64,000 nucleotides of DNA from Desulfomonilia bacterium (GCA_050014195.1 JBEKDT010000006.1:1-64000); one strand, 5' to 3'; positions 1 to 64,000 are shown, counted from the stretch's first letter. Notes: generated from the sequence alone by a model not told the origin. Numbers and translations: made by a program.

Positions 1-59
1 TGAAAGGTAATGTTTCTTCTAGCAAAGATATCAATAACTGCTGGTAAAAATAAATATTT

Positions 60-164
60 CGTTCCAGGATGTGGGATTAGCCACTATTAAATATCTCTTT
101 TGATAATCATCACAAGCCAACAGGCATAAGACTGCATATTACCATAAGTACATTTCACTCAAGA
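60..164 (-). repeat. Inverted, internally deleted copy (c0) of the ~170-bp dispersed repeat
   Basis: Reverse complement contains TCTTGAGT-GAAATGTAC (cf. TCTTGAGTTGAAACATAC in c3). 96-112 is the exact reverse complement of 310-326 (TGATGATTATCAAAAGA). It ends in TGGAACG at the same 38-nt distance after GATGATTATCAAAA as TGGCACG in c3. Confidence 0.7.
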
Positions 165-190
165 CAAAGCAGAGATAACTTCGATTTTCA

Positions 191-362
191 TATCGGTTTT
201 GAAATCCTCAGAAACCTAATAATCTGTGTTGAAACATACGAAGTAAGGCACTCCATATCAATGCATATCAAATGGTATGTAATCTCTGATTTTCCATGCC
301 CCTCTTTTCTGATGATTATCAAAAGAAATCTATGCTCTGGAGTAACCATTGGACTTGGCACG
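191..362 (+). repeat. Dispersed ~170-bp non-coding repeat, copy c1
   Basis: Aligns without gaps to 2251-2420 (129/170 identical by hand count) and to 7234-7403. Conserved blocks TCGGTTTT, GTTGAAACATACGAA, CAAATGGTATGTAATC, GATGATTAT, TGGCA. Confidence 0.92.
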
Positions 363-652
363 AAAGCTGTACTAACTCTATTCATAAAATATATTTCTTT
401 CTAAATCGCTATTGATACTCCTTAAAACAGAACTATTATAAACGACTCATGATGTCTTTCAACATTTGGGATTACTCCATCCGACGAATCTATTTCGCTT
501 TCTATGAAAAGCACTGTAAACACCAGACCAAAACAGTCATCGAAATGATTAGGCACCCTGGGGGAGGGACAAGCCGAAGATCCTCAAGATCATGCAATAA
601 TTATCATTGTTCATGCGGGGGATAAATACCTCAATATTTCGGAGGAAAACAG

Positions 653-2011
653 ATGAAAGTGCTTCTCATCCAACCCCCAAGTATTGACCCATTGTTAGAT
701 CAGGTTTTCCTTTTTGAGCCCTTGGCCCTTGAATACGTCGGGGCGGGTTTGAAGCAGGATGCCCACGATGTTCTGTTGCTTGATGCCCGACTTGACTCTG
801 ATTACGAGAGCGCATACCGCCGGTTTCAACCTGACGTGGTTGGACTGACCGGTTTTACCAGCCATGTCAATATCATCAAAACAATTGTTACTCGCCTAAA
901 GTCAATCTCTTCCGAAGTCCTGTTTGTTGTTGGTGGCCACCATGCCTCGGTGCAACCAATAGATTTTAATGATTCACTTATTGATATTGTAGTTATTGGC
1001 GAAGGAGTCGTCACTCTACGGGAAATCCTCCGCGCATTGGAAATGGGAAGCGGCTTCTCTGACATTCACGGAATCGCCATTCCCTGCGTGGACGGTATGA
1101 TATTCAGTAAACCAAGGCCTTACTCGGATCTTAACGAACTTCCATTTCCTGATCGCTCTCTAACTGCCAGCTACCGAAAACAGTACTTCAGCGAGTGGTT
1201 CAAGCCGCTAGCCTCTGTACGCACTTCACTTGGCTGCACGGCGCGTTGCAACTTCTGCGCCCTCTGGAAGATCACCCAGGGGAAATACCTGCGACGCGAT
1301 CCCGAAAAGGTTGTAGAGGAATTGCTTGCCGTGGCGGAACCCAACGTCTTCCTCTGCGACGACGATTCCATGTGCGATATAAAGCGGATGGACAAGATGG
1401 CCGACCTGATCGCCGCCGCAGGTATCCACAAGAAGTACTTCCTCTATGCCAGAGCGGACAACATAGTGAATCATCCCGAACTGTTCGCTAAGTGGGCCAG
1501 GATCGGTCTGGCTCAGGCTTTTGTGGGGATGGAGGATTTCTCGGAAAAACGGCTGATAGCCATGAAGAAGGGGATCACTACTGCGCAGCAGGCAGAAGCG
1601 GTCAAGATACTTGATAAGCTTGGGATCATGATGTACGCCTCATACATAGTTGATCCAGCCTATACCCGCGAAGACTTCAGCTCTTTACTGGCTTATGTCC
1701 GACAGATGAAACATAAGTACGTAATATTTACTGTCATGACGCCTCTTCCGGGCACAGAACTCAATGACATTCGAGGAAATGAGCTTCTTTCACTCAAGCC
1801 TGAATTGTATGACCTGGTGCATGCCCTACTACCCACCACGTTGCCGTTGCAGGAATTCTACAAGGAGTTTGCCAACCTGTATTCCAAGGCAGTACCGCTG
1901 TATAGGTACGTGCCGACGGTTTTTCGCTTTGGACTGCACGGCATTCTGCTTCGTATCACATTGTTCAATCGAGTTCTCAAAAAGTTCAAGCTGATGTATC
2001 TTGATTATTGA
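653..2011 (+). CDS. Cobalamin-binding (class B) radical SAM protein, resembling HpnR/BchE-type methylases
   Basis: 452 aa; N-terminal B12-binding domain (EPLALEYV, GGHHAS), CTARCNFC CxxxCxxC motif, TPLPGT; strong SD GGAGGA upstream. Confidence 0.9.
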   Translation: MKVLLIQPPSIDPLLDQVFLFEPLALEYVGAGLKQDAHDVLLLDARLDSDYESAYRRFQPDVVGLTGFTSHVNIIKTIVTRLKSISSEVLFVVGGHHASVQPIDFNDSLIDIVVIGEGVVTLREILRALEMGSGFSDIHGIAIPCVDGMIFSKPRPYSDLNELPFPDRSLTASYRKQYFSEWFKPLASVRTSLGCTARCNFCALWKITQGKYLRRDPEKVVEELLAVAEPNVFLCDDDSMCDIKRMDKMADLIAAAGIHKKYFLYARADNIVNHPELFAKWARIGLAQAFVGMEDFSEKRLIAMKKGITTAQQAEAVKILDKLGIMMYASYIVDPAYTREDFSSLLAYVRQMKHKYVIFTVMTPLPGTELNDIRGNELLSLKPELYDLVHALLPTTLPLQEFYKEFANLYSKAVPLYRYVPTVFRFGLHGILLRITLFNRVLKKFKLMYLDY

Positions 2012-2250
2012 CGGTGATAAATACGAAGTTAGGGGTCTGGGAATAAGTTGGAATAGGGTCTATCAGGCTTGCAATGCTTGAATTGATATCATTATTGTTC
2101 GGATTCGATGGAGGTATTATTCTCGCTCACAGACTCCTCCTCATTCAAAAAGAAAGAACTCTCTGGTTGCCAGGAAAACCTCAACAGATGGATGAGCTAC
2201 AATTTTAATGATAAAGCATTATGTTTATATTACAAGATCAAAGCTTTATA

Positions 2251-2422
2251 TATCGGTTTTGAAATCTCTTGAAACTGATGATCTTAGGTTGAAACATACG
2301 AAACTTATCGCTTCATATCAGTGCGTAACAAATGGTATGTAATCTATGGTTTTCCATGCTCCTCTTTATCGATGATTATGGAAAATAATCTATAGTCTAG
2401 AATAACAATTGGCCGTGGCATA
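2251..2422 (+). repeat. Dispersed ~170-bp non-coding repeat, copy c2
   Basis: Gap-free alignment to c1 and c3; shares GTTGAAACATACGAAACTTATCGCTTCATATC exactly with c3. Confidence 0.92.
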
Positions 2423-2564
2423 TTATCAACAGTTCATTAGTTTAAATTAATTTATTGAAAATGAAGTCATTTTTTGGGCCTAACAGCCTATTTTTAAGCC
2501 ACAAAAGCTGTTCCAAGAATGAGCCGGGATCAAAACCAGGCTTAACCCTTCACCATGTTTGGAG

Positions 2565-3056
2565 TCATGTGACATCCATGCTCATCAGGATACAATCAAT
2601 GATAGCGCGGGTACTCTTTTTTACGCATGCGTCCATGGGGCTGCCCAGACACGCGCACCGGATCTGGATGCCTACCAGGTGAACCTCGCACCCTGCATCT
2701 TCCTCTATGAGCTGAGCGACTACCTTGAGGGGAAACCGGTGTGTACTCATCGGTGCCTCATGTAAGCGTGAATGGGAAAATGTCCGCACTTCGCCAGGCA
2801 TGCCATTGAAATCAGCGGCATCGATGATGACAGTTTTAACAGGATGTGCCTCCAGGACATGGTAGAAGATGCTATCTGGACTATCTCCGGCATTAATGAT
2901 GATGATATTATCATGATCCGCAGGGAGATTTTCCGCTATGAAAACCCCCGCTCCGTCGTCTCCCCGCAGGGAATTACCCAATAGGACATATGCCGTCCTA
3001 CCTGCTTGGGCAGGAAGGAGTGCATTCATTACTTCTTCGGACAGCCCCAGATTCAT
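2565..3056 (-). CDS. [NiFe] hydrogenase maturation endopeptidase (HycI/HybD family)
   Basis: GNSLRGDDGAG, IIDAAD and STH motifs; start placed at ATG 3056, overlapping the large-subunit stop (ATGA). Confidence 0.9.
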   Translation of the reverse strand: MNLGLSEEVMNALLPAQAGRTAYVLLGNSLRGDDGAGVFIAENLPADHDNIIIINAGDSPDSIFYHVLEAHPVKTVIIDAADFNGMPGEVRTFSHSRLHEAPMSTHRFPLKVVAQLIEEDAGCEVHLVGIQIRCACLGSPMDACVKKSTRAIIDCILMSMDVT

Positions 3057-4390
3057 TGACCTTCGAATCTCACATCCAGGAAATGAGCCGAGCATGAAAT
3101 ACAGGGATCATAAGCCCTCACAAGCATTTCCAGGGCAAGGGTGATCTCCTGCTCCGTCTTGTCAAGGATGCCAGGAACCAGACTCTTCATGTCATGTTCA
3201 ATGTTGTTGATGTTCTGGGCAGTCGGGATGATGCAGTTGGCATTTTTTATAATTCCCTGATCGTCCGTCTCGTAGTTGTGATACAGAGTACCGCGGGGCG
3301 CCTCGACGGCTCCCACACCGTTTCCTGCCTTTACCGGCAGGTTGTGCTTTTCATTCAGGCCCACGAGCATCAGCTCCTCCTGCCTAATACCATGCTCCAT
3401 GAAGTATTCAATGATGCCTATGGAATGGTCGAGGCAGTGGACGCATTCAATGAGCTGGGCCACTGTATTGAGGTACGGATTGTGAACCGGCGGTTTGTAT
3501 GTGGCCGCATTTGCAACCATCTTGGCGCCTGCACAGAGCTTGTTAAAATTCAGGTTCGTCCTGGCCAGGGCGCCGACGGCATAAGATTCCCTGCTTAATC
3601 TCGCATACTTCGCTGAAGAGTGCTCGACGATGAACTCATTCGTTACCTTTTTATAATCCTTCTTGTGCACGCGTTTCCCGTCCGACGATCCGATGTCGCC
3701 TGTGAGCAGGGGGTAGCCGGGCCCGTCATTCACGAGCCCCACATATTCGGTCTCCCTCTCGAATTCGGGAAACTTAAGCTGAAGCGCCAGGTCCACCGTT
3801 GCGTCCATGTCGGGCTGCATGCCCATAAGGAGAGAGTGCATGGACTCGAGGTCTTTCGCATGGGGGAGCTTTGTGAAGCCGCCAGCAATGCACGAAATGG
3901 GGTGGATATGCCTGCCCACAAGTATGTCACACACATCATTACAGGTTTTCTTCATGCGTAGGGCCCTTCTTATAACCTTAGGGTGCGTGTCGATGAGCGG
4001 CACGAAACTCTTGACCCCCAGCAGGTCGGGCGCGGCAAGCAGGTATATGTGGAGGATATGGCTGTCCAGGATCTCCATGTCCAGCAGGAGCTCGCGCAGC
4101 CTGGTTGTCTGATCGGTCGGCTCGATGCCCAGGGCATCCTCCGCAGCCTGGACAGATGCCAGCGTATGGGCACAAGCGCAGATGCCACATATCCGGGAAG
4201 TGATGTGCTGAGCCTCGAATATGGATCTGCCCCTGAGCATGGCCTCGAAGAAACGGGGCGCTTCGACGATTTCCAGGTTGCATTTTTTGAGCACACCGTT
4301 TGTTACATCCACCACGATGTTCCCGTGTCCTTCCACTCTGGTCAGATATTCGACATTCACCGAGATGTTCTTATGATTCATCTTCTTCAT
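3053..4390 (-). CDS. Group 3b (sulfhydrogenase-type) [NiFe] hydrogenase large (alpha) subunit
   Basis: TRVEGHG, L1 RICGIC, EAPRG, L2 DPCISC-SAH followed by a short cleavable C-terminal tail. Confidence 0.95.
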   Translation of the reverse strand: MKKMNHKNISVNVEYLTRVEGHGNIVVDVTNGVLKKCNLEIVEAPRFFEAMLRGRSIFEAQHITSRICGICACAHTLASVQAAEDALGIEPTDQTTRLRELLLDMEILDSHILHIYLLAAPDLLGVKSFVPLIDTHPKVIRRALRMKKTCNDVCDILVGRHIHPISCIAGGFTKLPHAKDLESMHSLLMGMQPDMDATVDLALQLKFPEFERETEYVGLVNDGPGYPLLTGDIGSSDGKRVHKKDYKKVTNEFIVEHSSAKYARLSRESYAVGALARTNLNFNKLCAGAKMVANAATYKPPVHNPYLNTVAQLIECVHCLDHSIGIIEYFMEHGIRQEELMLVGLNEKHNLPVKAGNGVGAVEAPRGTLYHNYETDDQGIIKNANCIIPTAQNINNIEHDMKSLVPGILDKTEQEITLALEMLVRAYDPCISCSAHFLDVRFEGQ

Positions 4391-5126
4391 CCAGCTCTCT
4401 GCATTTATTATACATATCCATTTTCTTCATAACCAGGTCGAGGGATATATGGTACATTTCAATTACATCTTTCATGGCATTTTCAGCAGGATTGGTCACC
4501 ATGCCCCGGCATCCGTAACAGATATTACCGTGGTTGATACACCATGAATTGCACCCGGCCTTGGTAACCGGCCCCAGGCAGGTGATGCCCCGGTCGTACA
4601 TGCAGACATTCTCGTTGAGCTTGCATTCGACGCAGACGGCCTTGTCCGGTATGTGGTAGGGGATTCCCAAAAGGGCTGATTTCAGCACCTCGATAAACTC
4701 AGGCTGATAGACAGGACATCCGTTCACGAAGTAATCCACGTCCACAACCTGGTGGACGGCCCTGGTCTTTATCGTTGGGTAGAATGCATAGTCCTTGCCG
4801 TAGACATATCGCCTGATATCTTCCAGATCAAAGTTGTTCTTCATCCCGTTCACACCGCCTATGGTTGCACAGGATCCGTATGCCATGATGATTTTTGAGC
4901 GATCCCGGATCTTTTTAATGCGCTCCATTGCATGCTCTGTGGTGATGCTCCCTTCAATAATGGAGATATCGTAATTCTTGTCCCATTTTTCAGACATGAC
5001 CTCCCGGAATTCCACCAGATCAATGGATCCGATGATATCAAGCAGCCTCTCTCCGAAGTTTGCCACCTGCAATTGGCACCCTTCACAACAGGCAAAATCA
5101 AAAAAGGCCACTTTCGGTTTGATCAT
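4371..5126 (-). CDS. Group 3b [NiFe] hydrogenase small (delta) subunit
   Basis: CCEGC, GSCA, GCP, VCVECK, CLGPVT, CYGCRG Fe-S motifs. Confidence 0.93.
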   Translation of the reverse strand: MIKPKVAFFDFACCEGCQLQVANFGERLLDIIGSIDLVEFREVMSEKWDKNYDISIIEGSITTEHAMERIKKIRDRSKIIMAYGSCATIGGVNGMKNNFDLEDIRRYVYGKDYAFYPTIKTRAVHQVVDVDYFVNGCPVYQPEFIEVLKSALLGIPYHIPDKAVCVECKLNENVCMYDRGITCLGPVTKAGCNSWCINHGNICYGCRGMVTNPAENAMKDVIEMYHISLDLVMKKMDMYNKCRELDEEDES

Positions 5127-5969
5127 TCAGATTGCCCCCCGCAGGTTTTTTATTCTGCTGTAGCGGAAGACGGGTCCATCCTGGCAGCAGTAGATGTTAT
5201 GGATCTGGCAGTGGCCGCACTTTCCCAGGCCGCACTTCATGTGCCTTTCCAGGGAAACCAGGATCTGATCCTCTGGAACGCCTTTTGCGAGCAGTTCCCT
5301 GATCACGAATTTGTACATCACCGGCGGTCCGATGATTATGCCGAAAGTATAGTGGGGGTTGATCGTCACCTCTGGTATCAGCGTGGTTATAACACCCACA
5401 TGTCCCTTCCAGTCCGGGTCGGCCCTATCCACGGTGCATTGAAAGCTGACATCGATCCGCTTGCTCCACTCCTCAATCTCATCCCCAAATAGGATGCTCT
5501 GGGGTGTGTTGCAGCCCAGGAGGATGGAAACCTTTCCAAAGTCGCGCCGGTTGTCGATGACGTAGTTGATCAGGGACCGCAAAGGGGCTAGCCCGAGACC
5601 GCCCGCGATCATGAGGAGGTCATTCCCCTCCAGGATGCTTACCGGGAAACCTTTCCCATAGGGGCCGCGTATACCGATCTCGTCGCCCACTTCCATGTTG
5701 TGCATGACGGAAGTCAGCTTGCCTATCTTTCTGATGCACAGTTCAAAGCTCCCCCTGAGTGTGGGCGAAGAACATACAGAAATCGGTGCCTCCCCGGCAT
5801 TCAGGATGGACACCTCGACGAATTGCCCCGGCTCATGGTCGAGATACTCTCCGTTATTGAAGCGGATCTCGAACATCTGTTCCTTGTCTGTCAGGACCTT
5901 TTTCCGGATGATCTTTGCTGGCTTTATCTCGTATGCGGAGTCCCTGATTACTACTTTTTCCAGGCTCAT
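5127..5969 (-). CDS. Group 3b hydrogenase gamma subunit (FAD/NAD(P)-binding, [2Fe-2S])
   Basis: PGQF, RGPYG, AGGLGLAP, GPPVM, ERHMKCGLGKCGHC..CQDGP; start placed at ATG 5969, overlapping the beta-subunit stop. Confidence 0.92.
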   Translation of the reverse strand: MSLEKVVIRDSAYEIKPAKIIRKKVLTDKEQMFEIRFNNGEYLDHEPGQFVEVSILNAGEAPISVCSSPTLRGSFELCIRKIGKLTSVMHNMEVGDEIGIRGPYGKGFPVSILEGNDLLMIAGGLGLAPLRSLINYVIDNRRDFGKVSILLGCNTPQSILFGDEIEEWSKRIDVSFQCTVDRADPDWKGHVGVITTLIPEVTINPHYTFGIIIGPPVMYKFVIRELLAKGVPEDQILVSLERHMKCGLGKCGHCQIHNIYCCQDGPVFRYSRIKNLRGAI

Positions 5970-7000
5970 ATGCTCACCTTCTTCAAGGCGGTAATCGTTT
6001 CCTTCAGGTTGATCTTGGCCATGCAGGTTCTGCTGCATCTCCCGCACCCGGTGCAGTAGAACCGGTTGAATCGGTCGTTATGGTACTTGAATTTCCGGTA
6101 GAAGCGGTGGCGTAGCCTGTCACTCCGCTCGGCCCTGAAACTCTCGCCACTGGCGATCTTGGCAAAGGGTTCATTCTGACATGAGTCCCACACACGCACC
6201 CTCCTGCCCGTCTTCAGATCCAGATTCGGGATATCCATGACATCGAAGCAGTAACATGTGGGACACACATTCGTGCAATTGCCGCATGAGACACATCGGT
6301 CCCCTATCTCTTTCCACACACTGTGATCGAACCCCTTATCGAACAAAGCCGGGATTTCATCTCTTCCGACATCCACCTCAATTCTGAAAATGTTCCTTTT
6401 CTTTGTTCGTAGGTCTTCAAGGGCCTTGAGATGAGAGGGCCTTGCTTCCTTGATGAAGTTCATTCTTTCTATCAGATCATCACCGGTTTCGGTCTGGATA
6501 TGGATGAGATAGTCGTCCCCGATATCGGTGAAAAAGAGATCGTAACCGCCGAAGGGGAGATGATTGCCCATGAGCGCACAGCTTGCATAGCCGTCGCAGT
6601 AATCGTTGCATTCGAATCCCATGATAATCAGTTTGTTCTTCCTGAAGAGATAGTGGAGATCTTTGGGCCTGTCGGACAGCACGATGTTCAGGCACTGGAT
6701 CCCCGCCAGGTCGCAAGTATGGACCGCGAAGATGACCAGAGGCTCATATTCCACAACCACCTTTGTCTTCGGGGTTTCGTTGAGGTCGTACTCGATCAGC
6801 GTCTCATATTGGGGCATGAAGTACTTCTTGGGCGGCACAATGGTGGGTATGTACTGCATGGAGATCTGATCCGCAGACTGTACCTCTTCAAAGGCGTAAC
6901 CGTTGTATCCCTTGTGAACAGGAGCGACCACTTTCTGTTTCGCGGAGAGCTGTACGATGAAACTGTTCAGTTGCTCTTTTTCCAACACCACATAACTCAT
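5966..7000 (-). CDS. Group 3b hydrogenase beta subunit (2x[4Fe-4S], AsrA-like)
   Basis: CVSCGNCTNVCPTCYC and CTGCGRCSRTC motifs, WDSC. Confidence 0.92.
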   Translation of the reverse strand: MSYVVLEKEQLNSFIVQLSAKQKVVAPVHKGYNGYAFEEVQSADQISMQYIPTIVPPKKYFMPQYETLIEYDLNETPKTKVVVEYEPLVIFAVHTCDLAGIQCLNIVLSDRPKDLHYLFRKNKLIIMGFECNDYCDGYASCALMGNHLPFGGYDLFFTDIGDDYLIHIQTETGDDLIERMNFIKEARPSHLKALEDLRTKKRNIFRIEVDVGRDEIPALFDKGFDHSVWKEIGDRCVSCGNCTNVCPTCYCFDVMDIPNLDLKTGRRVRVWDSCQNEPFAKIASGESFRAERSDRLRHRFYRKFKYHNDRFNRFYCTGCGRCSRTCMAKINLKETITALKKVSI

Positions 7001-7233
7001 CGCTCATCCTTAATACTTGGGTGATTGATCATTTGTTTTCTGAATCACCCACAAACGCTATCATTCCCATAGATGTTATATGATTATAAGAGGCTGTAAC
7101 AAGCAGACAAGGGGGTTTATCAGTGTCGGAAAGAATTCTGGAATAAAAGGGCAGGTGTTGTAAGGGATGTTGGGATGGGGTCGGACCAAGATAAGTAAAT
7201 GTATTAATAAGAGTGTATGTTTCTTCAATAACG

Positions 7234-7405
7234 CCTCGGTTTTAAGATGCCTGAAAACCGAAAATCTTGAGTTGAAACATACGAAACTTATCGCTTCATA
7301 TCTGTGTGTAACAAATGGTATGTAATCATCACTTTACCTTGCCCCCCTTTTGCGATGATTATCAAAATAAATCTATACGCTGGAATAACCCTTGGCCTTG
7401 GCACG
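7234..7405 (+). repeat. Dispersed ~170-bp non-coding repeat, copy c3
   Basis: Gap-free alignment to c1/c2; perfect internal inverted repeats TCGGTTTT..AAAACCGA and TAATCATC..GATGATTA; ends TGGCACG. Confidence 0.92.
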
Positions 7406-7582
7406 CAATATTCAGTCGGGGTCAACCAGATATTACGTCAAGATATAGATGATGTAATTCGGGTCGATAAATTACTTATCGAATTCCTTGATTCGTGTTG
7501 CCAATAGGCTTTACATCACTTTCTCCAGAGTGGTTTCTTGATTAATAGACATCCCCGAAGCGATTATTCAGCTACTCAGGGT

Positions 7583-7861
7583 TTACTTACGGTTGAATTG
7601 TGTTTGCCTAATGGCTTTCTCAATGGCATCTTGCAGGGACATTGGAACTCCCGCCTCCGATTCCTCTACAAACACTATCCTTTTACCAACATTTGCCCTG
7701 ACCAATGCAAATAACTCTTCTGCTTCAGTACCCATTTTCTCTGAAATTGGGTACTGAGGAATTTTAGAAATATGATCTTCAGTGATAAGTTCCCCGAATT
7801 CCAAATCACAAAATGATACTAAATCAGGCACAACAAAACATTTGATTTTTTTATTATTCAC
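7583..7861 (-). CDS. Hypothetical 92-aa protein (AT-rich orphan)
   Basis: GTG start with purine-rich upstream sequence, plausible globular composition, no recognisable motif. Confidence 0.5.
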   Translation of the reverse strand: MNNKKIKCFVVPDLVSFCDLEFGELITEDHISKIPQYPISEKMGTEAEELFALVRANVGKRIVFVEESEAGVPMSLQDAIEKAIRQTQFNRK

Positions 7862-7948
7862 CTTATCTTCCTTACCCCATCCACTGCAAAATTCATACTG
7901 CTGGCCTGATATTCATGGGAATTTGGGGTCAATTTTAATACCGTTCTA

Positions 7949-8058
7949 TTCGATTTTATATCGGTTTTAAGATGTCTAGAAATAGAAGATCTATGGGTTG
8001 AAACCTATGCAGCAAGGCACTGTTATCAGTGCGTATCAAATGACATGGAATCATCGGT
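7949..8058 (+). repeat. Dispersed repeat, 3'-truncated copy c4
   Basis: TTCGATTTTATATCGGTTTTAAGATG..GTTGAAACCTATG..CAGTGCGTATCAAATG..AATCATCGGT matches the first ~100 nt of c1-c3 and the upstream flank of c1. Confidence 0.85.
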
Positions 8059-8219
8059 ATAGATAGACTATGAATCATATCTTCAACAAAAGTTCAGCAG
8101 TCAGTAATTGACATTACCATGAAACACCTTACAAAAATACTGCCCGATTCCGGGTGACAGGGGTGAAACAATAAGCATGCGGATAGGGATTTTGTTGGTT
8201 GCGTTCCACCCCACACGCC

Positions 8220-9482
8220 CTACGTGTTTTTCAGGATGGATGCCCGTGGTGTCTTTTCCGGGTTTTTGGGGATTATGAGGATAAACCGGCTCCCCTTTTT
8301 ACCATCGCTCTCCACATGGATGAATCCATGATGGGCATCGAGGGCTAGCTTGCAAAAAGTGAGTCCGAGCCCTGTTGAGTATCTTCTCCCATCCCTTTTC
8401 TTGGTGATCTGGAAGAACTTGTTGAAAATGGCCTCCTGAAACTCGGGCGCAATGCCGGGTCCGTTATCCTGTACATAAAAGGATATTCTATCACCTGTCT
8501 GCTCGAAGCCGGCCTCCACTTTCGAAGCCTGCGGAGCGTGCTGGACAGCGTTGACAAGCAGATTCTGCATGACCCTCAGCAGGATGCCCCGATCCCCCTG
8601 AAAGCTGCTCTCATTTGTACTCGAAGGAACATATTCCATGAGTTCGACCCCTCTGGTTTTAGCCATGCCGTTCAGGCGGATCACGGCCTCATGGATGAGA
8701 TCAGCAGGATTGATCCTTTCATACACGAGATTGAGACAACCCTCTTCAAGCCTGGTGATATCGAGGAGGTCGGAGATCATCCGGAACAGGGTGTCGCAGG
8801 CAGACTGGGCTGCCTGTACAAATTCGATGTTCTCGTCCAAAACCGTGTAAGAGAGGATATCAAGGTTCGCCACCATCTCGGAAAGAGGTCCTTTGAGGTC
8901 ATGAATAAGCATGTTGAAGAGCTCGGTGCGAATCCGCTCCAGATTCTTCAGCTCTACATTCTTGCGTTTGATGTCGTTTCTACTCTTCCTCAACGACTCA
9001 GTAAGGCGCTGATTCTCTATGGCACTTATAACCTGTCCGGCAATGGTCAGAAGGAGATCGCGATCGTCAGCGCTAAATTCATCAATATCTTTCTTATCGG
9101 TGATAGTCAGCACACCGATCACCTTATCATTGCTGAATATGGGCGCAATGAGGAAGGCCTCTTTCTTATAGTGTTCATATCGCTTCTTAAACAACTGGCC
9201 TTCCGTACCCGGACCGATATACAAGACACTCTTGTTCTTGACCACCCATGCGGATGGCGTATCCTCTTCAACCGGCTGCTTGATCCCAATAAGTTTGGGT
9301 CTCGTCGATGCAGCGACCTCTAAGGTCTTCTTCCCGCGGAGGATCATGATGGATCCGCACTCGGCATCCATGCAAGCCACAACCTGCAAGAGGATACGCT
9401 GCAGCTTATTCTGGAATGAAAGGGATCTGTTCTGTGAGATCTCCATTATGGCCACTAAGGTATCGAGGGCATTTGAAATCAT
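8220..9482 (-). CDS. GAF-domain sensor histidine kinase
   Basis: GAF-like N-terminus, H-box HDLKGPL, N-box NLLVNA, G1 DNGPG, G2 GLGL. Confidence 0.92.
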   Translation of the reverse strand: MISNALDTLVAIMEISQNRSLSFQNKLQRILLQVVACMDAECGSIMILRGKKTLEVAASTRPKLIGIKQPVEEDTPSAWVVKNKSVLYIGPGTEGQLFKKRYEHYKKEAFLIAPIFSNDKVIGVLTITDKKDIDEFSADDRDLLLTIAGQVISAIENQRLTESLRKSRNDIKRKNVELKNLERIRTELFNMLIHDLKGPLSEMVANLDILSYTVLDENIEFVQAAQSACDTLFRMISDLLDITRLEEGCLNLVYERINPADLIHEAVIRLNGMAKTRGVELMEYVPSSTNESSFQGDRGILLRVMQNLLVNAVQHAPQASKVEAGFEQTGDRISFYVQDNGPGIAPEFQEAIFNKFFQITKKRDGRRYSTGLGLTFCKLALDAHHGFIHVESDGKKGSRFILIIPKNPEKTPRASILKNT

Positions 9483-9495
9483 TTTGATCTCCAGA

Positions 9496-10653
9496 TTAAA
9501 GATATTGTTTAAGAAGTGTTTGAGCTTCTTGGTTGCCCGGCTCTATTTTATCCACCTTCAGGAGAACAAGGTTGGCCCTCGCATTCTGATTGAGGGTGAT
9601 ATATATCTTGGCGATTTTCAACAGGAGACGCACGTCCTTAGTCTCTTTCTTTTCTATTTCCATCAGGTACGGCATGGCTTCTTTTGATTCTCCTGTGCAC
9701 ACGTAGACATCCACCAGCTTGGACATGATGTCATATCGATTGGGTATCTGCTGGAGGATGAAGGTATAGAGTTTGATGGCATAATTGTATTCCCTCCTTT
9801 CTATGCAGATCGCCGCGATATCTTCTCGGAGCGAGAGTGGATCTTCTGCGAGGTCGAGGATCTTATTGAATACCTTGATCGCCTTGGCCGGCATGCCTTT
9901 TTTCAGAAGGATCGCCCCGAGGTTCATCCCCCGCTCCAGATGACGCGGGCTGATATTCATGGCACGTTCATACCAATGGGTCGCCTTCTCGACGTCATCC
10001 TGTTGGAGGTATAGGTCTCCCAGATGGTGGAAGGCGAATACATCCATTTTGTTCATTTTGGCGGCCTTGAGAAGCCAATTTTCCGCTTGGGCCATATCGC
10101 CTTTTTTAAAGTAGAGGTGCCCCAGCTCTCTGACAGGCCTTGAAGATGACGGGTTGGCATCCATTGCAAGGAGGCCCTCGTTGATGGCCCTCTCTATATC
10201 TCCCTTTTCTTCGAGATCACGCGCCCTTTTCAGGTGATAAAGAATGGGAGGCGGATTGTTCGCCTTCTCGATGACCATTTTCACACGCTCATCGAGAGAC
10301 TTCACGGTAATTGGCTTGAGGATGTAGGCATCGATATCCGACTCGGCCGCCTCGGCCACGATCTCCCTGTTCGCCTCAGCCGTGACCATCACCACAGGCA
10401 GATCGCGAAGCCTCCTGTCGTCCCGTATCCGCGCCAGAAGTTCTACCCCGGTCATTCCCGGCATGTTCCAGTCTATGATGGCGAGATCGACTTTCACGTC
10501 CTCTTTCTGTAGAATTTTCCATGCTTCAAGCCCGTTATATGCGTAAAAAAACTGACCACTGATATTCAAGACTTTGAGCATGCTCCTGATCGCCTTGCAC
10601 ATGTTTTCCATGTCATCGACGATAAGGGTATTCATATTTTGCATGTCTATCAT
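9496..10653 (-). CDS. CheY-like response regulator with TPR repeats
   Basis: IVDD, DWNMPGM, MVTAEA, KP; C-terminal TPR-like helical repeats. Confidence 0.88.
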   Translation of the reverse strand: MIDMQNMNTLIVDDMENMCKAIRSMLKVLNISGQFFYAYNGLEAWKILQKEDVKVDLAIIDWNMPGMTGVELLARIRDDRRLRDLPVVMVTAEANREIVAEAAESDIDAYILKPITVKSLDERVKMVIEKANNPPPILYHLKRARDLEEKGDIERAINEGLLAMDANPSSSRPVRELGHLYFKKGDMAQAENWLLKAAKMNKMDVFAFHHLGDLYLQQDDVEKATHWYERAMNISPRHLERGMNLGAILLKKGMPAKAIKVFNKILDLAEDPLSLREDIAAICIERREYNYAIKLYTFILQQIPNRYDIMSKLVDVYVCTGESKEAMPYLMEIEKKETKDVRLLLKIAKIYITLNQNARANLVLLKVDKIEPGNQEAQTLLKQYL

Positions 10654-10850
10654 GGTACTAGCCTTGTGCGGGGGTAATGTAGAAGCAACAGTTCAATTAC
10701 CTATACGTCACCTTTGGGAAAAACATAACGCGTAGAAAAACTAAGCATCATATCCTCAGGCCTAATCAGGTAAAGATATCCGAGACATCGAAAATACCAT
10801 GTTCGCCCGGTATCAGACTTCATAATCTCTGCGTCATATTTAAAGACGGA

Positions 10851-12881
10851 TCAATGCTGTTCCTCACCCTTTGTGTTTCGTTTGGTCTGCTGATTGCTCA
10901 TGCTCGTGAACACGTCGGTAAGCCTTGGTATGCCCTCATCCTTGTTCTTGATGACCATGTGTGCGTCCTCGATCAAGTTCTCTTTATCGGGCTTAGGAAG
11001 GACATCATCAGTTTTTCTGATTTTGAAAATAGATGTAACCGTCCTTATCCCCTCCCGGTCGATCTTGAAGAAAGAAACGGCCTTCTGGAGCAGGGCCGCC
11101 TGGTTTGAGAGCCCTTCAGCGGCTGAGGATAGTATCCTGGATTTTGATTCGTTCTGTTGGATCATCTGGTTGATCTGACTGATGGCCGAGTCGATCTTCT
11201 CCGCTCTTGTGTTCTGCTCAGTGCTCACAGAATTGATCTCATGAATAAGTAGGGCGGTCATATGGATATCGGGAATGATCTGGGAGAAGATCTCACCCGC
11301 TTGCACAGCAACATCTATGCTATTTGTTGAGAGTAGGCTTATCTCATCGGCAGTATCAGCCGACTTTTCAATAAGACGTCTTATTTCTGCTATGGCCACC
11401 GCGGACCCCTTCCCTTGCTCTCCCGACTTGGCAGCCTCCATGGCGGCTACTAACGCGAGAAGATTAGTCTGGCGTGCCACATCCTCAAGGATGGCCACTT
11501 TACCCGTGATGGTCTTCATGGAAGAAATCGTCGCTTCAACCGCGTTTTCAGCTAGTTGTGCATGTTTGGCTATTTTGGCCGCAATCTCCTCGGTCTGCTG
11601 GGTATTATCGGTATTCCGGCGAATAGTGGATTTCATATGCTCCATGAACGAAGATGCGTCCTTAGCCATTGATGCCTGGTTGCTTGCGGACTCCGACATC
11701 TTCTCAGCAAATGAGATCATATCCATACTGCTTACAGTGACATTATCAGCTATTTCTTGGACATCTGCCATGACGTCCTTCATACGCGCCGCACTATTCC
11801 TCAAGGCATCTGCAATCTGGCCGATTTCATCCTTCTGGTGGATATCGTTATCAGCTGTAAGATCGCCCTCTCCCACATGGGCTGCAAGGTCGGCCACTTT
11901 TTTGATTCTCGTGCTGATGACCCTCGAAAATGAGTAAAACACTATGAATATTGCAACAAAGGAGATCACACCCACCATAACAACAAAATCTCGTACCTCT
12001 CCGGCTCGTGCCCGGAACTCACCATCAGGAAGTGAGCACCCGATACTCCAGCCTGTCATCGATACCGGTGCAAAGCCGCATGTATTTGAAACGTTCTTCA
12101 GCACATAGTTTTCCACGCCCGACTGACCTGACACCATCTTTTTTGCAATCGCTTTCATGCCTTCCAGGGTTGTAACATTGATTTTTAATAGGTATTCTCT
12201 ATCCGGATGGACAATGATACGACCCTCCTTGTCTATCATCCACGCATAACCTGTCTTACCTATCTTTGTTCTGGAGATCATATCATTAATCACACCCATG
12301 GAAAGGACGTTCACAATGGCTCCCACAACCTTCCCATCAGGTGAATAAACAGGTGCGGCAACCGGGATGAAAAGCTCACCGGTATCCCTGTTTACATCCG
12401 GTCTGCCTATGTTCGCATTACCGGCAAGGGCATCTTTAATATACCTACTTTTAGAAAATAAAAAAAATCCAATGTGTTTATCAACCGAAGCAGCAAATGC
12501 CTTACCCTCGCGATCTGTGACATAAATAAGCTGGGAGTTATCTTTCAATCCTTCTGTCTGTCCAAATCGGCCAAGCCTGACATTGAGTGCATCTATATCG
12601 CCCTGGGCTGACTGATATCCGGAATTCGCAATGGAAGAAGCTGCACGAACTGTTTCAGGGCTTATGGAGAGATCCTTCACGATTCTCATCTCCCCGATTA
12701 GTGTCTTTTCGACTGCCTGTGCAAGCAACTTTGTGTCACCTATGAGTTGCTCCTTTTCACTCTCCTCAAGCGTCCTGGAAGACCTATCCACGGAGAGTAA
12801 GCCGACAATGATAATCGGGACCGACAACAGAATAAAACCTATTATAATGAGTTTTGTTTCGAGTTTTAGGTTTACCATCAT
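10851..12881 (-). CDS. Methyl-accepting chemotaxis protein (dCache-HAMP-MA)
   Basis: Two TM segments, Cache motifs (GKTGYAWMID, IIVHPD, TGWSIG), HAMP (DEIGQIA), signalling domain QTNLLAL..EAA. Confidence 0.9.
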   Translation of the reverse strand: MMVNLKLETKLIIIGFILLSVPIIIVGLLSVDRSSRTLEESEKEQLIGDTKLLAQAVEKTLIGEMRIVKDLSISPETVRAASSIANSGYQSAQGDIDALNVRLGRFGQTEGLKDNSQLIYVTDREGKAFAASVDKHIGFFLFSKSRYIKDALAGNANIGRPDVNRDTGELFIPVAAPVYSPDGKVVGAIVNVLSMGVINDMISRTKIGKTGYAWMIDKEGRIIVHPDREYLLKINVTTLEGMKAIAKKMVSGQSGVENYVLKNVSNTCGFAPVSMTGWSIGCSLPDGEFRARAGEVRDFVVMVGVISFVAIFIVFYSFSRVISTRIKKVADLAAHVGEGDLTADNDIHQKDEIGQIADALRNSAARMKDVMADVQEIADNVTVSSMDMISFAEKMSESASNQASMAKDASSFMEHMKSTIRRNTDNTQQTEEIAAKIAKHAQLAENAVEATISSMKTITGKVAILEDVARQTNLLALVAAMEAAKSGEQGKGSAVAIAEIRRLIEKSADTADEISLLSTNSIDVAVQAGEIFSQIIPDIHMTALLIHEINSVSTEQNTRAEKIDSAISQINQMIQQNESKSRILSSAAEGLSNQAALLQKAVSFFKIDREGIRTVTSIFKIRKTDDVLPKPDKENLIEDAHMVIKNKDEGIPRLTDVFTSMSNQQTKRNTKGEEQH

Positions 12882-13078
12882 ATCTTCCTCCCATGGTGGT
12901 ATTGATATGGGGGTATATCCTCATCTTAGGTTATTTTTTAATCCGCTTAAACTATCGTTGGTGAGCAGATATCATGCCCAAGCGAATATCGACCGCATAA
13001 TTACATTAATCACCGGAAAAAGACGGAGGCAACGTAAATAAGATATCCTGATACTGCATGAATACCCATGCTACCTAA

Positions 13079-13405
13079 TTATAGAACGACTACAGAGTTG
13101 TTGGCATCTCCAAATGGTGAAGGGACATATTTATCTGCCTCTGAGTCATTCTCCCAGTTAGTACCATCAATGAGATATCGATATTGATACTCCTGGCCCA
13201 GATTGAGATCCAGGGTGACACTGAAGGAACCGTCTTTCTGCTTCTTCATCGGGGTAGCCTTAGTATCCCAGCTATTAAAGTCTCCAACAAGATGGATATC
13301 TTTAGCTGAGGCTGCTTTTCCCTTTGTCATCTGGAACGTCACTGTGCAAACAGACATTTTCTTTTTGGGCTGCTTCTTGATACTCATGACAATATCTCCT
13401 TTCAT
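13079..13405 (-). CDS. Stand-alone CBM48 / isoamylase early-set domain protein
   Basis: LVGDFNSW, YQYRYLIDG..W.ND, NSVV signature. Confidence 0.88.
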   Translation of the reverse strand: MKGDIVMSIKKQPKKKMSVCTVTFQMTKGKAASAKDIHLVGDFNSWDTKATPMKKQKDGSFSVTLDLNLGQEYQYRYLIDGTNWENDSEADKYVPSPFGDANNSVVVL

Positions 13406-13464
13406 ATTTTTTTATTGATTGGGATGACCTCTCTTGTTCTGCTTATGGGGGTGGCCTGAAAAGT

Positions 13465-13818
13465 CTATACCAGTTCATGGATTTTCACTTTTAGATCTGA
13501 TAGATCAGAGGACTTCACCACATAGGCATCTGCCGCCTTTGCCAACGGGTCATTTCTATAACTGCTATATGCTGAAAATATGATCACAGGTATATTTAAC
13601 TTGAGCTTTAACATAAAACCTATAGTTTCAAGCCCATCCATTTTGGGCATTCGAAGATCCAGAATAACAAGGTCGGGCCCTTCGGGGTCAGTCGTTAAAA
13701 TGGAGAGTGCCTCATTACCATTAGAGGCAATTGAAACATGATACCCATCCTCTTTCAGCTCTTCCATGATGAGCTGTTGGATGCGGATATCATCATCTAC
13801 GACGAGTACTCTCTTCAT
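13465..13818 (-). CDS. Single-domain response regulator
   Basis: VVDDD, DLRMPKMDG, SAY, VVKS. Confidence 0.9.
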   Translation of the reverse strand: MKRVLVVDDDIRIQQLIMEELKEDGYHVSIASNGNEALSILTTDPEGPDLVILDLRMPKMDGLETIGFMLKLKLNIPVIIFSAYSSYRNDPLAKAADAYVVKSSDLSDLKVKIHELV

Positions 13819-14172
13819 GATCCGAAGATAATATGAAGAAAGCTCATGTGCCTTCTTGGCAGACTTTCTCTACAGGCTCCAGCTTTTGAATCCAGCCCCA
13901 AAAGTCTTCCAACGAACTACATACATTGGAATAGAGCCAAGTAAGTTTATCTATAATAATGCTCAATTTACCATTTGCAATAGGCTGCAATGAGATAATT
14001 ATTACATTGGTACTAATTGCATAAATCAATAGAACTTTCCCCCAGCGAAAGCGAGGAAGGGCAGAAGTCGGAGCACCTTAGTAGATGTCACTGCCTTATT
14101 CATCTCACCCAGAGATTCCTTCAATAAATTGCCAGAACCAATGTCAGAATATCAACTATAGATTATGTAATA

Positions 14173-14263
14173 TAATCAACGATTTTCTAATACCGATGAT
14201 TATTGCACTTAATCATCGGTCCCACAAGTCCTGAGAAACTGATGATTTTGTGCCATAACAAAC
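14173..14263. promoter_or_regulatory. Array of four alternating TAATCATCGGT-like half-sites, related to the 170-bp repeat
   Basis: TAATCAACGAT (14173), ACCGATGATTA (14192), TAATCATCGGT (14210), ACTGATGATTT (14238); 14192-14220 is a perfect 11-7-11 palindrome. Function inferred only. Confidence 0.6.
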
Positions 14264-14486
14264 GTTTTGCTAATATTGAAGGTTTCCTCGGAAGATCTTT
14301 CCTTTCGGAGGAAAATTCCAGAATATAGATTTCTATGATGTATGACATCTTTAACTCGACACTATCCATTCCCCACTCAAAACTGTATTTATTTTGTCTG
14401 TTGGCGTTCTCCGATGTATAATACAGAGTATGGGAAAAGACGGAAGAATCTTGAAGAGGAAGGGCGTAAAAAAAAGGGAAGATTTT

Positions 14487-16523
14487 TTGAACCTGTACCG
14501 GCACGGGTTCGTCCGTATTGCCGCATGTATTCCCGAGGTGAGAGTTGCGGACCCCGGCTTTAACGCGCTCAGGACGATAGATCTCATCCGGAAGGCCTTT
14601 GAGCAGAACTGTGTGGTGGCCGTGTTTCCTGAGATGGGCCTGTCGGGTTATACCAATGATGACCTGTTCTTTCAGGATGCATTACAGAAGGCGGTCCTGG
14701 ATGCCCTGGAGGAGGTCAGGAAGGTAACCACGGAACTCGACATGATCGTGGTTGCCGGGGCGCCCCTGAAGGTGATGGATGCCCTGTTCAACTGTGCAAT
14801 CGTCATGCATGCAGGCGATATCCTGGGTATCGCGGTAAAGAGCTATCTGCCGAACTACCGTGAGTTCTACGAACTGCGCCAATTCAGACCCGCCAAGGAC
14901 CTGGGCGTTGATACGATCGATCTCTGCGGGCAAAAAGGCATACCCATCGGCGCCGACGTGATCTTCGAAGCGGACGGCATTCCTGGCCTGAGGTTGTTTG
15001 CGGAGATCTGCGAGGATCTCTGGACACCCATTCCGCCTTCCAGCCATGCAGCCCTGGCAGGGGCAACCATCATCATCAACCTCTCTGCATCCAACATAAC
15101 AACGGGTAAGGATGAATACCGCCGCGACCTCGCCTCCAACCAGTCGGCACGGTGTATTGCCGCTTATCTCTACACCGCCGCCGGCCCCGGAGAATCCACC
15201 ACGGACCTTGCCTGGGACGGCCATGCAGTCATCTATGAAAACGGCACGCTCCTGGCAGAATCTAAACGGTTTTCATGGGACCCCCAGATCATCATGGCCG
15301 ATATCGACCTCGATCGTCTGGTGAAGGATCGTATGATCATGACGAGCTTCATAGAGGACAGGACCGGCCAGGATGGCAGGAAGCCCTTCAGAAAGGTCAG
15401 GTTCCCCATGGCAATGCCATTGGGAAAGATCATGCCTATACGGGAGATCTCCCGGTTTCCCTATGTCCCCATCGATCCTTCGGTGAGGGGAAAGCGATGT
15501 TATGAAATCTATAATATCCAGGTCCAAGGCCTGGCTAAAAGGATGAAGTCATCAGGCATCGAGAACCTTATCATCGGCGTCTCGGGCGGGCTTGACTCCA
15601 CCCATGCGTTGATCGTATGCGCCCGGACCATGGATACATTAAGGCTCCCCCGCAGGAATATCAAGGCCTACACCATGCCCGGATTTGCCACCTCCGAGAA
15701 GACCTATGCCAATGCCAAGGCCCTTATGAAGGCATTGGGGGTGGAGGCATCCAAAATTGATATCCGCCCAAGCTGCATGCAGATGATGAAGGATATCGGT
15801 CATGCATACGGAAAGGGCCGTGCGCTCTATGATGTGACCTTTGAGAACGTCCAGGCCGGCCAGCGGACCTCCATCCTCTTCCGCCTCGCCAATATGCGCC
15901 ATGGCCTGGTGGTGGGCACCGGCGACCTGAGCGAGCTTGCCCTAGGCTGGTGCACCTATGGCGTAGGCGACCACATGTCGCACTACAGCGTGAATGCAAG
16001 CGTGCCCAAGACGCTCATTCAATATATCATCCGCTGGGTGGCATCGGAGAAGGTCTTCGGCGAAAAGGTCTCCATCTACCTTGAAGATATCCTTCAGACC
16101 GAGATCAGCCCCGAACTCATCCCCGGAACAGTGAACGGCCAGCCCGCCCAGAGCACAGAGGCGGTCATCGGGCCTTACGAGCTGCAGGACTTCAATACAT
16201 TCTACATGACTCGGTATGGTTATCTGCCATCCAAGGTTGCCTTTCTTGCATACTGTGCCTGGCACGATATTACGAGGGGTGCCTGGCCGGACATTGCGCC
16301 TGCGAAGAGGCACCAATACACATTATCCCAGATCAAGCACTGGCTTGAGGTCTTTATCCGCCGCTTCTTCAAGTATAGCCAGTACAAGCGCTCGTGCATC
16401 CCGAATGCCCCCAAGGTGGGCTCAGGAGGCTCCCTGTCCCCGAGGGGCGACTACCGTGCCCCCAGCGACAGCGAGGAGATCCCCTGGATGCAGGACTTGA
16501 AAACCATTCCGGATGAAACCTGA
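14487..16523 (+). CDS. nadE: Glutamine-dependent NAD+ synthetase
   Basis: Nitrilase-like domain ([22 protein letters not shown]) plus synthetase domain ([22 protein letters not shown]). Start uncertain (ORF open from 14394; TTG 14487 chosen). Confidence 0.95.
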
Positions 16524-16538
16524 ACAACAGGAGGCCCC

Positions 16539-17339
16539 ATGGTCAAGAAGGGAAAAATGGACAATACCCAACCTGTGGACAACATACTCAAGCAGGCCGA
16601 TGCCCTGAAGGCCTATTTTGAGGAAAAGGGCGATGAGCCTTTCGAGCAGCTTGTGGTCTTTCTGGATACCCTGAAACAGGCCATTGTGTCTTTGACGAAT
16701 GCAGACCTGGCCCGTGCAGCCGAGCACATGAGGCGTCTCAAGACTATCACCTCCGATGAACTCTTCCGGGGCATCGGCGAGATCACGAGGGACCTGCACG
16801 AGTCCATCAACGATATCCAGAGGTTTCTTGAGCCTATCCTGACGAACCTCACCGAGGAAGATATCCAGGGCCTCTCCAGCAAACTCACCCACGTAGCGAC
16901 CCTGGTGAAGGACACCTCCGAAAAGACGCTGGATCTGTTGTTTACCAGACAGGAAAAGGCTGTGGCCGACAATGCCGTCTATGATGCCATTGCCAGGCAC
17001 GTCATGGCAGACGACAAGAAGGAGGCCTTAAAAAAGCTCAAGCTCATGAAAGATCACAACAAGGAACTCATCAATGAGCTTATGAGGATCAGTGAGCTCC
17101 AAATCCATGCGGACCTGGTGGACCAGATCGTCAAGAAGGTATTCAGGGTTGTGGAGAACATGGAGATCAGGCTCGTAGACCTCATCAGGAGATATACCCG
17201 CAGCACAAATATATCCCGAGGCAAGAAGGATCGGCGTGACGGGACAAAGACCCACGGCCCCGCTATCCCTGGTCGGGATAAGGGTGTGGCCTCCTCACAG
17301 GATGATGTGGACAGCCTTTTAAAGTCGTTCGGCTTGTGA
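16539..17339 (+). CDS. cheZ: CheZ-family chemotaxis phosphatase
   Basis: DxxxQ catalytic motif (DLVDQ), GEITRDLH, C-terminal SQDDVDSLLKSFGL CheY-binding helix. Confidence 0.78.
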   Translation: MVKKGKMDNTQPVDNILKQADALKAYFEEKGDEPFEQLVVFLDTLKQAIVSLTNADLARAAEHMRRLKTITSDELFRGIGEITRDLHESINDIQRFLEPILTNLTEEDIQGLSSKLTHVATLVKDTSEKTLDLLFTRQEKAVADNAVYDAIARHVMADDKKEALKKLKLMKDHNKELINELMRISELQIHADLVDQIVKKVFRVVENMEIRLVDLIRRYTRSTNISRGKKDRRDGTKTHGPAIPGRDKGVASSQDDVDSLLKSFGL

Positions 17340-17360
17340 GGTTGACGAGAAGCCGGCTGT

Positions 17361-18347
17361 ATGAGGCCCTCTTTCCTCGCACGGCTCGTTAACGGCCCCC
17401 TGTTCGATCCGGTGGTCTTTGTCCGGCTGCTCAACCGGAACACATCACTCCTGTTCGACTGCGGCCGCATCGGAAACTTGTCCAACAGGGAGATCTTATC
17501 CATAGACTCCATTTTTATCAGTCACCCCCACATGGACCACTTCATGGGTTTTGACCATGTCTTGAGGATTATACTTCATAGAGAAAGGCCGCTTAACCTC
17601 TATGGACCGGATGGGATCGCGGACAAGGTGATCTCAAAGCTCAATTCCTATACCTGGAACCTTACCGGGGACTATCCACTTGAGGTGATGATCCATGAGG
17701 TCAGGGACCACGATATCCTCTCCCGCTCGGCCCGTGCCGGGGACGCGTTCAGACCATCCATGCCGGCATCATCCCCACGGAGAGGTGCAACCATTGCAAT
17801 GAACCCTTTTTACCGTGTGGATGCTTCCGTGCTCGATCACCATATGCCTTGCCTGGGTTTTGTATTGAAGGAACCGTTCCACATCAATATCAATGCCGCC
17901 AGGATCGCCGAGCTGGGATACACGAGAGGGCCGTGGATCGGAGAGCTCAAGGGACTGATTTTTGCAGAGTGCATGGATGACTATATTGATGTACCTACCA
18001 TTACCGGCAACAGGAGAATAAAGGTTCATGAGCTTTTCATGGAGCTGGTGATCACATCAGCCGGCCAGAAGATCGGTTACTTCACCGATATCCGGGCTTC
18101 AGGCGATAATCTTAAGCGAATCAGAGAGCTCGCAGGCAATATGGATATCCTGTTCATCGAAGCCTATTACCTTGCCGAGCGTGAGCAACAGGCACACGAG
18201 AAGGCTCACCTTACGGCACGGGAGGCAGGCCTTATCGCCGGGATGGTAAGGGCTAGGAAGGTTGTGCCTATGCATATTTCACCACGGTACCATGATCGGA
18301 TTGATGAGGTCATGGGAGAGCTCATTGCCGCACGGATTTCATACTGA
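17361..18347 (+). CDS. Ribonuclease Z-like metallo-beta-lactamase
   Basis: FDCG, SHPHMDHF (HxHxDH), TD, IEA, HLTA, HISPRY. Confidence 0.85.
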   Translation: MRPSFLARLVNGPLFDPVVFVRLLNRNTSLLFDCGRIGNLSNREILSIDSIFISHPHMDHFMGFDHVLRIILHRERPLNLYGPDGIADKVISKLNSYTWNLTGDYPLEVMIHEVRDHDILSRSARAGDAFRPSMPASSPRRGATIAMNPFYRVDASVLDHHMPCLGFVLKEPFHININAARIAELGYTRGPWIGELKGLIFAECMDDYIDVPTITGNRRIKVHELFMELVITSAGQKIGYFTDIRASGDNLKRIRELAGNMDILFIEAYYLAEREQQAHEKAHLTAREAGLIAGMVRARKVVPMHISPRYHDRIDEVMGELIAARISY

Positions 18348-18416
18348 GACATTTCACGGAATGTCTTGATCTCAAGGCCGTTTTTCAGGTAAAAGGTTCC
18401 AAAGGATTAAAACACC

Positions 18417-18956
18417 ATGAGGCTGATTGAGACCTCCCTCAAAGGGGCATATATTGTAGAGCAGGGCCTGTTTCAAGACCCAAGGGGCTCTTTCCTGGAG
18501 ATCTACAGCGCCAAGGCCTTTGCCGAGAATGGCCTTAACGTTGAGTTTGTGCAGGATAATTGTTCCCTTTCGAGAGATAAGGGCGTCATCCGGGGGCTTC
18601 ACTTCCAAAATCCTCCCCATGCCCAGGCAAAACTCGTATGGGCGCTCACCGGAAAAGTGTATGACGTGATAGTAGACCTTCAAAAGGGATCTCCTACTTA
18701 TCTGAAGTGGGAGGCCTTTGAGCTCTCTGCCGAGGAGCCCCTCTTGCTGTTTGTCCCCAGGGGGTTTGCCCATGGCTTCTGCACTCTTGAGCCGGATACA
18801 CGGGTCTTCTACAAGGTGGATGCGCCTTATGCCCCGCAGGCAGAGAGCGGGCTGCGCTGGGACGATCCCGATCTGGCTATACCATGGCCTACGAGCTCAC
18901 CTATCATCTCGGATAAAGACAAGAAGCTGCCGCTCTTCAAAGAAATCGTTCTTTAG
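18417..18956 (+). CDS. rfbC: dTDP-4-dehydrorhamnose 3,5-epimerase
   Basis: DPRGSF, QDN.S.S, RGLHFQ, QAKLV, GFAHGF, WDDP, SDKD. Confidence 0.95.
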   Translation: MRLIETSLKGAYIVEQGLFQDPRGSFLEIYSAKAFAENGLNVEFVQDNCSLSRDKGVIRGLHFQNPPHAQAKLVWALTGKVYDVIVDLQKGSPTYLKWEAFELSAEEPLLLFVPRGFAHGFCTLEPDTRVFYKVDAPYAPQAESGLRWDDPDLAIPWPTSSPIISDKDKKLPLFKEIVL

Positions 18957-19232
18957 GTTCTAGATGCGAGGCATGAGGTGAAGGAAGGCCTTTCCTTTAC
19001 CCAGCGCCTGATGCCAAAAGCCTCAATTATTATCCTTTTACTCAAGAATTGTCATAATTTGACGATTTGTATCTTAGATGGTTATGAAGCCAAGGGCTGT
19101 TCATGCACTATTTCAACACCAGAGGGTTAAGGGCAGGCTTAGAAGGCACAATATCGCATGATGTTTCCTTTTTCGCCTCGTCTTTGTTGTATATTCATGA
19201 ATTGATAGTGCAGGCTTAAGGAGGGTTGGCAA

Positions 19233-20171
19233 ATGTACAGGGAAATCCCCGTCTCCCTGGTCAGTGTGGACAAGGAATATGATTTTGATATCTTTCTGAA
19301 GATCCATGATAAGCAGCGCCTCTTCGCAGCCAAAGGGGCACGGCTCACCAATGATCACGTAGGCATGCTGAGATCCAGAGATACGCATATCTTTGTGTTG
19401 GAACAAGATTGGGATACTGCTCGAAAGCAGCTGTATCAGAGACGGTCTCATGTCATCATCGCTCCCGAATCCGACACCAGAAAAAAGGCCGATCGTATCT
19501 ATAATTCTGCCATGCAATCCATCAAGGATGCATACCGCGGGCTTGTTCCACGCACTATTTCCGAAGTAGAGAAGAATGCCGATGAACTGGTAAAGCTCAT
19601 CCTTTCTGATGATAAAGTGATCGAGGGCCTTAAGCTCATCGAAACAACCGACCATTTTACCTATCAACACTCGGTACGGGTTGGTATCTATGCAACGGCA
19701 CTTCTCTTGAAACTCATGGGCGACAAGCTCACCCGCAATCAGATCAAAAAACTCAGTACCGGGTATTTCCTCCATGATATCGGCATGACACGAATCCCCA
19801 TGCAGATCATCGAAAAACCTGAACAGTTAAGCGAGTTCGAATGGAAGCTCATCCGGATGCACCCTATCTGGGGCCATGAGAGTATTAGAAAGACCGAATT
19901 CCTGAGCATCGAGGCCACGAACATCATCCTGACGCACCATGAGCGCCATGATGGGAGCGGGTATCCCAACAAGAGCAAAGGAGAGGAAATTCCCACCTAT
20001 GCCCGGATGTGCGCCATAGCCGATGCCTTTGAATCGCTGACCGCTCAGCGACCCTACCGTAAGGCATATGAGCCTTTTGAAGCCTTAAGGATCATGTTCC
20101 AGGAGATGTCTCGGGAATTTGACCCCGAGCTCTTTATGACCTTTGTAAAGCTTCTGGGGCCGGAGGCGTAA
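19233..20171 (+). CDS. HD-GYP domain phosphodiesterase, paralog 1
   Basis: HSVRV, LHDIG, HHERHDGSGYP, IADAFESLT..RPY. Confidence 0.92.
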   Translation: MYREIPVSLVSVDKEYDFDIFLKIHDKQRLFAAKGARLTNDHVGMLRSRDTHIFVLEQDWDTARKQLYQRRSHVIIAPESDTRKKADRIYNSAMQSIKDAYRGLVPRTISEVEKNADELVKLILSDDKVIEGLKLIETTDHFTYQHSVRVGIYATALLLKLMGDKLTRNQIKKLSTGYFLHDIGMTRIPMQIIEKPEQLSEFEWKLIRMHPIWGHESIRKTEFLSIEATNIILTHHERHDGSGYPNKSKGEEIPTYARMCAIADAFESLTAQRPYRKAYEPFEALRIMFQEMSREFDPELFMTFVKLLGPEA

Positions 20172-20172
20172 G

Positions 20173-20204
20173 GAGTGATCAGTGACCAGTAGTCACTGAT
20201 CACT
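20173..20204. repeat. Heptamer-based (AGTGATC/AGTGACC) hairpin after HD-GYP 1
   Basis: AGTGATCAGTGAC-CAGTA-GTCACTGATCACT, 13-bp perfect stem. Confidence 0.8.
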
Positions 20205-20235
20205 GACTCAGTATTTCTTCAAGATATCAATAGAG

Positions 20236-21198
20236 TTGACGATCAGTAACGATATGGAGAGTTTCAGGGAAATCCCTTTATCCATGGTTCATGTAGGCCA
20301 TGTATATGACTTTGATATTTACCTGAAGTTGCAGGATACTAAGCGCCTTTTTGCCGCGAAAGGCGTTCCCCTTACCAGGGTGCACCTCATCATGACGAGC
20401 CACAGTGAAACACAACTTTATGTGCGAGAGGAAGAGTGGGCTACTGCAAGGAATGAATTTGAGCATGACATAAGATATGTGTTTACCGACCCAAGACTTG
20501 ATTCAAGGCAAAAGGCCGATCTTATATATACCTTGGCCATGCAGTCCATCAGGGATGCGTACAATGGCCTTATTCCAAGGGCCATCGTTGATGTTCAAAA
20601 GGATGCCGATGAGCAGGTGAAACACATCCTCTCCGACGAAGAGGTGCTTGGACACCTTAGGCTCATGAGTACATCGGGCGGCTCAATCTACCAGCATTCG
20701 CTCCGCGTGGGGATCTATGCCACAACACTCCTCCTCAAGCTTATGGGGGAGAGACTCACCAGTGACCAGATCAGAAGGATCAGCATGGGGTTCTTCTTGC
20801 ACGACATCGGGATGGCAAGGGTGCCCATACAGATCCTCACAAAGCCGGGCCGCCTCGATGATTTTGAGATGCGGCTGATCCGGATGCATCCCATATGGGG
20901 TCAAAAGAGGATGATCACTACAGGATCATTGAGCCTGGAGGCAGTCAACATTATCCTTGCCCACCACGAACACCTTGACGGCAGCGGTTATCCACATAAT
21001 AGATCACAAGACGGCATCCCTCTGTATGCCAGGATCTGCACTATCGCGGATGCCTTTGAGGCCCTGACCGCAGAACGCCCCTACCGCAAAGCTCTTGCGC
21101 CCTTTTCCGCCCTGCAGGTCATGTATCAGGACTTATCCCATGGATTCGATCCCGAGCTCTTTATGGCCTTTGTAAAGCTTCTGGGGCCGGATGCATAA
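20236..21198 (+). CDS. HD-GYP domain phosphodiesterase, paralog 2
   Basis: HSLRV, LHDIG, HHEHLDGSGYP; colinear with paralog 1. Start may be ATG 20254. Confidence 0.92.
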   Translation: MTISNDMESFREIPLSMVHVGHVYDFDIYLKLQDTKRLFAAKGVPLTRVHLIMTSHSETQLYVREEEWATARNEFEHDIRYVFTDPRLDSRQKADLIYTLAMQSIRDAYNGLIPRAIVDVQKDADEQVKHILSDEEVLGHLRLMSTSGGSIYQHSLRVGIYATTLLLKLMGERLTSDQIRRISMGFFLHDIGMARVPIQILTKPGRLDDFEMRLIRMHPIWGQKRMITTGSLSLEAVNIILAHHEHLDGSGYPHNRSQDGIPLYARICTIADAFEALTAERPYRKALAPFSALQVMYQDLSHGFDPELFMAFVKLLGPDA

Positions 21199-21199
21199 G

Positions 21200-21344
21200 G
21201 AGTGATCAGTGCTCAGTGATCAGAAAAAGGCCTTAGAAAAATTTGTTGGAATCTACAAGAGAAGACCCCGGATGCCAGGTGTTTTATGAATCAGTCAACG
21301 TGAACGTATCAATCTGTTCACTGATAACTGGTCACTGATCACTC
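21200..21344. repeat. Element with inverted heptamer tandem arms
   Basis: Left arm GAGTGATCAGTGCTCAGTGATCAGA; right arm TCTGTTCACTGATAACTGGTCACTGATCACTC; ~88 nt unique core. Confidence 0.75.
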
Positions 21345-21381
21345 ACAATCTATTCCCTATCTTGACATCGCTTAGTAATAG

Positions 21382-22029
21382 ATGTTTATTCGCGCTATGT
21401 TTCTGATAGTCGCAGGCGGGGAGCCGCCGGGTAAAGAGTTGCTTAGGCACCGGGCACTTGAGGCCGCCATGATCATCGCTGCAGACAGAGGTGCCGGGTA
21501 TTGTCTTGATGCAGGGGTAATACCCCAGCTTGTGGTTGGTGATATGGATTCGCTTGATGGTGAAACGTATGAAAGGCTTACCGGGCTGGGCATTGAAATG
21601 AAGCGATTCAGCACGGACAAGGACCGGACCGACACGGAAATCGCCCTGGATGAGGCCATTCACCGGGGTACAAAACGTGTCGATATCCTTGGTGCCATCG
21701 GAGACCGGATCGACCATACCCTTGCCAACATCCATCTGATGTGCATGGCCTTGCACAACGGGGTTGCTGCACGGATCATCTCGGATACGCAGCAGGTCTT
21801 TCTGGTGGATTCCCATGAGACGATGAAGGGCAGCTGGGGGCGCACCGTGTCTTTTCTGCCCCTTACCGAGAAGGTCGAGGGTATTACGCTTACGGGCTTT
21901 GTCTATGAGCTTGAAGATGCCGCTATGGAAATCGGGAAACCCTATGGCATAAGTAATGTCGTTAAGGGTGATCCTGCCTTTGTCAAGGTTGGAAAGGGGG
22001 TCCTGCTTGCCGTCCTTTCCATGACTTGA
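21382..22029 (+). CDS. thiN: Thiamine pyrophosphokinase
   Basis: IAADRGA, VGDMDS, KDRTD, GDRIDHTLAN, GISN. Confidence 0.92.
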   Translation: MFIRAMFLIVAGGEPPGKELLRHRALEAAMIIAADRGAGYCLDAGVIPQLVVGDMDSLDGETYERLTGLGIEMKRFSTDKDRTDTEIALDEAIHRGTKRVDILGAIGDRIDHTLANIHLMCMALHNGVAARIISDTQQVFLVDSHETMKGSWGRTVSFLPLTEKVEGITLTGFVYELEDAAMEIGKPYGISNVVKGDPAFVKVGKGVLLAVLSMT

Positions 22030-22128
22030 AAGTACTTCTCATGCTAAGGTAGTGACATAGGGAAACGTTGGTGTTATCGTGAGCGCCGATGTATAAATAC
22101 TCATAAGAACAAGCGTAAGGAGGATAAC

Positions 22129-23052
22129 TTGAAGAAGTCCGGTGCATTGTTTCTGGTGGTTTTCTTTTTGATGATCGGGTGCTCCAATTCGGAAAAGGGG
22201 GCGCTCGGTTTAGGAAAAGACGGCAAAATGGTAGCCAAGGTTGGTGACAAGGTTATCTATGACAAACAGATTGAGAAATTCTTAAGCAACCTGCCGCCAC
22301 AGGTGACTGCCCGCTACGGCGCAGCCCGCATCCGCAGGGAGATAACCGATGGATTTGTCAACATGGAGATGCTGGCCTGGGAGGCACGCAAACGAGGGAT
22401 AGACAAGAGGGACGATGTCAAGTTCAGGATAGATATGCTCATCGACCAGACCCTTGCACGTGAGATCGAGGAGGAACTCAGAAAGGGCATCACGGTGAGT
22501 GATGTCGATATGAAGAAATACTATGATGAGCACCAGGATCGGTACGGCGCCAGCTCGCGTATCTTTGCGCATCAGATCATGCTTACATCCGAGGCGGATG
22601 CAAAGGCCACGCTCGATAAAATCAAAAAGGGGGGAGATTTTGCAGCGCTGGCTAAGCAGTACTCCAAGGATCCTGTGAGTGCCCCCAAGGGTGGAGATAT
22701 CGGACTCATCACACCCGGCAAACTGGAGCCCGTTCTGGATAAGGCGGCATTCAACCTGAAAGAGGGCGAAGTCAGCCCCGTAATAAAGGCCGCGAATGGT
22801 TATTATATCCTCAAGGCCGACAAGGTCGTCTCTGAAAAGGAAAGGCCCTATGACCAGGTGAAAGCCTCCATTGAGAACCTCATGAAGCGTGAAAAGGTGA
22901 ATAAGGCCACAGATGACCTCAAGAATGAGATCAAGAAAAAGGCCAAGGTTGAGGTCAATGAGCAGTATTTCGCCCAGTTCAAAGATACCGTGCCTCAGGA
23001 AAAACCCCAACTCAGCCCTGGCGCCGGCCCTACCGCCGGACCTGCCAAGTAA
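22129..23052 (+). CDS. PpiC/parvulin-type peptidyl-prolyl isomerase lipoprotein
   Basis: Lipobox-like MIGC, GDFAALAKQYS.D, KGGDIG, GYYILK. Confidence 0.88.
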   Translation: MKKSGALFLVVFFLMIGCSNSEKGALGLGKDGKMVAKVGDKVIYDKQIEKFLSNLPPQVTARYGAARIRREITDGFVNMEMLAWEARKRGIDKRDDVKFRIDMLIDQTLAREIEEELRKGITVSDVDMKKYYDEHQDRYGASSRIFAHQIMLTSEADAKATLDKIKKGGDFAALAKQYSKDPVSAPKGGDIGLITPGKLEPVLDKAAFNLKEGEVSPVIKAANGYYILKADKVVSEKERPYDQVKASIENLMKREKVNKATDDLKNEIKKKAKVEVNEQYFAQFKDTVPQEKPQLSPGAGPTAGPAK

Positions 23053-23078
23053 ATAGGCATAAAGGATAGGAGACTCTC

Positions 23079-24302
23079 TTGGCACTCTATACCTGGAGCG
23101 GATATACCGAGAAGGGCAAGGCATCTTCCGGTATGATCGATGCGGTATCCATCCGGGAGGCAAAGCTTAAACTCCGCTCCCAGGGGGTGTTCGTGAGTAC
23201 GATCGCGGAAGAGGCCCATGGCCTGGCGCATCCGCTCAAGGACATCTCCATCCGGGGCCTGCTGGGAAGAGTGGGGATGGAGGATCTAACCGTCACCACC
23301 CGCCAGCTCTCGACGTTGATCGGCGCCTCCATTCCGCTTGTGGATGCCTTGAGTGCCCTGTATGAACAGACCGACTCACCTGCCATGAAGAAGACCATCG
23401 CCCAGGTGCGGGATTCCGTGAATGAGGGGTTGGCTTTTGCCGATGCCCTTGAACAGCACAAGCGGGTTTTCCCCGAGTTGTACGTAAACATGGTGCGCTC
23501 CGGTGAGGCGAGCGGGGCCTTGGATGTGGTCCTGCTGCGTCTTGCCGAGTTTATGGAAGGCCAGCACCGGCTGAGGGCGAAGATCGGGGCGGCAATGGTC
23601 TACCCTGCAGTCCTTTTGTTGATCTGCGTTGTGGTGCTTTTGTACCTGCTCACTGCAGTGGTCCCCAAGGTGGTGGGGATGTTTGAAAGCATGAAACAGA
23701 CGCTGCCCTTGCCCACAAGGATACTCATCGCCATAAGCTCGTTTCTCTCATGGACCTGGTGGATGATAATCATAGGCATCGTTGTCGCCATTGTACTGGT
23801 TACCAGGTGGAGGAAGACCGATAACGGGGCCTATAAATTCGACAAGTTCAGGCTGAATTTCCCGGTATATGGCTCCATTTACAAGAAGGTGTCCGTGGCC
23901 AGGTTCGCACGGACATTAGGCACGCTGCTTTCGTCGGGCGTTCCCATCATAGAGTCGCTGCGGATCGTGAAAACAGTAGTCCAGAACAAGATTATAGAGA
24001 TCTCGATCGAGAATTCCATCGCCGAGGTCATGGATGGATCGAGCCTCGCCGCCCCGCTCAAGAAGTCGGGTGTTTTTCCGCCGATTCTTGTGCACATGAT
24101 CAGTGTGGGCGAGAAGAGCGGCAGCCTTGAAGAGATGCTTATAAAGGCTGCAGAGTCCTATGAAAGCGATGTGGAGACGACCGTTGCGGGGCTCACATCC
24201 GTTATCGAGCCCCTCATGATCGTGATCATGGGCACGTTGGTGGGCTTTGTCGTGCTTTCCATCCTCCTGCCCATGCTGGAAATGAGTACTATCGTACGAT
24301 AG
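23079..24302 (+). CDS. gspF: Type II secretion inner-membrane platform protein F
   Basis: [29 protein letters not shown]; first gene of the pseudopilin cluster. Confidence 0.93.
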
Positions 24303-24330
24303 AATCATAGAACAACAGAGGTGTAGACTT

Positions 24331-24798
24331 ATGAAGAGAAATAAAAAAGGATTCACATTAATCGAGCTTCTCGTGGTCATCGTCATCTTGAGTATCCTGG
24401 CTACATTTGTAGGCATCAAGATCATGGGCAAGCCCGAAGAAGCCAGGCGCACCCAGGCTAAGACTCAGATCCAGGCCCTGGAGAATGCACTGAACATGTA
24501 CAAGCTCGACAACGGTGAATACCCCACAACCGACCAGGGTCTCAATGCCCTGGTAGCGATGCCCACCACGGGGAATATACCCAAGAACTGGAGGGAAGGC
24601 GGATACCTGGAAAAGAACAAGGTACCGAAAGACCCCTGGGGTAACGATTATGTCTACATGTTTCCCGGTATGAAAAACACCACCGGCTTCGATATCTTCT
24701 CATATGGTCCGAGCGGCCAGTCGGGGGGGCAGGGTAATAGTGCGGCCATCGGGAACTGGGAAGACGAGGGTCAAGGGGCGCAGTCTGAAAAGAAGTAG
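24331..24798 (+). CDS. gspG: T2SS major pseudopilin G
   Basis: GFTLIEL prepilin site, [20 protein letters not shown]. Confidence 0.95.
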
Positions 24799-25288
24799 GC
24801 ACGGATTCACCCTCATCGAGCTGGTGATCGTACTGGTGATCATCGGCATCACGCTGGGTTATATCGGCCCTCGCATCTTCAACGGTCTGTCCAGTTCAAA
24901 CATGGACCGGGCCGTCAGAGACATCACCACCATGATCCAGGTAGCCCGTTCATCGGCCGTGACCCAGCACAAGATCTATTTTATCCGGTTTGATATCGAT
25001 AATAATAAGGTTGCAATGTATCCCATGCCCGAGTCCTCCGGGAAGGAACCACAGATGCTCAAGGAAAGGAAAATGCCCGACGGTGTCATATTGAAGAGCA
25101 TAAAGTCCGCCTATCAGCCGCAAAAGGATCAGGGTGAAATGGACCTGCATATCACCACGGAAGGTGTGGTCGAGCAGGGGGTCATCTATCTTGACGGACC
25201 CTTGGGGAAGACGTACTCCCTTGTGGTGAGGCCGTTTTCCGGGACACTCAAGTTCTATGACCACTTTGTGGAGGTGACCTTTGGATAA
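24704..25288 (+). CDS. gspH: T2SS minor pseudopilin H (true start probably near 24785)
   Basis: GFTLIEL prepilin motif, position after gspG. Confidence 0.82.
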
Positions 25289-25652
25289 GGGATTCACCCT
25301 CGTGGAGGTCCTCGTCGCACTCGTGATCTTAAGCATCACCTTTTTGTGGCTTCTCAATGCGGAGAGCCAGGGAATCAACATGGCGATAAGGTCACGCTTC
25401 CTCACCACATCCAGCCTGCTCGCCCAAAGGCATATCGCAGATGTTACCTCCGGAATACGCACCGTCTCCACCGGGCAGAGCCAGGGGAATTTTGGTGATG
25501 ATTTTGGCGATGACTTTAAAGGCTATACCTATGTGGAAAACATTGAGACGACCCCATTAGCCGGATACCTAAAATATAGCCTGAGCGTGAAATGGGGCGG
25601 GGAGGGGAGTCCCCTTGAGACGAAGTTCATATCTTTCCTTGAGCAAAAATAG
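25281..25652 (+). CDS. gspI: T2SS minor pseudopilin I
   Basis: GFTLVEV motif, size and gene order. Confidence 0.82.
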   Translation: MDKGFTLVEVLVALVILSITFLWLLNAESQGINMAIRSRFLTTSSLLAQRHIADVTSGIRTVSTGQSQGNFGDDFGDDFKGYTYVENIETTPLAGYLKYSLSVKWGGEGSPLETKFISFLEQK

Positions 25653-26313
25653 CGGATTCACCCTCCTGGAGCTGATGCTGGCCATCGCCATTTCGGCGAT
25701 TGTCATTTTAACCGTGAACTTCGCCTTCTTTCAGTCCAATAAAAACATCGAGGCCGTTCGAACGCAGCGGGAGGCTTATGAGACCGTCCGTATCGTCATG
25801 GACCGGATGATTAAGGACTTGACCTGTGCCTATGTGCCTACCGAAGAACGCCAGATGACGGCAAATGAGTTTTCCATGTATCGGTTTGTAGGGACCAAAT
25901 CCGCGGACGACAGTAACGGGGTGGAGAAGGACAGCATCTATTTCACCACTACCACGGATATCGGTTTCTCAAAGGTGCCCGGAGGCGTCTGCGAGGTGGA
26001 TTATTATCTCAAGGAAACGGAGGACCAAAAAGGGGTCTTCTCCCTTATGCGCAGGGAAGATCCAACCCCCCACTACGGCATCACCAAGGCAGGCAACGAG
26101 ATGGAGATCGCGGAGGGCGTGCTGGGCATGAACATCGTCTATATCGATAATTCAAACCAGGAGGTGAATGAGTGGGATCTTACCCAGAAGTTGTCCCTGC
26201 CGAAACAGGTCAAGGTGACACTCACCATGAAAGCAGGCAAGGACAAACTGAATTTTTCTGCGACAGCCTCATTGCTGCTCTCCGGCATCAAATTGAATCC
26301 CCCGCAAGGTTAG
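25615..26313 (+). CDS. gspJ: T2SS minor pseudopilin J
   Basis: GFTLLEL motif, C-terminal W....LP..V.V; start may be TTG 25639. Confidence 0.85.
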   Translation: MRRSSYLSLSKNSGFTLLELMLAIAISAIVILTVNFAFFQSNKNIEAVRTQREAYETVRIVMDRMIKDLTCAYVPTEERQMTANEFSMYRFVGTKSADDSNGVEKDSIYFTTTTDIGFSKVPGGVCEVDYYLKETEDQKGVFSLMRREDPTPHYGITKAGNEMEIAEGVLGMNIVYIDNSNQEVNEWDLTQKLSLPKQVKVTLTMKAGKDKLNFSATASLLLSGIKLNPPQG

Positions 26314-26319
26314 CATGGC

Positions 26320-27306
26320 ATGAAGCTATTCAAGGACAAGAGAGGTGTCGTCCTCATCCTGGTGTTGAGCATGGTAGCGCTTTTTTCCGCCATGATCGTG
26401 AATTTCAGCTCCGATGAAGGCCTGGATATCGAACTCGCCTATAATTTCCGCGACTCCATCCAGGCGCAATATATCACCATGGCAGGTGTTGAGGCCGCAA
26501 AGGTCATCCTTAGCCAGGACGATGCCGGCTATGACTCCTTAGATGGGCAGTGGGCGGAGTTCCCTGTATTTGCCGCTACCGCCTCCACGTATCTTGAAGG
26601 CGGACAGCTCACGGGCACCATCACGGATGAATGCTCCAAGTTCGACCTGAACAGCCTGGCCATCAAGAACAGCTATAGCGATTTCAGAAAACAACAGTTC
26701 AAAAATCTATTTACCGTGTTGAACATTGATATCACCTCGGAAGAGCTCGATGACCTCACTAATTCAATCATAGATTGGGAAAGTGCCACCGGCGAGGTCT
26801 CCATAGGCGGCGCCAAGGATGAATACTACCAGTCCCTTGAGCCGCCGTATCACTGCAAGAACGGGCCAATGGACAGCATTGAGGAGATCATGCTGGTCAA
26901 GGGGATGAAGAAAGAGTACTTCTTCGGCACGGAAAACTATGAGGGTATCAGAAACTTCATTACCGTATGCCCCGAGAAAACCCCTGCCAGCGGCAAGATC
27001 AATATCAATACGGCATCCGAGACGGTGCTCAGGAGCATATCCGATCATTTTACTGAGGATGTGGTGAATAATATTGTTGCATGCAGGCCCTTCAAAGGCA
27101 GTGACTTCTCGTGTGCCCGGGGCCTCGACCTCACGGACTCTTCCCCGGAGACCACCTGGATAAAGAGCACGCTTGTCGTCATGAAGAGTACGAGGTTTTC
27201 AGTGGATGTAACGGGTAAAATGCCTTCGGGGGCGCTCATAAATGTTAAGGCAGTGCTGGAACGCATTAGCAATAATCCGCGAATTGTGTATTATAGGATT
27301 TATTGA
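26320..27306 (+). CDS. gspK: T2SS minor pseudopilin K
   Basis: RGVVL (no Glu5), DE.SKFDLN, IIDW, ININTA. Confidence 0.9.
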   Translation: MKLFKDKRGVVLILVLSMVALFSAMIVNFSSDEGLDIELAYNFRDSIQAQYITMAGVEAAKVILSQDDAGYDSLDGQWAEFPVFAATASTYLEGGQLTGTITDECSKFDLNSLAIKNSYSDFRKQQFKNLFTVLNIDITSEELDDLTNSIIDWESATGEVSIGGAKDEYYQSLEPPYHCKNGPMDSIEEIMLVKGMKKEYFFGTENYEGIRNFITVCPEKTPASGKININTASETVLRSISDHFTEDVVNNIVACRPFKGSDFSCARGLDLTDSSPETTWIKSTLVVMKSTRFSVDVTGKMPSGALINVKAVLERISNNPRIVYYRIY

Positions 27307-27312
27307 GGTAAT

Positions 27313-28833
27313 ATGAGAACAGTCATAACAAGAAAGACTCTCGGCATATCCTGGGATGACCGGCGGATGCAAGGCTGTATCATCCGTTCCGGGATAGCGG
27401 AAACCACCATAGAAAAGCTCATCAGTATTCCCCGGGAACTGGATAAGACTTTCCGCCCGATCAATACGGTTTCAGACGACCTGAAATTGCTTGTCGGGCA
27501 GATCGGCCTTCATGACGAGACCTGTGTGACCTGCCTGAGTGAGTCCGAGATTATGTATCGTACACTGCAAAGGCCTTTTTCCGATCGCAAGAAGATCACC
27601 GATACCATCGGCTCCGAGGTGGAGACATTGCTCCCGTCCATCGATTCAAGGCTGTTCGTGGATTTCGTGCTGCTTGGAAAGGACAAGGACGGCTTATATA
27701 TCATTCAGGCGCTTTGTTCGCGCACTACATCGGTGCAGAACCTCGTCGGGGTTTGCAAGGGTGCAGGGCTCGACCCTGAGATCGTCGACTGCCCCTCAGC
27801 CGCGGTTGCAGCCGGTGCAAGGTCTTTGTTCGACCTGCCCGATGACAAGAGTGTGCTGATTGTGTATATGGGTTGGGCCGAGACCTCGGTGGCCATCCTT
27901 GCGGGGAATACCATAAAATATATCGGTGCACTTCCGTTGGGGTTTGATAGGATCCTCTTGCCGGCCACCCCTGAGGGCACGACTGCTGCAGCAACCTTTG
28001 CCCAAGAGATGCAACCGGGCACAGTGGAGGGCGGTGACCGGCTCAAGGGCTTTTTCCGGGAGATACTGATCATGCTTGAGCGAGCCGGTGAGCTTGAAGG
28101 CGAACAGGTCCTCCTGAGCGCCGGTTATGCAAGGCTCATCAGAGATTTCTCTCAGAAGGCCCAGGATTCGCTGGGAATCACCATTCTTAACCCGACACTC
28201 AAGGATATAAAGTTCGAAGGGACCATGGAGGATCTGTTATCCGGGTTCCTGAGCGCCTCTTTGGCCTGCAGGGGCTTTAATGCGGATGATGAGGTAAATT
28301 TCCGCCAGGGCGAGCTCGGCCTGACCAAGCACATGAAGAAGCTCAAGGTCTATGCGGGGCCGTGGGCCAAGGCCGCTCTCGCGCTCCTGGTAATCTGGAT
28401 CTTCGGGTTGACGCTGGATGTATTCCTCATGGCGCGCACAAATGCCGACCTCGCCAGAAAGATCAAAACCGAGTTTGCCTCCGTCATGCCGAAAAACACC
28501 CCTATGGTGGACCCGGTCAAGCAGATGGAACAGTACCTGAACAGGCTCTCAGGACAGTCCGGTAGCCTGGAAGGAGGTGAATCGGATTCGCCCCTTGAGA
28601 TACTCAAGGATATAAGCGCCGGCGTCCCTGCAACCCTCGATGTAACCTTTGACTCCATCAACATCGATGAAACGAGCATAACGCTTTCGGGGAGCGCGAA
28701 TACCTATAACAACGTGGAGCAGATCCAGGCGGTCCTCGCAAAACTACCCTATGTCAAAGAGGTGAAGATCGTCTCGGCGAATGTGGATAAGAATGATCAG
28801 AAGGTGAAGCTGAAGCTCGTATGCAAAAAATAA
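27313..28833 (+). CDS. gspL: T2SS protein L (PilM/PilN-like)
   Basis: Actin-like cytoplasmic part, VNFRQG, one TM, PilN-like periplasmic domain; gene order. Confidence 0.8.
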   Translation: MRTVITRKTLGISWDDRRMQGCIIRSGIAETTIEKLISIPRELDKTFRPINTVSDDLKLLVGQIGLHDETCVTCLSESEIMYRTLQRPFSDRKKITDTIGSEVETLLPSIDSRLFVDFVLLGKDKDGLYIIQALCSRTTSVQNLVGVCKGAGLDPEIVDCPSAAVAAGARSLFDLPDDKSVLIVYMGWAETSVAILAGNTIKYIGALPLGFDRILLPATPEGTTAAATFAQEMQPGTVEGGDRLKGFFREILIMLERAGELEGEQVLLSAGYARLIRDFSQKAQDSLGITILNPTLKDIKFEGTMEDLLSGFLSASLACRGFNADDEVNFRQGELGLTKHMKKLKVYAGPWAKAALALLVIWIFGLTLDVFLMARTNADLARKIKTEFASVMPKNTPMVDPVKQMEQYLNRLSGQSGSLEGGESDSPLEILKDISAGVPATLDVTFDSINIDETSITLSGSANTYNNVEQIQAVLAKLPYVKEVKIVSANVDKNDQKVKLKLVCKK

Positions 28834-29423
28834 AACTCAAAATACCCATTAAGGTTAATACCCGTAAGCTCAAGGAGCTTGCCTTACCGGTTGAGCAGGC
28901 CCTTGGCAGGGCTCTCGACTACCTGGCCACGTTGTCCCCCAGGGAGAGGCTTATCGTAATCGGCGGGACGGTCTTTCTGGTGGTGTTTATCCTCCTGGCC
29001 GGGATCATCGGGCCGCTCGTTCACTACAAGTCGATACTGGAGAAATCTCTCGCATCCAACGATACCCAATTGAAGAAGATCTATGCCTTGTCGGCCAATA
29101 TAAAGGGTCTCCAGGCAGTAGCCTCAATCAGTGCCGTATCGGGGAACAAACAGTTCACCTTATTCGGCTATCTCGAGGAATTGGCTGCCCAGCTCAGGAT
29201 CAATGACAGGATCGAGTACATGAAACCCATCACCGATACTACGGAGGCTAACCGTGAATCCGTTGAGGTGAAGATAAGAGGTCTTTACCTGGAAGACCTT
29301 ATCGGTCTGCTCTTCGGCATAGAAAACACCCCGTATCCTATAAAGATCAAACGGCTGAACCTGAAGAAGCAGGAAAAGGACGGGAATCTCGATGTGACGT
29401 TCCAGGTGATTTCCTATGGCTGA
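28821..29423 (+). CDS. gspM: T2SS protein M
   Basis: LSPRER motif before the TM segment; gene order. Confidence 0.8.
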   Translation: MQKIKLKIPIKVNTRKLKELALPVEQALGRALDYLATLSPRERLIVIGGTVFLVVFILLAGIIGPLVHYKSILEKSLASNDTQLKKIYALSANIKGLQAVASISAVSGNKQFTLFGYLEELAAQLRINDRIEYMKPITDTTEANRESVEVKIRGLYLEDLIGLLFGIENTPYPIKIKRLNLKKQEKDGNLDVTFQVISYG

Positions 29424-30477
29424 TGCTGCAGCAAGATATCGCCTCCTCATAAAGATCGGGCTCGGCTTGTATGCATTCATCTGCCTTGTTCTCTTTATAT
29501 GGATGCGCTTTTCCTATGATGCACTCAAATACAAGGTTGAAGATACCTTGACGGGTGTCATCGGAAGCCAGGTCATTCTTGGTCATATCCACCCCAATGT
29601 GCTGTGGGGCTTTACCATAGACGGCCTTGAGATCAAGGGTGTACCGGTGGCCAAGAAGGTCACCATCACACCAAGGCCGTGGGACATCTTTTGGGGAGGC
29701 CTCGGCTTCGGCTTTCATGTCGACTTTGTGTCAGGAATAACCGACGGGCATATCAGATTACCCTTCGGAAAGAGCAAACGCCCCATGAATATCACCCTTG
29801 ATATGACGAATGTGGACCTGTCGAAGTTTTCCAAGGTTTTTCCTCCAAGCATGACCCCCAAGGGGAGCATGAGCGGGGAGCTTAACCTCACCACCCCACG
29901 CGATTCGCTTGACAAGGCAACGGGAAACCTGGCGCTGACCTGGAAGAAGGGTACATTGCCGCTAGGTATGGAAATGCTCCCCTTCGATGCACTTGTATTT
30001 GAGAACCTGGAGCTTGACGGCAAGATTGACAACGGCCTTTTAAGCCTGGAAAAGGCGGAGTTTACAGGTGAGTTCTCCGGGGCCATGAATGGAACTATCC
30101 GGTTTTCAAGCAGTATTAAAAGATCCAGGCTTGCCATTACCGGTGAGTTGAACCTTCCGGAATCCATGAAAAAGGCCCTTGGTCCCGAGTATGACTCATC
30201 CGGTCAGGGGAATAGGTTCAGCCTCAGGGGCAGCATAGAAAGGCCGCGTTTTCGTATGATGGGCGCCCCAGGACGCCAGATGCCGGCCGTTCCGGCACAG
30301 GATGTCGGTGCAAACAGCCAGGTGCAGCAATCCCCGGAGCGCCATCAGCCGGAGCGGGCAAAACAGGAGGCGGCCGCCCCCGGCCAGGCACCTGTATCCA
30401 TAGACCGCCGTCCGCCCGACAGATCAGTCCCGGATGATACGCAAGGTGATAAGGCAATAGAACCAGAGGGGCAATGA
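29416..30477 (+). CDS. gspN: T2SS protein N
   Basis: N-terminal TM, beta-rich body ending LRGS..RP, low-complexity tail; gene order. Confidence 0.75.
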   Translation: MADAAARYRLLIKIGLGLYAFICLVLFIWMRFSYDALKYKVEDTLTGVIGSQVILGHIHPNVLWGFTIDGLEIKGVPVAKKVTITPRPWDIFWGGLGFGFHVDFVSGITDGHIRLPFGKSKRPMNITLDMTNVDLSKFSKVFPPSMTPKGSMSGELNLTTPRDSLDKATGNLALTWKKGTLPLGMEMLPFDALVFENLELDGKIDNGLLSLEKAEFTGEFSGAMNGTIRFSSSIKRSRLAITGELNLPESMKKALGPEYDSSGQGNRFSLRGSIERPRFRMMGAPGRQMPAVPAQDVGANSQVQQSPERHQPERAKQEAAAPGQAPVSIDRRPPDRSVPDDTQGDKAIEPEGQ

Positions 30478-30478
30478 C

Positions 30479-31156
30479 ATGAATGATCAGAACATATTTG
30501 CAAAACATTTTCCACAGGTCATCAGGCTTTCCTGGGAAGAGGTTGAGGATCTTCTCTGGAAGATCTTTCTCGACATGAAGGCTCAAGGCTACGATCCTGA
30601 CGTTTTAATCGGCGTGGCGCGGGGAGGTCTTGCACCTGCACGAATCCTTATGGATTACCTGCAGAAGAAGTACATATGCACCTTCCAGATGGGGCATTGG
30701 GACGGTGATACCTCCTTAAGCGAAAAACCCAGGATCATCTTTCCCCTGCCCGATGTCGATCTCACTTCAAAACGGGTACTCGTCGTAGACGACGTTTCCG
30801 ATGAAGGCGGAACCATGGAAGAGGTGGTCTCATACCTCTCGCCGCGGGTGAAGGACATCCGTACGGCAGTGGTGGTGAGAAAAGCGGATTCGAGGCTCAG
30901 GTCCGACTTTTGTCCCAAGACCATGGACGAGTGGATGTGGGTTATGTTCCCATGGTCGAAACACGAGGATCTGCTCTCTTTCACCGAGAAGGTGCTTCAG
31001 CTTACGGGTGGGGCGAGTGTTGAAGATATCATCAGGATCCTTCAGGAGGCCATGGGTGTAGAGATAGCCAGGCATGAGATCGAACAGGTCTTATCCGACA
31101 TGCATCTTGCCCGGGAGGTTGTCGAGGACGCTCGCAAGCTATGGACGTTGATATAA
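30479..31156 (+). CDS. Type I phosphoribosyltransferase (purine PRTase-like)
   Basis: IGVARGG, PRPP loop VLVVDDVSDEGGT, W..FPW. Confidence 0.88.
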   Translation: MNDQNIFAKHFPQVIRLSWEEVEDLLWKIFLDMKAQGYDPDVLIGVARGGLAPARILMDYLQKKYICTFQMGHWDGDTSLSEKPRIIFPLPDVDLTSKRVLVVDDVSDEGGTMEEVVSYLSPRVKDIRTAVVVRKADSRLRSDFCPKTMDEWMWVMFPWSKHEDLLSFTEKVLQLTGGASVEDIIRILQEAMGVEIARHEIEQVLSDMHLAREVVEDARKLWTLI

Positions 31157-32838
31157 CCAGACTGGAGGCTATCCTTTCTCCCTATATCGTCCTCATCAAG
31201 GACTCGGGGGTGGAATATGTCAGTAACGGTCTGGCAAAGAGGCTTGGCATTATCTCGGAGCAACTGAAAAAAAACTTGGAAGGCCTCCCAGAACTTTTTA
31301 CAACCATACAGCACGTGCCCTCTACCGTCTTGCTGACCGCGGCAAATACCGAGGCGAACAAATTTATATGTACCGCCATACCCCTTGATGACTGCCGCGT
31401 GATTGCCTTTTGCGAAGAGCCGCCTCAACTTAAGCCCATTATGGAGTATGCCGATCGTGATACCTTTGTCCGCATGTTTAACTCTGCGTATATGGGATGT
31501 CTTGTCGTGGACCAAGGGGTGGTGGTCTATACGAATGAATTCCTCAGTTCACTCCTTGGGCTGCACCGTGAGCAGGTGCTCGGCAATAAAGTAATCGATT
31601 TCATTTCCAAGGAGAGCAGGCCGGAGTTTGTCAGGGCTTGTCAGAGGTGGTATGACCCTGACTCTGCCCAGGATGACGCTTATGAGATCATGCTTACCTC
31701 TGCAAGCGGGACCCGCCTTCACTTTATGGTTAAGGGAGGATGGGTCGGGAGGGGCTCGCGGCAACTGCTCTGGATAATCCTCAATGACATCACACAATAC
31801 CTAAAGATCAAACGCACCTTGAAGGAAGAGCAGCAGAAATACCATGAGCTGTTCGGAAGGTCATCCACGGGTATGCTCTTTATCAACCCGCGCGGCAAGA
31901 TAATAGAGTGTAACGATTATGTGGCTGCAGTAATGGGCTACACCAAAGAGCAAATCAATGGAAGCCCATTCACCAAGTTCGTCATACAAGACCAGGCCGA
32001 GGCCCTCAAGGAAGATTTCCACAAGCTTTTCATAGAAGGCTCCGAGATCAAAAAGCGCGAATGCGTCATCAACACATCAAGCGGCCAAGCAGTCCACATC
32101 GAGTACAATGCCCAGGTGATCTTCAGAAAAGGACATCCCATTAGGGCGTTCATGATGTTCACGGATGTCACGGATAAGAAGGCCCTGGAGTTCGAGCTGC
32201 TGGAAAAAAATGCCGAGATGGAGCGTACGCTGTGGGATATGGCCGAGGTGAAGGATGCTTTGGAGGCCCGCGCCGGCGAGCTCAACAAGGCCTCCGAAGA
32301 CCTCAAGTCTCTCAATGAAAAGCTGGGCCAGCTTTCCATCACCGATGGGCTTACCGAGGTATACAACCACCGCCACTTTCAGGACCGGCTGAGTGAAGAG
32401 GTTGAGCGGCTTAACCGGCAGAAGGATGGTATTCTATCGCTCTTGATCTTGGACATTGATGACTTCAAACGGTTCAATGACACCTATGGCCATCAGTGCG
32501 GCGATACGGTGCTCAAACAGCTTGCCATGCTCTTGAAAAACTCGATTCGTACCATCGACATCCTGGCGCGATATGGGGGAGAGGAATTCGCCATCATCCT
32601 GCCCAATGCAAATACGGAACAGGCGGTCATTGCAGCCGAGAGGATCTGCCAGAATGTACGCTCCACAGCGTTTTCTTTTGGTTCCGGAACGACCGTCAAG
32701 GTCACGGTCAGCATCGGGGTCGGAACTATTATGAGCGCCCAGGCGGACAAGTCGGAACTCGTCAGGAAGGCGGACAGCGCGATGTATGCAGCCAAGGCAA
32801 AATGGAAAGACCGGGTAGAGATTTGGGAAGAAGACTGA
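31141..32838 (+). CDS. PAS-PAS-GGDEF diguanylate cyclase
   Basis: Two PAS-like repeats, coiled coil, TDGLT, DIDDFK.FND.YGH, RxxD I-site (RTID), GGEEF. Confidence 0.92.
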   Translation: MDVDITRLEAILSPYIVLIKDSGVEYVSNGLAKRLGIISEQLKKNLEGLPELFTTIQHVPSTVLLTAANTEANKFICTAIPLDDCRVIAFCEEPPQLKPIMEYADRDTFVRMFNSAYMGCLVVDQGVVVYTNEFLSSLLGLHREQVLGNKVIDFISKESRPEFVRACQRWYDPDSAQDDAYEIMLTSASGTRLHFMVKGGWVGRGSRQLLWIILNDITQYLKIKRTLKEEQQKYHELFGRSSTGMLFINPRGKIIECNDYVAAVMGYTKEQINGSPFTKFVIQDQAEALKEDFHKLFIEGSEIKKRECVINTSSGQAVHIEYNAQVIFRKGHPIRAFMMFTDVTDKKALEFELLEKNAEMERTLWDMAEVKDALEARAGELNKASEDLKSLNEKLGQLSITDGLTEVYNHRHFQDRLSEEVERLNRQKDGILSLLILDIDDFKRFNDTYGHQCGDTVLKQLAMLLKNSIRTIDILARYGGEEFAIILPNANTEQAVIAAERICQNVRSTAFSFGSGTTVKVTVSIGVGTIMSAQADKSELVRKADSAMYAAKAKWKDRVEIWEED

Positions 32839-33479
32839 GCATCTCCTTTGATCTTGACGGGACATTGACCGACCCGGCTTTTGTGGATGGTGTCTGGAAT
32901 GAGGGCCTGCCCAGGCTTGTGGCGGACAGCCGCGGCATCGATCTTACCGAAGCGGCGAAGCTCTGCATGGATGCCTACCGCAGCGAGGGAGAGGCGTCGA
33001 TTCTGTGGTATAGGCTTTCCCACTGGCTTGATCACTTCGGATTACAAGGCGTGGACGAGGAAGACCTCATCGATGGTTTCACAAAGCGTATCAGGGTCTT
33101 TGAGGACGCCATCCGGGCCATCGACCATTTCAAGGCCGAGGGCTATCCGCTTGTACTGTTCTCCAATGCGCCGCGGGCATTTCTGAACAGGGAAGTCCAT
33201 TACTGCTCACTCAAAGATTCCTTTGACACCATCATCTCCCTGCCTGATGACTGGGGCATGGTGAAGTCACAAGATGAAGCCTTTCTGCGCCTGAAGTCAC
33301 AAGTACCCGGCGAAGTTATCCATGCGGGAGACCACATCCGCTTCGACTGTGAGGTCCCTCGAATGGCCGGGCTTAAGGCATATCATATCTGGAGGGGCAA
33401 GGGCCCGCGGCTTAACGACTCGCTTGAGAGCCTTGACCAGTTCGTAGACAGGATCATTTGTGCGCAGGTTCACCCGTGA
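32802..33479 (+). CDS. HAD-superfamily hydrolase
   Basis: Motif I FDLDGT, motif II FSN, K, motif IV GD...D; start placed at ATG 32802. Confidence 0.85.
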   Translation: MERPGRDLGRRLSISFDLDGTLTDPAFVDGVWNEGLPRLVADSRGIDLTEAAKLCMDAYRSEGEASILWYRLSHWLDHFGLQGVDEEDLIDGFTKRIRVFEDAIRAIDHFKAEGYPLVLFSNAPRAFLNREVHYCSLKDSFDTIISLPDDWGMVKSQDEAFLRLKSQVPGEVIHAGDHIRFDCEVPRMAGLKAYHIWRGKGPRLNDSLESLDQFVDRIICAQVHP

Positions 33480-34590
33480 ACGCCTCATCCTGCTGACCGC
33501 CCATTTCTTCTTTTTCCTCAACTTCTCCGAGCTGATCCTGCTGCCCAAGTACTTCCAGCATATCGGGATCTCGCCTTCTAAGATCGGCATGCTCATGGGT
33601 GCATTCAGCATCTCGGTGCTCACCGCCCTGCCTGTGGCGGGTATTGTCTCTGAGAGGATTTCACGGAAGGCCCTGTTCATAACAGGTGCCGCACTCATGG
33701 CACTGCCGGGTGCATTATATGGGTGTTTTTCCGATAGATTAAGCGCCCTTTTTCTCTTACGGGTTCTCCAGGGCATCGGCTTTTCATGCGCCTTCGGGAT
33801 CATCGGGGCCATGGTGGCCCAGGGAGCCGATACTGCAGAGAGGAAATACCTGCTCGGCATCCTCACCCTGGTGGGCATTTCCACCCATGCACTGGGCCCT
33901 GTGCTGGGAGAATACCTCATCGGCAGATATGGGTTTCATGCGTTCTTCTTGAGTGCAACCGTCTTAGGGATGGCGGCATCCGGTCTCGGGTTTCTGCTCC
34001 CCCCGCATGTTCTCGGCTCATTTCAGAGGATTCACGCCATGAAATTCATTCCCTGGATATCCGCTTCGAGTGTTGTCCTTGGTGTCATCTTCGGCTCTGT
34101 GGCGGTCTTCCTGCCGCCGTATCTCCTCACCAGAGGCGTGATGAATTCAAGCTTGTTCTTTATTCCATTCGTTCTGGGCAGTCTTTTCATGTGGACAATC
34201 ATCTACCCGCTCATCAGGGCATGGCCGGAGACCACCTTGCGGATTGCCTCTTCAGTTCTTCTTGTTCTGCTGCTTGCATGCATTCACCTGGCGGATGCCA
34301 TGTATGTGTTTGTTTTCCTTTCTCTGCTCTTCGGGATAGGCTATGGCTATCTCTATCCCTGCCTGAATGCCTGCCTGATCGAAGCCAACCCGGCATCCGA
34401 AGGCCTCGCCAACGCCCTGTTCGTCTGGTGCTTCAATTTAGGCATGCTCATCGCCTCGGTGGGCTTCGGGTTTCTCTGCGAGAAGGCCGGATATGAGACG
34501 GCGTTTCGGATGGTAGCGTTTCTGGGATTCCTCTGTATGATCGTGACAGGGATGTGGGGAAGAAAGAGGGCTGTAAGCCAAGAGATGTAG
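33460..34590 (+). CDS. MFS transporter
   Basis: About 12 hydrophobic segments, motif A-like G.VSERISRK, LRVLQGIG. Confidence 0.85.
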   Translation: MRRFTRERLILLTAHFFFFLNFSELILLPKYFQHIGISPSKIGMLMGAFSISVLTALPVAGIVSERISRKALFITGAALMALPGALYGCFSDRLSALFLLRVLQGIGFSCAFGIIGAMVAQGADTAERKYLLGILTLVGISTHALGPVLGEYLIGRYGFHAFFLSATVLGMAASGLGFLLPPHVLGSFQRIHAMKFIPWISASSVVLGVIFGSVAVFLPPYLLTRGVMNSSLFFIPFVLGSLFMWTIIYPLIRAWPETTLRIASSVLLVLLLACIHLADAMYVFVFLSLLFGIGYGYLYPCLNACLIEANPASEGLANALFVWCFNLGMLIASVGFGFLCEKAGYETAFRMVAFLGFLCMIVTGMWGRKRAVSQEM

Positions 34591-34654
34591 GAGCGGCTTC
34601 AGCCGCGACTCTACAATCCATAAAATCCATTGTCGCGCCTGAAGGCGCTCCTAC
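34587..34654. repeat. Inverted pair of GTAG-family REP sequences (REPIN-like)
   Basis: GTAGGAGCGGCTTCAGCCGCGA and the inverted TCGCGCCTGAAGGCGCTCCTAC. Confidence 0.85.
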
Positions 34655-34700
34655 ATCTTAACTGAGGTTGCAGCTGCCTTATTAATTAATATTTTTTATT

Positions 34701-34824
34701 GTTACTTTCTTTTGGTGTCACAATTCTGCAGGACAGCCGAATTGGACGCACTTCACGTGCGCCCGAAGGGCGAAGGCCATGGATGGCCTGAGTCAAAAAG
34801 AAAGTCACCAAAGAAAAGGCGCCC
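34701..34824. repeat. Multi-hairpin repeat with RtT/tRNA-linked-repeat-like core
   Basis: Outer IR ACTTTCTTTT/AAAAGAAAGT encloses stems CAATTC/GAATTG, GCAC/GTGC, GCCC-GAA-GGGC and AGGCCAT/ATGGCCT; CCCGAAGGGCGAAG..GAGT recalls RtT-type repeats. Confidence 0.55.
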
Positions 34825-34825
34825 G

Positions 34826-34902
34826 GTACAGTCTATAGACATAGGTGACACTTTCGTAAAGAGACATGGGTAACACTTTTTTGGGGATATGAGTGCCTTG
34901 AT
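34826..34902 (+). mobile_element. Probable IS481-family left-end remnant (no transposase)
   Basis: Two subterminal direct repeats AGACATAGGTGACACTTT / AGACATGGGTAACACTTT, followed by GTGCCTTGA resembling a broken MPW transposase start. Family assignment from recall. Confidence 0.5.
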
Positions 34903-35134
34903 GAATATGTCCCACGGGCAAGCCCTTTGGGCTTAGCCCGTGCCACCCATTCCCTGAGTATTGTGGTTTAAGCGGTTGTGTCTTTATCCCTCGGTATCAC
35001 TTCCGATACATAAAAACCGACTGACCTGCAGAAAGGACCCCTTTCAAGAAAATGAATGAAGGGAACGATAAAGTGGATCGATGATCACCAAATTACATCT
35101 TGACATGAATATGGGCTGCTGTTTTGATGGCACC

Positions 35135-35710
35135 ATGACCAGGCGGCCGATTGTGTGTTTTGCGGTCTCTGCGCTTTTGCATATTCTTGCCCTGATGATC
35201 CCTTTTACGCTCATGACTTTGCCGATTCATCCTCTTTCCCTGCAGGAAGATACCTTCGCCGTAGACCTGGTGGCCGCCCCATCGCAGAATAGCACATCCG
35301 CCCAGCAGCGGGCCTCGGCCGATCAGCCGGCCGGCCCACAGGCCGCACCGCAGGTCAAGGAAGAGGCCGGGCGGCAAGAAGCGGAATCCGGGAGTGGAGT
35401 AAGCTTCAAGGCCGACCGCACAGTGGGGACGAGTTACCTTGACCTTTTAAAGGCCAGGATATTCCTTGTGTGGAAGTACCCGGATGAAGCCATCCAGAAG
35501 GGGCAGGAAGGCAAGGTGAGCATCTCGTTCGAGCTGAACAGCAACGGAGAGCTCATCGACATCGGCATCCTGGAGAGCTCCGGCTCCAGCAGCCTCGATA
35601 CCGCCTCAACGGCCGCAGTCAAACAGGCAAGCCCGTTCGGACCACTGCCCAAGGATATCAGTGACAAGCCGCTAAAGATCACCGGTCAATTCTGCTATGT
35701 GCTTGATTAG
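35135..35710 (+). CDS. TonB C-terminal domain / energy transducer family protein
   Basis: N-terminal TM with S...H, Pro/Ala/Gln linker, YP..A...G.EG.V, SSG...LD.A, ASPF. ORF open from 35081. Confidence 0.85.
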   Translation: MTRRPIVCFAVSALLHILALMIPFTLMTLPIHPLSLQEDTFAVDLVAAPSQNSTSAQQRASADQPAGPQAAPQVKEEAGRQEAESGSGVSFKADRTVGTSYLDLLKARIFLVWKYPDEAIQKGQEGKVSISFELNSNGELIDIGILESSGSSSLDTASTAAVKQASPFGPLPKDISDKPLKITGQFCYVLD

Positions 35711-35835
35711 GTGAGATGTGACACGTTCTCTTTCATCAGGTTGCGCTTCATGCAACCACTCTCCGAACGACCGGGCACAAGGCCGGCCCCAACGTTTGTT
35801 CATCAAGGTTTGCTCATGCACACCGCAATCTGCAG

Positions 35836-35855
35836 TCGCGGCTGAAAGCTCCTAC
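35836..35855 (-). repeat. Degenerate GTAG-family REP copy
   Basis: Reverse complement GTAGGAGCTTTCAGCCGCGA. Confidence 0.7.
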
Positions 35856-35999
35856 AATACCTATTCACTCGTCGCTCAATTCTGAACACTTTTTCCTTTC
35901 CCATCCAGGCAACATTTGCTCCCCCATAGTGAAAATTTTCCCCTTCGCCATGGGGAGCGCAAACGTGAAACCATGGAAATTCCTTGCTTGGCAGCATGT

Positions 36000-36015
36000 T
36001 GGCACCATGGTTGCT
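36000..36015 (+). promoter_or_regulatory. sigma54 (-24/-12) promoter of fliK-flgD-flgE
   Basis: TGGCAC-CATGG-TTGCT, 33 nt before the ATG at 36049. Confidence 0.85.
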
Positions 36016-36048
36016 GAAAGGATTGCCAATGACGTATATGGAGGGTTC

Positions 36049-37644
36049 ATGCAGTCAGCATTAGATGCGCTTATGGGAATCGCCAGTGGGGCCGTGGGCA
36101 TGCTGCAACAGGCACTCAACCAGAGCAGCCCGAAATCAGGGTTTGATGATCAGCTTAAAAGCGCCCTTGCAGAAACCACGGATTCAGGAAAGGCGCCCCT
36201 TGAAAAGGTTCAGTCGAAGAATGACTCCTCCTCTGATGATGCCTCCATTGTGGCACTCCTTGCCAATGCTCAGGCATATCCCTTGTTGCAGTACGTATCC
36301 ATATTGAACTCCCTGGGCCTTTCCAGTGCGGACGCCCAGGCCCTCCTGTCAGGCAAGGGCTCCGATATTTCTGATGAGGGATTGAAGACGATCCTGACTT
36401 CCTGCGGGATCAATGATGCAGACATTACACAGCTTATGGCCGATCCGAACCAGGTATCCGGCCTCAAGGCCAAACTCGCCGAAATGGTCTGTGCCAAGGT
36501 TCATAATCAGATAGGTGGTGATGCTTCGGACGTAAATGCCATGATCGGGCAGGTAACGGCGGACCAGACGACCTACGATACTGTGGCGGCCCAGTTCATA
36601 GCGAACACAGGGGGAGGCCAAGACCTTACGAAAACACTCGACAACCTCGAACTCCCGATCAGTATGTCTTCAATTGATATCCCGCAATCCTCGGACGAGA
36701 TCAAGATGTCCGTAGCAGCATTTCTACAGGGTGTTAAAACATCGACGCTCAAAGAAGACAAGCCTATCTCCGAGGGAGTTTCCCAGGCCGAGACCGAATC
36801 AGTATCTTCAGGTCAGGTTGTGCCTGAGGTCCAGGAGGCGCTCGATACGCTGGAGAACACCCTCCAGATTCCCAAGAAGACATTGCATGATCTTTTCTTC
36901 GAACAGGACTCTCAGGTTCGTCTCTCAGCAGTTGATGATGCCGCTTCACACATTGCGGGGTCCCTCAAGGCCAATACGGGAAGCGACCTGTCCAAGCAGG
37001 TTACCGGCGCCCTGGGCCTGCTCAAGGGTGCCCTGACAAAAGATGAATTTGCCAAAGTCGAAGATGTCCTGAAGACTTCCAACTCAGATCCAGCACTTGT
37101 TACCGAGCCTTTTACCCTTGATAAGAACACCCTCTCCACCCTGGCTAAAAGTTTGGGTTCAGAGTCGGCCCTGGCCCGGAGCAGTTACACAGACTCCGTC
37201 CTGGACCAGATCAGGCAGGCAATCCCCGGGGGCATGAAGAGCTCTGATGGTTCGATGACCTTGAAGCTCAATCCCCCCATGCTGGGAAGGGTGGACATAA
37301 ACATCAAATTGGAGGATGGACAGATCACGGCATCATTTAAGGTAGACCAGAGCGTCACCCGCGACATCCTGCAGCAGAACATGCATATCCTCAAGGATGC
37401 CCTGACGGATCAGGGGATCAAGGCCACGCAGTTCGTCGTGACCACCGATACCTTCAACTCGCGGGACCACCGCGGTAATCCCCTTGCATGGGCAGGATAC
37501 GAACCGGGTCAAAACGGTTCCTCCAGGCAGCAGGGTAACCGGCAAGAAACAGGAAACCCTGGCAGAGGCCAGGATGAATATTCAGGCAGCTATTTCCCCG
37601 TCCAGGCTTACTCTGAACAGGGCGGGCTCGATATTTTTGCCTGA
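36049..37644 (+). CDS. fliK: Flagellar hook-length control protein
   Basis: C-terminal LKLNPPMLGRV..L..AL.DQG; upstream of flgD; SD GGAGG before ATG 36049. Confidence 0.85.
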   Translation: MQSALDALMGIASGAVGMLQQALNQSSPKSGFDDQLKSALAETTDSGKAPLEKVQSKNDSSSDDASIVALLANAQAYPLLQYVSILNSLGLSSADAQALLSGKGSDISDEGLKTILTSCGINDADITQLMADPNQVSGLKAKLAEMVCAKVHNQIGGDASDVNAMIGQVTADQTTYDTVAAQFIANTGGGQDLTKTLDNLELPISMSSIDIPQSSDEIKMSVAAFLQGVKTSTLKEDKPISEGVSQAETESVSSGQVVPEVQEALDTLENTLQIPKKTLHDLFFEQDSQVRLSAVDDAASHIAGSLKANTGSDLSKQVTGALGLLKGALTKDEFAKVEDVLKTSNSDPALVTEPFTLDKNTLSTLAKSLGSESALARSSYTDSVLDQIRQAIPGGMKSSDGSMTLKLNPPMLGRVDINIKLEDGQITASFKVDQSVTRDILQQNMHILKDALTDQGIKATQFVVTTDTFNSRDHRGNPLAWAGYEPGQNGSSRQQGNRQETGNPGRGQDEYSGSYFPVQAYSEQGGLDIFA

Positions 37645-37664
37645 AAAAAGGAGGTAATTACATT

Positions 37665-38345
37665 ATGTCAACGGTAGGATTAGACAACATTCTTTCAAAC
37701 CAAGCGGCAACGGCTGCGTCATCAACGACATCGACGAGCCAGACCACGGCCTCGTCTGAAAAGGACATGTTCCTGAACCTGCTGGTGAAGCAGCTCCAGT
37801 ACCAGGACCCGCTGAATCCCGTCGAGAACACCGAATTTGCCTCACAGCTCGCCCAGTTCTCTTCGCTTGAGGCGCTTACGAACATGCAGAGCAGCATGGA
37901 TAATATGAGCACGGTCCAGAGCTCCATGAACAGCATGCAGGCCATCTCGTTCATCGGAAAACAAGTGAACGGCAGCGGAAATACCATCAACTATACTGGC
38001 AGCGGCAGCTCCACCATCGACTACAATGTGGGGAGCAATGCATCGGATGTCGTTGTCAAGATCAATAACTCGAGCGGAATGACCGTGCGCACCGTAGATC
38101 TGAAAAATGTCCAGGCAGGGGATAACACCTACACCTGGGACGGCACATCCGACAACGGCACAACGCTCGGCACCGGCACATATACGTTCACAATCAGTGC
38201 CACGGACAGTAGTGGAAGCGCCGTCACCACCACTACGAACACGAGCGGTACGGTCACGGGTGTGAGGTACGACAGCGGGAAGGTTTATCTCGAGGTCGGG
38301 GACAAGGAAATAAGCTTGTCTGATGTGAGTAAGATCACCAACTAA
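37665..38345 (+). CDS. flgD: Flagellar hook cap protein
   Basis: FLNLLVKQLQYQDPLNP..N.EF.SQLAQFS, WDG. Confidence 0.95.
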   Translation: MSTVGLDNILSNQAATAASSTTSTSQTTASSEKDMFLNLLVKQLQYQDPLNPVENTEFASQLAQFSSLEALTNMQSSMDNMSTVQSSMNSMQAISFIGKQVNGSGNTINYTGSGSSTIDYNVGSNASDVVVKINNSSGMTVRTVDLKNVQAGDNTYTWDGTSDNGTTLGTGTYTFTISATDSSGSAVTTTTNTSGTVTGVRYDSGKVYLEVGDKEISLSDVSKITN

Positions 38346-38372
38346 CGAAAGGGTATAAAAAAGGAGGCTTTT

Positions 38373-39881
38373 ATGGGTATATCAAGTTCGTTATATTCCG
38401 GAATCAGCGGTCTTGACGTGATGAGTCAGGCCATGGGTGTCATCGGTAGTAATATAGCCAACGTGAACACCATCGGCTTTAAATCGAGCACCGCAACGTT
38501 TCAGGATGTCTTGGCGCAGTCCGTGGCAACGGCATCGGGGACGTCACAGATCGGGCGAGGCACGCAATTGGGCACAATTACTCCGCAGTTCGTGCAGGGC
38601 TCTTTCCAGTCCACCTCAAACGCCACGGATCTGGCCATAGGCGGCAACGGTTTCTTCATCGTCTCTCCCAAGAATGAAAATACCGAATTCTATACCAGGG
38701 CCGGTGGTTTCAATTTCGATTCGGCAGGCAACTTCGTCAACTCTTCAGGGGATGTGGTCCAGGGGTGGGCACTCGATACGAACGGCAATGACGTGGGGAC
38801 CTTGACGGGCATCAAACTGAACTCGTTCACCTCTCCTCCGTCAGCTACTACCCAGCTCACTGCCATCACGAACCTCAACAGCACCGCCACCTCGAATTCC
38901 ACAAGTCTCTTTGGAGCATGGAATGGACAAGACTCCACTGCTCCAATCGCGGATACATCCTACGGCTATTCGACCACAGAGAAGGTTTATGACTCACAGG
39001 GTAATTCACATGATGTCACCATCTACTATGACAAGCTGAATGCCGCCAGCGAATACGCTTCCGGTGCAACCGATCCCGATAATACCTGGCAGTACATCGT
39101 GACCTGCAACCCTGCTGACGACCTCAGGACGGGATTCGCCGGTACAGCAGAACAGGGGATTCTCATGAGGGGGACCCTCTCCTTTAATCCCACGACCGGT
39201 GATGCCTCGTCCATAAGTGCGTTTTCCGACGACAGCGGCGCCGACCCAACACAAGCGGCCAACTGGACACAGGCAAGTTTCTCCTCAACAGGAGACCCCG
39301 AGTTCACCACTCAGTTTGTCTCGGGTGTCAACCAGACTGTTTCAATCGACACGGGTCTCCGCAGTACGAGCGGGACATGGAATGCCGGAGGTGCGGCCAA
39401 TGTCGGCGCCATTACAGCCCTTGCTCCCTTGCCGACATCCACCTGGCAGCCGGAGGCCCAGACGTCAACCCAGTATGCTGCTGCATCCTCCACTAACTAC
39501 CAGACCCAGGACGGATATGGCCCAGGATTCCTGAACAGCATTTCGGTGGATACCAATGGCGTCATGTCCGGCAGTTACAGCAACGGCCAGATCCTGAAAC
39601 TCTTCCAGGTAGGCCTTGCCAAGTTTAACGATGAGCAGGCGCTTACCGATGTGGGCAACAGCCTCTGGAGCGCAAACAGTGCATCCGGTGCTGCCATAAC
39701 CGGTAGTCCTGGTAACAACGGACTGGGCAGCATCTCAGCCGACTCGCTGGAACAGTCCAATGTGGACATCGCCACCGAGTTCGTCAATATGATCACTACC
39801 CAGCGGGGGTATGAGGCGAACTCAAAGGTCATTACCACGGTCGATACCATGCTCCAGGATCTTATCAACATCATACGGTAA
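38373..39881 (+). CDS. flgE: Flagellar hook protein
   Basis: SGL, NIANVNTIGFK, DLAI.GNGFF, YTRAG, LEQSNVD..TEF..MI.TQR.YEANSK. Confidence 0.95.
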   Translation: MGISSSLYSGISGLDVMSQAMGVIGSNIANVNTIGFKSSTATFQDVLAQSVATASGTSQIGRGTQLGTITPQFVQGSFQSTSNATDLAIGGNGFFIVSPKNENTEFYTRAGGFNFDSAGNFVNSSGDVVQGWALDTNGNDVGTLTGIKLNSFTSPPSATTQLTAITNLNSTATSNSTSLFGAWNGQDSTAPIADTSYGYSTTEKVYDSQGNSHDVTIYYDKLNAASEYASGATDPDNTWQYIVTCNPADDLRTGFAGTAEQGILMRGTLSFNPTTGDASSISAFSDDSGADPTQAANWTQASFSSTGDPEFTTQFVSGVNQTVSIDTGLRSTSGTWNAGGAANVGAITALAPLPTSTWQPEAQTSTQYAAASSTNYQTQDGYGPGFLNSISVDTNGVMSGSYSNGQILKLFQVGLAKFNDEQALTDVGNSLWSANSASGAAITGSPGNNGLGSISADSLEQSNVDIATEFVNMITTQRGYEANSKVITTVDTMLQDLINIIR

Positions 39882-39898
39882 CACTTAAAGAGCCGATC

Positions 39899-39938
39899 CC
39901 TTCGGGCGTCCGGGATTCCCGGCCCGGATGCCCGAAGG
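39899..39938 (+). terminator. Strong hairpin after flgE (terminator or mRNA-stabilising stem)
   Basis: CCTTCGGGCGTCCGGG / CCCGGATGCCCGAAGG, 16-bp stem with one G-U; weak U-tract. Confidence 0.55.
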
Positions 39939-40030
39939 CGTCAAATTTATGACTTGTCCAGTCAGGATCTTCAGTACCATATAACCTCTATCTTATTGAA
40001 AACAAAGGCATAGTTAATAGTACTCCCTCG

Positions 40031-40046
40031 TGGCACACCCCTTGCT
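40031..40046 (+). promoter_or_regulatory. sigma54 (-24/-12) promoter of the motA-fliR operon
   Basis: TGGCAC-ACCCC-TTGCT, 44 nt upstream of the motA ATG. Confidence 0.85.
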
Positions 40047-40090
40047 TTCCTGGGTGCAGTATCCCAGATTGTACGCAGTAAGGGGTTTGT

Positions 40091-40870
40091 ATGGATCTTG
40101 CGACGATTATTGGTGTGTTCGTGGCCTTCGGAATGGTCTTCATGGGGATCATATCCGGAAGCCCGTTGACCCTGTTTATTGATATCCCGAGTGTAATGAT
40201 CACCATCGGAGGGACCTTCGGGATCATCTTCATCAATTACCCCTTGCGGGATGTATTCGGGGTCTTTGGTGTTATCAGGAATGTCTTTTTCACCCAGCAT
40301 CGCGAGGTACACGGATTGATCCCCATCTTCGTCGATTTTGCTTCCCGGGCGCGCCGGGAAGGGATCCTCGCCTTGGAGAGCCTTGCAGAAGAGCTCAGGG
40401 ACCCGTTTTTTAAGCAGGGTCTGGAACTCGTTATCGACGGACTTGAACCCCAGTCGATCCGCGAAATCCTGGAGACCGAGATCGACCACATCGAGCGTCG
40501 CCACACAAGGGGCGCAGACATCCTCAATTCTTTAGGCACGTTCGCCCCGGCCATGGGTATGCTTGGTACGCTCATCGGGCTTATCCAGATGCTGCAATCC
40601 ATGTCGGACCCGTCAACCATCGGACCATCCATGGCTGTGGCGCTCATAACTACCTTTTATGGCTCTATCATGGCGAACCTGATTGCCCTGCCCATGGCGG
40701 GCAAGCTCACCATGCGTTCCAGGGAGGAGGTTGTTGAGAAGGGCATGATCATCGAGGGTATCATGTCCATCTCGGCAGGCGACAACCCCAGGATCGTGGA
40801 GAGGAAGCTCCATTCTTTCCTTGCCCCGGCGCTCAGAGAGCCGGTGATAGGCCGTATACGCGGTGAATAG
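40091..40870 (+). CDS. motA: Flagellar stator A subunit (MotA/PomA)
   Basis: RREGILALE, APAMGMLGTLIGL, ALITTFYG, GDNPR. Confidence 0.95.
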   Translation: MDLATIIGVFVAFGMVFMGIISGSPLTLFIDIPSVMITIGGTFGIIFINYPLRDVFGVFGVIRNVFFTQHREVHGLIPIFVDFASRARREGILALESLAEELRDPFFKQGLELVIDGLEPQSIREILETEIDHIERRHTRGADILNSLGTFAPAMGMLGTLIGLIQMLQSMSDPSTIGPSMAVALITTFYGSIMANLIALPMAGKLTMRSREEVVEKGMIIEGIMSISAGDNPRIVERKLHSFLAPALREPVIGRIRGE

Positions 40871-40872
40871 CA

Positions 40873-41661
40873 ATGGCCAGAAAAAAAGTTGTCTATATCG
40901 AGAAGCCCATGAACGTGACGATGTACCTGTTGGCATCCCTCTTTCTCTTCCTGCTCACGTTCTTCGTCATCTTGAGCTCTGTGAGCGTTATGGACAATAA
41001 ACGACAGAAAATGGCCATCGGCTCGGTCAGGGGGGGCTTTGGTATACTGCCCGGCGGCAGGAGCCCTTTTTCATCCACAGGCCCCAAGAATATCCTTCCC
41101 CAGAGCCCTCCTATGGAGAGAGGCCTGATGGACCTCCAGAGCATCCATAACTCCCTTGCCGACACCGGGATCATCAGCGGTATCAGCGTGACAGGGGGAA
41201 GGCTCGGGGCGACCATCACCATCAAGTCACCCATCCTCTTCGAGGGGCAGACCGACGTATTCAGCAAGGACAGCCAAGCTGTGCTGGCAGCCATAGCCAA
41301 GATCATCTCGCAGGTGGATAACCAGGTCATCATAACAGGGCATACGGATTCCGTCCCTGTGGAGGCACCACCCTTCTATTCAAACTGGGGGCTTTCAGCA
41401 GCCAGGGCATTGGCAGTTCTTTCCTATTTCGAGGGCAAGGGCATCAAAGGCAGCCGCCTCTGCGCCTACGGTATGGGCGCAGGCAGGCCGATTGCCACCA
41501 ACAGCACGGAAGAAGGCAGGAAGCTCAATAGGCGGGTAGAGATAACCATAGTCGGCGAAGTCCCGGAAGAGGTCGACCTCAAGGGGCTCAAGCAGACCCG
41601 TGGGGAGTGGCTGCGCTCCATATTCTATAAAGGGTTTAACTTCGAATTGGAAGAGCAGTGA
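40873..41661 (+). CDS. MotB-like OmpA-domain protein lacking the TM Asp
   Basis: One TM (LLASLFLFLLTFFVIL), OmpA motifs GHTD, NWGLS.ARA, NRRVEI. Confidence 0.85.
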   Translation: MARKKVVYIEKPMNVTMYLLASLFLFLLTFFVILSSVSVMDNKRQKMAIGSVRGGFGILPGGRSPFSSTGPKNILPQSPPMERGLMDLQSIHNSLADTGIISGISVTGGRLGATITIKSPILFEGQTDVFSKDSQAVLAAIAKIISQVDNQVIITGHTDSVPVEAPPFYSNWGLSAARALAVLSYFEGKGIKGSRLCAYGMGAGRPIATNSTEEGRKLNRRVEITIVGEVPEEVDLKGLKQTRGEWLRSIFYKGFNFELEEQ

Positions 41662-42380
41662 TGGCAAAGAAAGACAAAGACGTCATATATGTCAAGATGC
41701 CCAGTCGTTTGAACTGGATGACCACGTTCTGCGATATGCTTACCATACTGCTCTGTTTCTTCGTGCTGATCATCTCCATGTCTTCCATGGAGAGCAAGGC
41801 ACTCAGGAACACATTCGGATTTTTCAACTCTGTTGTGGGACCACTCGAATTTCCCCAGCAACATGAGGTGATGGTGGCTCAGCCTGTGGTAAGAGTTGCC
41901 CCCAACATCATGCAGCTTGATGCCGGGAATCTTAACAGGAGCCTGATGATTTCCTTGAAAAAGCTCAACGTCGTGGGAACTCCCGGCCGGGGCACGGATT
42001 TTGGCGAGGTCAAAGAGACATACCGGGGTTTTGCCATCCAAGTGCCCGATGATATCGTATTCGATAACAGTGCCACTACGGTGAGGAAAGACGCAGAGCC
42101 GGTAATCAAGGGGATTGCCGATGCCATCAGAGGCTTGGATGTCACCATCGCAATCGAGGGCCACACCGATAATCTCGGGAATGAGGGTACGAACTGGAAA
42201 CTCTCGCTGCAAAGGGCCATCAGTATTGCCGACTTCTTTGTCTATAACCAGGGAATGAGCCCTGAGAAGCTCTGCGTTGCGGGATACGGGTCCACGAAGC
42301 CCATTGCCACCAATGAGACCGAGGGGGGCAGGGCCAAGAATAGACGGGTGGAGATCATCCTTTTGAAAGACCGTATATAG
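41658..42380 (+). CDS. motB: Flagellar stator B subunit
   Basis: WMTTFCDMLTILLCFF with the conserved Asp; GHTD, NWKLS..RA, NRRVEI. Confidence 0.92.
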   Translation: MMAKKDKDVIYVKMPSRLNWMTTFCDMLTILLCFFVLIISMSSMESKALRNTFGFFNSVVGPLEFPQQHEVMVAQPVVRVAPNIMQLDAGNLNRSLMISLKKLNVVGTPGRGTDFGEVKETYRGFAIQVPDDIVFDNSATTVRKDAEPVIKGIADAIRGLDVTIAIEGHTDNLGNEGTNWKLSLQRAISIADFFVYNQGMSPEKLCVAGYGSTKPIATNETEGGRAKNRRVEIILLKDRI

Positions 42381-42389
42381 GAGGACCAC

Positions 42390-42929
42390 ATGGCAGATGA
42401 GGAGAAACAAGAGAAAAAAGAACAGAGCCCGGCAGGGAAAAAGAAATTCCCTGTGATGATCATCGTTATCGTGCTCGCTGTTGTCCTTGTTTTGGGCGGT
42501 GCAGCGGCCGGGTACTTCATGTTCATCGGACCCAAGGCGAAGGCATCAGGAAAGGAAGGAGCCGTCAAGGAAGTGAAACATGAACAGACAAAGGAAAGGG
42601 GCTCCGGCGAAGGTGAAGGCGGGGCATCGGGGCTCATGAAGCAGCTCGACCCCTTCATCGTCAACCTTGCCGACGCCCAGGGACAGCGATACCTCAAAGC
42701 GGTCATGCAGGTCGAGGTGGACAACCCTTCAGTGGAGGGCGAGATCCAAGGCAAGCTGCCCCAGATACGGGATGAGATCCTTATGATCCTTTCCAACAAG
42801 ACTTTTGACGATGTGTCTACAACTTCGGGCAAACATATGGTCAAGCGTGAGATCGCCGCAGCAGTGAACAAGTATTTAACGACCGGTCAGGTGACGCAGG
42901 TCTATTTTACGGAATTCGTAGTCCAGTGA
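42390..42929 (+). CDS. fliL: Flagellar basal-body protein FliL
   Basis: TM, FIVNL, RYLK, IRD, VYFTEFVVQ. Confidence 0.93.
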   Translation: MADEEKQEKKEQSPAGKKKFPVMIIVIVLAVVLVLGGAAAGYFMFIGPKAKASGKEGAVKEVKHEQTKERGSGEGEGGASGLMKQLDPFIVNLADAQGQRYLKAVMQVEVDNPSVEGEIQGKLPQIRDEILMILSNKTFDDVSTTSGKHMVKREIAAAVNKYLTTGQVTQVYFTEFVVQ

Positions 42930-42938
42930 GGTTATGAA

Positions 42939-43928
42939 ATGGGACAGATTCTGACCCAGGAAGAGGTTGATGCCCTATTAAAAGGCGTTGTCGGCGGAGA
43001 TATTGCCACAGAAACGGATTTACCGCCTACTGATGACAGCCAATTACAGCGCTTCGACTTTGCTGCGCAGGATAAGGTCGTCCGGGGACGGATGCCTTCG
43101 CTGGATGCAATCCATGACCGGTTCGCCCGATTTTTCAGGAATACGCTCTCCAGCATGCTCAGGAAGATGGTGGACATCACGCCGGTATCACTCGATACCA
43201 TTAAGTTCGGGAACTTCATGCGCTCATTGCCGGTGCCGTCGAGCATCCACATCATCCGGGTGGATCCGCTACGGGGCAATGCCCTGGTGATCGTGGAGAC
43301 CAAGCTTGTATTTGCCCTTATCGACAGCTTCTTCGGTGGGAAAGGGGCCGGGAACATGAAGATTGAAGGCAGGGAGTTTACGGCCATCGAACAGCGCATG
43401 CTCAACAAGGTGGTGCATGCCGCCATCAAGGAACTGGCTAACTCATGGCAGCCGGTTTACGAACTTGAATTTCACTATATCCGCCCCGAGATGAATCCTC
43501 AGTTTGCCGGGATCATCCCCAATGAGGACGTGATCGTCGTGGTCCAATTCGAAGTGGAGATGGATGAGATGACGGGCAATGTCATGGTGTGCCTGCCCTA
43601 CATGCTCATAGAGCCTATCCGGGACAGGCTTTATGCGACATTCCATTCCGAGGAGAAGATGAGTGTGGACAGGGCTTGGGTCAACAGGCTCAAGAGCGAA
43701 CTCTTAGGGGTGTACGTGGATGTGGACGTGGAACTCGGTAAGAGCATGATCTCGCCACGAGATCTTTCATCACTCATGCCGGGCAATGTGCTTGTACTGG
43801 AAAAAGACATAAACGAACCGCTCGTCGTAAAAGTGCAGAACCTGCCGAAGTTCTACGCCAAGCCGGGCAGGATCAAGGATAATCTGGCAATAGATGTCGT
43901 AGAAACGATCGACAGAAAGCTCTACTAA
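42939..43928 (+). CDS. fliM: Flagellar motor switch protein FliM
   Basis: [27 protein letters not shown]. Confidence 0.95.
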
Positions 43929-43938
43929 GGAGGGGTCA

Positions 43939-44430
43939 ATGACTACAGAAGAAAAGACTGCTGATACGCTCAACCAGGACGATATTGACAAGCTCATGGG
44001 CGGAGGCGGTGAAGAAAAAAAAGGAGACGGGCTCAACCAGGACAAGCTTGCCGAGGATTGGGCTGCGGCCCTTGAATCAGGAGAGGTAATCGAGGAAGGC
44101 AAGCCTTTTGATAAAACAGCCAAGAAGGCCACGTTCACTGAGTTCGAAGAGGGCAGGCATTCCGGGCCTGCAAAAGAACTCGACTTTATCCTCGACATAC
44201 CCTTGGAGGTTACCGTGGAGATGGGCAGGACACGCATGCTTATCAACGACCTCCTGCAGATCGGTCAGGGTTCGGTAATCGAGCTGAACAGGCTGGCGGG
44301 AGAGCCTCTGGACATCCTGATAAACAACAAGCTCATCGCCAGGGGGGAAGTGGTAGTGGTAAGCGAGAAATTCGGCATCAGGATCACGGACATCGTGAGC
44401 CCCTTAGAGCGGGTGAAGAGGCTGGCATGA
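43939..44430 (+). CDS. fliN: Flagellar motor switch protein FliN
   Basis: [31 protein letters not shown]. Confidence 0.95.
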
Positions 44431-44807
44431 ACCCTGTGAAATCACTATTTACGCTTGCCTTTCTTTTATACTCCCTGCCGCTTTATGCTTCCGAGTCAGG
44501 CGGTATGGCCTCCACGGGCTTAAGGGCTATTGCCTCGCTTGTGCTCATCATAGCATTGATGTTTACCCTTGCCTGGGCTTTTAAGCGCTATGGACCTATA
44601 TCCAGGGTGAAAAAATCCTTCGGTCTGGACATACTTGGTCAGGTGAACCTCGGCGCAAAGGTGAATCTTGCACTCATCAGGGTGGGCAAGTCGATCCTGT
44701 TGATCGGTGTTACAGCCAATGCCGTAAGCCTTCTCAAGGACATGGAAGAGGGCGATTTCGAAAAATCCTTATCCCAAGTCACATCACAAACGGGGGCGCA
44801 TCAATGA
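44427..44807 (+). CDS. fliO: Flagellar biosynthesis protein FliO
   Basis: TM plus LLIGVT motif, between fliN and fliP. Confidence 0.85.
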
Positions 44808-45562
44808 GACCTGCCCGCATCGTCCTGCTAACGCTTTTAGCCTTAGTATTCATCCCCGTCCTTCTCCATGCAGCAGAAGGTGTGACCATCCCGAGCCTCA
44901 ATCTCGGGGTGAAGCAGGCAGGTAGTCCCGAGGAGGTGGTCGGTTCGCTCCAGATCCTTTTTATCCTCACCATCCTCGCGTTGGCACCTTCCATCATGAT
45001 TATGGTAACGGCATTCACCCGGATCGTTGTAGTGCTGGGGTTCCTAAGGCAGGCCCTGGGCACCCAGCAGATGCCGCCAATGCAGGTTCTTACGGCGCTC
45101 GCCATTTTTTTGACGTTTTTTGTTATGTCTCCCACCCTGGATAAAATGAACGAGCTGGCCCTTACCCCTTATAAGAATGGAAATATCACCTTTGCCCAGG
45201 CGTTGACGAATGCAGAAGGGCCGCTACGGGAATTCATGTTCAAGCAGACAAGGCAGGCCGACCTCCAACTCTTCATGAGCCTCATCACCAAAGATAAACC
45301 CAAGAATAAAGAAGAAGTGCCCACGAGGGCACTCATCCCCGCATTCATGATCAGCGAACTCAAGACCGCCTTTCAGATCGGATTCATCCTCTTCATACCT
45401 TTCCTTATCATCGACATGGTGGTCTCATCGATCCTGTTGTCCATGGGTATGATGATGCTGCCGCCGGTCATGATCTCTTTGCCTTTCAAGATAATGCTCT
45501 TTGTGCTTGTAGACGGATGGAACCTCCTTGTGGGGTCTCTTATCAGGGGGTTTGTCGGATGA
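44804..45562 (+). CDS. fliP: Flagellar export protein FliP
   Basis: FTRIVVVL..LRQALG.QQ.PP, PAF.ISELK.AF.IG, GMMMLPP, DGW. Confidence 0.96.
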   Translation: MRPARIVLLTLLALVFIPVLLHAAEGVTIPSLNLGVKQAGSPEEVVGSLQILFILTILALAPSIMIMVTAFTRIVVVLGFLRQALGTQQMPPMQVLTALAIFLTFFVMSPTLDKMNELALTPYKNGNITFAQALTNAEGPLREFMFKQTRQADLQLFMSLITKDKPKNKEEVPTRALIPAFMISELKTAFQIGFILFIPFLIIDMVVSSILLSMGMMMLPPVMISLPFKIMLFVLVDGWNLLVGSLIRGFVG

Positions 45563-45828
45563 CGCCGGAAACCGTAACAACCCTCATGGCCGAGGCCATC
45601 AAGATCACGCTCCTCGTCTCAGCACCCATGCTCATCCTGGGCCTGCTGGTGGGGCTTACCATAAGCGTTTTCTCGGCAGTCACCCAGATCCAGGAGATGA
45701 CACTCACCTTTGTACCAAAGATCTTTGTCGTGTTACTTGCCCTTCTTGTTGCGCTCCCCTGGATCATAGAGAAGCTCACAACATACACGATCAACCTGTT
45801 TAACTCCATCCCCACACTCATCAGATGA
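45559..45828 (+). CDS. fliQ: Flagellar export protein FliQ
   Basis: TQIQEMTLTFVPK; start ATG 45559 overlaps the fliP stop. Confidence 0.95.
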   Translation: MTPETVTTLMAEAIKITLLVSAPMLILGLLVGLTISVFSAVTQIQEMTLTFVPKIFVVLLALLVALPWIIEKLTTYTINLFNSIPTLIR

Positions 45829-46607
45829 ACGAGCTCTTGAAATTAGCATGGAGTGACTTTCTTTCCCTGTTCTTTATTTTTATCAGGGTCGGGACCATTT
45901 TGGCCTTAGTGCCTTTCTTCAATTCTACGGTCATCCCGAGGAGGATCACAGCCACAATAGCGCTTTTTTTAAGTCTTGTGCTCATGCCTATTGTACCGCA
46001 TGTGCAGGTGAAGCCTAGTGAACTGAACATAGTAATGTTGATGATCATCCTGATTCATGAGATGCTCATAGGGATGGCCATGGGCCTTGCCATTGATGTA
46101 ATCTATTCAGGTATCCAGATTGCTGGTGAGCTTATTAGTTTTCAAATGGGCTTCTCCATTGCGAATGTTGTGGACCCGATGAGCGGGATCTCAGCGCCCG
46201 TCATATCGAATGTGTTCTATATGACCGCCTTCCTTCTGTTCTTTACCTTCGGAGGCCACCATATTCTTATCAAAGCGCTCTTTGAAAGCTTCAGTACCAT
46301 GCCTATTGGTGATTCTTTGGTCCACCGAGAGTTCTTGATGGCAGTGGTCACCTATGCAGCCAAGATGTTTGTTATCGGGGTCAAGGTATCCGCGCCGGTG
46401 GTCGGCGTCCTTCTGCTCATCAACATATCCTTTGCCATCATCGCCAGGGCACTGCCCCAGATGAACGTGTTCATCATGGCCTTCCCGCTCACCATTGCCG
46501 TGGGGCTTGTTTTCTCTGTGCTGGTCATCAAGATGCTGCCCATGTTCATGACAAGCTCGCTGGAGCAGGCCTGGATGTTCATGAAGTCGGCAATGGCACT
46601 CTTTTAA
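45825..46607 (+). CDS. fliR: Flagellar export protein FliR
   Basis: AGE.I.FQMG, DP, GHH, R..PQMNVF...FP. Confidence 0.95.
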   Translation: MNELLKLAWSDFLSLFFIFIRVGTILALVPFFNSTVIPRRITATIALFLSLVLMPIVPHVQVKPSELNIVMLMIILIHEMLIGMAMGLAIDVIYSGIQIAGELISFQMGFSIANVVDPMSGISAPVISNVFYMTAFLLFFTFGGHHILIKALFESFSTMPIGDSLVHREFLMAVVTYAAKMFVIGVKVSAPVVGVLLLINISFAIIARALPQMNVFIMAFPLTIAVGLVFSVLVIKMLPMFMTSSLEQAWMFMKSAMALF

Positions 46608-46678
46608 AGAATAAAGATCATCCAATACCATTGATATCTCATTTTGTAAAACTACTATGAGGAAAGAGGTGTGCGGAC

Positions 46679-47449
46679 ATGAAAGTGAAAATCATAACTG
46701 CCGCCATTGCCCTCCTGATGGCCTTCCTGACAGGTTGTGCATCATTAAAACCCATCCGGCTCACAGAGGAATTCTGGCAGGAAAAGGGTAAGCGCCTAGG
46801 GGTGGCACTTGTTGTCTTACCTCCTGCCGAGATGGTGGTTAATTCGCCGCCCGCCCCGATATTCTATGGTGAACGTCCTTTTATGCCTCATAGTGATATG
46901 TGGGATTATTCTGAATATACTGAACAACAATTGCGAATGGCTGAGACGAGGCCCATACGTGATGCCTCCAAGGGACTGAATGCCCAGGAATTCGCAGTTG
47001 TACAGGGCCTCTTCGTACAAGGTCTCAAAGATAAGGGTTTTGCAGCATTCCCGGTGGATAACCGCATCGATCCGAAGTCGCTTAGGGGTTTCAAAGGCGG
47101 AGGTGGCGATGCTGTCTATGAGTCAAAAGATTTCCGGGATCTCGCCAAGACTCTAGGCGCAGATTTTCTGATAATCATCAGGCTCAAGCACTATGGAACC
47201 TTGTGTCGTTACATCGACCTGAACAATTATGAGGTAGAGGTTTATGCAGAGGTTAAGGCCGAGATGATAGAGGCTGCAACCAATAGAGTTCTGTGGAGGA
47301 CCGGTGGGAGCGAAGGACGGTTCTCCCGGACCGTAAATGCCACATGCGCTCGGCCAGACCATACGCCGATTATCTTTGATGGTTTGAAGGCACTTCTGGG
47401 AGATGCGGCAAAAGAGACTGCCGGTCAGTTCTTTTCATCGAAGCATTGA
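46679..47449 (+). CDS. Hypothetical lipoprotein
   Basis: Signal peptide with lipobox LTGC; SD GAGG. Confidence 0.75.
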   Translation: MKVKIITAAIALLMAFLTGCASLKPIRLTEEFWQEKGKRLGVALVVLPPAEMVVNSPPAPIFYGERPFMPHSDMWDYSEYTEQQLRMAETRPIRDASKGLNAQEFAVVQGLFVQGLKDKGFAAFPVDNRIDPKSLRGFKGGGGDAVYESKDFRDLAKTLGADFLIIIRLKHYGTLCRYIDLNNYEVEVYAEVKAEMIEAATNRVLWRTGGSEGRFSRTVNATCARPDHTPIIFDGLKALLGDAAKETAGQFFSSKH

Positions 47450-47506
47450 GCACTGGTAATATTATCATAAGCTCCTTATTGATTTTACCGCCTCCACGTA
47501 TTATCG

Positions 47507-47881
47507 GTGATGCATATGGAAACGATTCGATTCAGCAATGGGGTCGTGGTGGAGGTTCAGGACAAATCGTCCGTGCTCTCGGGTGACCTGTATATGGTCC
47601 ACCTGGAGATCATGACAGTTGTCACACTCGATGATCATGACATCGAGCTCAGGCACTATTGTCCCAGCGGCAGGCTCAGGATGACCAGAGTTCTCAAGAA
47701 ATCGGCAGTCCATGAGCGGGATCTTCAAGAGGTGAGAAAAGGCATAAAGGAATCCTTCCTGAATACCAACAGGCCGTACATGGAGCATCCGAAGTTCATC
47801 GGCCGGTTCAAGAACACCTGCCTCGCCACGTACCGGGAACAGGAAGAAAAGGCCAGGCAGGCCGCCATCCATGAAGAGTGA
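47507..47881 (+). CDS. Hypothetical protein, overlapping the mutS start
   Basis: 124-aa ORF with genome-like codon use, overlaps the mutS ATG. Confidence 0.7.
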   Translation: MMHMETIRFSNGVVVEVQDKSSVLSGDLYMVHLEIMTVVTLDDHDIELRHYCPSGRLRMTRVLKKSAVHERDLQEVRKGIKESFLNTNRPYMEHPKFIGRFKNTCLATYREQEEKARQAAIHEE

Positions 47882-50441
47882 TAACAACCTCACCCCCATG
47901 ATGCAGCAGTACCTGGAGATCAAAAGGGACTGCAAAGACACCATATTATTCTACCGCATGGGGGACTTCTACGAGATGTTCTATGATGATGCCCTCAAGG
48001 CATCCAAGCTCCTGGGCCTCGCCCTGACCACCAGGGACAAGAGCAAGGAAAACCCGGTGCCTATGTGCGGTGTGCCGTACCACAGCGCTTCATCCTACAT
48101 CACCCGTCTTATCCGTTTAGGCCACAAGGTGGCCATCTGCGAGCAGGCTGAACCTTTGCCCGGCACCAAAGGACTGGTGCACCGGGAGGTTGTGCGTATC
48201 ATAACACCGGGGCTCATCGTAGAGGACGACCACCTGAACAGAGATAAGGCCAACTACCTCATGGCCGTGAGTACGGATGCCGGGAATGATGCCTTTGGTG
48301 TTGCATTCATCGATATATCCACAGGCGATTTCAGGGTCACGGAGGTCTCTTCCTCGAAGGATCTTGAAGCCGAGATCTTTCGAGTCGGTCCGAGCGAGAT
48401 CCTCACTTCGGGTGATGGCAGCATCCCTGAAGGATTTCTTGTGACAACCTCTGACCAGCCCATCTCATTAGAGCATGCAAGACAGCTCCTTGCCGGCCAC
48501 TTCGGCACGATAACCATGGATGGATTCGGCCTGAAAGATGCTTCTTTAGCCCTTATGGCCTCCGGCATGGTGCTGGAGTATGTGAAACAGACCCATAAGG
48601 CCGTGTTGCCTAATGTTACATCACTCACGTTCTACAACCCCGGCCGCTTCATGATGCTCGGCCCCACGACAAAACGCAACCTGGAGTTGTTTGAGGCCAT
48701 CTCGGGCCTTAAGGAGCACACCCTCTTTGCATTGCTTAATCACACCGGTACCTCTATGGGTGCGCGTATGCTCGCTGACTGGATCTCTTTTCCCCTGATG
48801 GATGTATCTGATATCAATAAGAGGCTTGAGGCCGAGGAGGCGCTTGTCTCCCAGGAGCGAACACTGGGTGCAATGCGTGAGGTGCTTAAGGACATCCCGG
48901 ACATGGAGCGGATCATCGGCCGCATCTCAGCCGGTTCTGCAAGCCCGCGTGATATGAGGGCGCTCTGTGATGGCATTGAGCAGGTCCCTCTGATCAAAGG
49001 ACTGCTCGATGGGTTTGAAGTATCTTTACTTGGGGAGGTCAGGGAAGGGCTCAATCCTTCAGAGGAGCTTAAGGAGAGGATTGCACGGACCCTCGTGGAG
49101 TCACCGCCCCTTCGCCTGATTGATGGCAATGTGATCGCCCAAGGCGTGGATGCCGAGCTGGATGAGCTCAGGGCACTGCGGAAGGACTCCAGGCAGTGGA
49201 TCGCCTCATTGGAGGCCAAGGAGCGGGAGTCCACAGGCATCAACACGCTCAAGATCGGCTATAACAGGGTGTTCGGCTACTACATCGAGCTTACCAAGAT
49301 CAATGCCGCGAAAGCCCCTGATTACTACATCCGTAAGCAGACGCTTGTAAACGCCGAGCGGTACATCACCCCTGAGCTCAAGGAGTATGAGGCAAGGCTG
49401 TTGGGTGCACAGGATGCCATCGCCGCTCTCGAGCAGCGCATCTTCAAAGAGCTCAGGGAGTTTGTCCTTCCCTTCATACCCTCGCTGCAGACCACGGTGC
49501 GGGCAATGGCCTGTCTGGATGTTTTGAACTGCCTTGCATGGGTAGCTGTCCGGAATGGGTATGTGAGGCCGGTGACCAGTTACGACCGGCGCATAGAAAT
49601 TACCTTGGGCAGGCACCCGGTGGTGGAAAAGGTTCTCAAGTCCGGCGAGTTTGTGCCCAATGATTGTTCATTTGACCCGGAGCGGGACACCATCCACATC
49701 ATCACGGGGCCCAACATGGCAGGCAAGTCCACGTATATGCGCCAGGTGGCGCTTATCTGCCTTATGGCCCAGATGGGCTCGTTCGTACCGGCAAAGAAGG
49801 CCTCAATCGGTGTTGTAGACAGGATATTCACCCGCATCGGTGCGCTGGACAACCTCTCCGCAGGCCAGAGCACTTTTCTTGTGGAGATGAGCGAGACGGC
49901 AGACATCCTTAACAATGCCACCTCACAGAGCCTGGTGATCTTGGATGAGATCGGCAGGGGCACCTCCACCTATGACGGTATGTCGCTTGCCTGGGCCGTT
50001 GCGGAATATTTGGATGAGCACAGGGTCAGGACATTCTTTGCCACTCATTACCACGAGCTCGCCGACCTGTCCCGCAGGCACAAGGGAATCAAAAACTATC
50101 ACTTAAGTATTGAAGAAAGCGGCAATGAGGTGGTATTCCTCAGGGTCCTTAAACGTGGGGCTATCGGCAGGAGCTACGGCATCTATGTGGCCCGACTCGC
50201 CGGGGTTCCTGATGAGGTAGTGGAGAAAGCCCGGCTGATTCTTGCCGCTGTAAGCTCCAAGTCCAAGGCATTGCCTTCTGAACACCACACCGCACCTGTT
50301 CAGGCAAGCCTCTTTGAAGACAGGAATACCGATATCATCAATGAGATTTTGAAGACCGACCCCAATACCCTCACCCCCCTTCAGGCCCTGAATTTTCTTC
50401 AATACCTGAAGGAAAAAATTACAAAAGACGATTACCATTAA
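47871..50441 (+). CDS. mutS: DNA mismatch repair protein MutS
   Basis: TPMMQQY, RMGDFYE, TGPNMAGKST, STFLVEM, DEIGRGTST, ATHYHEL, SYG. Confidence 0.98.
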   Translation: MKSDNNLTPMMQQYLEIKRDCKDTILFYRMGDFYEMFYDDALKASKLLGLALTTRDKSKENPVPMCGVPYHSASSYITRLIRLGHKVAICEQAEPLPGTKGLVHREVVRIITPGLIVEDDHLNRDKANYLMAVSTDAGNDAFGVAFIDISTGDFRVTEVSSSKDLEAEIFRVGPSEILTSGDGSIPEGFLVTTSDQPISLEHARQLLAGHFGTITMDGFGLKDASLALMASGMVLEYVKQTHKAVLPNVTSLTFYNPGRFMMLGPTTKRNLELFEAISGLKEHTLFALLNHTGTSMGARMLADWISFPLMDVSDINKRLEAEEALVSQERTLGAMREVLKDIPDMERIIGRISAGSASPRDMRALCDGIEQVPLIKGLLDGFEVSLLGEVREGLNPSEELKERIARTLVESPPLRLIDGNVIAQGVDAELDELRALRKDSRQWIASLEAKERESTGINTLKIGYNRVFGYYIELTKINAAKAPDYYIRKQTLVNAERYITPELKEYEARLLGAQDAIAALEQRIFKELREFVLPFIPSLQTTVRAMACLDVLNCLAWVAVRNGYVRPVTSYDRRIEITLGRHPVVEKVLKSGEFVPNDCSFDPERDTIHIITGPNMAGKSTYMRQVALICLMAQMGSFVPAKKASIGVVDRIFTRIGALDNLSAGQSTFLVEMSETADILNNATSQSLVILDEIGRGTSTYDGMSLAWAVAEYLDEHRVRTFFATHYHELADLSRRHKGIKNYHLSIEESGNEVVFLRVLKRGAIGRSYGIYVARLAGVPDEVVEKARLILAAVSSKSKALPSEHHTAPVQASLFEDRNTDIINEILKTDPNTLTPLQALNFLQYLKEKITKDDYH

Positions 50442-50466
50442 AGCTTTCCGGGTTTTTTTCCGAAAA
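50439..50466 (+). promoter_or_regulatory. Possible sigma28 (FliA) promoter
   Basis: TAAA-N16-TCCGAAAA (consensus TAAA-N15/16-GCCGATAA), 20 nt before the FlhG-like gene. Confidence 0.45.
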
Positions 50467-50486
50467 CAATTAGGAAAGAGGCCCGT

Positions 50487-51701
50487 ATGATGAAAGATAC
50501 CGATATCAGGACGTTAGCACGCAAAAGTGGTATGCCGTACATCGATATATCCCGTGAGGCGCCCGATCCCAGGTGTATCAGGCTACTGAAACAGGTTTTT
50601 GCCAAGGATTACAATAGCCTGCCCATACGTTTTTTGGGAGATGGTGTCCTGGTTGCCATTGCAGACCCTGATCAGAAAGACCTCATCGGGACCTTAAGCA
50701 CCCATATGGGCAGAAAGGTCTATCCTGCGCTTGCGGAAGTGGAAGCCATCAAGAAGGCTATAGACGCGTACTATCCGAACGGGAAAGACACGGGAGATTC
50801 CCAAGGCAAGGAAGCCGCCCGCACGAGCCGGACCATATCCATCATCTCGAATAAGGGTGGCGTTGGTAAGACCCATGTTGCAATGAACATGGCTAAGGTT
50901 TTAAGCGGCTTCAAAAAGAAGGTGCTGCTCATTGATGCAGACCTCGGCAATGCCGACATATCCAACAAGCTGGCCTTATTCCCCGAATATACCCTCTATG
51001 ATTTTTTGCTCGGCGATGTGGATCTGGAGAGCATGATTGAGAAGACCCCCCTTGGGTTTGATCTTATTGCAGGGAGTTCCGGGGAGTTCAAACTGGCCAA
51101 CATCAACTACATCCAGCGATCCAAGTTCATCAAGAACTTCAGAAGGGTAAGTGAGGGATACGATTTCACCATCTTCGATTTAAGTGCCGGTATCACCACC
51201 ACTGTACTCGATTTTGCACTGGCGTCCGATGAGGTGATCATCATCACGACACCGCAGGATATTATTGCCGGTTATGCTTGCATCAAGGCTTCGTTCCAGC
51301 AATTCAAGGCCATTGAAGAGAAGCTTATGGAGAAGGTGGAATTTTATAAGCCCCGCAAGGTCTACGCCCCATGGGTAGTCATGAACCAGGTGGCTAACCT
51401 CAACCAGGGTATCTTTATCTTCAACAGGATATGCCAGACCGCGGATGAGAGGATCAACAATCTGGAGACACTCTTTTCCGTTAAGCCCGAGTATCTTGGC
51501 GGGGTTCTCTATGACAAGGAAGCTATCCGTGCTGCAGAGGCACAGAGAAAGCCGTTCACGGTTGTCAACCCCAAGAGCAGGACCTCCCAGTGCCTGGAAT
51601 ACCTCGGCAGGGTTGTCATTGATCCGCCCGAATTAAGAACCTACAACCAGGAGCTCAAGAGCGGGTTAGGCCGTTTTGCCATGATATTCGGCATGGGCTG
51701 A
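50487..51701 (+). CDS. FlhG/FleN (MinD-like) ATPase fused to an N-terminal T2SSE_N (GspE/PilB-N)-like domain
   Basis: N-terminus MPYID..LPI..VAIADP..AID.YY; deviant Walker A SNKGGVGKT, IDADLG, FDLSAG, VMNQ. Confidence 0.82.
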   Translation: MMKDTDIRTLARKSGMPYIDISREAPDPRCIRLLKQVFAKDYNSLPIRFLGDGVLVAIADPDQKDLIGTLSTHMGRKVYPALAEVEAIKKAIDAYYPNGKDTGDSQGKEAARTSRTISIISNKGGVGKTHVAMNMAKVLSGFKKKVLLIDADLGNADISNKLALFPEYTLYDFLLGDVDLESMIEKTPLGFDLIAGSSGEFKLANINYIQRSKFIKNFRRVSEGYDFTIFDLSAGITTTVLDFALASDEVIIITTPQDIIAGYACIKASFQQFKAIEEKLMEKVEFYKPRKVYAPWVVMNQVANLNQGIFIFNRICQTADERINNLETLFSVKPEYLGGVLYDKEAIRAAEAQRKPFTVVNPKSRTSQCLEYLGRVVIDPPELRTYNQELKSGLGRFAMIFGMG

Positions 51702-51773
51702 TGTAACCCCCTTAAGGGAATATCATTTTTACCGATAAGTAACTGTAGGAAGGATGAAGAAGGGAATCTTCAT

Positions 51774-51962
51774 ATGAGAATGGAAGAGTACAAGGAAAGA
51801 CTCGTGGATAAGTGGGAAGAAGTGAGACCCGTAGTGATCTATTTTGCGGGTGAAAGATTCGTTGTGGAGTATGATGAGCATCACAATCCGCTCCTTTCCC
51901 CGACTGTTGCCATGGTTCACTCCTATCTGGGCAACATGGACCTTACCAAGACGGATAATTAA
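51774..51962 (+). CDS. Small hypothetical protein
   Basis: 62 aa, purine-rich SD region, fills the intergenic gap. Confidence 0.5.
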   Translation: MRMEEYKERLVDKWEEVRPVVIYFAGERFVVEYDEHHNPLLSPTVAMVHSYLGNMDLTKTDN

Positions 51963-52078
51963 TCCTTAAGAAATCAGCCTGGTATAATGCCGGGCCTTCT
52001 TATATTACCCGGTTTTTATAAATTTTTGTAATACCGTCCTTGCTATATTGACCGCTCTCAATTATTTTAATTTTCTAT

Positions 52079-52756
52079 ATGAGAGATCTTTCCCCCGGAG
52101 AAAACAAGACGGTCCTCGTCATCGACGACGATGAGGGCGACTGTTACCTTGTTGAAGATATCTTAAGCGAAGACGGCATAAAGGTTGATATAGCCACAGG
52201 GGGCGAGATGGGCATCAGGTCCCTTTCCGAGAGGGAGTACCCCATCGTGATAACCGATTTACGGATGCCCGATATCGATGGAATGGCAATCATTGATTTC
52301 ATTCGCAAGCGCCGTATGAACACACTCATTGTAGTCATTACAGGTTATGCCACCATTGACAGTGTTATCGAAGCGCTCCGTTCCGGTGCATACGATTACA
52401 TCATAAAGCCATTCAGCGCAGAACTGCTCAGGTTTACTCTCAAGCGTGCATTTGACTACATCACCATACGGGATGAACAGGACAGGCTCAAATATTTCGA
52501 GATGGTTACCCAGCTTGCAACTACAACCGCCCATGAGGTCTTCCAGCCGTTAACGGTGCTCATGGGCGAGGCAAGTGCCATATCCAAAGGCACCGAAGGC
52601 TCAAAGGCCAAAGAAATCGCAAACCAGATCCTGACCGAGGCCAGGAAGATCCGAGATATCATCAGGAAGATGGAGAACCTCCATGATTATGTGATTAAAT
52701 CATTCCCCGGGGGGCATACCATCCTGGATATTGAAAAGGGGGGCGGCGGCAAATGA
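52079..52756 (+). CDS. Response regulator with C-terminal HisKA-like segment, no ATPase domain
   Basis: VIDDD, TDLRMP, TGY, KP; AHEVFQPL H-box, then ends. Confidence 0.85.
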   Translation: MRDLSPGENKTVLVIDDDEGDCYLVEDILSEDGIKVDIATGGEMGIRSLSEREYPIVITDLRMPDIDGMAIIDFIRKRRMNTLIVVITGYATIDSVIEALRSGAYDYIIKPFSAELLRFTLKRAFDYITIRDEQDRLKYFEMVTQLATTTAHEVFQPLTVLMGEASAISKGTEGSKAKEIANQILTEARKIRDIIRKMENLHDYVIKSFPGGHTILDIEKGGGGK

Positions 52757-52850
52757 GGACAACATTTTAAGCTTATGCAGCTCTTAGGGCTTTGCGAATC
52801 TCTTTGCACCTCCTGATAAAATTCGCTATGGTCTTTATATTGCGTTTATA

Positions 52851-53984
52851 ATGCATATGATGAAGGTGATCCTTCCCATTTTTTTTGCTGCATGCACCGT
52901 ACCTCTGGTATGCAGCGGTTCCACGAGGTCCGTGCCTTCCCGGCCTGAAGTGGAAACCCTGCACGTCAGCTTTAATGATGAAACCATTAAGGGCTTCTTT
53001 GTGTTCATTGATGCCCGGTCTCAAGAAGAAAAGGCAGCTGATAAAGAGCGGGGCCATCCCGCAGGGCCGGTCATCGTATTCTTCCAGGGTCATGCCCAGC
53101 GGCCGGATGATGCCTATGAATTCACCAGCAGACTTGCCCTCATGAGCAGATCCGGCATGGTGATCATACCCGTCTGCGACACCCCTTATGGCGCCGACCC
53201 TTCATTTCACGGCGATAGAGGCAAGGATGTCATCCTCATGGAAATGGTAAGCTTCGTACTCGCACGTGAAGGCATCACCGTGAGAGGGTTTGCACCGCGT
53301 AACGACATCCAGGTGGTCATCTGCGGCATGACAAAAACCCCTGGGCAGGAAATCTTGGACACAGAGCTTATATCGATCGGGTGGTCTCACGGCGGCATCC
53401 TGGCCCGCCGCTTCTCCCATGCCTATCAGACATCTGTGTGCTCAATGGGACAGGTCTGTCCCGCGGGCTACGAGCACTGGGGACCCTGGGGTATCACAGG
53501 AAGGTTTGCTGGCGAGAGTCTGAGGATTGCGACAAAGATGGGCAACGGCCATGCAGGGCAAACCCTCCGGTCGGCCTGGGGATTTACCAAGGGCTTTGCC
53601 GGAGACTTCTTCAGGTCCATCCCTGCTGCCATGGTTGATCTTGATCCCAAAAAGCTCTTGCGCATTTTTAAGGATATCCGCGACTGCAGCCGATATTGCG
53701 ACAGCAGCTCATTTACGGCACGTAATCTTGAGCATGTCGCAGTGATTTTCGGTCACGATGATTCCTGTATGGACCCCCGGCGACAGCTCGGCATTAAAGA
53801 TCCGGACAATATTACCCCGGAGGATATCCTGCGATTTAAATCAACTTTCTATTCCGATATGGAGGGTTCTCCTGGTTGCCTCACTTTACGGGTGCTTCCC
53901 GGTACGCACCTTGCTCCGGTCATCTACAGTGACCTTTATGTCAAAACTATCCTGGCCGATCTCGACGAAATGGCGGGGAACTGA
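52851..53984 (+). CDS. Secreted alpha/beta-hydrolase-fold protein
   Basis: Signal-like N-terminus, FFQG, nucleophile elbow GWSHG, downstream D and H (GTHLAP). Confidence 0.7.
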   Translation: MHMMKVILPIFFAACTVPLVCSGSTRSVPSRPEVETLHVSFNDETIKGFFVFIDARSQEEKAADKERGHPAGPVIVFFQGHAQRPDDAYEFTSRLALMSRSGMVIIPVCDTPYGADPSFHGDRGKDVILMEMVSFVLAREGITVRGFAPRNDIQVVICGMTKTPGQEILDTELISIGWSHGGILARRFSHAYQTSVCSMGQVCPAGYEHWGPWGITGRFAGESLRIATKMGNGHAGQTLRSAWGFTKGFAGDFFRSIPAAMVDLDPKKLLRIFKDIRDCSRYCDSSSFTARNLEHVAVIFGHDDSCMDPRRQLGIKDPDNITPEDILRFKSTFYSDMEGSPGCLTLRVLPGTHLAPVIYSDLYVKTILADLDEMAGN

Positions 53985-54004
53985 AGAGGCTCAAGAACCT
54001 TCCC

Positions 54005-54508
54005 GTGGTACAACCCCAAAAAATCCTCGTACCTATCGTATCCATTACTCTTATTCTTATGCTTGGCATCTACCACGCCCTTGGAGTCGGCAAAGTCCAT
54101 CTTGTGGTGCATGTCTTTGACGGTGATACGATCTTGTTGGATGATAGCAGGAAGATCCGGCTCATTGGTGTGGATGCCCCGGAGGTCCAGTCTCCCTATC
54201 ATGATCTGGAACCTTTTGGAGAGGATAGCAAGACATACCTCACTTCGCTGTTGGGCAACAAGAAGGTGAGTCTCACCATAGGCGACCCGGCGAAGGACAA
54301 GTATGGCAGAACCCTTGCCTATGTGTACTCCGGAGATGTTCTGGTGAACGGCCGCATCATCAGGGAAGGATGGGCGAGGGCCTACCGGAGATTTTACCAC
54401 CCCTGGAGGGATCTGTTCATTGCCTATGAACGGGAGGCAAGGTCCAGAGGGCTGGGGATGTGGAGGGATGAGAGGAAGAGTGATCAGGACAAAGTGAATA
54501 GTGACTAG
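54005..54508 (+). CDS. Thermonuclease (SNase) family protein
   Basis: DGDTI, RLIGVDAPE, DKYGRTLAYV, E.EAR...GMW. Confidence 0.92.
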   Translation: MVQPQKILVPIVSITLILMLGIYHALGVGKVHLVVHVFDGDTILLDDSRKIRLIGVDAPEVQSPYHDLEPFGEDSKTYLTSLLGNKKVSLTIGDPAKDKYGRTLAYVYSGDVLVNGRIIREGWARAYRRFYHPWRDLFIAYEREARSRGLGMWRDERKSDQDKVNSD

Positions 54509-54547
54509 TGACTTGTACCAAGTTGCATGAAAGGCTATTATTGCAGG

Positions 54548-54583
54548 GTCATTGCGAGGAGCCGAAGGCGACGTGGCAATCTC
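54548..54583 (+). repeat. Short palindromic repeat of the GTCATTGCGAG..GCAATC type
   Basis: GTCATTGCGAGGAGCCGAAGGCGACGTGGCAATCTC with ATTGC/GCAAT and GCC-GAA-GGC stems, between convergent genes. Confidence 0.7.
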
Positions 54584-54647
54584 ATTCAAAAAAGAAGTCA
54601 GATAAATAAAGGTTGAAGCGGTGTTTCGCTGACCCGTCTCCCTATCC

Positions 54648-54941
54648 TCATGCGTACCGATTCCTAAGCCTTGCTGCCACCCAGAGCAGGATCAGGCCCA
54701 ATGCAATGAGCACGGCAGACAACGGACATTGTTGCAAGGCATTCATGAGTGCAGGGTATGCGGCCACAGTCTCACCAATAGATCCTGGTCCTCGGTCCAT
54801 TATGGTAAAGAGCGGATAGGAGTTCCACACATCATTCTTGAGGAACATGATACCTTGGTAGAGAATTATGGCGAATCCACCCACAACAGAGGCTATGCCT
54901 CCGAAAAAAAACAGCTTCTCCACACCCCCTCCTTTTATCAT
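54648..54941 (-). CDS. Small two-TM membrane protein
   Basis: Two hydrophobic segments; AAGGAGG SD suggests a start at the internal GTG. Confidence 0.65.
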   Translation of the reverse strand: MIKGGGVEKLFFFGGIASVVGGFAIILYQGIMFLKNDVWNSYPLFTIMDRGPGSIGETVAAYPALMNALQQCPLSAVLIALGLILLWVAARLRNRYA

Positions 54942-55094
54942 TATCAGTCTGTACGTATGGTACTCAGAAATTATCTAGATTATATCGACAAGGGCATCAT
55001 GAAACAAGAATTACTTATTATGAAATCCTTGCAATATTTCTCCTCTTCAACTATTTTGCCCTGCAATATGCCAATGCATATGAAGGAGATCTGA

Positions 55095-57008
55095 ATGCTT
55101 ACTTATTTTCGCAAACATTCAAAGGGCTGGCTTGCCTACACTGCCTTCGGAGCCATCATTGTTGTGTTCGTTCTTTGGGGAGGCAGCTCCTATCTGACCC
55201 GCGAGGCGCATATGATTGCCAAGATTGACCGGCATATCATATCAATTGAGCAGTTTTCAAAGGCATATTCCGATCAATTGAAAATATACCAGGAGCGTTT
55301 CGGCGATGCCCTCACTCCGGAGATGCTCAAGAAACTCAACCTCAAGCATACCGTGCTGGACCAGATCATCGATGACGATATCATCGAGGCCGATGCCAAG
55401 GATATGGACATCAAGGTTACCGATTCTGATCTTCAGCAGGCCATCAGCCAATTCCCTGCATTTAACAAGGAAGGAAGGTTCGATGAGAATCTCTATAGGA
55501 GGTATCTTGATTACGAACGTCTTTCCCCTGCTGATTTCGAGGAGAAGATGAGAAAGAATTTTTTGAAGCAGCTCTTCATAAGTATGCTCAGCGAAAACGT
55601 CATCGTGTCCAGGCAAGAAGTTTTTGCCTCATACCATTATATGAATGACACATATGATTTGTCCTACATTCCCGTCGACTCTGCATCCTTTGCCAAGGAT
55701 GTTCAGATAAGCCAAGATCAGATCCGGTCGTACTATGATACCAACAAGGACCGCTACAAACTCCCACCCAGAATCACCCTGGAGGCCATCGAGTACCCGT
55801 CTGCAAATTATCTGGCAACCATTCAGGTGACTAAAAATGAAGCACAGGATTATTATGCAAGCCACAAGTCCGACTTCAGCGAACCTGCCAAGATTCATGC
55901 ACGTCATATCCTCTTTAAGATTCCCGAAGGTGCTGATGCCAATGTGCTTGCCCAAAAAGAACAGCTGATAAAGAAGGTCTTGGAAGAGGCGAAGGCAGGC
56001 AAAGATTTTGCTGCGCTGGCCGCACAGTATTCCGAGGATGATCAAACCTCCAAGAAAGGTGGAGACATGGGAACGCTGCCGCGTGAAGGGTATCCTCAGG
56101 GTGTTGGTGATGTGCTCGAATCGATGAAGCCTGGTGAGGTGAAAGGGCCGTTTAGGTCGCCCTTGGGTATTCATATCCTGAAGCTTGAGAGTAAGGAAGA
56201 GGCAAAGGCCATCCCCCTCGAAAAGGTTGAGGCCACGGTGAGGGATACTTTACGGCTTGAGCGGGCGAAGCAGGCCGCCCATGACGAGGCTGAAAAGGCA
56301 TTCATGCAGCTTTATGAGCAGTCCAAGCCCGACATCGAGGCATATGCCAAGGCAAAAGGACTTTCAGTCAAGCAGATCGGTCCGTTCTATGAGGGTCAGG
56401 ATGCCGGGATCTCTATGAGCCCTGATACTCTGAAGAAGGCATTTACCTTCCAGGTCGGAGAACTTGGGGAGGTTGCAAGCACACCTGTCGGATACCTTTT
56501 CTACATAGTCACCAAGAAGGAAGCCTCACGCATACCTGACCTGAAGGAAGTTTCGGCCAGGGTCGCAGCCGACCTAAAGGCACAGACTGCCGTCGCAAAG
56601 GCAAAGGAGTATGCTAAGAAGCTTGCAGCTTCCTCGCCCGAGCAGTTGAACGCCCAGAATCCTTTGAGCACTGGTGATTTCACTCACGCAACATCTGCCA
56701 TACCGAAACTCTCCATGATACCCAAGCTTATGGATGACGTGGATTCGTTAAGAACTCCCAAGGTCTTTGAGAGCAAGGGCACTTCGTATGTAGTATGGAT
56801 AAAGTCAAGGAAGACGGCTGACATCAAGGCCCTGGATAAGAAGCAGTATGATGCGATCATAAAGCAGCTCCTTGCCAGGAAACGCGAAATGGCCCTAGAA
56901 TCCTATATCGAGCAGGCCAAGAAGCGTCACAAGATCGTTATGAATGAAGAGAAGTTGAACGAAGGCGGCGCGGCCGGTAAGGGTACGCCTTCTCCCTTGG
57001 ATTATTGA
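55095..57008 (+). CDS. ppiD: PpiD/SurA-like periplasmic chaperone-PPIase
   Basis: N-terminal TM anchor, SurA_N domain, ARHIL, DFAALA.QYSED, KGGDMG, GIHILK. Confidence 0.85.
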   Translation: MLTYFRKHSKGWLAYTAFGAIIVVFVLWGGSSYLTREAHMIAKIDRHIISIEQFSKAYSDQLKIYQERFGDALTPEMLKKLNLKHTVLDQIIDDDIIEADAKDMDIKVTDSDLQQAISQFPAFNKEGRFDENLYRRYLDYERLSPADFEEKMRKNFLKQLFISMLSENVIVSRQEVFASYHYMNDTYDLSYIPVDSASFAKDVQISQDQIRSYYDTNKDRYKLPPRITLEAIEYPSANYLATIQVTKNEAQDYYASHKSDFSEPAKIHARHILFKIPEGADANVLAQKEQLIKKVLEEAKAGKDFAALAAQYSEDDQTSKKGGDMGTLPREGYPQGVGDVLESMKPGEVKGPFRSPLGIHILKLESKEEAKAIPLEKVEATVRDTLRLERAKQAAHDEAEKAFMQLYEQSKPDIEAYAKAKGLSVKQIGPFYEGQDAGISMSPDTLKKAFTFQVGELGEVASTPVGYLFYIVTKKEASRIPDLKEVSARVAADLKAQTAVAKAKEYAKKLAASSPEQLNAQNPLSTGDFTHATSAIPKLSMIPKLMDDVDSLRTPKVFESKGTSYVVWIKSRKTADIKALDKKQYDAIIKQLLARKREMALESYIEQAKKRHKIVMNEEKLNEGGAAGKGTPSPLDY

Positions 57009-57138
57009 TTTAAGTGCGCTCAATAGATCTCGGATTTTTAAGTGAGCGTATCTTCGCTTAAGATTTCTCTGTACGTGCCTCTCTATGCAAGCACGTTGAA
57101 TTTGTTGATGCATAGACTAGATCTGAGGAGAATACTTA

Positions 57139-57399
57139 TTACTGTGTGCTGTATTGCCGGTAGAGGATCTCCCGGATGGCATTTTCCTCGCGGGGTGTAA
57201 CCTTGAGCCCGCGTGCCTTCATGCCATACAGAAGACGGTCCCATTCCTCTATGGGGCGCTTGTTCTGATAGACAAACGCTGATGGATGACACGTGGAACA
57301 CTTCCGTTCGATGATCTCGGGTTTGCCGCCGGTGCATCCCAAGAGAATAACAGAAACAATTATAAAGAGCCCGAGACGGACAAACAAAAGAAATCTCAT
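57139..57399 (-). CDS. Small monohaem c-type cytochrome lipoprotein
   Basis: Lipobox LLGC, CSTCH haem motif, distal Met candidate (W..L..GM). Confidence 0.75.
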   Translation of the reverse strand: MRFLLFVRLGLFIIVSVILLGCTGGKPEIIERKCSTCHPSAFVYQNKRPIEEWDRLLYGMKARGLKVTPREENAIREILYRQYSTQ

Positions 57400-57513
57400 G
57401 AACCCCCCTTGGATACAATGATGCTCTCCTTTACAAGACTGGACTGATTATGTTGGGCAGGCCCAGTTTGAATGATTCAGCGATCTGATCCGCTGCTGTC
57501 AGGCAGCGGATGA

Positions 57514-57798
57514 TCAGAGCTCTGCCATCAGATTGTCGAATACCTCAACAGATACTGCAGGTGCGGTTGTGAATGCTATGCCTGTGAGTTTGTGCAGGCC
57601 CACAGAGGCCTTCATGGCCTCCTCCATACCGGGCAGTTCCAGAATGAAGATAAGGTCTTTTTCACCCAGCATGGCGTACATGCCCACAACCTTACCCTTC
57701 TGTTTCTTGACCAGAGCCGATGCCTTCTTTGTTCTAGCTGTACTCACCCCTTTAAGGGCTTCTGCCGAATACTTGCCGAACAGAATAAATGTCGCCAT
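57514..57798 (-). CDS. GYD-domain protein
   Basis: MATFILFGKYS..G, LGEKD variant of GxYD, T.PA; SD GGAGG. Confidence 0.85.
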   Translation of the reverse strand: MATFILFGKYSAEALKGVSTARTKKASALVKKQKGKVVGMYAMLGEKDLIFILELPGMEEAMKASVGLHKLTGIAFTTAPAVSVEVFDNLMAEL

Positions 57799-58000
57799 CT
57801 TAACCTCCTATTACGTTGTTATCACGCATCCCTAAGCTCCTGAAGGAGGACATGATACATACACATGTTGATCAGGATTTGTGCATATCCGCCTTATGAT
57901 ACAGAAGACAGGTGATACATGCATATATACTAATCGTGGCGAAGATAATGGCAATACATCAACCATCAGCTTTTAGATAAAAAATTCCGATAAATACCCC

Positions 58001-58717
58001 ATGCAGACGTTTTCTATCCAATACTGTTTTGCCCCGGAGAAGGGTTGCCAGGAGATCTTTGATCTTAAAATTGATGCTCAAGACCTCAGTCTGCTTGCTG
58101 ACATACCTAAAACCCTCCCCGTATGGACAGAACTCAACTTTCATCAATGTCCGCATTGCCCTCTGAGAAATCCTCCACATCTCAGCTGCCCTCTTGCCGC
58201 ACATCTTGTCGATGTGGTGAGTCGTTTTGAAGACCTCGTATCTTATGACAATATCGAGTTAACCGTGATTACTCAGGAGAGGACCATATCCCAGTTCACG
58301 ACTGCCCAGAGAGCCATAAGCTCTCTGCTGGGCCTTATCAGCGCTACATCCGGATGTCCGCATACCGTCTTTTTCAGGCCCATGGCAAGGTATCATCTGC
58401 CCCTTGCAAGTGAAGATGAGACCATATACCGGGCCACATCAATGTATCTCCTTGCACAATATTTCAAGAAAAAAGAGGGCTTGGATCCGGATATCGAGTT
58501 TAACGGACTCAAAGAGTTCTATAAGAAGATCGAGATTGTGAATCAGACCATGGCAAAACGTTTGAAGGCTGCATCGGATACCGATTCGACGGTGAATGCA
58601 ATAATAATCTTAGATATGTATGCTAAGGTAGTGCCCTTCGGCATCAAGGACTCGCTTGAAGGAATACGCCATTTGTTTAACCCCTATTTTTCAAAAGAAC
58701 TGGTAACCGATGGGTGA
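58001..58717 (+). CDS. Conserved hypothetical protein (DUF6901-like)
   Basis: WTEL.FHQCPHCPL, CP.A, SGCP, PMARYHLP..S..ET. Confidence 0.75.
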   Translation: MQTFSIQYCFAPEKGCQEIFDLKIDAQDLSLLADIPKTLPVWTELNFHQCPHCPLRNPPHLSCPLAAHLVDVVSRFEDLVSYDNIELTVITQERTISQFTTAQRAISSLLGLISATSGCPHTVFFRPMARYHLPLASEDETIYRATSMYLLAQYFKKKEGLDPDIEFNGLKEFYKKIEIVNQTMAKRLKAASDTDSTVNAIIILDMYAKVVPFGIKDSLEGIRHLFNPYFSKELVTDG

Positions 58718-58782
58718 ACCTTTAAGGATTTTCTTAAAAGGGCTGTTATCCCGACAGGATGACATACCCAATGCGAGGGGAT

Positions 58783-59652
58783 TTATCTCGTATAATCCAG
58801 GACCCGTCTTGCTTCAACGATTCTAGGCAGGTAACGGTCACTATCGAGATCTTCTATCTTGATCTCACGTGAGTGTCTCGATGCTGCATGGATAAATTGG
58901 CCGTTTCCGACATAGAGCCCCACATGGTCGATCCAAGAGTGTTTCCTGTGATGCATATTAAAGAAGAGAAGGTCACCCGGCTTCAGAGCGGACAGGGGGA
59001 CGGCCTTTCCCTCAAGGGCCTGATCCCGTGATGAACGGCCCAATGGGATGCCGTTTTCGCTGAATACATGGCGGACGAATCCCGAACAATCAAACCCATC
59101 CGGAGTTGTTCCTCCATAACGGTATGGGGCACCCAGATAACTGTAGGCCGATTCCAGGATTTTCGAGGTCAGCTCGTCGAGTTCTCCATCATTTGAGCCC
59201 TGCCTGAATCTTTCAGAGGCATCTTTGGCGAGCCATAGATCGGTGGGTTCTTTGGGTGCGATGTCATCGCTCGAATTAGCCTCGATGTTACTATCTTCTT
59301 CCGATATCATTGCATGCCGGTGTTTTACGGTCTTTCCCTTATGTTTGGCGAGCCTGATCTTTTTGTAGTGCTTCTTGCCGAGGCCAGCTGATTCATTGGT
59401 GTATTTCTTGTTTGCAGTCTTCTTGACAATATGTGTTTTGTGGGTTGTCTTGGCCTTTTTAGATAAATGCTTGGTATGCTTCTTCTGTACGGATTGCTCC
59501 TGGGCCGCGTCTTTGCTTACGGCTGCAGCATTTATATCCATTCCCCGCGTAACCGGGACCTGGGCTGCCTGCCCATAATCCGCCCAGATGAGCCCCATAA
59601 CCATCATAAATATAACTGGAGCGAGCAAGAATCTACCCTGCATAATAACCAC
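58783..59652 (-). CDS. NlpC/P60 (C40) peptidoglycan endopeptidase with Lys/His-rich N-terminal linker
   Basis: LGAPYRYGG, GFDCSG, PGDLLFF, HVGLY, FIHA. Confidence 0.92.
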   Translation of the reverse strand: MVIMQGRFLLAPVIFMMVMGLIWADYGQAAQVPVTRGMDINAAAVSKDAAQEQSVQKKHTKHLSKKAKTTHKTHIVKKTANKKYTNESAGLGKKHYKKIRLAKHKGKTVKHRHAMISEEDSNIEANSSDDIAPKEPTDLWLAKDASERFRQGSNDGELDELTSKILESAYSYLGAPYRYGGTTPDGFDCSGFVRHVFSENGIPLGRSSRDQALEGKAVPLSALKPGDLLFFNMHHRKHSWIDHVGLYVGNGQFIHAASRHSREIKIEDLDSDRYLPRIVEARRVLDYTR

Positions 59653-59720
59653 CTCGTTCTCAGTTAATTAAGTTCATTATCTCGGCCCTGAAAAGTAGGC
59701 CACTGAAGTATGTATAGTAA

Positions 59721-59748
59721 TTATCGGCTTACCATCACATTTACTTTA
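59721..59748 (-). promoter_or_regulatory. sigma28 (FliA)-type promoter of the NlpC/P60 gene
   Basis: Minus strand TAAA-N16-GCCGATAA, with a perfect -10 box. Confidence 0.7.
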
Positions 59749-59940
59749 AGTCAAGGTAGAGACGTAACTGGTATAGATTATAGAGAGTTAAAAGATATTT
59801 AGGATCAGAGACTCAGGTGTAACCAGTTGAAATCCTTGGATCCGAGAAAAATATTCTTAAAATCGACCAAATAGTGAGAAATTTAATCATATCATTGATC
59901 ATTGACAAACATTATTCCTTAAGGCTATATGCGCGCATGT

Positions 59941-60058
59941 GTAGCCGAATTCCACCTTAAAAAGGTGGATACGGGGGACCCGTTCCATGGGGCGTATTCT
60001 TGCATAAGGATAGGGCACTTCCAAGCCCGAGCCCGTCAGCTAACCTCGTAGGCTTTTG
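59941..60058 (+). ncRNA. c-di-AMP (ydaO/yuaA) riboswitch
   Basis: GCCGAAT..ACGGGGGACC..GGGGCGTA..TAGGG..CCCGAGCCCGTCAGCTAACCTCGTAGGC, directly upstream of a KimA homolog. Confidence 0.93.
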
Positions 60059-60155
60059 GGAGGTTTGTCTTATGGTTGAAGATGGTTGGTGTATTCTCGT
60101 CTTGTCTATAATCCTGACAATTCTTGATAGACAATCTCTAAAAGGATGAGCCCGC

Positions 60156-62138
60156 ATGCCATACTATGACAAAAATGGACTCAGCCTGCCACACCGGATT
60201 CTCCATAAGATCATCGGCAAGCCTAGGGACCTGAACGAACCTTCTCTCTTTCACAAATTGAGTCTCATACCATTGCTCGCCTGGATCGGCCTGGGTGCTG
60301 ACGGTCTTTCATCATCCTCTTACGGACCGGAAGAGGCATTTCGGGCACTGGGGAATCACACCTACCTGGCGCTGCTTCTTGCCCTGGCAACTGCGTTTAC
60401 CGTGTTTGTGATCTCATATGCCTATTCACGCATTATCGAGCACTTCCCGCACGGCGGCGGCGGGTATATCGTTGCAACCCACACCATCGGACAGACTGCG
60501 GGTTTGATCTCGGGATGCGCACTCCTGGTTGACTATGTGCTCACCATCACCGTATCGCTCGCTGCCTGCGGAGATGCCATCTTCAGCTTTCTCCCCATGA
60601 ATTATCATATACTCAAGCTACCCCTTGTCGTGGTCCTTATTCTCTTTCTTGTGATTATGAACCTCAGGGGAGTAAAGGAATCCATCACCTTCTTGGCACC
60701 GATCTTCATCACCTTTATCGTCACTCATATCCTTTTGCTCGGTTATGGTATCGGGACACATTTCTTCAAGGCAGGCATCCTGGCCCGGGAGCTCCACGGT
60801 GATATCACCAGCGACATGGGTATTATTGGGATTATTGGCATCATGGCATTATTCCTCCGAGGATTCTCACTGGGCGGTGGAACCTATACCGGTCTGGAGG
60901 CGGTCTCCAACGGCATGCAGATCATGCGGGAGCCCAAAGTCGCCACCGGCAAGCGTACCATGCTCTACATGGCCCTCTCATTAGGAATAATGGCGGGCGG
61001 CCTTCTTGTTTGTTATCTGGTTTTCGACATTAAGCCCACAGAGGGACGTACATTGAATGCCATCCTTGCCGATGCGGTCTTCAGCAAATGGCCCTTGGGA
61101 AATAGCATCGCCCTGATCACTATCTTTTCCGAGGGAGCATTGCTCATGGTCGGTGCGCAAGCGGGGTTCATTGATGGACCCAGGGTTATGGCCAATATGG
61201 CCATCGACATGTGGTTCCCGCGCCGCTTCGCATCGCTTTCGGAACGCCTCAGCATGCAGGATGGCGTGCTCCTCATGGGCATATCCTCCATACTACTCCT
61301 CATTTATACGAAAGGCTCCGTTTCCGCCCTGGTGATCATGTATTCCATCAATGTCTTTCTTACCTTCTCCCTTTCGCAATTCGGGATGATCAGCTTTTAT
61401 TTGAAAAGAAGGGAAACCGAGACAGCCTGGATGAGGCATATCCCTGTCCATATCATTGGATTTGTCCTTTGTGTGACTATCCTGATTGTGACGGTCTCCA
61501 TCAAGTTCCAGGAAGGCGGGTGGATGACGCTCCTCATCACATCGTGCTTGATCAGTCTTTGTTATATCATTCGGGCACACTACCGCAGGGTTAGGAAAGG
61601 AACACGCTCGCTGGATGATATTCTCATGGGCATGTACCTGGAAGGCTCAAAGATCAACACCAATCCGCCTGATCCGAACGAGATGACCGCCATACTCCTC
61701 GTAAGCGGTTACGGCGGCTTTGGTCTCCACTCATTCCTTTCAATATTCAGGAACTTCCCGAATATGTATAAAAATTTCATCTTTGTCTCTATTGGTGAGA
61801 TCGACTCAGGCTCCTTTAAGGGTATTGATGAAGTAGAGGCGCTTAAGAGATCAGTGAAAGACGGTTTAAAAAAGTATGTAGATCTTGCCCGGAATCTCGG
61901 TTACCCCGCCGAATATCGTATGGACATCGGAACCGATGTAGTCGAGACAGCGACAAATCTCTGTGAATCCGTAGTTAAAGAGTATCCCCGGTCCATGATC
62001 TTTGCAGGTAAGCTGGTATTCCAGAAGGAGGGGATATTCCAGCGGTTTCTCCATAACGAGACGGCATTCGCCGTCCAGCGCCGGCTCCAGTGGGAAGGAG
62101 TGGCAATGGTAATCATGCCTATCCGGGTGATGATGTAA
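60156..62138 (+). CDS. kimA: KimA/YdaO-type K+ transporter (APC/KUP-like)
   Basis: D.LSSS.YGPEE, P.GGG.Y, LLVDYVLT, NLRG.KES, TG.EAVSNG; c-di-AMP riboswitch upstream. Confidence 0.85.
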   Translation: MPYYDKNGLSLPHRILHKIIGKPRDLNEPSLFHKLSLIPLLAWIGLGADGLSSSSYGPEEAFRALGNHTYLALLLALATAFTVFVISYAYSRIIEHFPHGGGGYIVATHTIGQTAGLISGCALLVDYVLTITVSLAACGDAIFSFLPMNYHILKLPLVVVLILFLVIMNLRGVKESITFLAPIFITFIVTHILLLGYGIGTHFFKAGILARELHGDITSDMGIIGIIGIMALFLRGFSLGGGTYTGLEAVSNGMQIMREPKVATGKRTMLYMALSLGIMAGGLLVCYLVFDIKPTEGRTLNAILADAVFSKWPLGNSIALITIFSEGALLMVGAQAGFIDGPRVMANMAIDMWFPRRFASLSERLSMQDGVLLMGISSILLLIYTKGSVSALVIMYSINVFLTFSLSQFGMISFYLKRRETETAWMRHIPVHIIGFVLCVTILIVTVSIKFQEGGWMTLLITSCLISLCYIIRAHYRRVRKGTRSLDDILMGMYLEGSKINTNPPDPNEMTAILLVSGYGGFGLHSFLSIFRNFPNMYKNFIFVSIGEIDSGSFKGIDEVEALKRSVKDGLKKYVDLARNLGYPAEYRMDIGTDVVETATNLCESVVKEYPRSMIFAGKLVFQKEGIFQRFLHNETAFAVQRRLQWEGVAMVIMPIRVMM

Positions 62139-62169
62139 GAGGAGAAACATCCGTGTTTGGTATCAGTCT

Positions 62170-62190
62170 GTAGTAGGGCTTTAGCCGCGA
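62170..62190 (+). repeat. Degenerate GTAG-family REP copy
   Basis: GTAGTAGGGCTTTAGCCGCGA vs GTAGGAGCGGCTTCAGCCGCGA; lies between convergent genes. Confidence 0.6.
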
Positions 62191-62248
62191 TCACCTCATT
62201 TCCCGGCATTGCTGGGTGGGGGAGCTTCATAGCAACCTGCCAACCCTC

Positions 62249-62845
62249 TCATCCCCTCGGGAAATATGTTGAAACGAGCTCCCTCACTTCCTTAAGCCAC
62301 TGTCGGCGCTGTTCCACCGTGCTCGTGACCATGATGCTGAATGTCCTGCGCTCGAACATCTGCACCCCGCATAGGCCGAAGATGCAGTTTTTCCATAGTG
62401 TCTCCAGAGGGTCTCCGAAGACCTGAACCTCGCGCTGGGCCTCGGTATTGGAGGTGTTGAATACAAGGGCTGTCTTGGCCTTGAGCAGGCCTTTCGACAC
62501 CCCTTCTCCCAAGTCTCCCTCCTCAAACTCGTATGCCACCCCGGGGCGGAAAACACGGTCGATCCACCCCTTGAGAATGGCAGGGGGCTGGCCCCACCAG
62601 TTGGGGTGGACAATGATAATGCCTTCAGCCTTTGCCATCTCATCGCAATACCGTTCGAGGTGAGGCGGCAGCGGGGCATCCATGAGGATCTCTTCCGAGA
62701 GCAGAATGGGGTCGAACCCTTCTTCATACAGGTCATGGAATAAGACCTTGTGTTCATTCTCACGAAGCTTGTCTATGGCTATCTCTGCAATGGCATGGTT
62801 AAAGCTCCCAGTATCCGGGTGGGCAAGGATCACGGATATTTTCAT
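62249..62845 (-). CDS. Flavodoxin-fold NAD(P)H:quinone oxidoreductase (KefF/MdaB family)
   Basis: AHP...SFN, DLY...FDP, P.WW...PA.LKGWIDRV. Confidence 0.9.
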   Translation of the reverse strand: MKISVILAHPDTGSFNHAIAEIAIDKLRENEHKVLFHDLYEEGFDPILLSEEILMDAPLPPHLERYCDEMAKAEGIIIVHPNWWGQPPAILKGWIDRVFRPGVAYEFEEGDLGEGVSKGLLKAKTALVFNTSNTEAQREVQVFGDPLETLWKNCIFGLCGVQMFERRTFSIMVTSTVEQRRQWLKEVRELVSTYFPRG

Positions 62846-62882
62846 ATCTCATTCCTTTGGTGTTGAAGCTTCATGATACATA

Positions 62883-64000
62883 TTAATCCCTCAGGAGTTC
62901 CCGGGCAATGACCAGCCTCTGGATTTCAGATGTACCCTCATAAATCGTAGTGGCCCGCGCATCGCGGTAGAGCCGCTCTACTTTGAAATCCTTGATGTAG
63001 CCGTATCCTCCGTGGATCTGCAGCGCCATATAGGCCGTCCTGTTCGCCATCTCAGAGGCAAACAGTTTTGCCATGGAGGCCTCTTTTGTGAACGGGACAT
63101 CCTGATCCTTTCTGCCGGCAGCCGACAGGGTGAGGAGGTGAGCCGCTTCGATTGAAGTCGCCATGTCTGCGATCATCCACTGGATCGCCTGGAACGAGCT
63201 GATGGACCTGCCGAACTGTTTTCGTTCCTTGGCATACCTTATGGCTTCATCCAGGCATGCCCGGGAGATCCCGAGGGCCTGCGAGGCAATACCTATTCGG
63301 CCGCTGTCCAAGGCCGTCATGGCGATCTTGAACCCGATCCCTGGCTTCCCGAGAAGGTTTTCTTTCGGGACCTTGCAGTCTTCGAAGATAAGCTCCACCG
63401 TGTTGGAGGCCCTCAAGCCCATCTTGTCTTCCCTTGAGCCCACGGAAAAGCCGGGGGTACCTTTCTCCACGATGAATGCCGAAAGGCCCTTGCTCCCCTT
63501 TTCCGGCCCGGTCCGGGCAATGAGGTTCACAACATCTGCATAAGCGCCATGGGTGATAAATACCTTGGTCCCATTGATGAGATAGTAGTCTCCCTTGTCC
63601 TCGGCCCTGATGGCTAAGCTTGCAGGATCTGAGCCGGAATTTGGCTCGGTAAGCGCAAAGCACCCGAGCATCTCTCCCTGTGCAAGCTTGATAAGGTATT
63701 TTATCTTCTGACCTTCATCGCCGAATTTGAGCAGCGGTTCGGTGGAGAGGTTGGCCACCGACATGGTAACCGCCGTAGATGCGCAGGCATAGGCAATCTC
63801 CTGAAGTGCCAGGCAGTAGCTGACCGCCCCCGCTCCCGACCCGCCGAACTCCAACGGCACCATCATGCCCAGCAGTCCGAGTTGACCCATCTTTTTCACT
63901 ACATCCGAAGGGAAGATCTCTTCTTTGTCTCTTTTCGCGGAAAAGGGCTCTAACTCCCTTTTTGCGAAGTCTCTGGCCATGAGTCTGACCATTTCCTGTT
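62883..64000 (-). CDS. Acyl-CoA dehydrogenase (5' end runs off the window)
   Basis: FALTEP.SGSD, NGTK.FIT, KMG.R, LDSGRIG, R.QFG, QIHGGYG, YEGTSEIQ. Confidence 0.95.
   Translation of the reverse strand, partial: QEMVRLMARDFAKRELEPFSAKRDKEEIFPSDVVKKMGQLGLLGMMVPLEFGGSGAGAVSYCLALQEIAYACASTAVTMSVANLSTEPLLKFGDEGQKIKYLIKLAQGEMLGCFALTEPNSGSDPASLAIRAEDKGDYYLINGTKVFITHGAYADVVNLIARTGPEKGSKGLSAFIVEKGTPGFSVGSREDKMGLRASNTVELIFEDCKVPKENLLGKPGIGFKIAMTALDSGRIGIASQALGISRACLDEAIRYAKERKQFGRSISSFQAIQWMIADMATSIEAAHLLTLSAAGRKDQDVPFTKEASMAKLFASEMANRTAYMALQIHGGYGYIKDFKVERLYRDARATTIYEGTSEIQRLVIARELLRD

Follow-up and report, generated by a model that had tools for sequence, protein, structure and literature searches.

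Several copies of a non-coding repeat of about 170 bases lie between genes at one end of a 64,000-nt stretch of DNA from a Desulfomonilia bacterium (the window), and we asked what kind of element this repeat could be. A first inspection of the DNA without database searches (the sequence-only reading) had offered a recombination-site or cassette-boundary family, a non-autonomous mobile element, a portable promoter module or a structured non-coding RNA. A narrow literature search found no published description of this ~170-bp repeat family.

The repeat family is real. A repeat search of the window returned one family with three copies of 168 nt (193-360, 2253-2420 and 7236-7403), ungapped and 76-80% identical to the reference copy. 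The intervals given by the sequence-only reading, 191-362, 2251-2422 and 7234-7405, were confirmed as full ungapped copies with pairwise identities of 129, 128 and 134 over 172 columns. All three are on the plus strand: c1 (174-362, core 191-362; profile E 9.9e-47), c2 (2251-2422; 3.6e-49) and c3 (7234-7405; 7.7e-50). A 3'-truncated copy proposed at 7959-8058 was also found, since the profile of the three copies matched 7960-8058 at model positions 2-100 (E 2.9e-15). This copy, c4 (7938-8059, plus strand), consists of the 5' part (model 2-100) and a left extension, with nhmmer E values of 2.9e-15 and 2.8e-22; it closes the window cluster on the right, and its central block is degenerate. An inverted, internally deleted copy claimed at 60-164 (c0, minus strand, a degenerate 3' part) did not hold over that length: blastn supported only a 23-nt inverted match of 93-115 to 307-329 (91%), at the conserved GATGATTATCAAAAG block, the profile E value for the region was 0.25-0.7, and similarity beyond 93-115 was seen by eye only. 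One GATGATTAT lies in the c0 region, at 103-111 on the minus strand.

Search for the family in relatives, which had been suggested as a check, turned up related arrays in two other genomes by profile. A collection scan gave nine loci, using a pattern that was fitted by only two of the six intact copies outside the window; seven of them (L001-L004 and L007-L009) were chance pattern matches, with profile E values of at least 0.29 or no match, leaving a single locus in each of two MAG genomes. These loci, L005 and L006, are on uncultured delta-proteobacterium contigs (CAWKAM010000017.1 and CAWAUM010000013.1), and each was covered for 10 kb either side of one match (20-kb loci). Together they contain 11 more repeat pieces, clustered and intergenic, 10 of them on one strand, and their flanking genes are unrelated to those of the window. 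The left extension of c1 (about 19 nt) is common to c4 and several L005 copies, and the right flank of c2 (about 2423-2440) contains a TCAACAG motif similar to that in the right flank of L005 copies. The fixed length that the sequence-only reading had stressed is true of the three window copies only; copies in the relatives carry 4-5-nt deletions at one spot, and the argument from fixed length is therefore weaker than was stated. Comparison of the window, L005 and L006 revealed no synteny, only the repeats being in common. A plasmid or phage origin was rejected, because blastn with 7210-7420 gave no matches in either collection.

Annotation with Pfam bore out the claim that the genes separating the copies are unrelated. 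Between c1 and c2 lies a B12-binding radical SAM gene (653-2011, plus strand; Pfam B12-binding and Radical_SAM), whose best NCBIfam match, HpnR-like, was under the cut-off. The next module, bracketed by c2 and c3 as direct repeats, is a five-gene NAD(P)-linked [NiFe] hydrogenase operon (2565-7000, minus strand) coding a HycI protease, large and small subunits, an FAD/NAD subunit and a 4Fe-4S beta subunit; its NCBIfam matches were sulfhydrogenase-like and below cut-offs. The third module is a conserved hypothetical gene of 92 aa (7583-7861, minus strand) with no Pfam or NCBIfam match, whose cluster is found on 24 contigs and which has a 95-aa homologue with 67% identity. Composition gave no support for calling these modules accessory: GC3 was 0.57-0.69 in the radical SAM gene and four of the five hydrogenase-operon genes, against 0.647 +/- 0.051 in 33 other window genes; hycI was lower (0.52), and the 92-aa ORF, of atypical composition, deviated most (0.33). 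Taken over the arrays, modules span single small genes, a toxin-antitoxin pair (YafQ/RelB, 0.8 kb) and the 4.4-kb operon. They are unrelated both within and between the three genomes, none recurs in another of the three arrays, and the neighbouring genes have no common function. As had been noticed, no transposase or integrase family was present among the 64 window ORFs of at least 90 aa that were scanned (10 + 54). No recombinase was found in L006, where the array is wholly within the 20-kb locus and only small gaps are unannotated, and the sole transposase in L005 is that of an insertion sequence (IS) interrupting a repeat copy. A tRNA-linked island was rejected, as the window, L005 and L006 contain no tRNA or tmRNA. 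The arrays sit in different chromosomal contexts, in which no common attachment gene was seen.

The copies are clustered and co-oriented. In the window, four copies occupy the first 8 kb, and the three-copy profile had no further significant match in the remaining 56 kb; under uniform placement, four copies are expected to fall within at most 7.87 kb of the 64 kb with a P of about 0.007. At E < 1e-3, the three genomes contain 15 pieces, of which 14 are on one strand (combined P of about 0.002 for co-orientation per source). A copy was present in 4/4 intergenic gaps of the window array, in 4/4 of L006 (one weak, E 0.17) and in 8/10 of L005. Depending on the gap, the same element end points to the start or to the end of a gene, and the orientation of the copies is tied to the chromosome, not to the direction of neighbouring genes. 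At the right end of the window and L005 arrays stands a 5' part stopping at model 99-100, and at the left end of the L006 array a 3' part starting from model position 78.

A copy in almost every gap between transcription units is what a portable promoter or terminator cassette duplicated with those units would give, and a portable promoter had been among the first suggestions. Promoter-like sites in the copies, however, numbered 14 against 13.6 from shuffles, terminator-like sites 3 against 6.8 expected, and no sigma-70-type promoter or terminator was consistent within the copies or shared by them, so that such signals were rejected. The TGGCAC at the 3' end was compared by eye with the sigma-54 consensus and showed no conserved -12 element. 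The best promoter-like sites of flanking genes are outside the copies, which lie upstream of them; that of the hydrogenase module is at 7110-7083, outside c3. With no consistent promoter and with either end facing genes, a portable cassette is highly improbable.

Coding is not conserved either, in agreement with the sequence-only reading: in 12 copies, all three plus-strand frames run into stops or frameshifts in several copies. Column entropy in the 3' half showed no codon periodicity (0.49, 0.53 and 0.58 bits), and the three codon positions account for 19, 21 and 19 of the variable columns of c1-c3. There remained the transcript itself, that is, small RNAs or a cis-acting RNA from the plus strand, in which a stem-loop at the 5' end and a variable hairpin would be accompanied by a C-rich CCCCUCUUUUU able to pair with ribosome-binding sites. 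The stems named earlier are indeed present. Stem 1, TCGGTTTT-N10-AAAACCGA, is kept in seven of ten copies; one double change in it is compensatory, G-T intermediates are tolerated only on the plus strand, and the inner hairpin often stays a hairpin despite sequence change (GCACTG/CAGTGC in c4, CGTACTG/CAGTACG in L5_9966). The ACATAC/GTATGT pairing, in contrast, does not covary, being invariant in four copies and broken without compensation in the others. Consensus folding of 9 and 11 copies left only one stem of 8 bp, and the 3' half, the best conserved, is yet without consensus structure (-0.83 kcal/mol, no compensatory pairs). MFE was not below that of shuffles in the seven full copies (mean z about -0.9 on the plus and -0.7 on the minus strand; single copies from +0.9 to -2.6). 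The Rfam check found no match at E <= 1 in window 1-9000 and, in L005 and L006, two chance matches only, far under gathering scores, so that a known RNA family was rejected. Together with the want of a consistent promoter or terminator and an orientation that ignores neighbouring genes, these results disfavour the structured RNA proposed earlier, and we consider an RNA function very unlikely. What is conserved in the repeat is sequence and spacing, not folding. Most likely the repeats mark DNA sites of recombination or of a mobile element rather than RNAs or promoters.

Conserved sequence and fixed spacing without RNA structure could also come from an architectural or regulatory platform, on which a nucleoid-associated protein or transcription factor would bind CGWTGATYW-like motifs, organising or silencing the region with no mobility. 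This motif recurs at about -20, +25 and +119 in direct and about 89, 167 and 213 in inverted orientation, and GATGATTAT occurs seven times in the window against 0.93 expected, an enrichment that is partly circular because the motif was derived from the same sequences. The position of the copies, upstream of promoter-like sites and not on top of them, would suit such a platform. However, homology runs over the whole 170 nt, far beyond the need of a binding site, and the neighbouring genes share no function; co-orientation, mosaicism, 5' and 3' part copies and IS targeting would all be left unexplained. We therefore regard a static platform as improbable. One GATGATTAT lies outside the array, in a perfect 11-bp inverted repeat at 14192-14220. 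Near 14 kb there is also a switch of gene strand and a minimum of cumulative GC skew, which had suggested a replication origin; DnaA-box-like 9-mers numbered 27 against 13.65 +/- 4.14 window-wide, with none in 13.8-14.4 kb, and the origin was rejected.

The central block comprises CAAATGGTATGTAATC and flanking inverted repeats. Between c2 and c3, 55 of 57 positions are identical in the centre (model 38-94), against 79 of 115 outside it. Copies are mosaic, with a nearest neighbour that differs along the segments and across genomes; breakpoints showed only a marginal tendency to cluster in the centre (P 0.04-0.06), and arm variants do not follow particular modules across genomes. In the central block, all three L006 copies have GCATG, and GTATG stands in those window and L005 copies that are non-terminal and retain the block, with the exception of L5_6194, which is degenerate there. 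Halves of a supposed 94-nt tandem unit aligned no better than shuffles in six of six copies, and internal duplication was rejected.

The same block is the target of an IS. Two different copies contain, at one and the same point of the central block, an IS of the IS1182 family (NCBIfam 316 bits against a cut-off of 270). The IS ends match at 78 of 78 positions, the host repeats agree only to about 81%, and GTA is duplicated at the target. The element has been inserted in two independent events, both at one base of the block that is conserved most strongly. Members of the IS1182 family are reported to enter the stems of hairpins or inverted repeats (PMC4923244), and insertion into such structures is described in PMC5678879 as well.

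Alternatively, the repeat may itself be a decayed, non-autonomous (MITE-like) element, which would have been inserted between genes, spread locally and diverged with patches of gene conversion, the half copies being truncations. In favour of this, it is a small, AT-rich element in multiple copies that does not code and lies strictly between genes; indel variants and fragments are present, two L005 full copies have about 65 nt of extra right flank in common, and the family shares the short ACCGTTGA with the IS1182-family inverted repeat. In one L005 copy, terminal inverted repeats of 16 nt (9944-9959/10169-10184, 88% complementary) enclose a unit of 241 nt, but no terminal inverted pair surrounds c1-c3. 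Nor did a shorter form bounded by the left flank and an inner motif (model 88-99) hold, as it beat shuffles in only two of seven copies. By eye, no target duplication was seen at any of 10 left and 12 right ends. Derivation from the L005 IS was rejected: its interior does not match the repeat profile, and a search for its 17-nt inverted repeat, allowing up to three mismatches, found the three IS ends in L005 and no repeat flank. Copies from one genome differ among themselves as much as they do from those of the other genomes, and there has thus been no recent burst; moreover, 14 of 15 pieces are on one strand in tight clusters. A MITE-like origin is the main rival reading, though we consider it unlikely.

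The related arrays in two genomes and the IS targeting the repeat add support to both the recombination-site and the mobile-element readings; both are standing, neither proven. Our tentative choice, the leading candidate and still short of an even chance, is that these are recombination sites in direct repeat, bound by a protein and marking the limits of accreted modules, in arrays like those of attC or att sites but not attC. Each repeat, as a composite platform some 170-240 bp long, would serve a trans-acting site-specific recombinase or transposase-type protein, encoded outside the stretches covered. Modules would be joined head to tail at the repeats, as integron cassettes are or as in tandem accretion at att sites, giving one site at every module boundary and all sites of an array pointing the same way. 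The central block with its inverted repeats may be the crossover or a hairpin-prone region, where strands would be exchanged, and the conserved arms with CGWTGATYW-like motifs the part bound by protein.

This recombination-site reading is supported by the clustering and co-orientation, by a copy in nearly every gap between unrelated modules, by conservation of sequence and not of fold, and by the mosaicism, the part copies at array ends, the IS targeting and the difference between GTATG in the window and L005 and GCATG in L006. It is weakened by the lack of a recombinase among the 64 window ORFs or in L006, by the absence of a module recurring in another array and of any empty site or excised circle in the sequence covered, and by the native-looking composition of the radical SAM and hydrogenase modules. 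Arm variants that do not travel with modules, the marginal clustering of breakpoints, homology boundaries that are ragged rather than sharp, and different chromosomal contexts with no common attachment gene also speak against it, and the L006 piece farthest to the right (model 122-166) departs from the half-site pattern. A bolder version, which we consider doubtful, is a system of gene accretion in uncultured delta-proteobacteria, similar to integrons yet distinct in mechanism, in which an unseen recombinase acting in trans on ~170-240-bp sites unrelated to attC would capture anything from small genes and toxin-antitoxin pairs to operons, order them head to tail and exchange them between genomes.

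If the repeats are recombination sites, they would offer a second route, besides integrons, to ordered arrays of exchangeable modules, including operon-sized metabolic ones, in a poorly known anaerobic lineage, and the repeat profile with the central block would allow metagenomes to be searched by sequence for such arrays and for their recombinase. If instead they are remnants of a mobile element or a platform bound by protein, they would be one more lineage-specific intergenic repeat, and the lasting point would be a clean natural case of an IS1182-family element hitting one inverted-repeat target twice.

Among known repeats, BIME/REP and ERIC sequences are non-coding, intergenic, often just past gene ends, mosaics of short motifs and targets of some IS; the present family is likewise intergenic, non-coding, mosaic and IS-targeted. 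They are, however, genome-wide, with tens to hundreds of copies in both orientations and a dominant palindromic unit, whereas the ~170-bp family has few copies, bound to arrays and co-oriented, and is for the most part non-palindromic. With MITEs it shares size, AT-richness, lack of coding and, in one L005 copy, terminal inverted repeats; it differs in that these are not family-wide, that target duplications and a partner IS are absent, and that copies are co-oriented and clustered. Palindrome-associated elements derived from IS200/IS605 carry subterminal hairpins at both ends, while here a hairpin is conserved at the 5' end only, the 3' half folding into no consensus structure. We also concur with the sequence-only reading that the family is not CRISPR.

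Nor is it attC, as had been judged. The attC boxes are RYYYAAC (R'') and GTTRRRY (R'), and typical attC sites are shorter than 170 nt and are targeted by IS and introns. A regular-expression scan of eight copies with flanks, on both strands and with 40-200 nt between boxes, found no R''/R' pair (0/8), and consensus folding found local stems only and no end-to-end imperfect hairpin of attC type; attC was rejected on both results. The repeat core is 170 nt and conserved in sequence rather than in fold, and, unlike cassettes, its modules have their own promoter space, mixed gene orientation and, in one case, five genes in an operon. The likeness is in the arrays: same-strand sites, chimeric or mosaic and targeted by an IS, punctuate unrelated modules that are in many cases small, a toxin-antitoxin pair being one. 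As described in PMC4889954, single-stranded attC forms an end-to-end imperfect hairpin with R and L boxes, an unpaired central spacer and a variable terminal structure, and clusters of attC sites without integron integrase are termed CALIN. The window resembles a CALIN in its four same-strand copies within 8 kb and no integrase family among 64 ORFs, but the c2-c3 spacing of 5 kb exceeds the 4-kb clustering rule given there.

Another parallel is found in the att sites of tandemly accreted integrative elements and in CIMEs, cis-mobilizable elements that have lost their integrase (PMC5704250). The present arrays differ in having many short repeat-bounded modules in a row. No integrase, tRNA or conserved target gene was found at the array ends, the left ends of the window and L005 arrays lying beyond the sequence covered. 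As to an identical core, a 16-nt block is the same in c1-c3 but varies in other copies. The resemblance is that direct repeats bracket every module, which carries no recombination genes, that the array has full composite sites in its interior and partial ones where it ends, and that c2 and c3 combine a near-identical centre with diverged arms.

A repeat search of the window returned one repeat family with three 168-nt copies, c1 (193-360), c2 (2253-2420) and c3 (7236-7403), which aligned without gaps at 76-80% identity (129, 128 and 134 pairwise identities over 172 aligned columns). This confirmed the three full copies of the sequence-only reading. A profile built from c1-c3 also recovered the proposed 3ʹ-truncated fourth copy, c4, at 7960-8058 (the 5ʹ part, model positions 2-100, E 2.9e-15), and no further significant copy in the other 56 kb of the window. 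Under random placement, such clustering of the four copies had P about 0.007. Of the inverted copy (c0) that had been placed at 60-164, a 23-nt inverted match stood (93-115 against 307-329, 91%), but the rest did not, with E only 0.25-0.7 in profile searches. A cluster of the repeat's short motifs was also observed at 14150-14260, in an AT-rich gap that lies upstream of the NAD synthase gene, with a perfect 11-bp inverted repeat ACCGATGATTA-N7-TAATCATCGGT at 14192-14220; this stretch did not reach significance as a family member (profile E at best 0.28).

The genes between the copies were unrelated, as had been noted: a B12-binding radical SAM gene between c1 and c2 (653-2011, plus strand), a five-gene operon of an NAD(P)-type [NiFe] hydrogenase bracketed by c2 and c3 (2565-7000, minus strand), and a 92-aa ORF without a family match between c3 and c4 (7583-7861, minus strand). 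The last had been called an orphan, but it is a conserved hypothetical, with the same cluster on 24 contigs and one 67%-identical homologue. Its composition was very atypical (GC 0.376, GC3 0.33 versus 0.647 for the window). No match to a transposase or integrase family was obtained for any of the 64 scanned window ORFs of at least 90 aa, in agreement with the earlier reading.

Elsewhere in the window, a 300-nt direct repeat (69% identity) corresponded to two tandem paralogous HD-domain genes (19233-21198, plus strand). At about 14000-17000 the gene strand changed from mostly minus on the left to mostly plus on the right, and the cumulative GC skew reached its minimum. DnaA-box-like 9-mers were enriched in the window (27 versus 13.65 expected) but not clustered in that region, thus no replication origin is claimed there.

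Relatives were sought in a contig collection without the window's own genome, using a pattern of the two most conserved blocks of the repeat. The scan gave nine loci, of which seven were chance matches and two were real: L005 (CAWKAM010000017.1) and L006 (CAWAUM010000013.1), both on contigs of uncultured delta-proteobacterium MAGs. Three Solobacterium contigs (L001, L003, L009) shared the same weak profile match (model 37-96, E 0.3-0.9), which probably reflects conserved but unrelated sequence in that genus. With an iterated profile, eight pieces in L005 and three in L006 had E below 1e-3, and L006 had one additional weak piece (E 0.17). All pieces were intergenic, and the genes they parted were unrelated to one another and to the window genes: two amidohydrolases, a PAS protein, two KAS III-like genes, an AMP-binding enzyme, a polyketide cyclase-like protein, HU and DedA in L005, and a GNAT protein, a 1400-aa PAS histidine kinase, a YafQ/RelB toxin-antitoxin pair and a 710-aa repeat protein in L006. 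Comparison of the window, L005 and L006 by tblastx and blastn found nothing in common but the repeats. Since one locus per MAG was returned, we infer, rather than count, that each assembly probably has few copies outside the cluster, although only two of the six intact non-window copies fit the scan pattern.

The YafQ-type toxin and RelB-type antitoxin genes (L006:9260-9787, minus strand) formed a 0.8-kb module exactly between two copies. Another small toxin-antitoxin-like module may lie inside the L005 array, where a 127-aa ORF that matched no known family (5077-5460, minus strand) sat beside a small ORF (5808-6047, plus strand) whose ribbon-helix-helix match was weak (E 4e-4).

In the window, L005 and L006 together, 14 of 15 significant pieces lay on one strand (combined P about 0.002), and copies occupied 4/4 intergenic gaps inside the window array, 4/4 in L006 (one weak) and 8/10 in L005. 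Orientation was absolute, the same whether flanking genes ran left or right; the repeat 3ʹ end lay 16-180 nt beyond the stop codons of minus-strand genes and also faced plus-strand genes (radical SAM, PAS, AMP-binding) at their start codons. This fits a DNA site with the polarity of the array or chromosome; the orientation of RNA elements and promoters would track that of the genes. No sigma-70-like promoter or terminator common to the copies was found, and the best promoter-like sites were outside the repeats (412-439 for the radical SAM gene, 7110-7083 for the hydrogenase operon). We rank a promoter or terminator cassette last, as very improbable.

That the copies act as RNA is also hard to credit, and ranks below a protein-binding platform. 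No Rfam match was obtained, which upheld the earlier statement that the repeat is no known RNA family. A stably folded RNA or single strand was rejected by mean MFE z scores of about -0.9 (plus strand) and -0.7 (minus strand) for the seven full copies. Stem 1 (TCGGTTTT-N10-AAAACCGA) alone survived among nine 5ʹ-half sequences, with compensatory change in two pairs; 11 sequences of the 3ʹ half gave a consensus structure of -0.83 kcal/mol and zero compensatory pairs. The ACATAC/GTATGT symmetry that had been pointed out was invariant in four copies, but its pairing was broken in the remaining ones. Coding was rejected, again as anticipated: several copies had stops or frameshifts in each frame, and codon periodicity was absent. 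The repeat is likewise not attC: the consensus box pair occurred in 0/8 copies, and there was no end-to-end hairpin. Neither a tRNA near the arrays nor similarity of the repeat to plasmids or phages was found.

Four parts make up the repeat: a stem-loop on the 5ʹ side, a GGTTGAAAC.TA.G block that is conserved, an inner stretch that varies, and CAAATGGTATGTAATC, the most conserved block, after which comes a 3ʹ half that is conserved but unstructured. Homology extended beyond the core by about 20-25 nt on the left in c1, c4 and four L005 copies, and by about 65 nt on the right in the two full L005 copies. The 3ʹ half was better conserved than the 5ʹ half (0.53 versus 0.74 bits per column). A CGWTGATYW-like motif recurred at fixed places, direct and inverted; GATGATTAT occurred seven times in the window versus 0.93 expected, an enrichment that is partly circular as the motif was derived from the same sequences. 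The inner stretch had at least four types, each common to several genomes rather than within one. The copies were mosaics, whose nearest relative differed segment by segment: c1 equalled c2 over the first 16 nt, c2 and c3 were identical at 55/57 positions in model 38-94 versus 79/115 elsewhere, and c1 and c3 were the closest pair in the 3ʹ part (78/94).

An IS1182-family element of 1810 bp (L005:10953-12762; NCBIfam 316 bits, cut-off 270), with inverted repeats GAGACCGTTGAAAAAGC and GAGTCTGTTGAAAAAGC, interrupted one copy between ..AAATGGTA and GTATGTAATC.. and was accompanied by a GTA duplication. A second end of this element (L005:1-78, 78/78 identical) adjoined a different copy, only about 81% alike, at the identical base. 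The central block was thus hit twice, independently, at a single point. IS1272/TnSha1, a member of the same family, has been reported to use the stems of hairpins and inverted repeats as insertion sites (PMC4923244, PMC5678879), which suggests that the central inverted repeat is recognised as such in the cell. As the source of the repeat the L005 element was rejected: neither its inverted repeat nor its interior is present in the copies. The main rival explanation, a decayed MITE-like element, is rather doubtful; one L005 copy has 16-nt terminal inverted repeats, but these are not shared by the copies (2/7), and both target duplications and dispersal are lacking.

We tentatively rank first the possibility that the copies are DNA-level recombination sites, directly repeated and protein-binding, at which modules would have accreted head to tail. 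Such sites would explain why the copies punctuate the gene modules, share one orientation and cluster, why they are conserved in sequence and spacing, and why they are mosaic. They would also account for the near-identity in the centre of c2 and c3, which bracket the hydrogenase operon, and for the partial copies at array edges with their overlap in model 78-100. Against recombination sites, no recombinase was seen, most tellingly in L006, where the array is wholly in view; no module recurs among the arrays of the window, L005 and L006, and no empty site was seen; the large modules are compositionally native; breakpoints cluster with only marginal significance (P 0.04-0.06); and the homology boundaries are ragged. 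A purely architectural or regulatory protein-binding platform is unlikely, and stands below the MITE-like element.

We concluded that the repeat is a real, undescribed family, for which recombination sites are a candidate explanation. It fails the defining tests of attC, MITEs and every Rfam family. BIME-type repeats are built of motifs in a mosaic manner, which the repeat resembles, but their distribution is different. Closest in arrangement are CALIN, integron cassette arrays that lack an integrase (PMC4889954). The arrays are similar also to att-site arrays that remain after integrative elements with decayed recombination genes have accreted in tandem (CIME, PMC5704250).
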